Both the position numbers and the translations under genes were made by a program. From contig OX597814.1 in the NCBI GenBank assembly GCA_951406725.2, forward strand, positions 23,622,001-23,686,000: a stretch of 64,000 nt of DNA, in the 5' to 3' direction. Below are positions 1 to 64,000 of this stretch, one piece after another (the first letter of the stretch is position 1; each line of letters begins with the position of its first letter). The notes beneath the pieces were generated by a model. The model searched no databases, had not been told where the DNA came from, and saw only the letters and a list, made by a program, of their open reading frames with translations. This DNA is from Octopus vulgaris (taxonomy: Eukaryota).

Positions 1-99
1 AATATATTACATTTAACAGTGTAATCTGAATACTAAAGGATTAACATTCCAGGCCAAAGTAAGGAACTATGTTTCATCTGTTAGATTAGTGGAATTCTC

Positions 100-150
100 T
101 CAAGCAGTCATCGCATGACAATGAAACCATACCCAGACGTTTCCACATTT
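100..150 (-). CDS. Candidate exon D (either an 18-nt micro-exon 133-150 ending at GG|GTATGG, or a terminal exon reading to TGA at 102-100)
   Basis: Minus-strand acceptor ttttctaattgctgttttgtcttcag| with a CTAAT branch-like motif; 98-nt intron from exon C. Confidence 0.4.
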   Translation of the reverse strand, partial: KCGNVWVWFHCHAMTA

Positions 151-200
151 CTGAAGACAAAACAGCAATTAGAAAACTTAGGCACTTAACAATACACTGA

Positions 201-231
<31 letters not shown>

Positions 232-248
232 CACGCACACACACATAC

Positions 249-308
249 ACAGCAACAACAGAATAAGTAGAATGAAAAATCAACCCAAACATCAATGGAA
301 GCGACCAT
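249..308 (-). CDS. Candidate 60-nt exon C (hydrophobic: WSLPLMFGLIFHSTYSVVAV in one frame)
   Basis: Acceptor ttatttatttgcatcttag|, donor |GTATGT at 248; open in two frames. Confidence 0.45.
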
Positions 309-461
309 CTAAGATGCAAATAAATAAGAATCCCAGAGAAATTCTTTCTGTAACGGCAAACCCAAGTAAAAAATATTCTAAAATAATCCAGTTTATTCAA
401 CTGCTATGACAGTATTGATGAAAACCAGATCTGACATTAACAGAGTCACAACACATCTTAC

Positions 462-521
462 TTCATCATGAAAGTAGAGGAGAGGCCTATCTTCCTTTTT
501 GTGAAACTGAAAAAGAGGTGC
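462..521 (-). CDS. Candidate 60-nt exon B (APLFQFHKKEDRPLLYFHDE in phase 0, or carries ATG ATG at 469-464)
   Basis: Strong acceptor gttttcttttccatttag| and donor GAA|GTAAGA. Confidence 0.55.
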
Positions 522-573
522 CTAAATGGAAAAGAAAACAGTACACTATTTTGTCCCCTTGTTATCCCAGGCC

Positions 574-919
574 TGAAGGTGCATGGCTCAGTGGTTAGAG
601 TGTCACTCTTACGATCATGAGGTTGTGAGTTCGAATCCCGGACTGGGCTGTGTGTTGTGTTCTTGAGCAAGACACTTTATTTCACGTTGTTCTAGTTCAT
701 TCTGTTGTAAAAATGAGTTGCAACATCACTGATGCAAAGCTGTATTGGCCTTCGCTTTTCCCTTGGATAACATCGGTGACATGGAGAGGAGAGACTGGTA
801 TTTCATGGGTGACTGCTGGTCTTCCATAAACAACCTTGCCTGAACTTGTGCCTAAGAGGGTAGCTTTCTAGGTGCAATCCCATGGTCATTCATGACCAAG
901 GGGGGTCTCCAACTCAAAC
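574..919 (+). mobile_element. tRNA-derived SINE (family C)
   Basis: A box TGGCTCAGTGG, B box GTTCGAATCCC, central TTGAGCAAGACACTTT box; 11-bp TSD tatcccaggcc/tatcccgggcc (563-573, 920-930); second copy at 27868-28211. Confidence 0.9.
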
Positions 920-1137
920 TATCCCGGGCCACACACATACACTACTTCCCAATCCTTCTGAGAACATCATCTCTCCAGAATACCTTTTATCTCCATATTT
1001 TTCCTTCTGCTGTTAAGGAGGAACATCAGCAGTATCAATCTCTAGGAAAGAATCTGAAGGACGTGATCTCAGTCTTTATTTCCAGAACAAACTATTAAGA
1101 AACAGAAAATCCCAATACACAGATCCTAGCAAAGATA

Positions 1138-1338
1138 TGAGGGGGTGCTGAAAAGTCCCTGACTCTGGGTAAAAGAAAATACAGGGATATCAGTTAATTA
1201 TGATTTTATTCAACATGTTCCCCTCTCAGATTCACACATTTATTGCAGCAGGCCTTCAGTTTTTCTAAGCACAGTAAAAGAACTCAGAAGGTTGGGCCTT
1301 GATACCCTTAAAGCCAGGGACTTTCAGCTACCCCCTCG
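1138..1338 (+). mobile_element. Tc1/mariner-type MITE
   Basis: TIRs tgagggggtgctgaaaagtccctg / cagggactttcagctaccccctcg flanked by TA; related copies at 21733 and 55167. Confidence 0.85.
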
Positions 1339-2832
1339 TATATGAGATTAGACACTTTAAAAAACTTGGGTGATTCTCTCAGAAATGAGAATTTGAAAAA
1401 TATTCTGTTGGAATACCAACAAAAAAACAGTGCTGGAATACACAACATCATCAAGAAAATGTACTTTAAATCACCAAAGGAAAAACATGAAGACACCCAA
1501 AAGTAATTTCATATCTTCATTATAAATATCAGTTTTTAATGTCTGTCTTCCATACTGGCATTGCCTGGATGGTTTGTCAGATCCAGTAGGATTGCACCAT
1601 GCATCATGCTTCATATTTTAAACACCCATTTCCTTTATTCAATTTTGCTAGACTTACTCCTGTAGTACCAATCCACAACAATACCATTGTTATTTTGAGA
1701 CCGTATTCTCCTATACCTTACAGCAGTAGCTGAAGGAAAATCAGATCCATCTGTTATTTTTGCATGGTTATATCACATATTTCTCTACTTTTTTTATGTA
1801 TTCTTGGGCGTTCTTTGTGTTATTTCTCAAATCATCCAAACAAGGGGAATCCAGTTCCATGAAATTCTACTTAAAATTCAGTAGACTAGTCCAAATTATG
1901 TGTTTGGACTATTCTACTATGACAAAAAGGGTATTCTGCATCGTGTCCTCTATTTTACAAGGCTATGCATAATTGGAAGAAGTATCAGTGCTTCAGTCAA
2001 GCTCAGTACCTAACTCATGCTACAAATTTCATCAGCACACAGGTTAAATGGCAACATCAAGAGAGCAGAATTTGAACAAAGTATCTAAAGACATGCAACA
2101 ATTTTGTCAACACGTACGGCCTAAATTAGTAATGATAAATTCTGTATTCTGAAGCTAAGGAAGAAAAAACAAAAAGTTTACAAAATGAAGCAAGCATACA
2201 CACACGAGTACATACACACACACACACACACACACACGTCTAAGAAACATTAATAAAAAAAGACATTATAGCTATAGAGAATTTAAGATTATTTGTGCAT
2301 TTGTGAGTCAAAATGGATAACTAACAATATGAAATAAAATTTTGAAACATAATTCTCAAAGGTACCGAGTGGTCAATTGAGCCATTATTCCAATTTGTCA
2401 ACCCTGTAAAGTTTGATTGAAATATTTTTTGAAATATTCAATTGACCACCTTCTTAGAAATTTGAGATAACATTTGATGATCATAAAGGACCCCTGGAAA
2501 GCATCAGCAAAATTGTGTAATATTTTTAACATTATATTTCAGATTCAAAATAAAAATATAAATCAAATAAAAAATTTATTTCATTTTATTCTATTGTCTC
2601 TTCAAAATGATTGAATATTCTTAGTAGAAGAAATTCATAAAAGAATTATAGGATCTTGCCAAATTGATTTCTTAATAAGAATGTATTCAATGAAAAATGT
2701 AAGAGAGACAGTAGCCACTTGAGAACGTTTAGTAATTTATTTTTTCCATCATTCCTCAGAGAGTAGCTTTATAATATACATTGTTGCTATATGGTTCTTA
2801 TTAATGCTATTTCTTTTTGTGTATATATTTAC

Positions 2833-3002
2833 CTGAAACAAAGTAGCTTCTTTATACCAATTTTTATATGCTGGCGCCATTATCTCAGCCAAATACAGTT
2901 ACAGTTTTCTTTACAAAGATCACTGGAGAATATTTTAGGATGATTCATGTACATTATCGACTTAGTGCTTCCCTTTAAGCCTGCCATTCAATTTACATTT
3001 CC
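2833..3002 (-). other. Candidate exon A (5' part closed in all frames; ATG at 2880 gives MAPAYKNWYKEATLFQ up to the donor)
   Basis: Acceptor tatttttcattatcaatttcatctttag|, donor CAG|GTAAAT; ATG context gagataATGG. Confidence 0.5.
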
Positions 3003-3456
3003 CTAAAGATGAAATTGATAATGAAAAATATCATTCTACCAAAGACATTGTAGGTCATGTTTAAATATCTACAGTTCTTTACTTTTAGGAAACCTATTTT
3101 TTTTAAAGTATAACATTTAGAAAATATCAAGAGAGTATTTTTTTTGTAACAAAAATGAAACATCTATATTAATTCTAAAATTTAGTTAAGTTGTCCATTT
3201 TAATAGTAATAAATAATGTCATGTCTTCTGAAAACAATAAATGAATAGACTTGCTATGAAAGATAATAATTTAACCCTTGTTTTTTTTTAAATTTTCATA
3301 TTATGAATAAATTATCTTTTATTATTGTGTAATTACTGCATCACTTGCTCTTTATTCTAAAACAAAACAAATGTACTATGAGTGACCAGATATTAAAAAA
3401 GATGAGTAGAAAGCAAATACAAAGATGCAAATTATTATTATCATTATCACCAGCTA

Positions 3457-3660
3457 TTAAGCTGGCACAGTTTGTAGAACGTTTGACAAAATACCATGTA
3501 TTGCTTCCTCCAAAGCATTACATACTGGGTTCAAATCTTGCCAATTTCAGTTTTGGCTCTCATTCCTCCAGAGTTGATAAGATGAAATAAAATACTGTGG
3601 TTGATGGTAACAATTTATCTTCTTCCCTCAAATTACTGGCCTTGTGCCTAAATCAGAAAC
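3457..3660 (+). mobile_element. Degenerate SINE (family B)
   Basis: aagctggcacag...gggttcaaatct...aaattactggccttgtgcctaaat, matching the better copy at 26469. Confidence 0.65.
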
Positions 3661-3773
3661 CGTTATTATCATCATTAATATTATTATTATTATTGTTATT
3701 ATTATTATTAGGATTGAGGTAACTCCTCCAGAAGATATAGAAGCAAAAAAGAAGAGTGCCATTGTTATCAAGT

Positions 3774-3814
3774 TAAACGATATTTCGACCTCTTGTGTGT
3801 CTTCCACAAGTTCA
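3774..3814 (-). ncRNA. Minimal hammerhead-like motif, variant core (UUGUGGA)
   Basis: tgaac-TTGTGGA-A-GAC(acacaagag)GTC-GAAA-TA-TC-gttta. Confidence 0.5.
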
Positions 3815-4004
3815 AAAAATAAACTTGTCAATCTACTTCATTTTTGGTAATATTTGTGAGATTGAGACACATGAGATGTCGAAATATCATTCACTTGATA
3901 ACAATGACACTCTTCTTCTTTTTTTTGCTTCTATATCTTCTGAAGGAGTTACCTCAATCCTATAAATATTGCCAAAAATGAAGTAGATCGACAAGTTTAT
4001 TCTT

Positions 4005-4045
4005 TGAACCTGTGGAAGACACATGAGCTGTCAAAATATCATTCA
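4005..4045 (+). ncRNA. Minimal hammerhead-like motif, CUGUGGA core, G12>A decayed
   Basis: tgaac-CTGTGGA-A-GACA(catgagc)TGTC-AAAA-TA-TC-attca; the sister partial copy at 3865-3893 retains GAAA. Confidence 0.5.
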
Positions 4046-4109
4046 CTTGATAACAATGGCACTCTTCTTGTTTTGCTTCTATTACTATTGTTGTTGTTGT
4101 TGTTATTCC

Positions 4110-5970
4110 TTTTTGCACAGTGATATGTTTGTTAACACTGGATCATTTAAATGGCTCCTTTTGCTGCTCCCTAAAGTGTTGTCTTTTACAATGTCATAAT
4201 GCCAGAACAGATTCCAGTTATGTTAAGGTGTTTCTAAAAGTTTTTTCCTCACTTACCCAAGTCCTCCAGTTGTAATTGGTACCATTCTTGCTTTCATATT
4301 CCACATTGTCTCAGCCTTTACTCTCAAGTCTGCATATTTTATGATTTTCTTATTTTCTTTACCATTGATGTAATGATTTGGACAAACTACATCAATCAAC
4401 AAACGCCTTCTTACAGAATCTTTCTTCACCAAAGTTATGTCTGGCCTTGTATGTTCAAGAATTTATCTGTCTGGATTGTAAAGTCCCGCAAGAGCTTCTA
4501 ATTTTTCTAAGATCTTCTCTGATTTGTGCTGATATTATTTCTCAGTGGCTGGAAACTCATATGTATTGTATAAAAACTTGTAGAGGTGTAAGAACACGTT
4601 ATCATGACACCTTTACATTCTCTTTGAGCAAGCATGTCACAGGCACTCTTGATGTGTATCACAATTTCCACCATCTTCCCACATAACTTTCATTTATTTG
4701 TTTCACCTAGGTTATACATATTCCTTATTGAGTTTGTATTTAGTGCTTGATCCCTAGCAGTCACCAACAAATGTTCTGTCTCTCTGTTAAGATCATCTTT
4801 TGTCAACCTCTCTGTTTCTTCACTTCAAATTGACAGTGTAATTCCATACCCTCCCTCATGCTCAGTTTTCCTGCTAGCAGCCTCTATTCATATTTTTTTT
4901 ACTTTCAATAGTTTCAGTGTAGGATCTCTGCTTTTGGCAACATACCTTAAAAGTGCTCTACTTTGGCTAAATACAATTCTAAAGACCTGCATTCACAAGC
5001 CACAAAAATTTTCACACTTTAGGAGCAATGCATCACTGTCAACCATTGTCTTTCGTGTTAACCTGTCCAGTGTCTCTATTTCGTCTTTGGTCCATTTCAG
5101 AATACCTACGCTATATCTAATAACTGAATAGCCCAGACTTTGAAAACAGTAATCAAAATCTTCCCATTCACTTTCATTTTTAGTAGCAGTTCTAACCTGT
5201 TTAGATAAACTTCTTTCACATTTCCTTTCATCTGCTCATTTAGACCTTTTCCCAGCTTTTTGTACCCACTATTCCAAGGGTCACTAACTGACTCTCCGTC
5301 AGACAAATTAACCCCACTACTACATACAAACTTACCTCTCTCCATAGTCAAGTTGGCACACTTTACAATATCAAACTCCATCCCAATATCTTTACAGCAT
5401 CAGTTAACAGTTCTGACCGTTGAATTAACCCTATGATTCATTCTTGTCAAAAAGCTTGAGATCACCCATGAAGAGCAGATGACTGATCTTAGGTTCTCTG
5501 TTTTCTATCTGATAGCTAATATCTGTCTTCCATAAGATCATTGATAATGTAACCATGACCATCACAAAGAGCAATGGTAAGAATAAATCTCTTTGGAATA
5601 TTCCTTCTCATACAAGTATACTGACCACATTTAAGTGTTTATTACCTGCATACTTGTTTCTCTTTTACAAAGGCATGCTAGGCTACATTGCTTTAATAAC
5701 ACAGTCTGCTATTCCAGACAATCTTGGGATCATGTCAAAGGCTTTCTTAAAGGATATCTAAGCAGTGCATAAATTATTTAGACATCTTTTGCAATCATTC
5801 ATGATCACCTTGTCAGTAGCAAGATGATCCTTATTTCCCTAAGAATTTTCACAACATACCTTCTGCTGGTCAGGTAGCAATCTCATTCTGAAGCAAGTGA
5901 TCATACACTTGCAGCAAAAATACCTTCAACAACTTCCATAGCAAACATAAGCATGCATTTAGCCTCTGTC
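4110..5970 (-). mobile_element. Decayed R4/Dong-like non-LTR retrotransposon (RT + zinc knuckle + restriction-like endonuclease)
   Basis: Minus-strand fragments KKAFDMIP, GIFQRDLFLPLLF, KISHLLFMGDLKLF, DIGMEFDIVKCA, ETEHLLVTARDQAL, HIKSACDMLAQ, DFTIQTD..RPDI, KIIKYADL...MW...VPITTGGLG; many stops and frameshifts; 3' end abuts (AAC/AAT)n. Confidence 0.85.
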
Positions 5971-6367
5971 GAGGATCATATTTTTCATCCTTTCAGGGTC
6001 AGTGAGATAAGTACAGGGCAGTGGTATTTGATAAAATAAAATACCAGTTAAATATTGGAGATCTATGTAATTGACTGACACTCTTCTCTGAAAAATTGCT
6101 AGCCTTTTGATCTATATTAGAAATAATGATAATAATTATTATTATTTCCAAAAAGGGTGATAGATTGACAGAATCTTTAAAGCATCAGACAAAATAGGAT
6201 GTGGTATTTCTTTCATCTCTTTACAATCAAAAATGAAATTCTGCAGTGGGTAATTTTGTGTTCATTTTTTTGGAGTCAAATATAGGGTTGACATAATTGA
6301 CTAGCTTGCATCCCATCAATTTGCTAGCTGTGTACCTAAATTAGAATCTATTATGATTATTATTATT

Positions 6368-6585
6368 AGGTGGGTGGATGGGCAGAGTCATTAGAGAACC
6401 AGAAAGATTATCTTGCAGCATTTGTTTATTCTGGCCCTTTTGTTTCTGAGTTCAAGTCCCACTCGGGTCAACTTTACCTTTAATCCTTAGAGGATCAATA
6501 AAATATCAGTCAAGTACTATGCTCACTATGATTGACTAGTAACCACTCTAAAAATTTCTGACATTATGCTTAAATTTGAAACATT
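6368..6585 (+). mobile_element. Degenerate SINE (family B); further decayed pieces at about 5960-6350
   Basis: ggcagagtcattag...ttctgagttcaagtcc...tcaactttacctttaatcc... Confidence 0.55.
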
Positions 6586-8074
6586 ATTATTTTTGTTTGA
6601 AGGTGAATGGATATGTCAGCATGCAATCTTTAATAAAGATGTAGACTTACTACATTTGTTTGTTTCATATTATTTTGCTAATTCTGGGATTCTGGGAAAA
6701 TAAGGTTTGTTCTTGGATATTTTATATTATAAATTTTGTAAACAGTTGTTTTTAGTTATTCAAGATGACTTTAGTTATTTTAGTTATTCAAGAGTGCTCA
6801 TCACAGCCTTGGCGATTTCCTTTTCCAAAATATTAACACAAAATCTATAAGAGATAAACAGTTATTTTCTTTCTTTTTCTGTTTAACAACACCAGTAAGT
6901 CCCAGACACTACTGTTTCCAGATGGACATCAAATTGTCAGAATATGGCAGATTGCTCAAAGAGGTCTTAATGCTGGAAGACCTATGGTCAGGTAATATTA
7001 AAATGAGCTTGAAAGTTTTAAAGACCTCAGAGTCATACAAGATCTGTGCAAGTAGGAAGCACAGAGACCATGGGTAAGTGGTTAATGTTATAGAGTAGAA
7101 TGTTTAGTTGTTATGTTTGACTGAGTATGACACACTTTACAGCTGGATGCCTATCAGAATTGGGAGGATTAATTAAAAGCAAGGAAAATGAAAATGAGGA
7201 AAACTGAAAGCAACAAGAACAATTTCTAGTTTCCAGTACACCAACAGATTTAGGTCCAATATAACAAGAGCAAACCCCTCAACCCCTAGCACTTCTAGTT
7301 CAACACCTTCAGCATGAAATGATGAAGAAATAATTACAGAAGTAAATTTAAAGGGAACAGAGAGAAAGAAAATCTCGAAACAGGTCCCAACTCAAAACAA
7401 CAACAAGACTTGAAGAGAAATGTTTTCTTCTAAATAAAAACAAAATCCCTCCTTATCAAAACAATGAAGATGGATTAAGATTTATCATGATTTGAACAGT
7501 TAATAGACAAAATTATATATCTCTGATGCCATGGCCTCTCCTCTAATTTAAAATGACACTAACGACATTTGACATGAGAATAAAGGTTGAGAGAATGTGG
7601 AATATAAAACTGCTTGTAAAATTAAAACTAATATATTATTTTGAGATTAATAAAGGAATACTTTGAAGATATTAGTATCTTCCAACATCAAATACCTAAA
7701 AATGTACTTGCTAGTGTCTTGGGTTGCAACTGAATACAAGAAATGATTAAGTGAGTGGGGGAACGGAGTACCCACTTCAACCAAAGTAGGAAATCTTTCT
7801 CTGCATTCAGATGGAAAATACTTCATTTCACTTTGCTCCGGTCCATTCAGTTGTAAGTGGGTAACATTGTGATGGATTGGCAGATAAGGATAAGAAGGCA
7901 ATCAGGAAAATCACCCAAATGAAGGTCTTGCAATCCATGTTTTATATTCAACGATCGAAAAGATGAATCGTTCCACCTGTACTGTGAATTTCGACTAGTT
8001 ATGGCTGGTTGTTTTAACCACATTGAAGGATGAATGAATAAGTCAATAGCATACACGCATAGATATATACAAAC

Positions 8075-8136
<62 letters not shown>

Positions 8137-8147
8137 ATATGTATATA

Positions 8148-8380
8148 TTTTTTTTATTGCCCACAAGGGACTAAGCCTAGAGGGGACAAACAAAGACAGA
8201 CAAAGGGATTAAGTTGATTACATTGACCCCAGTGCATAACTGGTACTTAATTTATCAACCTCGAAAAGGATGAAAGACAAAGTCGACCTAGGCGGAATTT
8301 GAACTCAGAACATAATGGCAGACGAAATACCGCTAAGCATTTCGCCCGGCGTGCTAACGTTTCTGCCAGCTTGCCGCCTT
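8148..8380 (-). mobile_element. SINE family B, well preserved
   Basis: aaggcggcaagctggcagaaacgttagcacgccgggcgaaatgc...gttcaaattccgcc...ctttcatcc...aagtaccag...ccttgtgggcaataaa. Confidence 0.9.
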
Positions 8381-9332
8381 ATTATACATATACATATGTA
8401 TATGTGTGTATCTATGTATGTATATATGTATGTATATCTATGCATATGTGTGTGTGTGTGTGTATTTATATATATATATATATGCACTCACACTCACACA
8501 TGTATATATGTTTGTGTAAATGATATCCAGCTAATCTAAAATCTATATAACTAAAAAACGAAGGAAAAAGCTAACCCTGATGTCGAGATGATTACACAGT
8601 TTCCAGTCACTATCAGCTGTAACATATTTTGCAATGCAAAGCAAGAGTTGCTAATTAAACAAGTATACCGTTAATTAACATATATTACTTCAAAGTCAGG
8701 TTATATATTTTTGGTTATTTTAATAAACATTCTTACTTTATGTTTATGCTTCAATGCATTTTGCATTTGAAAAGTAATATCTATCAGCATGTTTCTGCCC
8801 ATTATCCTTTTCTAATTCATTCACCTGTTACTGTGTTAGCTTAAATTTGCTTTGAGTTTGAATTTTTTTTTTCTTTACCAAGCCACTGCCTCTTTCCCTA
8901 AACTCTAATATGTATACATAGAAGCTATTCAACCAATGCTTATATACCGTACTAACCAAATCTTAACTCAAATAAATGTCTGATATGTTTTATTACAATC
9001 TAATTTAGCTTGTTTGAATCCAATTTATTTCTAATTTTATAGGACTCGGTGAACTGTAACAAAAACCACATAGATTTCTTTCTTTCATGTCTCTTTTACC
9101 CTCTATCATATATTCTGCTGCCGCTAGGTGTATGTGTGCATGTGTGTGTACATGCATGTGTCTATCTCTGTGTAAATAAATACATTCACACATATATATG
9201 TATGTATACACACATATGCATGAATATATATATATATTCATATATGTGTTTATATGTATGTATATACATGCATGTTTATATTATGTGTGTGTGTCTAAAA
9301 CTCTCTCACTTTCTTACTCTGCCCCATATATC

Positions 9333-9358
9333 ATTATTATTATTATTATTATTATTAC

Positions 9359-9403
<45 letters not shown>
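9333..9403. repeat. (TTA)n microsatellite
   Basis: Directly visible; explains the poly-L/poly-I ORFs. Confidence 0.95.
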
Positions 9404-9404
<1 letters not shown>

Positions 9405-9677
9405 TCAGTATTTCGACATACAACTCAATGAATCATTTCAACCAGATTGGGCTTTTCATTTTCCAAATGAGAATACCTAGAATATACATATGTATAGCTA
9501 CTATTTACAAATATATATATAGATACATACAAACGCATACACACACATTTATATGTATATGAGGAAAGAATGCACATGTATTCATAAAAACCTATGCATT
9601 TTAACTGATCAAGTTCTTAAATAAATGTATTAGTTAAGCTAGGATGTAAAGTAACTACATTTTGATATATACAGGTA

Positions 9678-9679
<2 letters not shown>

Positions 9680-9768
<89 letters not shown>
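9680..9768. repeat. (ATT)n microsatellite
   Basis: Directly visible. Confidence 0.95.
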
Positions 9769-9769
<1 letters not shown>

Positions 9770-10406
9770 ACACTTGTCATTGTAAAGACTGCAGCATTAT
9801 GCTTCAGTACACTTATAGGCAGTTACAGACGAAAAGCATTTTCCCCTTTTTCAAGTTACCAGAACTGCTATTCATTTTTCAATTTAAAGGTTGTATAATC
9901 AAAGTCTCTCTCTCTCCTTTTTTTTTCTCCATCTCCCTTTCAGTATATATATGTGTGTGTGTGTGTCTGTGTGTATGCACATCTATATATATATTTGAAT
10001 GGGAGTGTGTATGTGTGTGTTAGTGCATGCGTGTGTGTGTAAGTGTGTGTGTGTGGGTCTGTAAGTGTGTAAGACACAAAGTTATTAGCATCGCAATGTT
10101 TAAGTAAAATATTAAAATATATAAATATATAAACACACATGTTCATAATGAACTAGAATTTTTGGCATCAGAAATGTAGATAATATATTCTGTAATAAAA
10201 TCTAATTCATTAACCTTGTACCATACTCGCTGACTTAGCTAGTAATTATTCAAACAGTGAATACAACCAACACATACTATCTTATGCACACATGCATGCA
10301 CCCACACAGTTCAAATTCAAAATTTAAAATGCTTAATAAAACGTTATTTTCCGTATATACTTAGAGAGGCAGAATTATTTGAGATACATTACTTATCTCA
10401 TATTAA

Positions 10407-10801
10407 ATATATATAAAAGAGAGGTTGTGTGCCGTCTGTCTCCTACGATTTAGATTCCTAACTACTCCCACATTTTGCGGTGCAGTTTAACCAAAACCGG
10501 GTATCTTATAGTCGTGATTCATATCGAGCCCTTCTGGGTATTAGCGCGCATCTTCGATGAGTCTACGATTTAAAAAAAAATTTACCATCAATTTTTCCTA
10601 TTTTTTAATGCATTTTTGGCATATATAAGGAAAGTAAGTCTCTAAAAAATTATTATTAAATCTCAGAACGTAAAAAGCTACAGTAACCCCCTCCCCTTTG
10701 TGGTTAGCCATATTGAGATGGCTATTATACTTTACATCTCTAAAAATGCTTATATAGTTATTTCCCTTACAAACCCGAGCAACGCCGGGTGATACTGCTA
10801 G
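10407..10801 (+). mobile_element. Non-autonomous Helitron-like element
   Basis: 3' GC hairpin cccgagcaacgccggg (10774-10789) followed by CTAG|T; (TA)n-AAAA 5' region; inverted copy at 44968-45366. Confidence 0.8.
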
Positions 10802-11149
10802 TTAAATATGACATTATTTATCTCATATTAAAACATGGAAGCAACAGGCTTAAAGGGGTGGTAGGTTGATTGTTTCCCAACAAGGGTATCTGTACAAAAT
10901 CACTTGACTTGCAAGGAACAATATCCAAATCTCCCTGTATTCCCATTCATTTGTTTCGAAAACAGAACACGTTGAACAATATTAAACAAAATAATTGGAT
11001 GATCATGTCTGGAATATCTTTTTCCTCATGTCTCTTCTATAAAGCTGGCCTGATTTGAACTAAAAAACATTTGTCTTTCTTCTTACTAACAACAAAAGAG
11101 AACTTGAAATTCAGTAAACCATTAAATGCAAGCCAAAATTAGGAGCATC

Positions 11150-11335
11150 AATGTGGTGATTCAGTCTACTAGAAATAGTAGTCCCATTTTTTCAAGTCAG
11201 ACCAAGTTGTCATTATGAATGAAAAAAATAATATTAGCCAATATTCTTTTATATTCCTGGAAAAAAGAACATGCTGGAATGCCTTTGATTACAGGTCTGT
11301 TCAGTCAGAGCTGACCTGAGCTAAACAATGACAAC
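11150..11335 (+). repeat. Old dispersed repeat family (ctagaaatagcagccaaat...gcctttgatcataggtctg); related pieces at about 27620, 41985, 55715 and 63445(-)
   Basis: Recurrent degenerate motifs; class not determined. Confidence 0.5.
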
Positions 11336-13887
11336 AAAATATACAAAGCACACACACAGACACATGTGCACATGTGCACATGCATGCATACACACACACA
11401 TACATGCACGCACACAGATTTATTGCACATCAGTAGCTTCACTGGCCCCCAAACACTCAACCAATAATAAATGCAAAGGTCCGGCAATTATTATGCTCTG
11501 ATTAAGACTACTTTGCCTACATCTGCTGTGGCCACTTCCAAAATGTCCAGTCATACAAAAATAGATTAATCAGAAAGAGATCATATGCCCAGACTATCAC
11601 ACTGTGTCCCATATGATAAAACCACTTTGAGAATTTAGGGTTGTGGGCTCTATATGAGGATGTGATATATGTGCATAATAATGGGTTCAAAAACTTCCTC
11701 TTAACTGTCTTAGTTTAAGATTAATGTAGATTTGCTGCTGGGGAGAGTTTGCTGATTTGTTCACTAGAAATAACAGAAAGCCTCAGGTAAGAAAACAATG
11801 TAATGTAGGGTTGCCTACTTTGATGAAAGAATGGTTAGATGATCCTCCCATAGTATAGGCTGAAATAACTAAGTGAATAGAGAAGTTATAGGTGAAATAG
11901 TGATAGAATAAGATCTTGAAGAAACATAAAAGAGAGGTTTTAAATCAGACCAACTGGATGCTTGTTGCCTAAATGCCAAGGATGAGTGGTAGAGAGACTA
12001 GAGAGCAGTGCTAGTTTTTCACTCACAAGCAAAAAATGATTTATTCAAATTTATCATGCTTTCACTAATTGTTTTATATGCCTATGGAGTAATGTAGTAA
12101 TGACAGGTGGAGGGAGAGAGAATGAAATTCAAGCACCTCTATAGTACCCACGACATTTGAACAGAGTGGAGCAATATGGAAATAAAGTACTTTGTTCAAG
12201 TACACAGCATGTTGCTCACTTCGGGAACTGAAACCACAACCTTATGACCATGGTAAAACACCCTAGTTACTAGCTCACACACCTTCACAATATCAGAAAG
12301 GTAGATTCTCTGTTACTGCAGCTCTTAGAAATGTAGTCTGCACATGTAGACTAGTTAACATAAATGTACATATTAGAGAGAGATTCTTTCTCTGACACCT
12401 TAAAAGTACTGATATAATATTCAAGTATATAATCTTTGTGAAGATGATGAAACTGAATTTGATATCATATATTTAATTTTGCTTGTCAGAGAATCCAAGA
12501 TATTTTTTCATAAAAGAAATGTGAAAGATAATTACAAAGAATGCGTGGGCTCAGACTACATGCCTTCATTGGTCAGTTAAAGTTGAGACAGTGTCACGTG
12601 ACAACTTGCTGGGGCTACCTACTGGAGCCTAGCAGCAGGTATTTAAAGAAAAAAGTTTGACAAGACAGTCAGTCGCCCGCTGACACTTGTTGACGCTACA
12701 TCAAAGAGGCCAGGGAACAGAAGAAAGAAAAAGATAGAAGACATGCACTCAACACCAGAGCTGAAGACACCTCTGAAAGTGGGGGCCTCACCACGTGAAA
12801 ATGGTAGAGGAGTAGGGGCCGAAACCGAATGTGGTTCTGTGTGATGATGTCTTGAGCTAACTGGATCCTATAAAGGAGCTGTTGTGGTACCAGACCACGA
12901 AACACGGTTGAAATTCCTATCCAAGCACTTTAACTATAATTCTTATTAGAAAATGAAGCCAAATCCCAGTCTTAGCTAATTAGAAGTGCATTTTCATTTT
13001 ATGGTACTAACTACATAATTTCTTATATAATCCTGAAGACTTTGTGATTCTATTTCTTGTGGTGGCAAATGCAAATTAGTAGCATCCATGTTTTTCTTTA
13101 AAATATAAGAGATCAAGAGAAAATTAAGTTGTTCAAATAGCAAATACAAACTAGTTTATGGATTTAGCTTGCAGTTAAGCATATCACTAATCTGTGTGAC
13201 TCGCTACAGAAATAGTAATGAAGGTATAAGTGATAACCTCTGTGACTATAATACTATCACTTGGAAGTGATAAATCAAATTACATTATGATTACATATGC
13301 CACTAAATGATAAGGCGAGTATGACTTCTATATCAGAGATACTGACTAGAAAGCTTCATAAATTGTCAAAGATAAACTACATTTCCATCTTCTGTTCTTT
13401 GAAATGTTTCCTTGTGCAGAGCCAGAAAATTACCAATTCCAATATAGCAAGAATTATTTATTATCTCAGCTGTTCCATGATTAGTTTTTAATTCCCACAA
13501 CATTCAACTTGTTTAATCATTCACACTTGCTTTCTATATTACATCTGTACATTTGCAACTTCACAGAATATTGTAGCAAAATAAACAGGTGACTCTGTTT
13601 TTACTATGCCAATCAGAAAGTTAACCGCATAAAAGAAACATGTGACTGTGCATTTTGAATATTGCTATTCCTTTTTATCTTTATATTGCCAATCTATAAC
13701 TTATTTCATAGCATATTCTTCTTTATCCACACTCACATATAAACACCATTACTACTTCTAAGTTTGGAAATATGCTTATGAGAATGACCGAGATATGTGT
13801 ATATGTATGTGTCTGTGTACATAGATATATGTAAGTATGTATATCTAAATATATATATATATATATACCTATCTATCTATCTATCTA

Positions 13888-13919
<32 letters not shown>

Positions 13920-14447
13920 CATATATATATAGGGAGAGAGAGAGAGAGAGATAGATAGATATCTGTATATATATATATATATATATATGTAAATATATAT
14001 ATGTATGTATATATACATATATATATAGTTATAGATATAAATAGATATATTAATACATATACACACACATAATCAAATTCAAATTTTCATCAAGTATGTT
14101 TTCTCAGACATTCTCTTGAAGCTTAAGTGTTAGGGGGATGTTAGTCTTAGAGGTCAAAAGTATTAGGAGTCCAAAACTCTGCACACTAACTACATATCAT
14201 AAGGATATCTTTTTTCTGGGAAATACCATCATTAGTGAAACAACAAAATCACAGTCAGCTTCATATATTTTCTAATAAATAAATATTTGACATCATATAC
14301 TCAGTTACTGTTGTTATTTTAGCTATTAGGAACATGCGTGTGTGTGTATACACATATGCACCTCATATTAACCTATGTATGTATGTATGTATGTATGTAT
14401 GTATGTATGTACGTATTTATCTATCTATCTATCTATCTATCTGTCTT

Positions 14448-14521
<74 letters not shown>

Positions 14522-14912
14522 TACATAGATATGAATTGCTTATAAATCAAATAATGTATATAAGTAGAAACTAATTGTTGGCTTTTTTTAAATTGGTTAT
14601 ATTATATTTATAGTATATTATATTTTAATTATAATGTAATAAATTGTTAGATGGTCAATAAGTTATGTAGGCATAATTTAGAGGTGTTTAAGACCTCTAA
14701 GGGATGGTTAAATCCAAAGGCTCCCCCTGGGGATTACCTGGGTAGGTACTGTTCTTGGTAAAAGGTATACGATAGCAGGTAATTCAGGGGGTAAACCGTA
14801 GTTTATATTATATGCAAGAAGAAAATGAAGGGAAAATAACAGGAAGAATTTGGTCGTTTGCACTAGTAAGCCATTAATTTAATTAATTAATAAAGAAAAG
14901 TGGTAGTAATAG

Positions 14913-14968
14913 TGCATTTACGATCGTTTCTGTTTACCAGTTTTAGTGGTAGACATCATCAGAATACA
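14913..14968 (-). ncRNA. Intact minimal type I hammerhead ribozyme
   Basis: tgtatt-CTGATGA-TGTCTACCA(ctaaaac)TGGTAAACA-GAAAC-GATC-GTA-aatgca: 6-bp stem I, 9-bp stem II (1 mismatch), palindromic ACGATCGT stem III, GUA cleavage triplet. Confidence 0.85.
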
Positions 14969-15422
14969 GAGACATATGTAGTGTTTAGAAGAGCGAAAGA
15001 CATAGGGATACATTGGTAACAAGAATAAATACAAAGAATGGTGAGTCTTACATTATAGTAGGTTTCTTAGTTGATAATTCTGCTGCGAAGTGGATAGCGG
15101 ATGGAGGTTATTTTGATCTGTAGTCCCAAGTTTAAGTAAGCGCATATTTTCCATGGGTTTATTCTAGCTAGACTTTTCACCAGCGGTGTAAAGAAAGGGG
15201 GTTAACTCTAACTCATGGAGAAAAGAAGGCTAACTCTATTCATATTACTCAGTCTGGGGTGAGCAAGGAATTTATGTATCTTTGGGAGTTAAAGTTGTAG
15301 GAAGTTCATAGTAATGGAGGAAGCCCTGTGTAGGTGTAAAATAATTTACACCCACATAGCGAGTGGGGGTTGGGAGATGAATGTTTGCATGTAAGTAATT
15401 TAAGTGGTTCCAAATCTTTTAA

Positions 15423-15806
15423 AGATTTGAACTATCTATTTCTAGAGAAAAGGAACACAACTCCATTAACTACTTAGACACAAACTGCAACTTAGCCACA
15501 GGACTCCACGAACCCTATATAAAACCCAACTCTAACCTGAAATACATAAACGCATTCAGTAACCACCCAATCTTTATTAAGAGAGGTTTAGTACATAGCA
15601 TTAGCAATAGAATATCATGCCTCTCTTCCACCCAATATATTTTTAATAAGCATAAGGAAATTTATAATATCGTACTAGATAAAGCAGGATTTAAACAAAA
15701 AATTAAATACCTAGAACCCAATCGCTATACAAATAACCTAAATAACAGAAATCCACATGATAATACCATTAACACTAACCACACACCAAACGTCACTATA
15801 AACTAA
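15423..15806 (+). pseudogene. Penelope-like reverse transcriptase fragment (ATG-less open frame)
   Basis: INYLDTNCNLATGLHEPYIKPNSNLKYINAFSNHPIFIKRGLVHSISNRISCLSS...LDKAGF matches the PLE RT pattern FLD..YRKP..Y..SNHP..R..LSS; followed by an Asn-rich linker. Confidence 0.85.
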
Positions 15807-16513
15807 ACCAACAATAAGAACAGCTTAGATAAGCTCAACAAGAATAATAACAATAGAAACAATGTTAAGTCCCATACACAAATCACCAATAATATTACAA
15901 ACAACGACAACATGAATACCAACAATGTGATAATCAATAAAATTAACAACATTAACAAGACTAATAACATGAATTATAAAAACAAGTTGGAAAATAATAA
16001 TAGCTACAATAAGAATAATATAAAGCTACACATTGATAAGAATAAAAATAAAGAGCCCCAAAGAACAAAGATAAACTCTGTTAAATGCATAACAACAGGT
16101 CATTGAGTCCACATAAACCATACAGAAATAACCCCAATAAAACAGACAGGAGCAATAGTAAAGATAAACCCAACTATAGTTATTTTTCCCCCATTTTCTT
16201 CTTGAATATACATATATATATATAACCCATGCTAGCATGGAAAGCGGACGTTAAGCGACGGTGATGATGATGATGATGATATATATATATATAGAAAGAT
16301 TATATATTATAGAAAGATTAGATATAAGATAAAACATATAATGATGATTAAGTTATGTGCAAAATAATAAATAAAACGTATATATATAATATTATATAAA
16401 ATATAATATATATATATATATAGATTATATTTTGTGAAATTTGATTTAGTATTTCTAAATTGAATTTTTCCCTGCAAGTTTGGAATAATATTCCCCCATA
16501 CTTATTATTATTA

Positions 16514-16556
<43 letters not shown>

Positions 16557-17376
16557 TATTATTATATATATATGTGTGTGCGTGTGTGTGTGTATAAGTA
16601 TGTATGTATGTATGATGCATATATAGGCACAGGCAGCAAGCATCTTCTACCATGCCACCCTGACAAAAAGCCCTGTCAGTGGATTTGGAAGAGAGAAACT
16701 AAAAGCGCTCTCTCATATTATCGTCATCATTGTTTTAATATCTACAGTTTCCATGCTTACTTGAGTCACATGAAATTCCTTGAAGCACATTTTATATGAT
16801 TGGACGTGTTTTCTCTCACCAATGGGGACAGAAGCTCCTGGAACATTTTTTGCAAGTCATTCCCACTCTTGTTACTCTGCTTTCAGAACATCTATCCTTA
16901 CTACTAATTATGTCATCTAGCTAACTGAAATTGTTAATGCATTTTAGCTGCCTGGACATTCATGAAAGCCAGTTTTGGGGATGATCTCCATGCTTAGCCT
17001 TTTAGTACACTGCATTTTTTCTAGAGTTGGTTCTCCTGCCACTGCCCTGTCAATACAGGGGAGAAAACTCACATGGTGACATGATGCACCTACAGTGTGC
17101 TAAAATTTAATGCACCTGTACATTTTCCACATGTGGTGGCTGCCTTTATTGTTAGCCTTCCTATTATTTCACTACATCACTTGTGTGCATATTGTTTATG
17201 TCGGAGGAACATTGTGTATGCTGGAGCATCTTTGCAGCATGTATATTGATTTTTCTACTGAGTAAAACTCCAGTTTTCCTGATATTCACTTTGAGGTCCT
17301 AATATACAGCCATGTAATGACACACATGCTTGTCTTGGACTATTATTTTCCTTCCCTTTGGCTTTTTCCACCTTCC

Positions 17377-17411
17377 TGTTACTGATGAAGAGCTATGGTC
17401 AAAATGTCACT
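17377..17411 (+). ncRNA. Decayed minimal hammerhead motif in a probable Penelope-derived remnant (about 16900-17510)
   Basis: CTGATGA-A-GAGC(tat)GGTC-AAAA-TGTC; downstream flank resembles those at 44207 and 31998. Confidence 0.4.
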
Positions 17412-17702
17412 CTACCACTTTTTCCCATCTTAAAATTTCTCTGGGCATCAATCTAATACATTTAGTGTACATCCTTTTGCCTTTGTTATATTACCTGTGT
17501 TTGATTTAAATTTTGATTGCTTATACACACACATATATGAATGCTCAAAATAAGGAGTAGATAGACATCTGACAAATATTGAAGGGTTGTTTCTCTGTGT
17601 TTACTTGTCCTGTTTTCTATTTTTCTCTTCTTTATGTAATTAACTCATTTGTCTACATATTTCATGATGTTTACCCAGTTGGTGACGTCCTGTACCCATA
17701 TA

Positions 17703-17705
<3 letters not shown>

Positions 17706-17776
<71 letters not shown>

Positions 17777-17829
17777 TACATATATATATGTACGTTTAAA
17801 TATTTGTTGTGCAAGATTTTTTATATATG

Positions 17830-17862
<33 letters not shown>

Positions 17863-17890
17863 GTATATATATATATAAATGTATATATGT
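17706..17890. repeat. (TA)n microsatellite
   Basis: Directly visible. Confidence 0.95.
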
Positions 17891-17893
17891 ATA

Positions 17894-18804
17894 AATGAAG
17901 CCAGTATGCTCCGATGGATGTGTAATGTCAGTACTCATACTTGGCAGAGTGTAAGTACCTTGAGAGAAAAGCTGGACCTAAGAAGCATCAGTTGTGGTGT
18001 GCAAGAGAGACGTTTGCACTAGTATGGTCATGTGGCGAGAATGGATGAAGATAGTTGTGTGAAAAAGTGCCACACCCTAGCGGTTGAGGGAACCTGTGGA
18101 AGAGGCAGACCCAGGAAAACCTGGGACGAGGTGGTGAAGCACGACCTTTGAACTTTAGGTCTCACTGAGGAAATGACTAGAGACCGAGATCTCTGGAAGT
18201 GTGCTGTGTGCGAGAAGACCCAGCAGGACAAGTGAGTCCTTAACCAGTGGCCTTCTACATGAGATGGAGCCAGCCTACGTATGCATACCTTCCCTTCTTG
18301 GGACACAAAACTCTACTTGTGAAGACCTGTTGAGGCAAGTGAGGATCAGAATCGAAATCGATCAATTGAAATTGCAGATGTGTTACCAGTGCCGGTGGCA
18401 TGTAAGAGAACCTTCCGTTTTGCGACCGTTACCAGCGCCACCCCGACTGGCCTCATGCCGGTGGCACGTAAAAAGCACCATCCGTTCATGTCCGTTGCCA
18501 GCCTCGCCTGGCCCCCGTGCCGGTGGCACATAAAAAGCACCATCCATTCGTGTCCATTGCCAGCCTCGCCTGGCCCCCGTGCCAGTGGCACATAAAAAGC
18601 ATCATCCGTTCATGGCCGTTTGCCAGCTCTGTCTGGCACCTGTGCGGGTGGCATGTAAAAAGCACCCACTACACTCACGGAGTGGTTGGCGTTAGGAAGG
18701 GCATCCAGCCATAGAAACACTGCCAGATTTGACTGGGCCTGATGAATATAGTAGAACGTCCAACCCATGCTATGGAAAACGGATATGATGATGATGATGA
18801 TGAT
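17894..18804 (+). mobile_element. 5'-truncated RTE-clade LINE (ORF C-terminus 17894-18235, 3' UTR with about 60-bp tandem repeats, (GAT)n tail)
   Basis: [12 protein letters not shown]...RRLH*YGHVARM...EGTCGRGRPRKTWDEVVKHDL...RDRDLWK; repeated gccggtggcacgtaaaaagcacc. Confidence 0.92.
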
Positions 18805-18860
18805 ATTTATATTTATATATATATATATATATGTATATATATTTATATATATATATATTA

Positions 18861-19211
18861 AAAAATAAGGGAATAGAGTAGATAAAATGCAGGCTACATA
18901 TATTTCATAGCTAGCGAAACCTTGGAAGTAGCAAATTATCCAAATAATGAGTAGACTGCAAGCTACTCTTCAGGCCAAGGATTATATGAAGTTTACATTG
19001 TCACTGGGAGATCCCATGTTAGCACGATTGAATCCCCAACAAGTTAACATTGTATCTCCCAAAAACAATGTAAACTTCATATAATTAAGGTGTCTTTTGG
19101 TCTGAAGTAGCTTGTAGTCTGCCCCTCGCTTGGGTAATGTAATACTTTCTAGGTTCTGCTAGCAATGAACCATATGTAGCCTGGATTTTATTAACTCCTT
19201 ACTTAACTTTT
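18861..19211. repeat. About 350-bp fold-back (long imperfect palindrome), MITE-like
   Basis: Arms pair throughout, e.g. 18981-19001 with 19065-19085 (21 bp perfect) and caggctacata with tatgtagcctg. Confidence 0.85.
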
Positions 19212-19525
19212 GAATGTTTATTTGCTTATAAAACAACCTCTGTTGCTAACACTGTGAACTATAAAATTAACTGTTTGCAGCTTAACGTACTTGAATATGG
19301 AAAAAATTCATGACCTTCTGCACCACTAAACCACTATTGTTCTTGGAAGTTGTTTTTTATACCTTCCACAGACTGCTTGAAGCTTACTAACTTCCTACAC
19401 CTTGATCCTTGGATCTTACCTTTACATATCTATCTATCTAACCATCTATACACACACACACATAGCATGGTTGTGTGTGGGTGTTTATTTACATATTGCC
19501 TTATTACATTAGAGTAAGTTTTTAA

Positions 19526-19745
19526 CCCTTTCATTACCAACCTGGCTGAAACTGGCTCTGGCTCTGAGTACAAATGTCGTGTTTTTGTAAGTTTTGAATT
19601 GAAATCTTCCACCAAACTTTAGTCACAAATTATGTTCCTAACACTAGCTGAATGATAACTAAGTTATTTCACTAAATTCTTTGTTATATCTAAAGTAATT
19701 GAAAGGAACTCAGAGCATCTCAAAATAAATACAGTAATGAAAGGG
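19526..19745 (-). mobile_element. piggyBac-type MITE
   Basis: TTAA TSD on both sides; TIR ccctttcattac/gtaatgaaaggg. Confidence 0.9.
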
Positions 19746-21065
19746 TTAATACTTTTATGTAAGATGACTAGAGATTTTAATTCAGATTGAATTTAGGTAT
19801 GTCTAATTTCAATTTCATGCAATTTCATACATGATAGGAAAAATATGAAAAGAACATTTTTTTGTTAGTAGTCATGTGAATATCATTGTTTGATGGCAAT
19901 AATCCACTAGCATCTTCAATTTGCAAGTGAAGGGTCATTATTTATGAAATTGTTAGTCCTACTAAAACAAGTGGTATTAATGTAGTTGACCTCTGTAAGA
20001 AAGACCCGGATAGTGAGAGAATTTATGATGGCTGTGGTTCTAAGCAGGGAGTGTTTAATGCATAAGTTGCAGAAAGCTGCAGTAAAATTAGGTAGAAAGA
20101 AAGACACTAGTTGACTTTGAGCAAATATAGTATGCAGACTATTTGTTCAAAAACTAAAAGCAGCTTTTATAGTAGTGACAGAAAGTCAAAGAGAAAGAGC
20201 ATGCTTGTTGGCCACTTGTAGGGTGGGGTTTGTGTGTTATGTGTTGTGTTGGCTATGTCATATAAAAATTCTTCAGTAGAAATTTGGTAGCCCATCAACA
20301 GGCTGTAATGAGTTGAGAATTTTGAAAGTTCGGTAAGATTGACAGAGGAACACACTGGCAAAGCAAAAATTCAAAAATATATAATAAATAATTATATTTT
20401 AATATTCAAATATTTTAATATTCAAAATCTGGAGCTCTTAATCAATAAAGTTGAAGCCATTTTCAAGAAATTACAATGAAACTTAAACCATATTTTTCCA
20501 AAATATCAATTTGCCTGAAGTTATAAAGATTACATTGTAACTTTAAAAAATATTAATAATGTTATCAATTAACAACTGACAATTTTGAATATTAATAGGT
20601 TTTAACATTTGTTACAATAAACAATCATATTAACACTATCATTGCTTCAACTGAAAACACTTGAACTTTGTGGTAACACTGGCTTCTTTCTATGCTTTAT
20701 GTTAAGGAGAGATTTCTTTGCAATTATTATAATCAGTGATTTTATATTTTCTTTGTCTGTTTAATCAGAATACTTCTAATTTAGCTGTTAAAACTGTGAC
20801 ATCCTCCGGGGAATCATCATCAATATAATCTTCATTTTAGATGTATTTATCTATGCTGTTATGGGTTAGAGAAGTCTCATAGGATTTCATGACATGTTGT
20901 AGCCATTTCTTATTTGGAACACATAGAAACAGAGAAAATCAGTGATCTTTGTTTTCTGTATACATGAATATTATATACAAAAGGGATCTATTTACTTTCT
21001 TTAGAAATTCATTTTATTGGAAGCACAAATGATTAAGAGAGGGTAAAAAAAAACTTAATATGTAT

Positions 21066-21232
21066 AGACATAGGAGTGGCTGTGTGGTAAGTAGCTTGAT
21101 TACTAACCACATGGTTCCAGGTTCAGTCCCACTGCGTGGAACCTTGGGCAAGTGTCTTCAACTATAGCCTTGGGCTGACCAAAGCCTTGAGTGGATTTTG
21201 GTAGACAGAAACTGAAAGAAGCCCATCGTATG

Positions 21233-21293
<61 letters not shown>

Positions 21294-21520
21294 GTATGTA
21301 TGTGTGTGTATAAGTTTGTGTGTCTGTGTTTGTCCTCCCAACATCACTTGATAACCGATGCTGGTGTGTTTATGTCCCTGTAACTTAGCAGTTCGGCAAA
21401 AGAGACCAATAGAGTAAGTACTAGGCTTACAAAGAATAAGTCCTGGGGTCAATTTGCTTGACTAAAGGTGCTGCACCAGCATGGCCGCAGTCAACTAACT
21501 GAAACAAGTAAAAGAGTAAA
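21066..21520 (+). mobile_element. tRNA-derived SINE family A with internal (TA)n(TG)n
   Basis: ggagtggctgtgtggtaag A box, ggttcagtccc B box, CCTTGGGCAAG (CORE-like) box, tail gcatggccgcagtc...gaaacaagtaaaaga. Confidence 0.9.
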
Positions 21521-21732
21521 AAAGTATTTAAAAGAACCGTACTGAATCATCAAAATTCATCTCTTCTCTCAAAACATGAACATCCTATATTTTACAATGC
21601 TTAAATAGTTAATTCTTTTTACACAGCTGAGATGAAATAATTCTCAATACCAGTAATATATTTTATTCCTTTACACCCATGCTGGTGCAAAACTTTCAAA
21701 AGTTGAGAGGATAACATTGATCCCAGTATATA

Positions 21733-22165
21733 TGAGGGGGTGCCGAAAAGTTTCTGGCTTTTGGTAAAAGAAAATACAGGAGGATCAGTTAACCCTTTTT
21801 TTACCGTATTTTTGTTGAGATGTTCTGTGTTTCTTTCAATTATTTTAAATATAACAAAGAATTTAGTAAAATAACTTTGTCATCATTAAGCTGGTGTTAG
21901 GAACATAAATTGTGACTAAGGTTTGTTGAAAGATTTTAATTCAGAACTTTTGAAAACAAGACATTTGTACTACAGAGCCACAGGCAGTTTCAGCAGGGTT
22001 GGTAACGAAAGGGTTAATTATGATTTTATTCAACATACAGATTCACACACTTACTGCAGCAGTCCTTCAATTTTACTAAACCCTGTAAAAGAACTTGGAA
22101 GGCTGGCTCTCCAACCAGGCTTTTTGCAATAAATTTAAACCCAGGAACTTTTCATCACTCCCTCG
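21733..22165 (+). mobile_element. Mariner-type MITE interrupted by a piggyBac-type MITE
   Basis: Same TIRs and body as 1138-1338, with an insertion at 21793-22013. Confidence 0.85.
21793..22013 (+). mobile_element. piggyBac-type MITE (nested)
   Basis: TTAA duplicated at 21789-21792 and 22014-22017; cccttt...aaaggg termini. Confidence 0.9.
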
Positions 22166-22344
22166 AAATTCAGTATAATACTTATATCATTAACTTCAGT
22201 TTATCTTACTGCTAATAGCACATCAAGAGACACAACATAAGATAAGACACTCTAATTATCTTTGAATCTGTCTCTCTGAGCATGTGTGTGTGTATGTGTG
22301 TGTGCACATGTATATGCATGTGTGTGTGCCTGTGTATGTTTGAG

Positions 22345-22550
<206 letters not shown>

Positions 22551-23989
22551 AGTCAACGGATGTTAAATGATGATGATGATGATGGTATGTGTGTCTGTGG
22601 GTGTATGTATGTAAGCATGTATGTATATGCATGGATGTGTGCATTAAATAGGCAAAGGGCTTGTTCATACTTTCTGTCTGCCAAATTCTTCCCACAAGTT
22701 ATTGATCAACCTGAAGCCTCTTGCCCACAATACCAGAATAGAAGATGCTACCTAGAACCATGTTACAAAGTTCATAAGCAGAACAGCTTCATGCTTACAG
22801 CTATCTAAAAGTTGATTTAATCAAATGTACTCATTAACTTCTCAAAAAACTCATTTAACACTGGGAAGCATGATTCTCTCTACATCACCTCCAGTCAGAC
22901 ATCAAGGAGTGTTGAAAGATTCTTGATATTTTTGGTAATACTATGGTTTCAATTTTAGTTTATAATGGTTTCACATCATTGACAAAACATGAGCACCACA
23001 ACTTCACATGTCATAAAATCCTAAGTTGCTATATCATTGCAGGGAATCTATTTTGTGCATATTTTAATCTTATGTAGAAACAATGCTTTTCTACACACAT
23101 GTACAAAGCAGTTTGCATATTGTTTAATTGAAACGATAAATTGAGTAGATTCCATTTGCAACAATCCAATTAATTTTAACCAATTTAAATAAATTTTATT
23201 AACATCAGGGAAACAAGAGCTACATAATTTTTCTTCTTGTGTTCTCCATGGTAACTTGAAGAGCCTAAACTTAATGGTTTGTGATTGTAAACATACATAC
23301 ATAACATAAATATGCATTCACATACCACTGAAGCAATGTGTTTGCCGTTATTTCTATTTATAAATATATATTCATGCATGCATTTAATAAATATAAATGT
23401 AGCCACACAGTGAAAAGAGACAATATACTTAAACCATTTGCAACCCTCTGCACAACAGAGTAAAACAGAAGAGATGCATGCTTCTTTCTAAAAGTATGCA
23501 TGTTTATTTATTTACAAACTTGCCAAATTTACATATGCTCATAGTAAATCCACATATTTTTTTTTTTGTGTGACATTTAAAGTGGTTTTAATTTTGTTCC
23601 ATATTTATCATGCAGAGAATATAAAGCTTATTTTTTAATCAACTGGGTAGCTGTATGCAGCATAAGTGAACGTTTTATTTCCTTTTTCTTTTATCAGATA
23701 CAATGAATTCTCATCTGAGCATGTGGCTGGGTGCTTTCACTGCTGAAAGCAAATCAAATGCACCTAGCACTCTTACTGGCAGCAGGCAGCACAAATTTTA
23801 AATCCCTCTCTCCAAAATCTACTGCTTTTTAAAACACAATAAGTAAATAAGAGAAGTTATCTCAGGACAAATACTGCAGTAACTGGGATATCAACAGTGT
23901 TTATTTATTAGGTGCGATACATGGATGGCTATTCAAATTAAATACTACTTTGATGCATATATATACAAATATATATGTATATATATATA

Positions 23990-24400
23990 TGGCTGTGTGG
24001 TAAGTAGCTTGCTTACTAACCACATGGTTCTGAGTTCAGTCCTACTGTGTGGCACCTTGGGCAAGTATTTTCTACTATAGCCTCGGGCCAACCAAAGCCT
24101 TGTGAGTGGGTTTGGTAGACGGAAACTGAAAGAAGCCTGTCGTATATATGTATATATATGTGTGTGTATGTGTGTGTATATGTTTGTGTGTCTGTGTTTT
24201 TCCCACCAACATCGCTTGATAACCGATGGTGATGTGTTTACGACCCTGTAACTTAGCAGTTCGGCAAGACAGACTGATAGAATAAATACTAGGCTTACAA
24301 AGAATAAGTCCTGGGGTCGATTTGCTCGACTAAAGGCGGTGCTCTAGCATGGCTGCAGTCAACTGACTGAAACAAGTAAAAGAGTAAAAGAGAGTAAAGA

Positions 24401-24402
<2 letters not shown>
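23990..24402 (+). mobile_element. SINE family A
   Basis: Same structure as 21066-21520. Confidence 0.9.
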
Positions 24403-24445
<43 letters not shown>

Positions 24446-24615
24446 TTTAAACCTTAAAGGTATTCAGACATTTAATAAGAGCAATTATATATTATAAAGG
24501 AGCAGGAAAAATTACATCGAAAAATCATCACAAAAGATATATGTCCAAAATGATATTGTATTAATAGATAGATATATAAATATATAAAATATGATTATTT
24601 AAAAAGTTTAAAATA

Positions 24616-24704
24616 TCTAACGATTGTTTTATGAATGTATTACCCTTCAGAATGAAATCTAAAATTGATAATCATTATTAGGTAATACATCCACTCATCA
24701 GAGA
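24616..24704 (-). ncRNA. Decayed hammerhead with long (14-bp) stem II
   Basis: tct-CTGATGA-GTGGATGTATTACC(36 nt)GGTAATACATTCAT-AAAAC-AATC-GTT-aga; restoring CpG transitions gives CAC-GAAAC-GATC-GTT. Confidence 0.6.
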
Positions 24705-25052
24705 AGAAGAGTGAATTTCCATGTAGTCAATTGAATGCTATTTTAAAATATATAAAAAAGATATTGTTTAAAAAAGTCACTGGCATAGATGTGCTTTGGT
24801 ACAAACTTGGGCTAAAAATTTTGAAGAAATAATATACATCTGTGGTAAAATCCTTTACAGTAATCCATAATGGCTGTGCGTAGATTTATATCTACACACA
24901 GTCATTTATCTTATACGTAAATTTGACAAATATTATAATAATTATGTACATAATTACAACAAGGGATTGGCTATAAACCTCTCCATATGCTAGAAAAATA
25001 GACGCTCGCATACATAAGTGTAGATACTCATCACTTTATGCTATGGAATATC

Positions 25053-25118
25053 GTTACTGATGAGAGCAGTAGGTATAAATTTTGTTTACCTTAAGCTTAA
25101 AACAGGATCTTGGTTAAC
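25053..25118 (+). ncRNA. Decayed hammerhead-like motif
   Basis: gtta-CTGATGA-GAGC..AGGTA...TACCT..GCTT-AAAAC-aggatcttg-GTT-aac. Confidence 0.4.
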
Positions 25119-25204
25119 TATAAGCTTAGTTCATTATTTTTCTTTTGACTGACTACAGCCTGTGTTTTATTTTTCAGAGTTTTTAAGGTAGTAATAGCAT
25201 CTTT

Positions 25205-25738
25205 AGGCATCAAATTAATCACAGAACTTGAGGCGATCCAATGAAGCTACACGAAGAAGATAGCCTCTGTGCAGCATATAAGCTACTTCTTAGAGCGTAG
25301 CCGAGAAAGATATGCCATAATATACATCTGGAAGATCCTAGAAGAACTTGTCCCAAACTTTGGCATTGAGAGTTACACAAACACTAGAACTGAGCACCAC
25401 TGCATAGTACCAAGAACTTCAAATTTGCCATCAAGATGTAGGACAAGATACTGTGACAGCCTGGGCTTCAGAGGCCCACAGCTCTTCAATATCCTCCCGA
25501 AGGACCTGAGAGACCTGCATGGGGAGGATGCAGATGTCTTTAAAATAAAGCTGGATCTCTTCCTGTTAGGTGTCCCAGATGAACCAACTTCATGGCAGGA
25601 GCTGCAGATGAGGGCAGCTGCATCGAACTCTCTCATGCACCAAATGGCATTTGCTAAAAAGCATTCATGAAGTAAAATCATGTAGCAACACCAAATGGCG
25701 GTGCCCCAGCATGGCCACAGCACGTGAGCTAAAACTTG

Positions 25739-25774
<36 letters not shown>

Positions 25775-25775
25775 T
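25205..25775 (+). mobile_element. 3' end of a CR1/L2-like LINE with (AAT)n tail
   Basis: ORF 25269-25670: LERSRERYAIIYIWK..VPN...GPQLFNILPKDLR...FKIKLDLFL..VPDEP; 3' UTR ggcggtgccccagcatggcc. Confidence 0.85.
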
Positions 25776-25954
25776 AATCTATTTTTTCTAGCATGTGGAG
25801 AGGCTTATAGCCAATCCCTTGTTATAATTATATATACAATTATAATATTTGTAAAATTTACCTATAAGGTTTTTATTTCTGTGCTGACCCCTCGGTAAAT
25901 TCATTAATGATTTTTACCCTTTATTATAATATATATATGTATATATACATATAT

Positions 25955-26001
<47 letters not shown>

Positions 26002-26173
26002 GTCGGTGGTGTGAATATAGTATATGGTGAAAAAGGATGAAGGAGTGATCAATGACAAACATGAGTTGGTGAAAAGGTAGGGGAAATGTGGTAATGACTG
26101 CCAACAGAGGTAAGCTGAAGAACAGCAGCATAATAACAATACAGCAGATAGGAGTAAGATAACATTCACTCAC

Positions 26174-26334
26174 CCTGCACATCTTGGAACTTTCCCAACA
26201 TGCTTCTTTTTCTCTTTGTAGCCCTAAGTACTGTATAGTTATCATTCTGATGTGTGAACTTCCAGAACCGATATCATGAAAAATTAATTTGATTTAATTT
26301 ACTTTGAATTACATTTTTCTTCATTTCAGCATGA
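26174..26334 (-). other. Candidate non-coding or UTR exon
   Basis: Strong donor AGG|GTGAGT, moderate acceptor atattttag|; stops in all frames. Confidence 0.3.
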
Positions 26335-26468
26335 CTAAAATATATTTGTAAAGTGGTTGAAACCAGTAGCATATTTTCATAAAATTGTTAATAGTTTCTT
26401 ACTTTTATGCACGATAATATTCTGCAAGAATTTTCTTCATTTTGATTTTTAATAGATATATGTGTGTA

Positions 26469-26685
26469 AAGGCAGCGAGCTGGCAGAATCGTTAGTCTAC
26501 CAGGTAAAATGTTTAGCAGCATTTTGTCCATCATTATATTCTATGTTCAAATTCTGCCAAGGTCAACTTTGCCTTTCGTATTCTCAAGGGGTCGATAAAA
26601 TAAGTACCAGTTAAACACTGGAGTCGATGTGATCAACTTAGACCCTTCCCCAAAATTACTGGCCGTGCACCAAAATTTAAAATCA
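26469..26685 (+). mobile_element. SINE family B (alternative 3' tail)
   Basis: aaggcagcgagctggcagaatcgttag...gttcaaattctgcc...aaattactggccgtgcacc. Confidence 0.85.
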
Positions 26686-26803
26686 ATATATATATACATA
26701 TATGTGTGTGTACGTGTGTATGTGTGCGTGTGTATGTATATGTGTATATATATATCTATGTGTGTGTGTGTGTGTGTCTGTCTATCTGTTTATGTCTCTC
26801 TTC

Positions 26804-26851
<48 letters not shown>

Positions 26852-27867
26852 CATTATCTATACAGGATATATATTTTTTTTATATTTAACAAATGTATAT
26901 ATGTATGTGTGGATATATATATATATGTATATTGACAGATATATTTGCTTGTATACATATACAAACACATATACTATGTTCTCACTACTTTTGATATGAC
27001 AGAAATTGTTCTTTTTATCATCACCTGACCGGTGAAACTTCTCCAAATTGTTTGCTATTTATCTTTCATATTACTCGTGTTGTCTTATTATTACAATCTA
27101 ATAACATTTTGTAGTCAGGGGATTTTTGCATTAAACTTCCTTCATAAACTATTGCTTCTAAACATCATTTTTTATGTGCCTATATCTCAAAACTTACTAA
27201 TATTGATGCATTCAAATCACTTTTCAAATTATATTAATGAATTAACGTGTACTTTTTTGACAGGAAGTAGAAATAAGAAAACTGAATTAATAAATCATTT
27301 GACAAGGAAAAAGCAAAATAAATAATGGAATCACCTAGAATTATTGACAGCAACTAACTAATGAAATTTTGATGTGCAATTTCATATGAGGTCAGAGTGA
27401 TGTGTCAGTCTGTAAAGTTTTAGGTGTTTTACTTATTTTCGGCATTTATTCAACTTAATGTTATCCTTAAGAGATTTAGAATTTAATTGGAAAAGAAATT
27501 TTTCATGAAAGATAAATATTTTATATTGCAGCATGGTAAAGTCTCATGACCACAATAATTCTTCAATATATAAGAGCAAACAATTTCAAAAGTAGAGAAA
27601 ACTAAAGTGTGAGCATCTAAATAGCCATATGCCTTGCTAGAAATAGCAACCAAATTTCCTCAAATGACATTCTATCATATTTAAAAATGTTGTGTTAGTA
27701 GCTACTAGATTACCTTTGATTATAGATCTATTCAAAGCTGACCACGTTGACTGGTGACATAGAGTGCTGAGGAAGACCCATCTAGTCATTGCAATTATTG
27801 TTGAATGAATGCATGCTACAAATGGTACTCCTTATGAAAGCTGTGAAGCATAACATATACATACCTA

Positions 27868-28211
27868 AGAGGAAACCCCCTTCAGTCATGAATGACCATG
27901 GGATTGCACATAGAAAGTTATCTTCCAAGGCACAAGTCAGGACAAGATTGTTTGTGGAAGGCTAGCAGTCGCCCATGAATATCAGCCTCCCCTCTCCACA
28001 CCACTGATGTTATCCAAGGGAAGGGCAAGGGGGCTGATACAGCTTGGCACCAGTGATGTCGCAACTCATTTCTACAGATGAGTTAACTGGAGCAACGTGA
28101 AATAAAGTGTCTTGCTCAAGAACACACCACACAGCCCAGTCCGGGAATCAAACTCACAACCTCACGATCGAAAGCTCTACACTCTAACCACTAAGCCATG
28201 CGCCTTCCCAA
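27868..28211 (-). mobile_element. SINE family C
   Basis: Reverse complement of 574-919; perfect 11-bp TSD atacataccta (27857-27867, 28212-28222). Confidence 0.9.
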
Positions 28212-28599
28212 ATACATACCTACTATCATCCCTACTATTATGAGGTAAACAACTGCAAAAAACAAAGTTAGAGTAAGAAAATTGTAAAAACAATTTACTG
28301 ATTTGTGTCTTTGAGTAACCATCTCACTTATCATCTCTACTATGTAGACTTTGTACTAAACAATTTTGATCTCATCATCATCATCATCATCATCATCAAA
28401 CCTGCACATTTCTTACACTTTCTCTACAGACAACAATTGGTTAGTTTGAAATGAACATCAACCATATTGATCTAAATGTTGTGGGACAAAAAATTACAAA
28501 AAATAGCAAAATTTCTGGCATTTCTTGTTATTCAGTGGAAATTTATGACAGTTATAACTACAATACTGTTCAAGTTATTTTAATATTCCTTTCTTTTTT

Positions 28600-28816
28600 C
28601 TTTCTTTTATTTGTTTCAGTCATTTGACTGCAGTCATGCTGAAGCACCGCCTTTAATTGAGCAAATCAACCCCAGGAATTATTCTTTGTAAGCCTAGTAC
28701 TTATTCTATCGATCCCTCATGCTGAACTGCTAAGTGACGGTGATGTAAATACACCAGCATTGGTTGCCAAGTGATGTTGTGGGGACAAACACAGAAACAC
28801 TAACATACACACACAC

Positions 28817-28871
<55 letters not shown>

Positions 28872-29073
28872 TATATATATATATACACATATATACATAT
28901 ATATATATATACATATATACGATGGCTTCTTTCAGTTTCCATCTACCAAATCCACTCACAAGGCTTTGGTTGGCCAAGGCTATAGTAGAAGACACTTGCC
29001 CAAGGTACCATGCAGTGGAAATGAACCCAGAATCATGTTGTTGGTAAGCAAGCTACTTACCACACAGCCACTC
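28600..29073 (-). mobile_element. SINE family A
   Basis: Full reverse-complement match to the other copies. Confidence 0.9.
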
Positions 29074-30182
29074 GGTTTATCTTTTATTTCACTGAAGTTT
29101 TTGACTTTCTTAGTTTCTTTTGTTTCAGTTTTCTTGTAACTGCATTTCTCATAAAGAATATCTACCTGTTAAACCACCATAGAATAGATATGGCTCAAAT
29201 CAAAATGGAAAATGAACCTTTCTACTGTTTCTGTTGATAAACCTGCCTGATCTGCTTTCATTTATTTCATTCATAAAATCCCCAACTCGATATGAGATAG
29301 AGAATAACCCTGAAGCAAGTAAGAGAATATTAATCCTGATTCAAAATTAAGGCTAGTGGTAGCCCACAGGAGGATGTTTGAAAAGGCAGCAAGTCCAAAA
29401 GCAAAACCAGCAAAAACTTACAAGCAAAACAAAATAGCCAGCTACTTCCTATATTATGTGCCAGAAGTCAAAATATGAACTGAAAATATTACAAAGAAAA
29501 TAGAAACAGCACTAACAGTGATAATAAATAAAAGTCTAGATTCATTATCTAATATATGGATTTTAGGAAAAAAATTAATTTTTTTTTTTTAGAATAAATG
29601 GAATAATATTTACCTTATTTAGTTAAAGCTCACATATTCATTTACTGCTGCGGGCATTGTCATGCATTTTTTGTTATATCCTTCGATATTACGCAATATA
29701 TATAATGCAGTGGTTATTGCTTGAAAACAAAAATTTTCTTTCTTCTTACCTACAAAACTCTAAACCCATTTCCAGTTAAAAAAAAAAAAAAGCAGCATTA
29801 TTTTAAAAACAATCTTTTTTTATGTCTTCTAGCTATTTCTTCTGATTAGCTGCAGTCAAAAGTAACTCCACTTTTGGCAAAATACTATTTACCATGAAAT
29901 GACTTTTTTCTTTCCAAGATAAGGTGTGTGAAATATATCAGCAAAGTGTCCCATATGGACCTCATCAGTATGAGAAGCACATAAATATTCTCAATGAAAC
30001 TAACAAATAACCAGTCAACAATAATGGGGAAATACAATAAGACATTTTGTAAAGTGAAATCTGAATCTTCACTTCAATTCTTTAGCTTTATTTTACTTAT
30101 GTGTTTCAGTCATTTGCCTGTGACTTTGCTGCTTTGAAGTGTTTTAGTCAGACAAATAAACCCCAATATTTATGTTTCTTTA

Positions 30183-30510
30183 TGCACTGGCAACGACAAC
30201 GACCTCACTTGAATGTTTTTTCATGTGCCACCAGCACAGGTGCTAGCAAGGCATTGCAGCTAACGATCATGCTCGAATGGTGTTTTTAACATTCCATCAG
30301 CACGGAGGCCAGCTTGTTGCTCTGGCAACGATCTCACTTGTATGGTACTCTTAGTGCTCCACTAGCAACAGATGCCAGTCACCGAGTTTGATTTTGATTT
30401 TGATTGCCTCAACAGGTCTTCACAAGTAGCGATTATTGTCCAATGAAGGAGAGGCATGCATAAGTGGACTGGTTACACCCTTGGCATAGGCCACAGGTCA
30501 TGGTCTCACA
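30183..30510 (-). mobile_element. RTE LINE 3' UTR fragment, flanked by decayed SINE A pieces (about 30085-30170 and 30530-30775)
   Basis: ttttcatgtgccaccagcac repeats; ggcataggccac. Confidence 0.65.
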
Positions 30511-30590
30511 TGTGCTTTGAGAATAAATAAACCAGAATCAGTTATCAATCAGTAAGAGAGTAACAAACACAGATACAAAAAACACACACA

Positions 30591-30625
<35 letters not shown>

Positions 30626-31933
30626 CAAGCTTCTACAGTTTCCATCAACCAAATTTACTCACAAGGCATTGATCAACTCAGACTTATAGAAAAGGTTCCT
30701 TATTTAAAGTGCTGAACAGTGGGACTGAACTTAAAGCCACCTGGTTACAAAGTGAGCTTCTTAATCATGCAGCTATCAATTTCTAACAAGTACAGGAAAT
30801 TAATTTGAGGCAGGGTACAGTTGACTTTACCAACCCCAGTTTGACTGATATTTTGATTTATTAATCCTGGAATGATAAAAAGCAAAGATGAAATCAGTGA
30901 GATTTGAACTCAGAAGATAAAAAGTAGCATATGTTAAACCTGCAAAGCTTTTATCTCATGCTCTACTGATTCTGCCAGACTATAGCCCTTTAGATATATT
31001 ATTAGAAATTGATTACTATATTCTATACGCATGCAACATTTTCCTTAAATTCAGTCTGGCTCTTCCCATTTTGAGGTCGGGGATACATCCTACAAATATT
31101 CTCTCATCAATAGTGTAACCTTTGACCATATTTCTATTTTTACTATAATTATTTCTTTGAATTTCTTTCATGTTATCAGCTGATGTATTGGATTTCTACT
31201 GACTATAATAATGTTATAGATCTTTTATTCCATCCTGTATACATAAGTGTCTGGAAACATTGAGATAAACATCACTATTGTCTGAATACTGACCTGCATT
31301 TTGGAAATTGCCAATATGTCCTATATTTTCAGCACTGTTCAAATTTATCATTGGTAGATGCAGAATGGAAGATTATAACTTTTATTAAATATCTAAATCA
31401 ATACTTGCTATTATTTCAGAAAATGATATAATGTAGAACTATATCATAAATAATCTCTTCCTACAAAAAAATTTATAAAATAAAATTGTTACTCAATTAA
31501 CTAATTTAATTATTTTATTTGGCTTCAGAAATAAAAGTGGACTTTAGTGAAAATGGTTTCCATTAAAATATAAGCACGGAAATTTGTTATAAGGTATAAT
31601 TAAGATTGTAATGATAATTAAAATGCTTCTCCCAAATAAGTGTTGCTCAGAGCAACAAGATGACATTGGATGAGAGAACTGGTATTTGGTTTCACAAAAT
31701 ATTTAGTATTTGATTTCATTCTCTGTTGATTGTCTTCTTTAATTTTTTTTTCTTGCTTAGCAAAGTCTAAAGTTTATGAACTGTTATTGGGCAACATGTG
31801 TCATATATTTTGTTTTTATTTACTGTAGGAATAGCTAATCCAATGACATACACACACACACACACACATATATATATCAACATCATTTAATGTCTGCCTT
31901 CCATACATACATACACATATATGTGTATGTATG

Positions 31934-32086
31934 ACGAAGACAGGTGGTGTAGAAAACAAACAGATGTATTAGTATAACGCTCGGGAATTGAAAAATTCTT
32001 TTACGTTTCGAGCCTACGCTCTTCCACAGAAAGGAACACAGAAACAAGGAGAGAAAAAATGTGTGTAGTGGCTACCGATCAACGTG

Positions 32087-32090
<4 letters not shown>
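31934..32090 (-). mobile_element. Short hammerhead-bearing element (probable Penelope-derived non-autonomous element) within TA-rich microsatellite
   Basis: Contains the HHR motif; enclosed by a perfect 29-bp direct duplication (31877-31905, 32121-32149). Confidence 0.7.
31998..32033 (-). ncRNA. Minimal hammerhead motif with non-canonical CUGUGGA core
   Basis: cttt-CTGTGGA-A-GAGC(gtag)GCTC-GAAA-C-GTA-aaag: perfect 4-bp stems I and II, ACGT palindromic stem III. Confidence 0.7.
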
Positions 32091-32123
<33 letters not shown>

Positions 32124-32329
32124 ACATCATTTAATGTCTGCCTTCCATATATATATATATATATATATATATATTGAGTAATTATAGTTAATATACAGAT
32201 AAATTAACGGGATCACTCTTGTTTTTGTTGTTGAGACCTAAGTCATCCCTGATGAAACAGACTTGCAATCAAAAGTATTCCAGCTGTGACCATCCCATCT
32301 TTTTCCCAGCAATAAATTACTTTAGATTA

Positions 32330-32617
32330 AACTTAGAAAAGACTAAGCAAGAGAAGAAGCAGGATCATGCTAATATTAAGGAAGTGGCCAAGCTTGATAT
32401 GCAAAAAAGAGTAGGTAAGAATTCTATGCAGTGCATTCAGTGTAAATAATGGATAAACAAGTCACGCAATTGGAATACAGGTAGGCTAATAGAGAAGACA
32501 GATTTCATGAAGAGAAAAAGTACAGGTAAACAACCATGGAAAGCTTACAGAAAATGGATTCTTTTAGATGCTCAAATGTAGTTGATTGAAGTAAGTGATA
32601 GATTTTGCAAACTAAGT
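32330..32617 (+). mobile_element. Highly decayed RTE-like ORF fragment
   Basis: ..VGKNSMQCIQCK*WI.. (PHD-like) and IEVSDRFCKL (cf. LEVVDxFCYLG). Confidence 0.5.
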
Positions 32618-33169
32618 GTTATGAATTATAATATCCTATCATTAATCCCTTTCTACAATAGTAAATAATACATAAAAATATAGATATCTTATTTTGTATT
32701 GAGTACAAAAATGCAGCGGAGTGTCAAATGATGTTGATAGATGGATGCTGTCTTTACTTAATATAAAATAACGCACCTTAATCATTGGACAGCAGGGATT
32801 AATGGATTAGATGGCGAACAGAAATAAAGTTTGAATAAAAGCCTTCTTTGAACTTGTTTAGGACAAATTTTATTCAAACTTCATTCTAAATGGATGCCAA
32901 AGTGTTCAAAAGGACCCTACCAGATGACCCAACTGAATAAGATCATATTTACTAGAAACGGATGGTACACATCTACCTAGCAAAAGCAAAAGCCCCATGT
33001 GTATCTAAACTGGAGGTACTCTTAGTGCTCTGTAAAGCTGACTTACCCCATCGTTGAAGAATCCAAAACCTTTGAGGCAGCAATAGAACACCTGGACTCA
33101 AAGTTCATAAAGAAAAGTTCAAACATAATGATGCACAATAAACTACAAACTTAAAAACAAAAGTTAGTC

Positions 33170-34560
33170 ATGGTACATTCAAAACATATTTTTTTAGATA
33201 AAAAGGGGTCTTAATGATTCGTCCTGATCTCAGTTTTCTCATCTCTTTTTGTCTTTGAATAGTTGGCATTTTGTTACCCATATTATCCTCATTGAAGTAT
33301 TCTTCGCAAGTTTTGTTACCTGTATTATTCTTGTTCAAGCACTCTTCGCCAGTTGCTAATCTGCTCATATTTTCAGGTGCTGGACTGTGAGCTTCATTTC
33401 TTTGTTGATACATTGCTTCTATTGGTGTACACTGTCAAGATCGATTCCTTGTTGGTTTATTATTTGTGAAGGTGCATGGCTTAGTGGTTAGGGCATTGGG
33501 CTCCCTATCATAAGGTCGTGAGTTCAATTCCTGGCAATGCATTGTGTCTTTGAGCAAGACACTTTATTTCACATTGCTCCAGTCCACTCAGGTGGCAAAA
33601 ATGAGTAGTACCTGTATTTCAAAGGGCCAGCCTTGTCACACTCTGTGCCATACTGAATCTCCCTGGGTAATACGTTAGGGGTAAACATGTCTGTGGAATG
33701 CTCAGCCACTAGCACATTAATTTCACATGCAAGCTGTTCCATTGATCGTATCAGCTGGGACCCTCATCATCTTAGCCAATGGAGTGCTCCTTTATCATTT
33801 GTGGATTTTGCTGTTCTGTATCGAACTCTGTTTGTGTAGTTAGCCCTGGTTGTATTTGTGTGTTATCTTTGCTTCCTTGGTTGAAAGATTGACCTGCTGG
33901 AATGAGATTGTGTGATTGTGTGTTGACACCATATCTATTCATCCATTTCCAAATGGTACGCATGCAAAGTGGAAAGAAATCATCTCCAATAATTTAACGT
34001 TTTCTACAAGTGGATCCACCTTATTTCTGAGATGTCGACGATACAGTATTGTGCTTCGGACATTCTGGAGGAATGCATGTAGAATGGTTCCCACAGTCGA
34101 TGAGCTTGAAAATTTAAACATTCGCTCATGAGGGATTGTGTTGGTAGCTGTGCAGAGGATTCCTCTCATGGCTGATAGTGCCATGGGAAGGACTGTCAAC
34201 CATTGTATTTCATCTAGTTGTAATGAACTAAGTGCTAGATTTATGGTCTTCATGAAGGTACCGTTGTTCCATTTACATTGACCCCCGACTTGAAATCAAT
34301 AGGGGTATGTTTCAGTCTTTATTGTCTCATTAGCATGAAGGAAGTTCTGAAGCTTCTTATTATCAAATTGGGTTCTTCTGTCAGAGTGGATACAATTTGG
34401 TGACCCAAACAAGCAAAAGAGGTTGAGCAGGGGGAAATAACTGTTTTGGTACTTATGTCTTTGCATGGGTATGTGAATGGGTAACTTGAATACTCATCGA
34501 CTTTTACCGATGAATAGTGGTATTGTGTGATTGATGGCAAATATTCTGCTCTATACCACA
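33170..34560 (-). mobile_element. Decayed Gypsy-type LTR retrotransposon integrase / pol C-terminus
   Basis: VDEYSSYPFTYPC..TVI, LALSS..W..VLP.ALSAMRGILCTATNTIPHERMF, RRHLRNKVDPLVENVKLL, terminal LRSGRIIKTPFYLKKYV. Confidence 0.85.
33469..33790 (+). mobile_element. tRNA SINE (family C head, different 3' body) inserted in the Gypsy remnant
   Basis: A and B boxes, ttgagcaagacacttt; 13-bp TSD tttattatttgtg/tttatcatttgtg. Confidence 0.85.
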
Positions 34561-34863
34561 AATTTGCTGGTTAGTTGCTTGACCTTAACTTCTCGAGCAT
34601 ATCCCTTTGTGGCTGACAATATGTGCATCGTTGATCATGAGCAGGGGTTGTTGGGGAGCATCATAGCCAGGTGTTGAGAGGGATTCTTTGGGGTTTGAAT
34701 AAATGTTACAAAAGCAAAGTTTGAAGGAAATAGTCATTTTTCATACTTTCTAAGCATAAGCAAATAGGAAAAAACAGTTGCTACCTAAGGAGAAAAATTG
34801 TACCACACAGGGAAATAGAGAGCTTACAATCATTGTCTCTGTCATCAATTAAAGAGAATATGT

Positions 34864-34912
34864 AGTTTCTGATGAATTCCCAACAGCGGATTGAAACTCA
34901 TTCAGTTCAACT
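34864..34912 (+). ncRNA. Hammerhead-like motif with a true stem III
   Basis: agttt-CTGATGA-ATTCC(caacagc)GGATT-GAAACT(cattc)AGTT-caact; single mismatches in stems I and II. Confidence 0.5.
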
Positions 34913-35232
34913 TTTTATGTCCATGAAGTTTTTGTATATAAAGACAAGTCATTTATATCTATCTAAGCAGAAACTATTGACTGAAACTTATAGATATATT
35001 CAGTAATATGTTATAGTGTTGAAACAAAACAATGTTAATACACCATAGTCTGCATCAAATATGTAAATATAAGTTCTGGTGAATGACAAAGAAGAGAAAG
35101 AATTTTATAAATATCTATAGATCACTAAATTATCTCTACAAGCATCATATTCACACGGAGTTATTGAGGGCTAGTCAACATAGTAGAGTCTATTTTCTTC
35201 CCAATTGGTAACTCTTGGAATTCCTACTCCTC

Positions 35233-35385
35233 CTCATCATCATCATTTAACGTCCGTTTTCCATGCTAGCATGGGTTGGAGAGTTCGACCTGGGTCTGGG
35301 AAGCCATGGAGGCTGCGCCAGGCTCCAGTCTGATTTGGCAGTGTTTCTACAGCTGGATGCCCTTCCTAACGCCAACCACTCATCC
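35233..35385 (-). mobile_element. RTE LINE 3' terminus
   Basis: catcatcatttaacgtccgttttccatgctagcatgggttgg...gcccttcctaacgccaaccact. Confidence 0.85.
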
Positions 35386-37199
35386 AGATTGTAACAACAA
35401 ACAGAAAAATGAAGGGAAATGTCCCAATCATGAATCAAAGATGTGTCAGCAGACATGGTTTTATGAGAACTTACCACCACTTTTTGCATTGTGCCATTTC
35501 ATCTCATAATTTATTTAATCATCATCTTATTTAATAGTAATCTACTTAAACCTCTACCACACTACTGATGCTTGTAACTGCTTCAGACTAATTCAGCAGA
35601 TCTTTTAGAATTGATATAAGCGACATTTGAAAGATGAGTGGATGCTCGGATGTGTAGTGAAGAAATTTGCTACTCAATTATGTGGTTCCAGACTTAACCC
35701 CACTGAATAGTATCATAAGCAAGAGTCTTCTATTCTAACCACATGTTGTAAAGAGAATTTGGTAGACTGAAACTGTATGGAAACCTGTTCTGTGTGGGAG
35801 GAGAGAAAGGATGGGAGAGAGTGAAAGAGAAATCTAAATCTCAGCAAGAAAACAGAAAAAATGCAAATGAAGCCCTTTGTGTTATTTCTTCAGAACCAAT
35901 TCACTTATAATATCAGAAATACAGTGAAACAATGGGTTTACCCATTCAAAACCTATAGCCATTGTTCCCCAATTGGGAAATATAAAAATGGAAAAAAGCT
36001 GTAATCTTTAACTAAATTTTCTGTATGAAAGAATTGGTTGTTTATTTGATAATATTATTTTTAGAAAGTAGTGGAAAGGAAGGATACCAGACTGGCATAA
36101 ACATTTTACTGTTGCTTTTATTCAATGAAAGCTTGAAGGAATGTAGCTGTGCTTCCTCTTCATAAACCAATGTGAAAATGTTAGTCTTTCACAGTTAAAA
36201 GAGGAAAAAATCACGGAAAGAAGGAAATTATTTTTAGCAAATCTGCTTGAAAGGTTTCCTGTTTTATTTCAGCTTAATTAAAATAATTTAGTAATCTTTC
36301 AACCTGATGAAATATATTCATTGTTAATTGAATGACCGCAAGCAGTAACTGATATCTATCTACTTGAAACATGAATATCTGGTACGTATTGTATAAACTG
36401 TAATAGTAATTTCCCATTATATTTGTATGAGATGTCTGTAAAGCAATACATTTTGACATTTCTAAAACAATTTTAACCAATTTATACAATTTTAACCAAT
36501 AAACCAAAGAAATTCAGCTCTATTTCAATCTTGGTGGTAGAAAAGCTCAGTTAAAAACCAGTATCTATGTACTAACAAAATTTACATTAAAAAGTTTCTA
36601 TTTTGAGAATGAAAAGAATTTTCTTCAGGAGAATCTATTATCTAATATTGGATAATTACTATTTATTTCCGATAAATAGAGCTTACAATTTGAAATGTGA
36701 ACAGACACAGAAGGTAAATGATCAACTGTTATTTGCACTTTGAACAGCAAGATCTGAAATGATTTGGATATTCTTAATATGTTCCAGCAGATTTGAATAC
36801 AAGTATACTAATCGCTGTTGAGAACAACTTTTCCTTTTTATGATAACGATGGGTTCATAACACACACACATTTGACTCATTGGTGGTACAAGGAATTTTG
36901 GGACATCAGTATTTCAATATCTTCTGTTGTGTCAAATCAGCCAGTAGCACTTGGATCAGTCTAAATAAGAACTGTTAGCTTTGTTTATAATTTCAGTTAA
37001 CAAACTGTTACTGATCAATGGTGATATCTGCCAAGTGATAATAAATCGTCATTTAACAGTGAACAGTGAGGTGAAATCTGAAATGAAAATCTGCTGGAGC
37101 ATATGCATGTCATCATTACAGAAGATAAATGTTTGTTCATTATACAGAATTATTGAAAGAATGGTCTAACCTCATGTTACTGGAACTGATACATGAGAT

Positions 37200-37320
37200 T
37201 TTTTTTATTTATGTGCCCTTTTCAAGCCTAGCCAGGCTCATGGGCCCGGTTTCCCAGTTTCTGTGGCATATGTTTTCCCCCCAGCTGGAGGGGATGCCAG
37301 TCCATTGCAGCATTACTCAA
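37200..37320 (-). mobile_element. 3' fragment of SINE family D
   Basis: Reverse complement of the end of 60226-60537. Confidence 0.7.
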
Positions 37321-37321
37321 G

Positions 37322-37990
37322 AGGCGATGACAAGTGACTGAGACCTTTGGAGATATGCTGTGCTTGAGAAGGCCTGGCAAGCCATGTGAGACCATAACTG
37401 TGGCCTATGCCAGTGCAGCATAACCAGCCCATTTAAGAGTACCCTTTAATCATTGAGCAATAAGCTGTTTGCAAAGACCTGCTGAGGCAAGTGAAATCAT
37501 TGCCATGGTTGATGAGGGTACCGCCTTATTAGTACCCGTGCCAGTGGCACATAAAAAGCACCATTCGAGTGTGCTTGATGCCAGTGCTGTGTGACTGGTT
37601 CCATGCTGGTGGCATGTAAAAAGCACCATTTGAGCTTGGCCGATGCTAGTGCTGGCTGATGTTCCTGTGCTGGTGGTATGTAAAAAGTACCATTCGAGAG
37701 TGGTCATTGCCAGTGCTGCCTGACTGGCTCCTGTGCTGGTGGCACATAAAAAGCACCATTCAAGTGTGGTTGATGCCAGTACCACCTGGCTGGCCCTCAT
37801 ACTGGTGACACGTAAAAAGTACCCACTACACTCTCAGAGTGGTTGGCATTAGGAAGAGTATCCAGCTGCAGAAACTTTGTCAGATCGGATTGAAGCCTGG
37901 TGCAGCCGTCTGGCTTGTCAGCTCTCAGTCAAACCGCCCAACCCATGCCAGCATGGAAAACAGACGTTAAACGACGACGGCGGTGATGAT
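37322..37990 (+). mobile_element. RTE LINE 3' end with tandem 3' UTR repeats
   Basis: MTSD*DLWRYAVLEK, five gtggca..taaaaagcacc units, (GAC/GAT)n tail. Confidence 0.88.
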
Positions 37991-39228
37991 TATGAGAAGG
38001 ATGAAAAGCAAAGCTGGTTTCAGCAGGATTTGATCTTATATAAAGGATCTTAACTAAGCACTTTAAGTGTATTTTTCAGATGCTCTAATAATTCTGCCAA
38101 TCCACCACTTTTGATACTAATGAAGAGTAGTATTGTGTAAATTGAAGTATGTTGAGATGTTAGTTGTGTACTTATATAGGCAAAAGAAGCAGATAAGAAA
38201 GATACACATGCCCAAAAAGGTCTGCTTAAACAACATTGAACATTCTCTGTATCATATTTCAGAGAAGTGGAAAATTCTCTCAATATTCTGTTGTGTCTGT
38301 GGAGAGTCATTTTCTTTTTGTGCCTTATAATTTAACACACTCACTGGTAAAATTTCCACTTATTTCTTATTTTTATTTTCCTAAACTTTTCGTTGTGTCT
38401 TGCAACCTTTTCAATAGTCTTTGACTCAAAATATGATTGGTTAAAATCCTGGAGTCGAGTTACTGTAGTTACAGATTTGGTACTGAAGTTTAACTCACAA
38501 AATATTGCTATAGCAAAGTACTAAATGTAACTCAGAATTAATGAAAAAAAAAAACCCCATCAATTTTTTTACTATATAAACCAACAAGGCTAGAATCTGC
38601 ACATTATTCAACACATATTAATCAAATTTTAATTATGAATCAGGTTATAATTAGTATTGTATTATGTCCATCTACATGCAATTTATTTTCACTTTAGCTG
38701 AGAATTCATTTTCACTTTCTGATTACTAAGAGAAAGTCAGAACATAAAACACACTCAATGTTCATTCATATATGTACTTTCATTCTTGTATATGGAGAGA
38801 AAAAGAAGGGTGAAGAAAGAAATATTCAAACAACACCTAAAATTTAATTCAGACCAATTTACTAGAAAGCCAGTTTTTCAGACTCATAGGCTGTTGGATA
38901 ATTTATTATTTATAGATTTGATAATGTGCCAGGATAATACATAATTTCAAACAGTCTCATGATATTTCAATACTAAAGATTTTATATAAACATACAAATG
39001 CAGACACACAGATGCACAGACACAGACACACATAGACACACAAACACACACACACATACATAATATAATCTGTCATTAAATATAGGACACTTAATATACA
39101 TTAGTACAGAATTCAGAAGAATTAAGAGAAAAGATCATCAATAATCATATCAATACATAAATACATACATATGTATATATCAGTATATGACGTTAACGCA
39201 CACACACACACATATGTGTATATATATA

Positions 39229-39470
39229 TCTATTATATATAAAATCCATTCTGTCTGTGTGTGTGTGTCTTCTAGGATCTCGGGCATCCTCCATCCGATT
39301 GCGCTCAAATTTGATATGTAGATACCGACATTATCAGGGCGTGTATGAGTTTTGAAAAAATTACAAAAATCGATTCCAGGTGAGAATGCAATTGATAAAG
39401 CCGTGGGAACGTGCATTTGTATGCACAAATACATCAGCTGCTATATAAAATCCGTTCTATCTGCTTACTA
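39229..39470 (+). mobile_element. Helitron-like non-autonomous fragment (second family)
   Basis: A|TCTATTATATATAAAA start, (TG)n, ccgattgcgctcaaatttg; ends near ctag. Confidence 0.5.
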
Positions 39471-39875
39471 GACTTCATTCTAAAGGGGTACCTACACATA
39501 CATAAACTCCACTCTTCTTATTACCCCTTTTGATTGGATTTAGATTACTCTAGCTTAAAGTTCTTCCTTATTATTCTAAATAATTCTGCTCCATCTATTG
39601 CACTCTGACTTCCTCAAACTACCAGCAACTCTAGGACCATATTCTCTCTTGCATTGAGAAAATACATTTCCCAAAGTCATCATACTCAATAATTTCAATT
39701 CTTACACATCTGCATGTCTCTAACACTCATTAATGGTGTTGGTGCAGCAGTTGAGTATTTTACCCTACTCACCTCCCTGTATCATCTTTCATCCGCAACT
39801 CGCATAGCAGATCAACTCACAGATGATGCCCTAGACACTCTTAAACACTTTCTAATCTCAAAATCTAACTTTTGC

Positions 39876-40090
39876 TCTTTTACACTTTTACTTGTTTCAG
39901 TCAAGTAACTGTGACCATGCTGGAGCACTGCCTTTAGTCAAGCAAATCGACCCCAGAACTTATTCTTTGTAAGCCTAGTACTTATTCTATCAGTCTCTTT
40001 TGCCGAACTGCTAAGTTACAGGGACGTAAACACACCAGCATCGGTTGTCAAGTGATGTTGGTGGGGACAAACACAGACACACAAACAAAT

Positions 40091-40126
<36 letters not shown>

Positions 40127-40294
40127 ATATATACGACAGGCTTTCAGTTTCTATCTACCAAATCCATTCACAAAGCTTTGGTCGGCCCGAGGCTATAGTA
40201 GAAGACACTTCCCCAAGGTGCCATGCAGTGGGACTGAACCTGGAACCATGTGGTTTGATAGCAAGCTACTTACCACACAGCCACTCCTATGCCT
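39876..40294 (-). mobile_element. SINE family A
   Basis: Full-length match. Confidence 0.9.
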
Positions 40295-41218
40295 ATAAAC
40301 TATAACAGTGAAACTATAACAATCTCTACCTAGACCCAGAAGATTAGACTTCTGAAATCTCCATCCAATTCTAGTCCTTCCTCCAGTTATCAACATGCAA
40401 CAGTTTATATGGAACATTAACAGCATCAATATTATCAGTCTCAGGGAGCCTACAAAGTTCATGGACACTGCTCCTTCCATCAGCAAATCCAAAAACGAAA
40501 AGGAAATTCAACAGAAGCCTTTTCCAACAAGTAGTAAACTATATTATGGATACATTTTTTTTAATAACATCAAAAATAAACACCAATATATGGTGTCAAA
40601 GGTATGTACAGCACTCACATAGTGACCTCATTAGAAAATTGTGTGGAAAATGTGCCACCTTGTTTTTTTCTTTTCTTATGAAACCTTGGGCCAGCTTTAA
40701 TCAGTCTTGTGGCAGATGAATAGTTAGCTATATAACGCTCAACCCACATCTTTCATCTTCTTACTTATTCCTGCTTGAGTCAGTTTTGTCTTTCATCCTT
40801 CTGGTGTTGATAAAATAATATATCAGTGAAGTGCTATCAAAGTTTAATTTAACTGATTTCTTCTACAAAATTTGAAACCTTTTACTTATGTTAGAAATCA
40901 ACACTCAATGCTACTGTATTTGTGCTGATAAAAACATAAAAAGTGCAGTGTTTTAAAAGCTCTGCAAATCACCAGTCAGAGGGAAGAAAATCCTATCTTG
41001 TGCTCAGAGAAGCTTATGAAAATCCGCTTAGTCAGTCTTAACAGTCTTTTAGGAAAATACAACAACACATTTGATTAATATCGCTGATATGGCCATCACA
41101 GTTTTTCTTTGACATCATATATATTTGAGATTAGATTAAGATGTATATTTACTTATGTTTAATACATAAAGGAGCTTAACTAAATGTAAAGGTGTGTCAC
41201 AACATATTAGTTAAAAAT

Positions 41219-41420
41219 GTTGGCACAAGGCCAGCAATTTTGGGGGAGGAGCTAAGTTGATTAAATTGGCCCCAGTGTTCTACTGGTATTTATTTTATCA
41301 ACCCTGAAAGGATGAAAGGCAAAAATCAACCTCTGCAGAATTTGAATTCAAAATGTTAATACATGAAATACTGCTAAGCATTTTGCCAGGTGAGCTAACG
41401 ACCTTGTCTGCTCACTGCCA
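41219..41420 (-). mobile_element. SINE family B (alternative tail)
   Basis: ggcacaaggccagcaattttgggg...gaaaggatgaaaggc...gaatttgaattc. Confidence 0.85.
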
Positions 41421-41688
41421 TAAAGAAACCAAATATCATAAAGTGTTTTGCCCACAACCCATGCCAGCATGAAACATGAACATAAAATGACAATTTATGA
41501 TGATTGACTGCCCTTAATAAATACTGTTAGGTAGAAAAATGAGGGGACTTATTTGTAGATACTGATTTGGTTGAAAATTAGGAAACTTGGAGTTTCTAAT
41601 CTTCCTGGACATTTCTCAATGATACTTCAATAGTTGTGCCAAACTCACAATTAACAATTAAAATGCAGAATATATTTCAATAATGATA

Positions 41689-41920
41689 TGGTGTGGCAGA
41701 AACGTTTGCACGCCGGGCAAAATGCGTAGCGGTATTTTGTCTGCCGCTACGTTTTGAGTTCAAATTCCGCCTAGGTTGAATTTGTCTTTCATCCTTTCAG
41801 GGTCGATTAAATAAGTACCATGTACGCACTGGGGTCGAGATAATCGGCTTAATTCGTTTGTCTGTCCTTGTTTGTCCCATCTGTGTGTAGCCCCTTGTGG
41901 GCAGTAAAGAAATAAGAATA
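41689..41920 (+). mobile_element. SINE family B
   Basis: ggcagaaacgtttgcacgccgggc...gagttcaaattccgcc...gccccttgtgggcagtaaagaaataa. Confidence 0.9.
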
Positions 41921-42702
41921 ATAAAATTTAAATTCATAATTATATACAATACATAATCTACTGCTGTGTATAAAAGTTTCCAAAACATCTGAAATAGCAG
42001 CTGGAGGAAGGAAACATTAAAGAAAGCAATCCTAGATACACTATATCTAAATAAAATGCAGGATGATCACAGCTAGTATGCCTTTGATCTTATAGGTTTG
42101 TTTAGTGAAGGTTGACCCAAGAGTGGGTGGATTAAACAATGACTAAAGTGATATTGACTGGTATTTTATTAATTATGACCAATAGTAATAAACATTTAAA
42201 TTAAAACATGGGGAGAAAAATAATAAAAAGTCAAACAGACAAATTGTATTTAATGATACATCAATAAATCTGTGACTGCTATCCTAGATTACAGATTTTA
42301 AAATGAAATAAAATAAAATGTGCAAAGCAATGGGAGATAGAGTGATAGTACTGAAGTAAAATTATATACATAAAGGATTATTTATTTGTTTGGCTATCTT
42401 CCAAATAGTTAATCAATGTTTATCTTGCCAAACTGCAACAACAATTTAATCAATAAATACTTAAAATAAGTGCTTTTATCTCTAACGATTACAAATAAAT
42501 GTTTAAGATTTTAAGAATACTGTTAACCTTAACAATTTGCCTGTAGCAGACAGTTTAATAGCCAAGGTACAACCTGAAATCTATAATTTAGATAAGCATA
42601 AAATTTAATAGCATATATATGTCTATATATATATATATATATATTTATATATGATGTACATACATATCTATATATATAAATATATATATTTATGTATGCA
42701 AG

Positions 42703-42735
<33 letters not shown>

Positions 42736-43829
42736 TATTTGTGTGTGTATACAAGCATGCATACATATATGTGTATATAGATAATCATATACACACATAC
42801 AAAATACACCATTGCGACTGATAACTGATACATGTAAAATAATTAAGAGAATAATTTTGATAGTAATACTATGATTACTAATAATTAAAATGATAATGAT
42901 GATGATAAGTGTCACGAGGAGGAGTGATTATTCAGCATTCATTATGTTAAGCTGTTTTGGGGTTTTTCCCAAACTAATAACGAAATAGCATATTTTTTTC
43001 ATCGTTAATTGTTCTATTTGTGACTTATTTTTAATGACTTATATTTAATGTTATTTTAATTTAGGTTGACAGCAAATGATATATAATGGAATGATTTTTA
43101 TATTTTTGATATTTTCCAGTATTTAAATCTCAGTTTCTTTTCCATTTGCTATATAGCAATCATTATATTATTTCCATTAAAATTCTTGGCTATATCAACA
43201 TGTATAACATTACATGAAGCTATTACTTCATGATAACATTCCTTGTAGACCAATTTTAAATATCTAATTCCTCTTTTATCTATTAATGATTACTGCAATT
43301 ATCCTTTGAGTAATTAAACCAGCGAGAATTTACAAGATATGCATAAACTATAACTTTGAATGTATAATCAGTACACAAACAACTGAATGAAAACTATGAC
43401 ATTCGCAAAAATTCAATTGTCACCTTGACTGAAATTTGCCAATACCCACCTCACTATATGTAGCATTAAATAAAATTTTGCACCTTGATTTGTTATTGTA
43501 TTTGAAGCATTTTCTTTCGGAGGAAGTTTTCTTGCTTTATCTCACTAAATGACAATAAAAAAAGTGAAAAAAATTCAAGTGTAAACCAAAGAGTAACCAC
43601 AGGATGATACATTGGATTCAAAGAAATATAGTGCGGTGCTCCAGCAAGGCTGAAGTCAAATGCCTGAAACAAGTAAAAGAATAAAATAATACACTATAAT
43701 GTGTGTGTGTATGTAATTTACGCACACACACACACACACACATACATACACGCAAGTATGTTTAGTGCTGACTGCCTGAAGAAAGACTAAGCAATACCAA
43801 ACTAGAGGTTAATGATATTTATACTTTGG

Positions 43830-43951
43830 TTGAGTCAGTCGCTTGTTACTATGAGCTTTGTCTGTAGTTGCACAAGGTTTTGAGACAACTTCAAGTAAGT
43901 GTTGTAACTGAGCTCACAAGCGAAGCTCAGAGTAGCAAGAGACTGACTTAA
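43830..43951. repeat. 122-bp hairpin with 31-bp imperfect inverted termini
   Basis: ttgagtcagtcgcttgttactatgagctttg pairs with cgaagctcagagtagcaagagactgacttaa. Confidence 0.8.
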
Positions 43952-44206
43952 CACACACACACACACACACACACACATGCACACATATAAATGCATTCAT
44001 ATTTGTTTTATGTTAAGTTGTTAAAAGAATTGCTCAATACTTTTCAGCAGAGTACATGTTTATTAAATTTTTACAAGAAGAAGGATAACAGCGACTTCAA
44101 ATTTTCAACCTGCTAGCATATATGTGAGTGTATATGGACCGTGTGTGTATCATTGGTGATATTTTTTTCTTCCGTCTTCCCTTCCTTGGATCTTTCTTTT
44201 TCCTAT

Positions 44207-44240
44207 GTTTCTGATGAAGAGCTCCACTTGAAACGTTAAA
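44207..44240 (+). ncRNA. Minimal hammerhead motif in a short Penelope-derived repeat (about 44100-44345)
   Basis: ttt-CTGATGA-A-GAG(ctcca)CTT-GAAA-C-GTT-aaa. Confidence 0.55.
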
Positions 44241-44869
44241 TCCTCCTTCTTTCTTTCCTTTCCTGGGCATCCAATAACACTATACTTGTTTCACGTCCTT
44301 GCATTGTTGTGTTTTCTCTTTGTGTTTTCATGTCTGGATTAACTTTATAAATACATACATATAATACTGATTCACAGGCATGCATTCACATGCATGTATA
44401 TATTTCTATGGATGTCCAACAATAATTTCTGTTGCTCAAAATCTAACATCTGAGAATAGGCTTTTTAAATTTCCAGGTGTATTGCAGTTTCCTTGGGGTT
44501 ACATTCTATTATATATCCTGATGTAGCAAAGAAATGGAAAATTAAAAACAGAAAATGGAAAACCCATTCACTGAGAAAAATCATGATACTAAAGGAAAAA
44601 AAAAATTTTTTAACTACTAAATCTATTTATAGATTTCTTGATTGACTTTGTGGTCATTGATGATTGCTAGTTTGTTTTTCCATTTGCATTCTCCTCCTAC
44701 TACTACTCTTCACTTCAATATCTATTTATTTTCCAATATCACATGGTGTTCAACCATCAATTGCTTTTCTTTTCATTATTGCTGTTATTTTGGCTAATAC
44801 AAAAAAGCAGATATTTAAAAAGATTATAGAGTCTGTGAGATTATGCCCCCACTGTGTGTCCATATATAC

Positions 44870-44909
<40 letters not shown>

Positions 44910-44967
44910 CTATGCGCATGTGTGTGTGTGCAGTTATGTGCTTGTCTATATCTACTTTATATAATTA

Positions 44968-45366
44968 CTAGCAGTATCGCCTGGCGTTGCTCGGGTTTGT
45001 AAGGGAAATAACTATATAAGCATTTTTAGAGAGTTATACCCAAAAAATAGCAAAAAAATGCATAAAGAATGGAAAACAAATGATGGTAAATTTTTTTTAA
45101 AATCGTTAACTCATCGTAGACATTTTTAGAGAGTTACTTCCCTTATATAATAGCGAAAAAAATGCATTAAAATAGAAAAAAATGATGGTAAATTTTTTAT
45201 TAAATCATAGACTCATTGTAGACGCGCGCTAATACCCAGAAGGGCTCGATATGAATCATGACTATAAGATACCCGGTTTTGGTTAAACTGCACCGCAAAA
45301 TGTGGGAGTAGTTAGGAATCTAAATCGTAGGAGACAGACACACAACTTCTCTTTTATATATAAAGA
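44968..45366 (-). mobile_element. Non-autonomous Helitron-like element
   Basis: 5' A|TC...hairpin...CTAG|T, inserted between A and T with no TSD; internal duplication of about 100 bp. Confidence 0.85.
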
Positions 45367-46329
45367 TAAACCAACAGATCCAAATATTGAGAGTCAAAGC
45401 TCATATACACATTTTAAATCATGTTGTTCGATGCTGGGTCACTGTTTATCTAATGTTGTCCCGTTGTATACAGCAGAATGGTCCCCGCTTTTGTGAGGAA
45501 GTGGGTAAAGGGTACATCATGCTATGTGGTTTAACTCTACCATCTGGCTCAAAGTTTCCTATTGTAAACTTTTATCTGCTGCAAATATTTGGACAGGGTG
45601 TTAATGCGACGTCACGATGCACCAAAATACACACTGATGCAGAAAAATTAAATAAATAAATAAAAGCAGACCCCCAACCTTATCTAATCCCCTTCTTTTT
45701 CTTTAACATCTGTTGACTTCAATCCAGCCTAACTCCCCCCCCACACACACACACAGATACATGTACTCCATATGCATCTCTTCTTGATAACATTCAAACA
45801 ACATATTCCTATTCCACTCTGAGGCACAAACTGTCCAGTCCTTAGCAATAATCCATCTTCGATGTCTATTCTACACTTTGTTCTGTAACTTCACTACAAA
45901 CAATTGCATTTGTGAATACATAGATTCCACCTTCCCTCTGTGAACAGGACATCAGATTTCAAAATTTTTTTTGTTTTTAGCATATTGTTAGACTACATCT
46001 TTTCATTGACCATATATATCCCTCTGTGTATTTGCACTAACATACTTCAGTATGAATGCACGTGCGTGCGTGTGTGTGTGTGTATGTGTGAGTGTACGTA
46101 CATATAGTACATATACTGAAAGGCCAGAATGGGAAAGTGTTCATACAAATTGAAGAATAGAATACCAGGAGGTACTGAACCAACTAATTCCAACAACAGT
46201 GACCATCTTTGACAATGGACCCCATCAATCACAGCTGGATGTATAGATTGGAAATATCAGAGAGGAAGTAGAAAGTGCAATCAAGTACTGATATACACAA
46301 TGATTCCAAAGTGCTTTTAACACTTTAAT

Positions 46330-46746
46330 ACTCTTACTCTTTTACTCTTTTACTTGTTTCAGTCATTTGACTGCGGCCATGCTGGAGCACCGCCTTTAGT
46401 CGAGCAAATCGACCCCGGGACTTATTCTTTGTAAGCCCAGTACTTATTCTATCGGTCTCTTTTGCCGAACCGCTAAGTGACGGGGACGTAAACACACCAG
46501 CATCGGTTGTCAAGCAATGCTAGGGGGACAAACACAGACACACAAACATATACACACACACACATATATATATACATATATACGACAGGCTTCTTTCAGT
46601 TTCCGTCTACCAAATCCACTCACAGGGCATTGGTCAGCCTGGGGCTATAGCAGAAGACACTTGCCCAAGATGCCACGCAGTGGGACTGAACCCAGAACCA
46701 TGTGGTTGGTTAGCAAGCTACTTACCACACAGCCACTCCTGCGCCT
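46330..46746 (-). mobile_element. SINE family A (least diverged copy, CpGs retained)
   Basis: Full length; aggcgcaggagtggctgtgtgg 5' end. Confidence 0.92.
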
Positions 46747-47125
46747 ATATAATAGCACATAAATTTTATAAAACATTGTTTTCATTACAATATTGTTTTC
46801 TTATATTCTTAATGCTATCTTTTTACAATTCTGTTTGAACATTTATTTGTTCATTCATTTCTTTTTACATGAATTTCTCCATGTTTTTCATGGGTTACAT
46901 GAATACATTACTGAGGCACTGTTTCACAGACAGATGCTCTTCTTGTCGCTAATTCTTACCTATTTTTCAAGTAGGAGGTCACTTATTTCACATGAGTTTG
47001 AAAGTGCAGAGCCAGAGCCAAAGCCAGCAAACATGCTGGTTGAACAAAGGAGCCCCCACTCAGGAAAATTAGGAAATATTTACATTGCTAGATACAGCTA
47101 CTAAATTTCACTCACATTATACCTG

Positions 47126-47356
47126 TTTCTTTACTACCCACAAGGGGCTAAACACAGAAGGAACAAACAAGGACAGACAAACGGATTAAGTCGATTACAT
47201 CGACCCCAGTGTGTAACTGCTACTTAATTTATCGACCTCGAAAGGATGAAAGGTAAAGTCGACCTCGGCAGAATTTGAACTCAGAACGTAAAGGCAGACG
47301 AAATATGGCTACGCATTTCGCCTGGCATGCTAACGTTTCTGCCAGCTCGCCGCCTT
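47126..47356 (-). mobile_element. SINE family B
   Basis: Full-length match to 8148-8380. Confidence 0.9.
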
Positions 47357-49144
47357 AAAAATGTATATTGTACAATAGTAGTATTGTTTACAAAAAAGGT
47401 TGGTATGACTATGGTCTACTTGGTTAAGGTTGAATTAAACTAAATAACACTTATGACTCCAACAGTCAATCTCAGATAAGAAATTGTTAGTGGTCTCATT
47501 CAAACTTGCCTCCAATTCATTCTGAGTTTTAATTCTGCTTTGTTATTGCTAATTTGCAATAAGTGATTTTGATCCATGTTAATCACATCCCATGCAAAAT
47601 ATTCATAGTTCATCATCAAATGGACACTTAATAAAAATATCACACTTTACATTGCTATACAGTTATTATTTTTTTTCTTTAATCTATAATATAGACATGT
47701 AGTGCTAGAATGTTTCACCAATAGTTCAAAAGCAGAATATAACCTGACTATTATTCTGTACTGAACATATCATTATTACCATACATGCAGACAAGCATTA
47801 CAAATTATCATTTTACTATAACTATTTGATTTATCAATCTCAAGAAATCCCATTTTAAAATTCCAGTGGTTTCTTTCTAGCCAAGTCATCATTAATTCTA
47901 TACTTTCTCTATTTTCTTAGCAGTGATTTTCTCCACATGAACATCCATCAAAGACTTCAAGGAGGCAGCTTTTAATTCCTTTGATTTCTAAGCATACTTT
48001 TAACATATGCAAGCACCTTTGATCTTTCAAGCTGACAATTCACACTTATTACACTATTTAGATCTACCTTGCATTCTTCAAAGTCACCACCATAGAGACG
48101 TATACACCTGACACACATGCATCATTAAAGTTCAAATTCTGCTGTGTGAACATTTCCCTAGATTAATATTGTAAAATTTCTGAATTTCTTCCAGCCAGCT
48201 ACTAGGAGAACAGGTTTTCCAACATCATTCCACAATATTATTAGCATTAACATTTATTTGGATACCAAGCTAAAAGGAAGTAAAATAATTTTACTAAATG
48301 AATCTAAATGATAGGAATTCAATAAAAATACTAAGTGATTTTGCATTGTGGTAAACTACTGTCCTGGCAGATTTGCATAAGGATATTAGCATATAGCCTT
48401 TAGCTTGTCATTATTTTCAATACAAAACAGTATTCACTATTGTTGCTTGATAATGGATAATGCTTCAGAAATATTGTGTCATTGTTTTAAAGAATCAGTT
48501 ATTTTGAATTACTTGATTTTCATCAATAAGTGTGAAATAAAAATGGAAAAATATATCTCAAGAAATATAAAGTTTAAAAAAAAAGTTTTGAATCAATGCT
48601 ATATTCTTTTTATTGATCAGGCCTTTGTTTGTATAGCTTATGAAACAGATTGCAATCTATATATTATTGACTTGTCAAGGTGTTTTTGAAGTATTGCAAA
48701 AAATAGAAGAATTGCTTGTCCATAGGGCACTGGTAGACACAATAAAGTATGACGATAGGAATGGAAATAAATTGCCTTGCTATATCTGTTGTATTCTTGA
48801 TTTTTCTTGATTATTGTCTAAGCAGTTATTTTACTTCATATTTCCATTGTTTTGAAGTACAAATCATGATGAATACTACTCATATATATTGTAGAATAAA
48901 ATATTCCTCACTGTGAAACTGCTTTGATGTATATATGTTAACAATCAACAGCAGCATCAGTGTACTTAGACATTTAAATATGGCTACTGCAATTCAAATT
49001 TTAGAGAAAGATTTATTTTTCTTATTGTAATTTCATTTAGCAAACAAATATTTTTAATCCAGGTCAAAAATCAGTTTTCAACAATTATGGTTTGCTAATA
49101 TTTCAGATATATTACAATAATGACTACTGCGATTGATATACATG

Positions 49145-49616
49145 TGATGTAAACAAGAGTGCATTCTGGTCCAAAAGCCAATATGAAAGTTTCTCTCATG
49201 TTATCTATCGCAGTATAGTTTGTTCCAACAGAACATCTCTGCTTAAGGGAGGATAAATATTACCTCACAGTATTAATATTACCCCTGTCACCAATATATA
49301 TACATTTTAACACGTTCACTGGCTAATCATGACACCAGTGCAGGCACTGTTTTTCTATATATCGCTGGTAGGGAGATGAATCACTGCTATCTCTAATAGT
49401 TGAGTGTCCATCATTGACAAGGTCAAGGAAGAGTGAAATCACGTGATAAGGGGACCAGGTGTTGGAGATAGTGGGGATTTATGTCACCACTGATGATATA
49501 AACAAGAATGCATTTTGTACCAAAAGCCAAATCAAACTTTTTCTCTCATGGTATCTACAATAGTATAGATTTTTCTAACAGAACATCCATGTTTAAGTGG
49601 AGATAAATATTACCTC
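49145..49616. repeat. Diverged direct repeat of about 122 bp (49145-49266 and 49494-49616)
   Basis: Shared taaacaaga.tgcatt, ccaaaagccaa, tttctctcatg, aacagaacatc, gataaatattacctc. Confidence 0.85.
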
Positions 49617-52162
49617 TAGATGTACATGTATATTTGTTATCATTTTTTACCTTTTTCGTCAAGATTGGTATTATTAGGTTAACAAATGAAAGAGCAGCTA
49701 ATTAAAAAATCTTCCAACCAATGGCTTATGATCCAGAATAGCCAGTGAAACCTAAAGTTTGTATAAAGGATATGTTGTTGATTGTGAATAAACAAGCTTA
49801 TATAATACAAACTTGAAAAGAAATAGAATGATATATGAATGGCAGTTATTATAATATAGTCTGGATTATATTTTTTCTGCAATAGGTATGCAATATGGTG
49901 TATGGATGACTCCTATATTTCTTAAGTGGCAAATAGAAATCAGAGATAATTTTTTTTCTAAGAGAAGAAATCTTTGTACCATCAATGTACTCTGTAAATA
50001 CCAGATATTTTAATGCCACTCAATTTCCATATACAATTTCATTTTTATTGAATTTTATTATTTTATTACCATATTATATTTTATTCTATGATCTTATTTT
50101 GAGAATGTCACACATCTTTGATTTTTAATGCAAATGATTATCTTTAAGACAGAGCAATTAATTGGGGTTGCAAGAAATGTCATGAGAGTGCTTTATTTCA
50201 ATTTAACCAGTCTGTTTGACATATTATGCTGGAGTTAAAACAAGAAGGCCAAGAAAATGCCAAAATATATAAGTTGACAATTTTATTAAAATAAATTTTT
50301 ACATTACAGAGGTTGAACTGAGAGGAGACATTTCAGCCAACATTAGATTATGCAGTAGATAGGATTATCTAAAAGACTGTGCTTAATATCTTTGGAAATT
50401 CTCTTTAACATGACATAAAAAGAGGAGGTGCCAAACAGTGCTGAAAATCAAGTTCATTAGTTGAAAGCAGCCAGCTTATAGAATCCCGTTATTAAAAGGT
50501 AACCTAATCTTACAAAAATCCTCACTTTGCTTCTTTAATAATGACAAGCAAACGAAACATGAATACAATACTGTAAATAGAAATTGATCTATAGATACCC
50601 TAGGACCTTCGATTACCTGCTATGGTGCTATTTTCTGATATATATAAAAAAAAACAAATGTTTTCATTTTTGATCGGAAAACTGATACCAAGAAGCAACC
50701 TAACTGAACAAAAGAAATTTTTAAAATGGTAAATACTACATTCATCAGAAAGAAATATTCCCCCTGAACTTTAAGAATACAAACACCTCTTTGTTAGAAA
50801 AGTATTGCATTCTTTAAAATGTAACTATAACGTGGAATTCTAGAATCAAAAATATATTTCTCATTGACATTTATGTGACAAGAAAGTCAGTAGAAAATAG
50901 GTTTTATGCTATGAAATTCTACATGATGACACAATTTTCAGGAATGCAATGTTTCTGAAATGCAGGGGATGCATTTTTTAATTGTTTGGCAGAAATCATT
51001 GTGGATAGAAGAAAGACATGCAAACAAAGGTACAATGATTTGGCTCTAAGATTGCATATTAATATGTAACAAATTTTTTGAACTAGATATATGATCATTG
51101 AAAAATCCTGACTTCACCTTGAGTGTATATTGCATTTAGGGTTTACTGCAATTTCAAATATAGCCCAATGGTGAAAAATAGCATATATAGACACTCTAAG
51201 AGTTATTGTGACAAAATTCCACTCCTCTTGGGATAATCAAAAATGGAATTGGAACATAAACAGAAGACTTACTGAAATACATTGAGGCGGATAGATAGAA
51301 TGGATAATTCTTTGAACATTTCTGATTTATTTTCTGTTTCTAAATACATACTACAAAATTGTTTAAGTATTTTTTTTAAGCACTAAAATCTATCATTGTA
51401 AATGCTATGAATAAAATAACTACCAGAAAGAATCACAATACCTATCAGAAATTTTATTGCAGTTGGTGCTCAAATTCTTCTCATCATCCTTGTATAAAAG
51501 TTTAAATTGAAGTGTAATTTGCTATATACTATGTTTATATTATAATTTGATTTAATGATAAAACTATTTATATGTAAACCTGCCCACTTCATATTAAGCT
51601 ACAGAATAGTGTGTGCTATTGAAATTTGTTTGACTCAATCCATCTCTTCATTTCCTTCACATGGTCAAATAACTGTAATCTCGTGTATGTATGTCAGAAT
51701 GACAATTTTCCCCATTTTCATGATTTATAACTATTGATTCTCTCTCTTGCATGCAACAATATTGCCTCTATAACAGTTTATAATGAAGCAGTATGGCAGT
51801 GCTCAGGTGTTAGATTCTCATTCACAATTTAGCTTGATGGATATATAGTTGAATCATCTCAATTTAAAGTCATTGTAAAGAGCCCAACTGTTAACTGCTT
51901 TCCTGTTCTGTAGTTATTAATTACTTCTCTTTGCCATTTATTTTTATATTTATACCTTGTTCTTTGAACTGATTTACAACATATTGACAGTCTAACCACT
52001 TAAACTGTACATTTAGCATATACTTATAATACTTATATCTTTCTTCCATCTTCACTTAGATTGCTCAGATAAGCGTAATGAAAGTATGCACCTATTATGT
52101 CTCAGTTTACTTTCTTTTATCTATAGTTCATTATTGTACATTCTCTCCATGTAAATAAAATG

Positions 52163-52202
<40 letters not shown>

Positions 52203-52891
52203 GCATGCATAGACACACACACACACACACATATACACAGATACATGCTAAGCACACCTATATTTATATATATCATCATCATCATCATCCTCATCGTTTA
52301 ACGTCCACTTTCCATGCTAGCACGGGTTGGACAGGAAATGTATGTATGTATGTATGTATGTATGTATGTATCTTTCTTCCTGGTTTTAAAATGTATTAAA
52401 TATATATTGACCACGCTGCTTGTATGTTATCAATATACACATCATCTCCAGTTATAGAGAATATTTATAATTGAAACTTTTTCATTATACTCTTAATCTG
52501 TCCCAGTGTGCTGTATGTTACTCATTACAATAGACATAGACTCTCAGTCATAAAATATGAGGTTTGATTCCCAGATCAGGCCACATGCTGTGTCCTTAAA
52601 CATAGTAATACTCTTCCCTCACTCCTGCAGCTGACCTCACCTTGTCATCTTGCTTGTCCTCTCCCAGTAAAATGTATCAGTCCTATCCTGTCACACTTCA
52701 CCCACCTATTTCTACCTGTATCCCTCTCTTCTTCCTCAATTCAAGACTCGTCGGTCATCACCTTTTCCCCTCAAGAGATGGAAGGGGAAAGTGAAGTTAA
52801 CGGAAAAGCAACCTGAAAACATTGGTGAGAATTTCAAAGACTAAGATAAATAGCATAAATGCAGATGTAATAAAAAGAAAATAAGACATAC

Positions 52892-52940
52892 CCAAGAGAA
52901 TGATATGAAGTATGAGAAGTCATGTCTACAGAGTGAGCTT
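52892..52940 (-). other. Candidate 49-nt exon
   Basis: Acceptor cattctaatgttttcag| and donor TGG|GTATGT in non-repetitive sequence. Confidence 0.35.
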
Positions 52941-53382
52941 CTGAAAACATTAGAATGATGTTATCGTCTACTGAGAATAAATAATGAAATACAGGTTGAC
53001 ATTGAGAATTAGCAAAATTATGCAAAAATGTTTGTGGATTTGTACTTTAGAGAAAAATATAGTTGTTTGAGTCAATAATCTATTTAACAACAAGGTAATG
53101 GGTAAATAGCTATATAAGTATTTCTGTGCTCATCACATTTATTCTCAAATGGACAATTCCTTCAAATTTAGAACATGTGTAGCAGAGTAAAAATAAATTG
53201 ACACAATAATCAGTTAGAGCTTTGTAAAAGCTGGTAGTTTCTTAGCTTGTTGTCATTATGGGGTCCTATCTATGAGATAATCATGTGAGGTTCATAATGT
53301 AGGGTTCAATCAGGATGTAGAAGTTGTGATTACAGCACCTAGTTTTCCTAAGCAATCACCTCTCTAAGTATTGACTAGGCAA

Positions 53383-53667
53383 ATCATCATCATCCTCATC
53401 GTCTAACGTCCGCTTTCCATGCTAGCATGGGTTAGGCGATTTGACTGAAGGTCTGGCGAACCAGATGGCTGCACCAGACTCCAATCTGATCTGGCAGAGT
53501 TTCTACAGCTGGATGCCCTTCCTAACGCCAACCACTCCGAGAGTGTAATAGGTGCTTTAATGTGCCACTGGCACGAGGGCCAGTCAGGCGGTACTGGCAG
53601 TGGCCATGCTCAAATGGTGCTTTTTATGTGCCACTGGCACAGGAACTAGTCCAGCAGCACTGGCATT
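53383..53667 (-). mobile_element. RTE LINE 3' terminus (older copies at about 53710-53900 and 54450-54650)
   Basis: catcatc...aacgtccgctttccatgctagcatgggtt...gcccttcctaacgccaaccactcc. Confidence 0.85.
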
Positions 53668-54040
53668 ACTTTTGGTAATCAGATTAGAACTGGTGTTTAC
53701 AGTGGGATCTTCATCATCATCCTCACCCTCTAACATCTATTTACCATGCAAGTATGGGTTTAGTGGTTTTAAAAGGAGCTGATGAGCCAGAGGATTGTAC
53801 CAATCTCCAATGTCTACTTTAGTTTGGTTTCTACAGTTGGATATCCTTTCTAATGCCAACCACTTTATAGAATGTACTGGTTTCTTTTTTTCAAGGCACT
53901 GGTACCAATTTATGTCATCAAAATAACTTTCAAGACGTGAACTCTCAACTGAGAGGGAGGGAAGCAGTATTGATATGTTGTGTTAATTATTTGTGTGGGT
54001 ACAGCTTGGAGACTAAAGGGTTGACTAGCCCAATGCATAC

Positions 54041-54115
54041 TGCATGAATCAATTTCTTCAGTCGCAATCCAAAGATCCACCAAGAGCAGAACACTGAACC
54101 TTCATCTTGTAACAT
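54041..54115 (-). other. Candidate 75-nt exon preceded by a 69-nt intron
   Basis: Upstream donor CA|GTAAGT at 54184, acceptor ctcagttgcag|, weaker donor |GTATGC. Confidence 0.25.
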
Positions 54116-55166
54116 CTGCAACTGAGATATCAACAGACAATAAATACTTATTAATACAATAATATATAGCCTTTTGTGACTTACTGGAAATGTTCCAATA
54201 CCATTTTCTGACAATATCTAACAATATATTTCCTGCAGGCCTCTTTAACATATAGCACCAAAGCACAGCAATGATTAATCAACAACTAGCAGATCTTCTT
54301 CACATAACACTATCATCATTTTCTTCACTGCCACCTTCATTTCCATCATCATTTTCATGAACACTTTGGGCTATTGACATCTAGCGTTTGCAAGAATTTT
54401 GGTTAATGATCTATAAGGTGTCACTGTTTTCTCAAGTCAGCTGAAGCTGTTATCATCATTATTATTATCATTTGACATCCATGTTCCATTTCCCTGCTGC
54501 AAGGGCTGGATGGAGTGACAGGATCCAACGAATCCAAAGATTGCATTATGCTCCAAAGCCTGCTTTTGCGAGGATTCTATGGCGGAACACCCTTCCTAAT
54601 GTCAACCACTTTACAGTGTGTTATAGGTGCTTCATTCATGCTACCAACGCTATTGGGGTTATCGTACTGCTCACAAGAATGGGGGTTGGCTTTATGCTGA
54701 GAAATGAGGGGATATATATAATAGGAAAGGGAGACAGAACAGGTTGTTGTAATAGAGCTGCATCATTATTCACATTTAGGCAAGGGAGAGAGATTGATCA
54801 GTAAGATTTATGAAGATATAGATATTCGCAATGAGGTGTACAGGTGGCTTCTCAAGGGTCCTGGTGGCTAGAAGTGGATGGTTGGGAAGAATTTGGGTTA
54901 GGCTTTGGAAAATTGTATGGGGAGGCAGCCTGTAACTGTAAAAAGGTTGGGTAGAGTTGAAGGGTGATGACTGATGTGTCTTGAGTTGTTGAAGGATAGA
55001 GGAATGTAGGAAGAAGTGGGGGGGGAGTGTGGCAGGACAAGGTGAGGTTAGCTGTAGAAGCAGGGAGAAGAGAGAGGCATGGAACATGGAAGTAAATTAC
55101 CATGTTTAAGGACACAATCTGTGGCCTGGTCCCCGCCCCCAAAAATTCAAACATAAAAACCTTAGG

Positions 55167-55370
55167 ACAGGGTTTTGAAAAGTTCCTAGCTTTAAGGGTA
55201 TCATGAAAGGCCTGGCTGGAGGCCCAACCTTCCGAGTTCTTTTAAAGGGCTTAAAAAAAACTGAATAAGTGTGTGAATTTGAGAAGGGAATATATTCAAT
55301 AAAATCATAATTAACAGATCCTCCTGTATTTTCTTTTACTCGAAGCCAGGAACTTTTCAGCAACCCCTCA
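55167..55370 (-). mobile_element. Mariner-type MITE
   Basis: Reverse complement of the 1138-1338 family; gccaggaacttttcagcaacccctca|TA. Confidence 0.8.
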
Positions 55371-56143
55371 TATGATTGAAAGTCCATTATCCCAACCATT
55401 GCGACACACACCTTCACACAGAGCACTTTACAAAACTAAAAGTCATCGGATCACTCCCAAGCAATCAAAACAACAACCCTTCCTAAACAATTATCACTTG
55501 AAAATTGAACAAACATCAAACTACTAGAGATAAGCCTTAATATAATCAGTATTGACATCATGATAAATTTTCCAATAAATAACTACAGAACAAAGAAATC
55601 CACTGAAATCATGACAGAAGCCAGATCAAAATTTCTTACTACACACCATTATATAAATACAACAAACAAAGCCAATGAAAGAGCTAAGAGCCAATAAAGA
55701 AGCCTCTATGTTTTGCTCTGCTAGAAACAGTAGCCAAATCATCCTGAACATCATAAAAAAAAGACACATAGGATATTATAGTCCTGTATACATTAGGAAA
55801 TAGAAAATAGATGGGGTGGCCAAAGCTTGAATACCTTTGATCATAGGTCTGCTCAATTAGGGTAAAAGAACAGCATATGCTTTTATAATGGAATCAAAGT
55901 AACAGCCTAACAGCCTTAACATGTACATAAGCTATAACACATAGCTATCATTCAGACTAGAGCTCCCATAAATACGACCATCATAGAAATACGAATTTAT
56001 GTCTGAAAACGCATCCCTTAGAAGTAGCCAACATATACAAATATTCTCTACAAACATAGCAAATCAGCAACATCAGAAATTCATCAGCATGTCTAACACC
56101 AAGCTCTATGGTTTTATTGTCTTTTTCATCTAATTGATTTAAA

Positions 56144-56187
<44 letters not shown>

Positions 56188-56285
56188 ATAGCAGCAGTAG
56201 TAGCAGCAGCAGTTGTAGTAGTAGTAGTAGCAGCAGCAGTAGTAGCAGTAGTAGCAGTAGCAGTAGTAGTAGCACTAGTAGTAAC

Positions 56286-56317
<32 letters not shown>

Positions 56318-56420
56318 CACTAGTAGTAGCACTAGTAGTAGCACTAGTAGTAGTAGTAGCAGCAGCAGTAGTAGTAGTAGTAGCAGCAGCAGCAGTACCA
56401 GCAGTGGTCGTAGCAGCAGC
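56144..56420. repeat. Compound (AGT/AGC)n trinucleotide repeat
   Basis: Directly visible; source of the poly-L and poly-T/A ORFs. Confidence 0.95.
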
Positions 56421-57205
56421 TGAAAATTCCTGACACTTTCTCGTTTGTCCATCCCTATCCATCTGCCAATAATGTTTACTGTCTCCTCTGGTGATATTAT
56501 GTAGAAGACCTTTGGCTGTAATTGCCTTCATATTAAAGCCTGCTTTGCAAATGTTGCATGCATGTGCAGTATTACCAGACTTTTTTTCTTTTTATTCCCC
56601 ACCACCCCTTAACTAGCAGAAAAACTTCATTCATGACAAATTTACTAAAAAAGAAACTAGGAAATCTGTAAACGCTAAAAAGAAATTAGTTGCTTCCATT
56701 CACTTCTGTTCATTTGGGCAAAGTTGTCCTCATCATCATTCCCGTCACCATCATCACCACCACCGCCGCCGCTGCCACTGCCATCACCACCACTGCCACC
56801 ACCATCCTTATCATCATTATCATCATGAGCCCCACACTCTATCTCTGTTCCTCATTATCGTTATCATCACTCATCTGTTTTCCATGCAATATTTTCTTAT
56901 TCATTTTTCCATGCAATATTTTCTCCTGCTCCCTGCTTTTGTTATTCACATTCATGCGATATAGAGTTAATTCAAGTTTCATATCTTTATTTTTATTTCA
57001 ACATTAGTATTTTTAATTCATACCACTTTTTAAGCATGTAATATTATAGCTAGTGTTGAAAACCATCAAATGTCTTAATTTAGAAACATTTCTTCTCAAG
57101 AGAAAATTATTACTTCTGCTTTCAATTATTTATTAATTCAAGTGTAATGAGATTTGATAATTTTTCCATTACTGGCTATGAACTATAAAAACAAAAACAA
57201 CCATT

Positions 57206-57332
<127 letters not shown>

Positions 57333-58285
57333 ATGGTATATGTGTATAAAAAAATTTTAATCAAATTTACAGGAAATATTAATAGTTAATTCTGTTCTCA
57401 TATAGACATACAGACAATTAGACATTTCTTTATATCTGCATTTTCAAAATAATTTGTACCAAAAGAGGAAGCAAAAAAACAACCCAAAAACAACATAATT
57501 TTAATGTATGTAACTGATAAACTCATTACTCTGTTAAAAACTACTTAAACATTTTATTAATATAGAAGAATATATCAAAGATATTTCAACCATTACAGAT
57601 AAAAGTCTAAAGATCATGAAATATATTCTGAGATAAATATGTATATTAAGAGTTGATCATTTCCTGACATAGATATAGAAATATAATAAGTATTATTGAT
57701 TGAGAATAGCTTATTCATATCACCAATTCTAGAATACTATATGTTATGAAAAGAGAATGAGTGAAAATTATTAACAGTTTCTTAAATGAAATCATATTCC
57801 CTTAATGTTTTGTATTTTGTATATAGAGCAAAAAGTTTTGCAACTTCTGTTAATCTGTGGTTTGATATTTTCTTATGAGATAAGCATTTTGAATAGAGCA
57901 TTTTGAATTGAAATTTTTATGAAAAATGATATTTTTCAATTATTCATTATTAATTTTTTCCCCCCTTTGATATTGCATTTAATGCAAATTTTGTGTAGTT
58001 ATACTTATCAAAGATTGACTACTGTATAGAACATACAGCAAAATAGCATAAGAAAACTGTCATGTTTTTTACATATGTAAAACCAAGAAAAGTAAGTACA
58101 TTATTTCATACAAATTCTTATAGGTATTTATTTTAAAGGAAGTTTTTTTTTTAATATTTTTGTCTAGTTTACAAAATGACATAGCTAGTCAACCTGAATA
58201 TGAATTACATTGGTGTTATATCAATTAAGAAGATAATATCAAATCTTGTTTAGGTGGCCAAATCTAATGCCTGTGATTGCTTTAA

Positions 58286-58505
58286 CCCTTTCATTACTGT
58301 ATTTATTTTGAGATGCTCTGTGTTTCTTTCAGTTACTTTAAATATAACAAAGAATTTAATAAAATAACTTACTTATCATTCAGCCAGTGTTAGGAACATA
58401 AATTGTGACTAAAGTTTGGTGGAAGATTTTAATTCAGAACTTATGAAAGCAAGACATTTGTACTCAGAGCCAGAGCCGGTTTCAGCCGGGTTGGTAACGA
58501 AAGGG
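58286..58505 (+). mobile_element. piggyBac-type MITE
   Basis: TTAA|ccctttcattac...gtaacgaaaggg; right TSD altered. Confidence 0.85.
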
Positions 58506-58619
58506 TCTGTTTTTGTGTAACTCGCTTTCTGTACTATATTATTTTATACACGTAAATATTCTTTTCTGCTCTAGGCACAAGGCCTGGAATTTTGGGGCAG
58601 TCGATTAGATCAAACATGT

Positions 58620-60770
58620 TGTTAATATTGTGCGGATGTTGTATTAGAATTTTTACTGTTTCCTTGTGTGTGTGTGTTTTATGCTATTGAGTGTGATAGT
58701 TTATTGAACTTGATGTTCTCTAGTGTTACTTGTAAGGAAGAAGGCAGTAGTTGTGACATGTGCTATTTTAAGTCTGTTGTGAAACTAGGTTTCAAAGCTA
58801 TCCAGAGAATAATAGGTGGACATGAATCTGATGTCTTCTGCGTTTGATAAAACCCAAATGTTTTGTGGCAGTGAGAGGATATAATGTTAGTATAAATTGA
58901 AAAGTGTGGATGACAGGATGGATATCTGAGACACTTTATTTGGGAAAATACAGCAATAATTCTTGTAAACACTATTGGCTTGGTAGCTTAATGGGTGGTT
59001 TTCTAGCTAACATTTTGAATCGTTTCTGAAGGCAGTAATTATGACATGTGCTATTTTAAGTCTGTTGTGAAACTAGGTTTCAAAGCTATCCAGAGAATAA
59101 TAGGTGGACGTGAATCTGATGTCATCTGCGTTTGTTCATGCCCAAATGTTTTGTGGTAGTGAGGGGTGATCACGTTAGCATAAATTGAAAAGTGTGGATG
59201 ACAGGATGGATCTCTGAGACACATTATTTAGGAAAATACTGCAATAATTCTTAACTCTATTGGCTTGGTAGCTTAACAGGTGGTTTTCTAGATAGCGTTT
59301 TGAATTGTTTTTGAAGGTGAGGTTGAGTGGACAGCTGAGAATAGAGTCAAAAGCTTTGCTGGTGTCGACACTAGTTAAAATGGTATGTAAGTGTTTTTTT
59401 TTGTTTTGTTTTTTTGCTGCTGGAACCATCATCTAGTTTCTGATTTTTATGCAGTATGTGTATATTATTTGAAAATATTATTGAGACATGAGTGTGGTGT
59501 AACTATTATTACTGTTGTTGCTGTTGATAATGTTAAAGATAGTGATGATGTTAATTACTCTATATAATGTTTTACTTCTAGTTTTCTGATTTATGTTGGA
59601 TACAAATATTTGTCAGTTTATCTATGCTTTATTCATTTTCTTTTTGTTTTCTTGTTATTTCCTTGTTTTGTTATTTGAAGCTAAGTATTATTTCAGAGTT
59701 GTTTGTGATTTCGTATATTGAATGAGACTGTGTCAAGATTTTATGAGGCTGACTATTTCTGGTGTGTATTTTATGAGGCTGACTATTTCTGGTGTGTAAT
59801 TGAGATTGTGTCTTTTATGCTGCTTTGTATGATATATTTCTTAGATGCACCTATAATTAGTTTGTATGAGTTGCATAGTTGATGCTGCTGGTGATTGTGG
59901 TGTTGCTGAATTTTGAAAACTTTCGTTTTGTTTCTTTATGTACTTGTTCCATCGCATTCTTTTGAAGTTTAGAAAATGCTTTTGCTTTCTTCATTTATGT
60001 GTGAATTTACAGTGAGGATAATTAAAAGGTAGTCCAAAAAAGTTAAGGAATTGTTTGCCAGATAGTTGTGGTAGCTGTGTGAAACAGGTGATGTCCAGGG
60101 AAGAGTTATTGAAGTTAGCTTGGTGAAGTATTGTGTGTTGATGTGAATTGCCTAGGATGTAAAGGATGTTGAGGTCAGGTTATGTAATATCACACTTATT
60201 ATCTGTACTGTACAAAAACCAGGTGGAGATGTAATGGCCCAGTGGTTAGGGCAGCGAACTTGTGGTCGGAGGATCACGGTTTCAATTCCCAGACTAGGCG
60301 TCATGTGTGTTTATTGAGCGAAAACACCTAAAGCTCAACGCAGCTCTAGCAGGGGGTGGTGGTGTCCCCTGTTGTACTCTTTCGCCCCAACTTTCTCTCA
60401 CTCTCTCTCTTCCTGTTTCTTGAGTAATGCTGCGATGGACTGGCATCCCGTCCAGATGGAGGGAACATCAGAAACTGGGAAAGCGGGCCCATGAGCCTGG
60501 CTAGGCTTCAAAAGGGTGCATAAATAAAATAAAATAAACAAGAACCAGGTGATAAGTACATTGAAATTTCCTCAAATTTATGTTCTTTTTTTGTGTGTGA
60601 TTGTGTTTTAGTGCTGCAGCTGGTAGGCATAATCTGAGGGATGAATGATGAGTTCAATGGTGATACATAAATGAACAGGTGTGGGTATAAATTGAAATGA
60701 TGGGTGTTTGGTGTTCATGTAGTAAGAATGGTTTCTGAATTATTGTTATACAAATTTTGTGAGAGATGAT
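58620..60770 (-). mobile_element. Decayed APE-RT LINE with an internal tandem duplication
   Basis: TILTSVDTSKAFDSI, VSQRSILSSTLFNL, NADDIRFTST (YADD), endonuclease-like SSLDITC; outer limits approximate. Confidence 0.75.
60226..60537 (+). mobile_element. tRNA-derived SINE family D inserted in the LINE
   Basis: tggcccagtggttagg A box, ggtttcaattccc B box, (TAAAA)n tail, 14-bp TSD acaaaaaccaggtg/acaagaaccaggtg. Confidence 0.9.
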
Positions 60771-61479
60771 AAAATCTTTTAATCCCATAAATGTATTTTA
60801 ATGCTGTTAAACATTGTATTACAGAACTTTTACATATTTAGTACCATATTTCAAATTTTAATTTTCTAAGTAAAACATTTATACGTAAATGCATACTGTA
60901 CAGACCTGTAATGCTGGGAAGGAGAGAGTGAAAACACTTCCTGTTTTGGTCATAGTTATTCATTTAGTGTTAATATTACATCACCTTTAAAGTCATGTGT
61001 TTTTTCTGAATTATTTGTGATTGTTATTGTTAAGGAGGGTATGAGCATTTTGAAGACTTTGTAAGACACATACCTTTGCAGAGATTTCAGTGCTTGATTC
61101 ATGTAGAATTGTAGCATTGGTCATCCTGCACCAATTTATACTGTGAGAGATATTTGCCTATGTTAAGACAAGACATTATTGTTTAACCAGCATTCTACCT
61201 GTGAACATTCTATCTTTTCTTCAGATGTATTATATTCTGTATAACTTTATACTGAATCTTTAGCAATTTTTGAAGTAGGTAGTGTTTGAGGAAAATTTTG
61301 TGGGGTCAATTTCAAGTAGATCAAGTTATTACCTAGAAGCTTCCTTGGTAGCTCATATAAAGGTCTTATTGCTTACTGACTCACTAACACTAAACTATTA
61401 CTTCAATGATAAAAATACAAATTTACTGGTCATGTACTGTGTTTCATTTAAAATATGTTTAAAATATCAGGAAATACAT

Positions 61480-61869
61480 TTTACTCTGTTATTTGTTCCA
61501 GTCATTTGACTGCAGCCATGCTGGAGCACCGCCTTTAGACGAGCAAATTGACCCCAGGACTTATTCTTTGTAAGCCTAGTACTTATTCTATCAGTCTCTC
61601 TTGCCGAACCACTAAGTGACAGGGACGTGAACACACCAGCATCGGTTGTCAAGTGATGTTGGGGGGATAAACACAGACACACACACATATATATATATAT
61701 ATATACGACAGGCTTCTTTCAGTTTCTGTCTACCAAATCCACTCACAAGGCTTTGGCTGGCCCGAGGCTAAAGTAGAAGACACTTGCCCAAGGTGCCACA
61801 CAGTAGGACTGAACCCGGAACCATGTGGCTGGTGAGCAAGCTACTTACCACACAGCCACTCCTGCACCT
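61480..61869 (-). mobile_element. SINE family A
   Basis: Full-length match. Confidence 0.9.
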
Positions 61870-64000
61870 ATGGAAAAGAATAAAACATAATGTCTTATTT
61901 ATTTGTTTAAATTTCATATCATAATGTGTGAACAATAGTGTCATTGATTCCAATGGGCCAATCATTAATTCACTGCTTTTCTGATTGTGAGAATGATGAG
62001 GCAGAATCTGTAACCTGGTGTGGAAAAAAAATTTGTAAAGGAATTCTTGTTTAAAGAGAATTGTTGTATTTGTTTTTATCTTAGGCATATATTAGCTAGA
62101 AATAAAAAGAAAGAAGGAAGGAAGGAAGGAAGAGGGTGGGTTGATGGATAGATGGATGGATGGATGGATAGATGGATTGGTGGCTGGAATGAGTGGCCAG
62201 AAGGACATACGGCTGGATAGAAACTACAGCTTCTGTATGGTTTCTATCTATCAAATTTTATTCATAAGATATTGATTGGACAACCAGAGACAATAGCTGA
62301 AAGCCTATTCTCCAAGATTCATGAAATGTGGTTAAATCTTGACCTACAAGACAGTGAAGTAAACTTCTGTAATGGATAAAACCACCTTAGTACAATTTAA
62401 ACTGACGATATTACAAATTATTATTACATAACAATCGTATACATATGATTTAGAGCTTCGCATTTAAGAATTCAAGGCCAACTAAAAAGACAAACAAATG
62501 TGGAGTATTCTATATAAACGAAATGAAATTTAAAAAACAACTAGATGGTAAGCTGATCAAACTTCATTGATAGTTGCAGTTGTTTTCAACTAAACATGAA
62601 AAACTCATAAGATTCATGGAACAAACATGACTTCTCTACAAAAAGCCTTTAGCGATGTAACTGAACTTCTGCAAAAAATAGTCACAAAGAGGCGGAGGGG
62701 AGGGGAAAATTGTGTAGAAGAATGGAAAAAATATGATATCAGTTTGTTTTTATTGCTCTCAATGCCTCTGTGTTTGAGTATATTTCACCAACAAATCAAT
62801 TTTGTTTTGAAAAAGAATAAGTGTTCAAGCTAGGGGCATTTAAATAACTTTATAGAGCTTGAAAATAGTAGAGAAAAACATAAAAACAGTCATTTGTAAC
62901 TATAAAAACAAATAAAAGAAAACATTTTTTATATGTTGTCATTATTCAAAGAAAAATACTTGTTATAGTCGCCATATGTTATATAAAATAATCAGTATAA
63001 GTTATTTAGTCTGTGGTTGTTGTTTTGAAGCTGTCTACCGCTTTTTGAAGAGAAATATATGAGAATTAGTGAAAAAGATATTTTGGTTTTGTTCCATTTT
63101 TGTTAAATATAAATTAGATGCAAAAATCAAATAAAAGAAGTAATTATGACAAAAGTGTCTTGAATAAGGTCAGAAGAAATTTAAACAATGAATTATAACT
63201 ATTTAAGAGATTATTCCACTTTCATGATTTTGCTAGATAAGAAAAAAGAAAATGTTTTTCTTTTTAAATTTTAACATAGATATATTTCAATTGTTTAAAA
63301 TTCTATTCAAAAACTCAAGTTTCAAATATTGATTAAACTTCTTATTTTCTATTCTAAATAATTCACTGTTATTAACACATAATACTTTCTGTTTCAGTTG
63401 TCATCTATAAATAATTTGATCAGCGTACAGATACCAGAGATGTTATTGTTGTTGGCATTATTTAGCCTCCAGATCAGTCATTATGATGCATAATTTATTA
63501 TAAAAGAAGTTCCAGTTATGACCATCCTGTCCTTTTAGAGATATGTACATCTAGATGTTTTAATGTATTCTGTCCTTATGCAAGACAGAGAGATGTGACT
63601 TGAGGGCAGATTGGCTGCTATTTCTAGAAGGTTGAGGTAGCTTCTAAAAGGTTTCATCATTTGCTAGAGCTACCACATTAGCTTGTAAAATCATAATATT
63701 TGTTGCATATGTTTGAGGGAAATTCCTCTCTCTCTCTGTTATATATACATAAATATGGATGTAATAGATAACAGCTAGCCTTCAGCCGCCCGTTTAGACC
63801 CTGTTGTGTCCACTACTCTGATTGGTTGGTATTGGTACAACTTATCACTTGCTCTACTGTGCACCAATATGCAACCCAACCAATCACAGCCTTCTGATAA
63901 GGTCACATGAGACAGTCTCTTCTAAACCCCTGGTGAGCTGATTGCACCCTATACAACTCTAGCTTCACATCGAGTTGAGGTCTTTTGGTTCCAGACCTTT

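Follow-up and report, generated by a model that had tools for sequence, protein, structure and literature searches.

A 148-base repeat of Octopus vulgaris as a probable non-autonomous Penelope-like element with a minimal, U6-core hammerhead motif

The stretch of DNA analysed here (the window) comprises 64,000 nucleotides of Octopus vulgaris (assembly GCA_951406725.2, contig OX597814.1, positions 23,622,001 to 23,686,000 of the forward strand), and positions are counted from its first letter. It carries, between two microsatellites, one complex and now decayed insertion that belongs to a 148-base repeat family and is made of one inverted copy (A) and of two direct copies (B and C) in partial tandem. 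The features are as follows.

3663..3710, plus strand: (TTA)n microsatellite, (TTA)16, left part of the likely target
3709..3866, minus strand: copy A, inverted, a full 148-base unit with a short overlap added; the tail lies at the 3' end, which enters the microsatellite
3709..3736, minus strand: tail of 28 bases at the left end of the insertion; the right end has none
3774..3814, minus strand: copy A's minimal hammerhead (type I), with the U6 core and a local C3U; cleavage predicted between 3779 and 3778
3865..3962, plus strand: copy B, 5'-truncated inside the hammerhead (begins at stem II), G12 intact, tail at its end
3935..3962, plus strand: tail sequence at the B/C tandem junction
3963..4082, plus strand: copy C, remainder of the unit, end without tail
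4005..4045, plus strand: copy C's minimal hammerhead (type I), with local G12A (4033) and G1.1A (4041); cleavage predicted after 4040
4005-4009 with 4041-4045, plus strand: stem I of copy C
4010-4016, plus strand: core of copy C, U6 at 4013 and N7 at 4014
4017, plus strand: extra A of copy C
4018-4021 with 4029-4032, plus strand: stem II of copy C, with loop II at 4022-4028
4036-4039, plus strand: palindrome of copy C
4088..4104, plus strand: (TTG)n microsatellite, (TTG)5.7, right part of the likely target

We take the left flank (3520-3660) to resemble an octopus SINE and the right flank (4110-5500, minus strand) an RTE-type LINE fragment. At the inversion point, copies A and B overlap by 2 bases. 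The three copies are 88 to 94% identical over aligned columns (A/C 114/129, A/B 59/65, B/C 62/66), and the unit, of 148-152 bases, has 35% G+C. Copy A starts with the last 7 bases of the 28-base tail, so that it spans the unit junction alone, with a period of 148; copy A and the B-C tandem each have the tail-to-unit junction independently. From B to C, the period is 152, a longer pyrimidine tract accounting for the extra bases in copy B. An earlier note on this DNA had proposed a unit of about 152 bp, once on the minus strand and about 1.4 times in tandem on the plus strand: the layout stands, whereas the length of about 148 is the commoner one, being that of copy A and of the joint seen in public contigs, and 152 applies to B-to-C only. 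No further match to the unit or the tail was found within the 64-kb window beyond copies A, B, and C, and no target-site duplication is readable within the flanking microsatellite. The fold-back of a read-through RNA is predicted at −184 kcal/mol (z −20.7), a value equalled by none of 100 shuffles and in line with the dsRNA of about 150 bp expected in the earlier note. All three local copies are decayed and likely inert.

The repeat is not confined to this locus. Contigs from 4 of 24 listed public runs aligned to one unit (3930-4090) at 80% likeness: X2 (DNA, organism label B), X8 (DNA, D), X17 (guessed RNA, B), and X18 (guessed RNA, E), with 372, 616, 39, and 16 aligned contigs, respectively, under three organism labels overall; summed contig depth was not taken as copy number. 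The tail-to-unit junction is crossed by contigs in all four runs. A joint that goes back by 148 bases is present in three of them (X2, X8, and X17) and is the commonest head-to-tail joint, the others spanning 137 to 151. Among the 15 joints listed, six change strand, each at a different place. Several loose ends enter ATT repeats, behind the tail or behind the tail-less end (15 and 11 contigs in X8, 2 in X18), and X8 contigs exit the tail into such repeats. Hence, tandem joins, inversions, and microsatellite ends are traits of the family, because they are found in contigs from other copies, and the claim that a family exists, which had been made from the window alone, is now carried by the 372 and 616 contigs of two DNA runs and by their head-to-tail joints. 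We also observed that, in X8, the tail (3936-3961) has about double the summed contig depth found over the remainder of the unit, and that four X8 contigs leave the tail into sequence that is not microsatellite. The tail may also belong to another family, which could be that of the autonomous partner.

The motif has the anatomy of a type I hammerhead whose stem III is reduced to the self-complementary 4-mer AUAU, as first described from the window. The extra base after A9 (A4017), the pair G10.1-C11.1 (G4018-C4032), and the AUAU palindrome are all present, and an intramolecular stem III is absent: the motif is minimal, not canonical. A strict descriptor gave three matches in the window, including copy A, versus 0.03 per shuffled window (100 shuffles). 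A looser one gave six matches versus 1.55 expected by chance and, at this rate, its matches at 41553, 46209, and 48447 were discarded. With E values allowed up to 10, Rfam returned no hammerhead within 2000-6000; over the whole window, it gave nothing that reached a gathering score. The three local defects already listed in the earlier note (C3U, truncation, and G12A) are real; it had overlooked G1.1A, in copies B and C, which breaks the first pair of stem I. Its core letters, CUGUGGA, are also right, without U6 having been flagged as a family-wide departure expected to weaken catalysis.

The contigs of the other copies indicate which of these letters belong to the family. G12 is the majority letter in all four runs (84, 92, 100, and 64% of depth in X2, X8, X17, and X18), G1.1 stands at 72, 92, 86, and 100% in the same order, and in the two DNA runs C3U reaches 1.5 and 1.3%. 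C3U, G12A, and G1.1A, the defects of the local copies, are thus minority states and, since G12A and G1.1A both lie within a CpG, decay is suggested. Copies A and C both have U at position 6, where, among the table rows listed, alternatives stay below 5% in each of the four runs; N7, on the other hand, alternates between G and U. Among the same rows, no variant appears at 4034-4040 (GAAA after G12, and U16.1-H17), at 4017, at 4018/4032, or in the palindrome. With a threshold of at least 5% in a DNA run, variable positions number 6 of 7 in loop II, plus N7, versus 1 of 15 in the core (Fisher p 2.5e-4, a post hoc test on positions that are not independent). Compared with the positions outside the motif, 9/95 of which vary, the core (1/15) is no better conserved, so the signal lies in the freedom of loop II and N7, not in extra core conservation. 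In stem II, the changes 4019 A>G and 4031 T>C, which turn A-U into G-C, occur at equal depth in X18 (4 contigs each) and in 19 and 18 contigs of X8, the X2 change at 4019/4031 being to G-U; wobble changes are seen at 4009, 4020, and 4044. Pair-breaking minorities also exist (4020 C>A at 5.7% in X8; G1.1 absent in 28% of the depth in X2), and this pairing support was tallied from the per-position table, which is not a covariation test on whole sequences. Thus, with G12 in the majority in all four runs and most stem changes keeping the pair, the family consensus retains both GAAA and the paired stems, whose loss, according to the earlier note, would speak against the hammerhead.

The motif fits the published consensus of minimal hammerheads, CUGANGAH, except at position 6, where all 56 of the published representatives compared here have A6 (PMC4209133). 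U6 is expected to weaken catalysis, judging from related variants: a natural A6C hammerhead, from phage Bcep176, has low but detectable activity, with a kobs below 0.1 per minute (Perreault 2011, PMC3088659), and pairwise mutagenesis reports low activity for every change of the CUGA turn except a C-G swap (PMC9901934). Minimal hammerheads are, moreover, described as weak even as dimers (PMC4209133). The predicted probability of the hammerhead in the natural folds is 0.00008 for copy A and 0.006 for copy C, and the palindrome duplex alone is predicted to be unstable (+0.2 kcal/mol). Folding of the natural monomers or homodimers did not recover the hammerhead, the double-hammerhead form being outside the scoring. 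Competing predicted hairpins (4037-4052 and 3992-4013) cover the cut site and the 5' part of the core and could, if they form as modelled, switch monomers off; in the alternative hairpin, a U-G pair persists with the 4052 A>G variant.

Other hammerhead-like motifs are scattered in the window. At 32034-31994, on the minus strand (the 32029 motif), a second minimal one in single copy has the CUGUGGA core, a CG palindrome, and unrelated stems; it sits in a short insert between microsatellites, is matched in none of 100 shuffles, and is likely the pseudo-LTR of another Penelope-like element (PLE) family. At 44206-44245, on the plus strand, a minimal motif has the canonical CUGAUGA core and a stem II that resembles that of the 32029 motif. 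On the minus strand, a doubtful match at 38418 has a U3-A8-type core and no stem III palindrome. The region 14700-16200 holds a fragment that resembles a PLE reverse transcriptase (RT) region and is not similar to the 148-base unit; an opposite-strand piece near 14960, beside it, carries a hammerhead-like CUGAUGA motif. The fragment's ORF (15423-15806) had over 15423-15740 a single protein match, P0001 of Octopus bimaculoides, with 77% identity and a YRDD motif in P0001; both would be PLE reverse transcriptase, and Pfam gave nothing useful for four window ORFs or for P0001. Pattern scans for the motif returned no locus in viral contigs and none in prokaryotic genomes; the sole metagenome match was rejected as a chance match, lying inside a bacterial coding region (L001).

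The survey of Luense 2017 reportedly covers about 150,000 variants with a short stem III. Because it and the supplement of PMC7229834, either of which may list U6 variants or this very family, lie outside our comparison, the novelty of the U6 core is claimed provisionally: no description of a fixed U6 variant was found in the literature on A6U hammerheads, core strings, and octopus hammerhead ribozymes. The unrelated 32029 motif, with its same U6 core, suggests that U6 is not confined to the 148-base family, a point taken from sequence comparison. A much bolder proposal, which we judge unlikely, would make of these motifs a lineage-wide octopus class of active hammerheads with a rewired core (CUGUNGA), present in at least two unrelated Penelope-type families and missed by CUGANGA descriptors; here, a protein-assisted or dimeric ribozyme would free 148-base circularising monomers, among the smallest natural ribozyme-made animal circRNAs.

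We consider it probable that the family is a non-autonomous PLE, that is, a self-closed pseudo-LTR with no room for a gene, whose minimal hammerhead motif is of PLE type and has a U6 core throughout the family. Indeed, inversion, partial tandem, and a one-sided 28-base tail are PLE hallmarks: endonuclease-bearing PLEs are described with a partial tandem, an adjacent inverted 5'-truncated copy, an optional tail of 30-40 bases at one end, and a microsatellite bias (PMC8557442). The partial tandem and the adjacent inverted 5'-truncated copy are present here, and the opposite-strand joints listed above come from other copies. The target appears to be of the microsatellite or AT-rich type, judging from this locus, which lies between (TTA)n and (TTG)n, and from contigs ending in ATT repeats. 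Between the tail and the next hammerhead there are only about 42 bases, which leaves no room for a gene. The earlier note had spoken of a very small retrozyme or pLTR family. The kind of element is one already known, and the second term is retained: a pLTR or non-autonomous PLE is a better fit than a circle-based retrozyme, since the two ends of the insertion show the PLE tail and lie 42 and about 70 bases downstream of the predicted cut rather than at it. The two labels would in any case largely converge, since a 2026 preprint (10.64898/2026.07.22.740005) derives animal non-LTR retrozymes, with units of 51 to 972 bases, from PLEs as non-autonomous elements. PLEs represent 6.83% of the O. vulgaris assembly, in 190 families, ribozymes being unmentioned in the part of that source used here (PMC13282606). 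An autonomous partner with RT plus GIY-YIG and the same 3' end was not found within the 64-kb window or in the loose contig ends (30 letters visible each).

In the mechanism that we propose, a multimeric transcript would be reverse-transcribed in trans by the protein of an autonomous PLE, which would nick ATT-rich DNA. The inverted copy would result from priming on both target strands, and the tailed and tail-less ends from two start sites separated by 28 bases. In the anole, a PLE protein cuts ATT on both strands and two internal RT start sites delimit the tail; the hammerhead of this element cleaves only with the protein present, is dispensable for insertion in vitro, and no RNA ends are reported at its cut (PMC11167929). 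The octopus hammerhead would likely cleave after AUC at a slow rate, either dimerised through AUAU or helped by a protein, and would likely be unneeded for defining the inserted ends. Such slow, assisted cleavage is our best guess.

For the catalytic step only, we give an appreciable chance, below even, to a non-autonomous PLE whose hammerhead-shaped motif no longer cuts and is kept as a folding or protein-binding signal or as a parental relic. In the published assays (PMC3088659, PMC9901934), hardly any change is tolerated in the CUGA turn, and yet U6 is fixed; a competing hairpin hides the cut site in the predicted folds, and cleavage is dispensable for insertion in vitro (PMC11167929). Against this loss of cleavage, the palindrome and all the remaining core letters persist beside a variable N7 and loop II, the second, unrelated motif at 32029 has the same core, and the natural A6C variant kept a low, detectable activity (PMC3088659).

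It is quite unlikely that the copies are merely truncated 3' ends (pseudo-LTRs) of an autonomous PLE, the 148-base unit not propagating itself. Most PLE copies are reported as 5'-truncated (PMC4209133, PMC8557442), and the higher X8 depth over the tail, like the four X8 contigs that leave it into non-microsatellite sequence, would agree with such an origin. However, random truncation is not expected to produce one fixed junction, and the tail-to-unit junction occurs independently in A and in B-C and is crossed in all four runs; moreover, only 2 to 11% of the X2, X8, and X17 contigs continue into unlike sequence (50% of the 16 in X18).

We find distinctly unlikely a classical non-LTR retrozyme, whose tandem transcripts would be cut efficiently to 148-base monomers and whose circles would be the transposition intermediates. 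The size of the unit and its G+C content do lie near the lower limit of what is given for retrozymes (150-450 bases in PMC7229834; 51-972 in the 2026 preprint), and the head-to-tail joint exists in two contigs of X17, a guessed RNA run. The same joint, however, is found in DNA runs and is, therefore, no evidence of circles, and the insertion ends away from the cut site. Circle-making retrozymes carry canonical type I hammerheads, minimal motifs being set apart as PLE-type (PMC7229834), and the motif here is minimal, with U6. As for efficient cutting, one of nine Xenopus dimers was cleaved (preprint 10.64898/2026.07.22.740005), and the anole PLE inserts without cleavage and without RNA ends at the cut (PMC11167929). 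Finally, a chance match inside a fold-back element or a microRNA-like hairpin is scarcely credible: the long hairpin does match a plant microRNA model (MIR2646, E 1.5e-16), a match rejected as that of a generic long hairpin, with 80 bits far under the gathering score of 245, and this hairpin stems from the inverted copy while the family unit is direct and tandem, the motif is expected 0.03 times per window, and the family variation obeys hammerhead rules.

Under the non-autonomous PLE reading, the consequences depend on whether the U6 motif cuts. If it does, the natural catalytic core of the best-studied small ribozyme would be widened, and the family would be a natural test of the rescue of a weak core by a PLE protein or by dimerisation. 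If it does not, it would be a clean case of a hammerhead fold retained for another reason, which bears on the purpose of PLE hammerheads. The hammerhead surveys of the cited papers use a CUGANGA core, so families with U6 would escape them, and cephalopods are not among the sampled groups named in the part of the 2026 preprint drawn on here (10.64898/2026.07.22.740005). With motif, tail, and start sites within 148 bases, the unit would also offer a compact substrate for work on the PLE mechanism.

Compared with known systems, the closest motif is the minimal hammerhead of PLE pseudo-LTRs as described by Cervera and De la Pena 2014 (PMC4209133): both are of type I, with a 5-pair stem I, an extra base between 9 and 10.1, the G10.1-C11.1 pair, a palindrome at 15.2-16.2, no real stem III, and motifs on opposite strands a few hundred bases apart. 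They differ in the core, CUGUGGA here, and in that no coding region separates successive motifs here. The insertions of Penelope/Poseidon, Neptune, Nematis, and Hydra PLEs (PMC8557442, PMC11167929) share with our locus a partial tandem next to a truncated copy in inverse orientation, a tail on one side, and a microsatellite or ATT target; unlike endonuclease-bearing PLEs, the unit here is non-coding and 148 bases long, with a tail of about 28 bases. Animal non-LTR retrozymes (PMC7229834; 2026 preprint) are likewise short, low in G+C, arranged head to tail, devoid of protein, and provided with one type I hammerhead per unit. In contrast with those of PMC7229834, the octopus motif is minimal, without a paired stem III, and its cleavage and any circles are putative; the two consecutive complete motifs by which the preprint recognises an active retrozyme are lacking at the locus. 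Finally, the A6C hammerhead of Bcep176 (PMC3088659) is also changed at core position 6, but it is a single example, whereas A6U here is fixed in a multi-copy family found under three organism labels.

Follow-up and report, generated by a model that had tools for sequence, protein, structure and literature searches.

A family-wide U6 variant of the minimal hammerhead motif in a putative Neptune-type Penelope-like element of Octopus vulgaris

The closest described counterparts of the motif considered here are the minimal hammerheads of metazoan Penelope-like elements (PLEs), especially the Neptune motif of Acropora digitifera (Cervera and De la Pena 2014, PMC4209133). These motifs lie in the pseudo-LTRs (pLTRs), have no loop on stem III, carry a palindromic ACGU and a short stem I, place a nucleotide between A9 and stem II, contain G10.1-C11.1, and occur mostly as solo truncated copies with a near-identical stem II; the octopus motif shares all of this with them. 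In the parts of that paper drawn on here, an extra base after A9 is the consensus, A6 is present in every one of the 56 representatives of Fig. S3 and the core variant described is U3-A8, whereas the octopus family has a fixed U6. The canonical PLE minimal hammerheads are described there as slow, of low activity and in need of a dimer.

In the case of position 6 itself, a natural substitution is found in the Bcep176 hammerhead, where A6C leaves slow, low activity in Mg2+ (PMC3088659, PMC7151607) and Mn2+, which the motif prefers, gives rescue (PMC7151607); as presented in these sources Bcep176 is a phage with C6, in contrast with a U6 motif of putative activity that sits in a high-copy animal retroelement. 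The PAc (Poseidon) hammerhead of the green anole likewise occupies a PLE pLTR and gives no sign of obligatory cleavage, judged there from RNA reads and here from genomic 5′ ends. PAc belongs to another PLE clade, its protein-aided cutting has been demonstrated (cleavage occurs only with the PLE protein), its dead mutants still insert in vitro, and a position-6 change goes unmentioned in the portions of the report consulted (PMC11167929). Pairwise mutagenesis of a type III hammerhead, as summarised in PMC9901934, gave low activity for every U-turn mutant except the C3-G8 swap, and no second mutation restored them. In PLEs the hammerhead is slow and, in one reconstituted system, dispensable.

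The motif described here was found in a stretch of 64,000 nucleotides (the window) from the AT-rich, 2.8 Gb genome of Octopus vulgaris. Its features, and those of its surroundings, are as follows:
31933 to 32090, minus strand: putative remnant, clipped on both sides, of the 3′ pLTR end of a Neptune-type PLE (family A, G7 subfamily)
31998 to 32033, minus strand: minimal type I hammerhead motif, stem I of 4 bp and stem II of 4 bp
32033-32030 and 32001-31998, minus strand: stem I of the window copy
32029-32023, minus strand: core C3 to A9, with U6 at 32026 and G7 at 32025
32022, minus strand: extra A after A9
32021-32010, minus strand: stem II hairpin, pair probabilities 1.0
32009-32006, minus strand: GAAA
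32006-32003, minus strand: palindromic A15.1-C-G-U16.1
32002, minus strand: predicted cut site, after A17
31877 to 31905, plus strand: left member of an exact 29-bp duplication, which reaches 38 bp (from 31868) when the adjoining AT repeat is counted
32121 to 32149, plus strand: right member of the duplication, likewise 38 bp long when counted from 32112, within an (AT)n tract

Read on the minus strand from 32033 to 31998, the sequence is cuuu-CUGUGGA-A-GAGC(guag)GCUC-GAAA-CG-U-A-aaag, with position numbers taken by comparison with Fig. S3 of PMC4209133. The hammerhead layout on a CUGUGGA core that had been proposed in a sequence-only reading of this DNA is thus found, with both stems intact. 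Stems I and II, G10.1-C11.1, the extra base after A9, the palindromic 15-16 segment and an NUH cut site are those of a minimal PLE hammerhead; the core departs from the canonical CUGANGA, U6 taking the place of A6. The extra A after A9, which had been counted with U6 as part of the variant, is present but is not new, being the published consensus mentioned above.

The description of the piece as a cleanly folded mini-element does not hold. The 156-nt piece folds no better than its shuffles (z = +0.37, with 115 of 200 shuffles as good), the 44-nt motif alone reaching z -1.41, and what looked like an element is a remnant clipped at both ends, whose relatives continue for ∼25-30 bp beyond its 3′ end and upstream reach a PLE reading frame. 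The enclosing 29-bp duplication is exact, as claimed, but it is no hallmark of the family: flanking duplications of at least 12 bp occur at only 3 of 57 family loci, these being the window copy and one tandem pair, so that the 29-bp duplication is peculiar to the window copy, possibly as a target-site or local duplication. At E ≤ 1, the 101 Rfam matches in the window include no hammerhead and consist of microsatellite-driven miRNA noise; this miss may be attributable to the absent stem III, not to U6. The output of a repeat finder run on the whole window was dominated by simple repeats.

The window piece is 93-96% identical to 29 other loci fetched by similarity, and 72% identical, gaps included, to both pLTRs of two intact elements (L176 and L177). 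In five further loci (L223, L225, L227, L230, L240) the motif of the window's CUGUGGA subfamily lies ∼690-850 nt downstream of remnants that encode an endonuclease (EN) and are 71-86% identical to the L177 protein. The pLTR identity and the position of the subfamily downstream of EN remnants together mark the window piece as evidently a clipped PLE tail rather than a separate mini-element; within the window no remnant of a Neptune-type ORF was found. The link to Penelope reverse transcriptases (RTs) that had been conjectured from the letters is borne out, as full-length copies with RT and GIY-YIG domains bear the motif and the window's own subfamily adjoins EN remnants. Copies of this family (family A) are truncated variably upstream, have a common 3′ boundary and often lie within TA repeats.

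One locus retains an ORF end with GIY-YIG-like sequence, and a search with it gave 117 scored matches, many with open frames; the CUGUUGA motif was present in 24 of the 30 loci fetched, within the stretch covered. L176 and L177 are full-length, with a 1,062-aa frame that matches RVT_1 (E 1.3e-7) and, at its C-terminus, GIY-YIG (E 0.006, under the curated cut-off), and in which a DKG motif and a CxxxxCxxC linker can be read directly from the translation. In both, two motifs 4.5 kb apart flank the ORF, and both pLTRs, which are 99.8% identical to each other in L177 and 97.0% in L176, have U6. Pfam gave no match in the partial Neptune ORF or in the Hydra-type ORFs described below. The RT/GIY-YIG frame, the DKG motif, the linker and the motif-bearing repeats match published features, and the element fits a Neptune-type PLE. 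Neptune-clade EN+ PLEs, as described in the sections of PMC8557442 available, have a DKG RT, a CX2-5CxxC linker, a C-terminal GIY-YIG, partial tandems that make up pLTRs and microsatellite insertion, as here, though the clade of the octopus element is judged from motifs and Nematis has the linker motif too.

A count of the variant against the canonical core, which had been suggested as a check, shows how common U6 is. The pattern CTGTNGA..CGAAACGT has 24,317 matches genome-wide, well beyond chance as judged by the 148 of a reversed-pattern control; with the same tail, A6 has 8,776 (control 135) and C6 or G6 together 1,192 (control 91). A shorter-stem pattern, which permits U or A at position 6 and covers short-stem families absent from the 8,776, adds 8,001 matches, with no U6 in the first 100 listed. 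U6 motifs (24,317, one pattern) thus stand to A6 motifs (∼16,800, two patterns) as ∼1.45:1, both counts demanding the CGAAACGT tail and excluding other hammerhead types. Most of the first 100 A6 matches listed belong to a long-stem family (L092-L110, the main one) with a 7-bp stem II, inserted in TAA/ATT repeats. At 18734-18790 (plus strand) of the window, a common repeat contains CUGAUGA with a 7-bp hairpin and then GAAA, where neither a matching stem I nor a cut-site segment is evident. A CTGTGGA at 18094 lacks a hammerhead tail and presumably belongs to the coding sequence of a different retroelement.

U6 is present in all 29 loci that were fetched by similarity, a sample biased towards the query. 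A second sample, chosen independently of the core, came from an 18-nt tag that lies downstream of it and has 23,889 matches (control 0), of which the first 30 loci were examined: the motif is kept in 27 and missing in 3, and U6 is found in 27 of 27. In these copies N7 is A, U, C or G (10, 10, 5 and 2 copies) and H17 is A, U or C (19, 7 and 1), with G in 0 of 27. The G7 of the window copy, which had been taken as part of the variant, is not: across subfamilies N7 can be A, C, G or U, and the variant is CUGUNGA. In contigs of six runs from four organisms, no alternative letter reaches a share of 10% at position 6; on the window copy, N7 and H17 do vary. The claim that the core does not reflect random decay stands, since the family consensuses have U6 rather than CTGANGA, as do all the tag-selected copies in which the motif is kept, and a lineage-wide core variant, not copy-specific decay, is supported by these sequences.

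No natural U6 hammerhead is reported in the titles, abstracts and passages searched, though the work of Lunse et al., reportedly devoted to small PLE hammerhead variants, further supplements or repeat databases may hold one. The same applies to the portions consulted of PMC6765202, PMC12192606 and PMC6962438. The finding is a family-wide U6 in a known motif of a known element type, neither a new ribozyme class nor a new type of element. It amounts to a young, intact and very high-copy PLE lineage altered at a position regarded as near-invariant, with A6 sister families in the same genome, and this pairing of U6 and A6 provides a natural comparison between selection for cleavage and selection for the fold alone. 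Over half of the motifs of the type counted here would escape surveys with fixed CUGANGA descriptors.

In a tree built from 35 pLTR ends, a split at 100/100, with a bootstrap not fully settled, sets 21 U6 copies and one A6 copy (L091) apart from 13 A6 sisters; a broader tree took in 120. The A6 of L091 is probably a back-change. The A6 sister motif is similar to the published Acropora Neptune motif, a resemblance that makes A6 the likely ancestral state. Five U6 subfamily consensuses differ at 1-2 of 36 motif sites, only ever N7 and H17, whereas 7-34% of their flank sites differ (p < 0.05 by Fisher's test for 8 of the 10 pairs, the pairs being non-independent, the flanks low in complexity and the copies gathered by a core-like pattern). 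C3, G5, G8, A9, G12-A15.1 and U16.1 are unchanged in family A; stem I, loop 2 and the extra A are equally fixed, yet the patterns do not require them. N7 and H17 are the positions that hammerhead catalysis leaves free, and the confinement of changes to them favours retained hammerhead function. Stem II and loop 2 are sequence-invariant, with no covariation within family A, so recognition of the sequence by a protein, or at the level of DNA, explains their conservation equally well.

Outside the genome group, the U6 pattern occurs in 19 stretches of metagenome sequence, of which 18 are similar to the published coral Neptune motif. These loci, which were chosen for U6, hold 18 U6 and 7 A6 copies, and they are read as sporadic mutants of an A6 family rather than as a wider spread of U6. 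The remaining stretch (L209, 601-629) is unlike the other 18 and has CUGUGGA, with stem II formed by GAGC/GCUC and a stem I that looks plausible.

The same core had also been said to recur in an otherwise dissimilar repeat at 3.7-4.1 kb of the window (family B):
3710 to 3860, minus strand: family B unit, a 151-bp repeat, with a hammerhead-like motif at 3814-3774 that has U3 and U6 (UUGUGGA)
3865 to 4082, plus strand: family B inverted partial tandem (3865-3961 and 3964-4082), with a motif at 4005-4045 that has CUGUGGA and A for G12 (AAAA for GAAA)

The recurrence is real for the family, which has U6, but both window copies are damaged, one by U3 and the other by AAAA. A strict family B pattern has 328 matches in the genome (control 0); among the first 100 listed, 93 have U6 and 4 have A6, and ∼48 also carry U4A, 21 of them in one array. 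In family B stem I is 5 bp long, the palindrome reads AUAU, and a U-A pair replaces C-G at 15.2-16.2. With the array excluded, its stem II has changed on both sides, 37 copies being divided into 29 A-U, 7 G-C and 1 mixed; the stems of families A and B differ in sequence and pair in both. Family B has A6 relatives of its own and probably gained U6 independently of family A.

Family B occurs as short inverted or tandem clusters and as the one array (L057, G000:C1:33626236-33629317), in which 21 motifs recur every 151 bp, all of them CAGUUGA, with two core changes. To judge by its sequence the array looks like a retrozyme-type array, with a ribozyme that is probably dead, and the spread of the U4A subfamily points to relaxed catalysis there. 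Non-LTR retrozymes, as far as they are described in the parts used of PMC7229834 and bioRxiv 10.64898/2026.07.22.740005, resemble family B in consisting of short units in tandem, each with a single type I hammerhead, and in having no ORF found. The 151-bp unit lies under the 170-400 nt reported for them, and family B differs in its core (U6, or A4 with U6) and in its weak self-pairing (z -1.75 and -0.48). No mobilising ORF could be tied to family B in the 30 loci tested. A link to a Hydra-type PLE ORF at one of these (L036/L113) was rejected, as 39 other copies of the segment lack the family B piece; that element's relatives also have an A6 motif of their own.

Genomic 5′ ends bear on whether the motif cuts. 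None of 22 long family A copies starts at the cut site (+28), and 10 of the 22 run uncut across the position of the upstream motif, a pattern that fits dispensable cutting and shows no sign of any cutting. Three of the 22 (L175, L297 and L311) have 5′ ends at +319 to +329 from C3, within 10 nt of each other and ∼300 nt downstream of the hammerhead, possibly a transcription start or a preferred truncation point. In predicted folds with 8-nt flanks, U4-G5-U6 pairs with A15.1-C-G at a probability of 0.5-0.98 in all five family A representatives, falling to 0.00-0.23 after a U6-to-A swap; with 25-nt flanks this pairing is predicted in only 1 of 5. Cofolding of two motifs did not yield the stem III dimer; taken by itself, the ACGU duplex has -3.7 kcal/mol.

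There is about an even chance, in our judgement, that the motif is a weakened, non-essential ribozyme, with a predicted activity that probably depends on a dimer and a protein, and likely kept by selection. The ancestor of family A would then have acquired A6U once, starting from a canonical A6 motif. The RT of the element would copy uncut read-through RNA from a point that lies ∼85-110 nt downstream of the cut, and would insert tails, mostly 5′-truncated, at TA repeats. Stem III would come from the pairing of two motifs by way of their ACGU palindromes, and U6 is predicted to reduce the rate through loss of the A6 contacts and to zip U4-G5-U6 onto A15.1-C-G as an off-state. A doubtful but serious alternative is that the motif is catalytically dead, and conserved as a binding or folding signal for the RT/EN protein or as a DNA-level promoter element of the pLTR. 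Changes at A6 are strongly deleterious in vitro in the published work drawn on, the sequence of loop 2 and stem II is constant beyond what pairing requires, no long copy begins at the cut site, and family B also tolerates U4A; in the systems described, anole PLE RNA with a dead hammerhead inserts still (PMC11167929) and Naiad PLEs thrive without canonical hammerheads. Against a dead motif stand the restriction of between-subfamily changes to N7 and H17, with the other core positions kept, and the measurable activity that natural A6C variants retain in the accounts cited (PMC3088659, PMC7151607).

That the hammerhead is fully competent, the extra A, the GUAG loop or the dimer geometry offsetting U6 so that CUGUNGA is an alternative active core, strikes us as very improbable. 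U6 does outnumber the canonical motifs counted, it is the state of the youngest intact elements seen, and it occurs in two dissimilar families. The extra A, however, is also present in canonical A6 families and is hence no U6-specific compensation, the U-turn mutants described in PMC9901934 were unrescued by a second mutation, and even canonical PLE minimal hammerheads are reported as slow (PMC4209133). We give equally little credence to the idea that U6 is neutral or mildly harmful and was fixed by chance in a founder, with its apparent conservation due to the shortness of the sequence and to ascertainment: a single origin does account for all of family A, the motif is just 36 nt long and the copies of the constraint test were picked by a core-like pattern, but the motif-independent tag sample agrees with that test, and stem I, loop 2 and the extra A are as fixed as the core though free of the pattern, while the flanks diverge by up to 34%. 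A bolder reading, improbable too, would make CUGUNGA a selected, switchable core that arose twice, in which U6 shuts the core on the ACGU or AUAU palindrome until the element's own protein or another metal ion opens it; such throttling would have made the U6 Neptune lineage the genome's most abundant hammerhead carrier.

The genome also holds young Hydra-type PLEs with canonical hammerheads (L178 4640-5700 and L179 4100-5700, both minus strand, and L180 1900-2700). These have RWR/RWL and DKT motifs in frames of 900-960 aa, one of them in 99.9% identical tandems, and their hammerheads combine A6 with a stem II that is very long (∼50-85 nt) and a stem III that is short and palindromic. A fragment of a Hydra-type PLE reverse transcriptase lies in the window at 15411-15719 (plus strand); its identity to the L179 protein is 61% across 101 aa. 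Related tandem repeats of 62 and 66 bp, with a common GGCAC..AAAAAGCACC motif, occupy 18456-18666 and 37544-37823 of the window.
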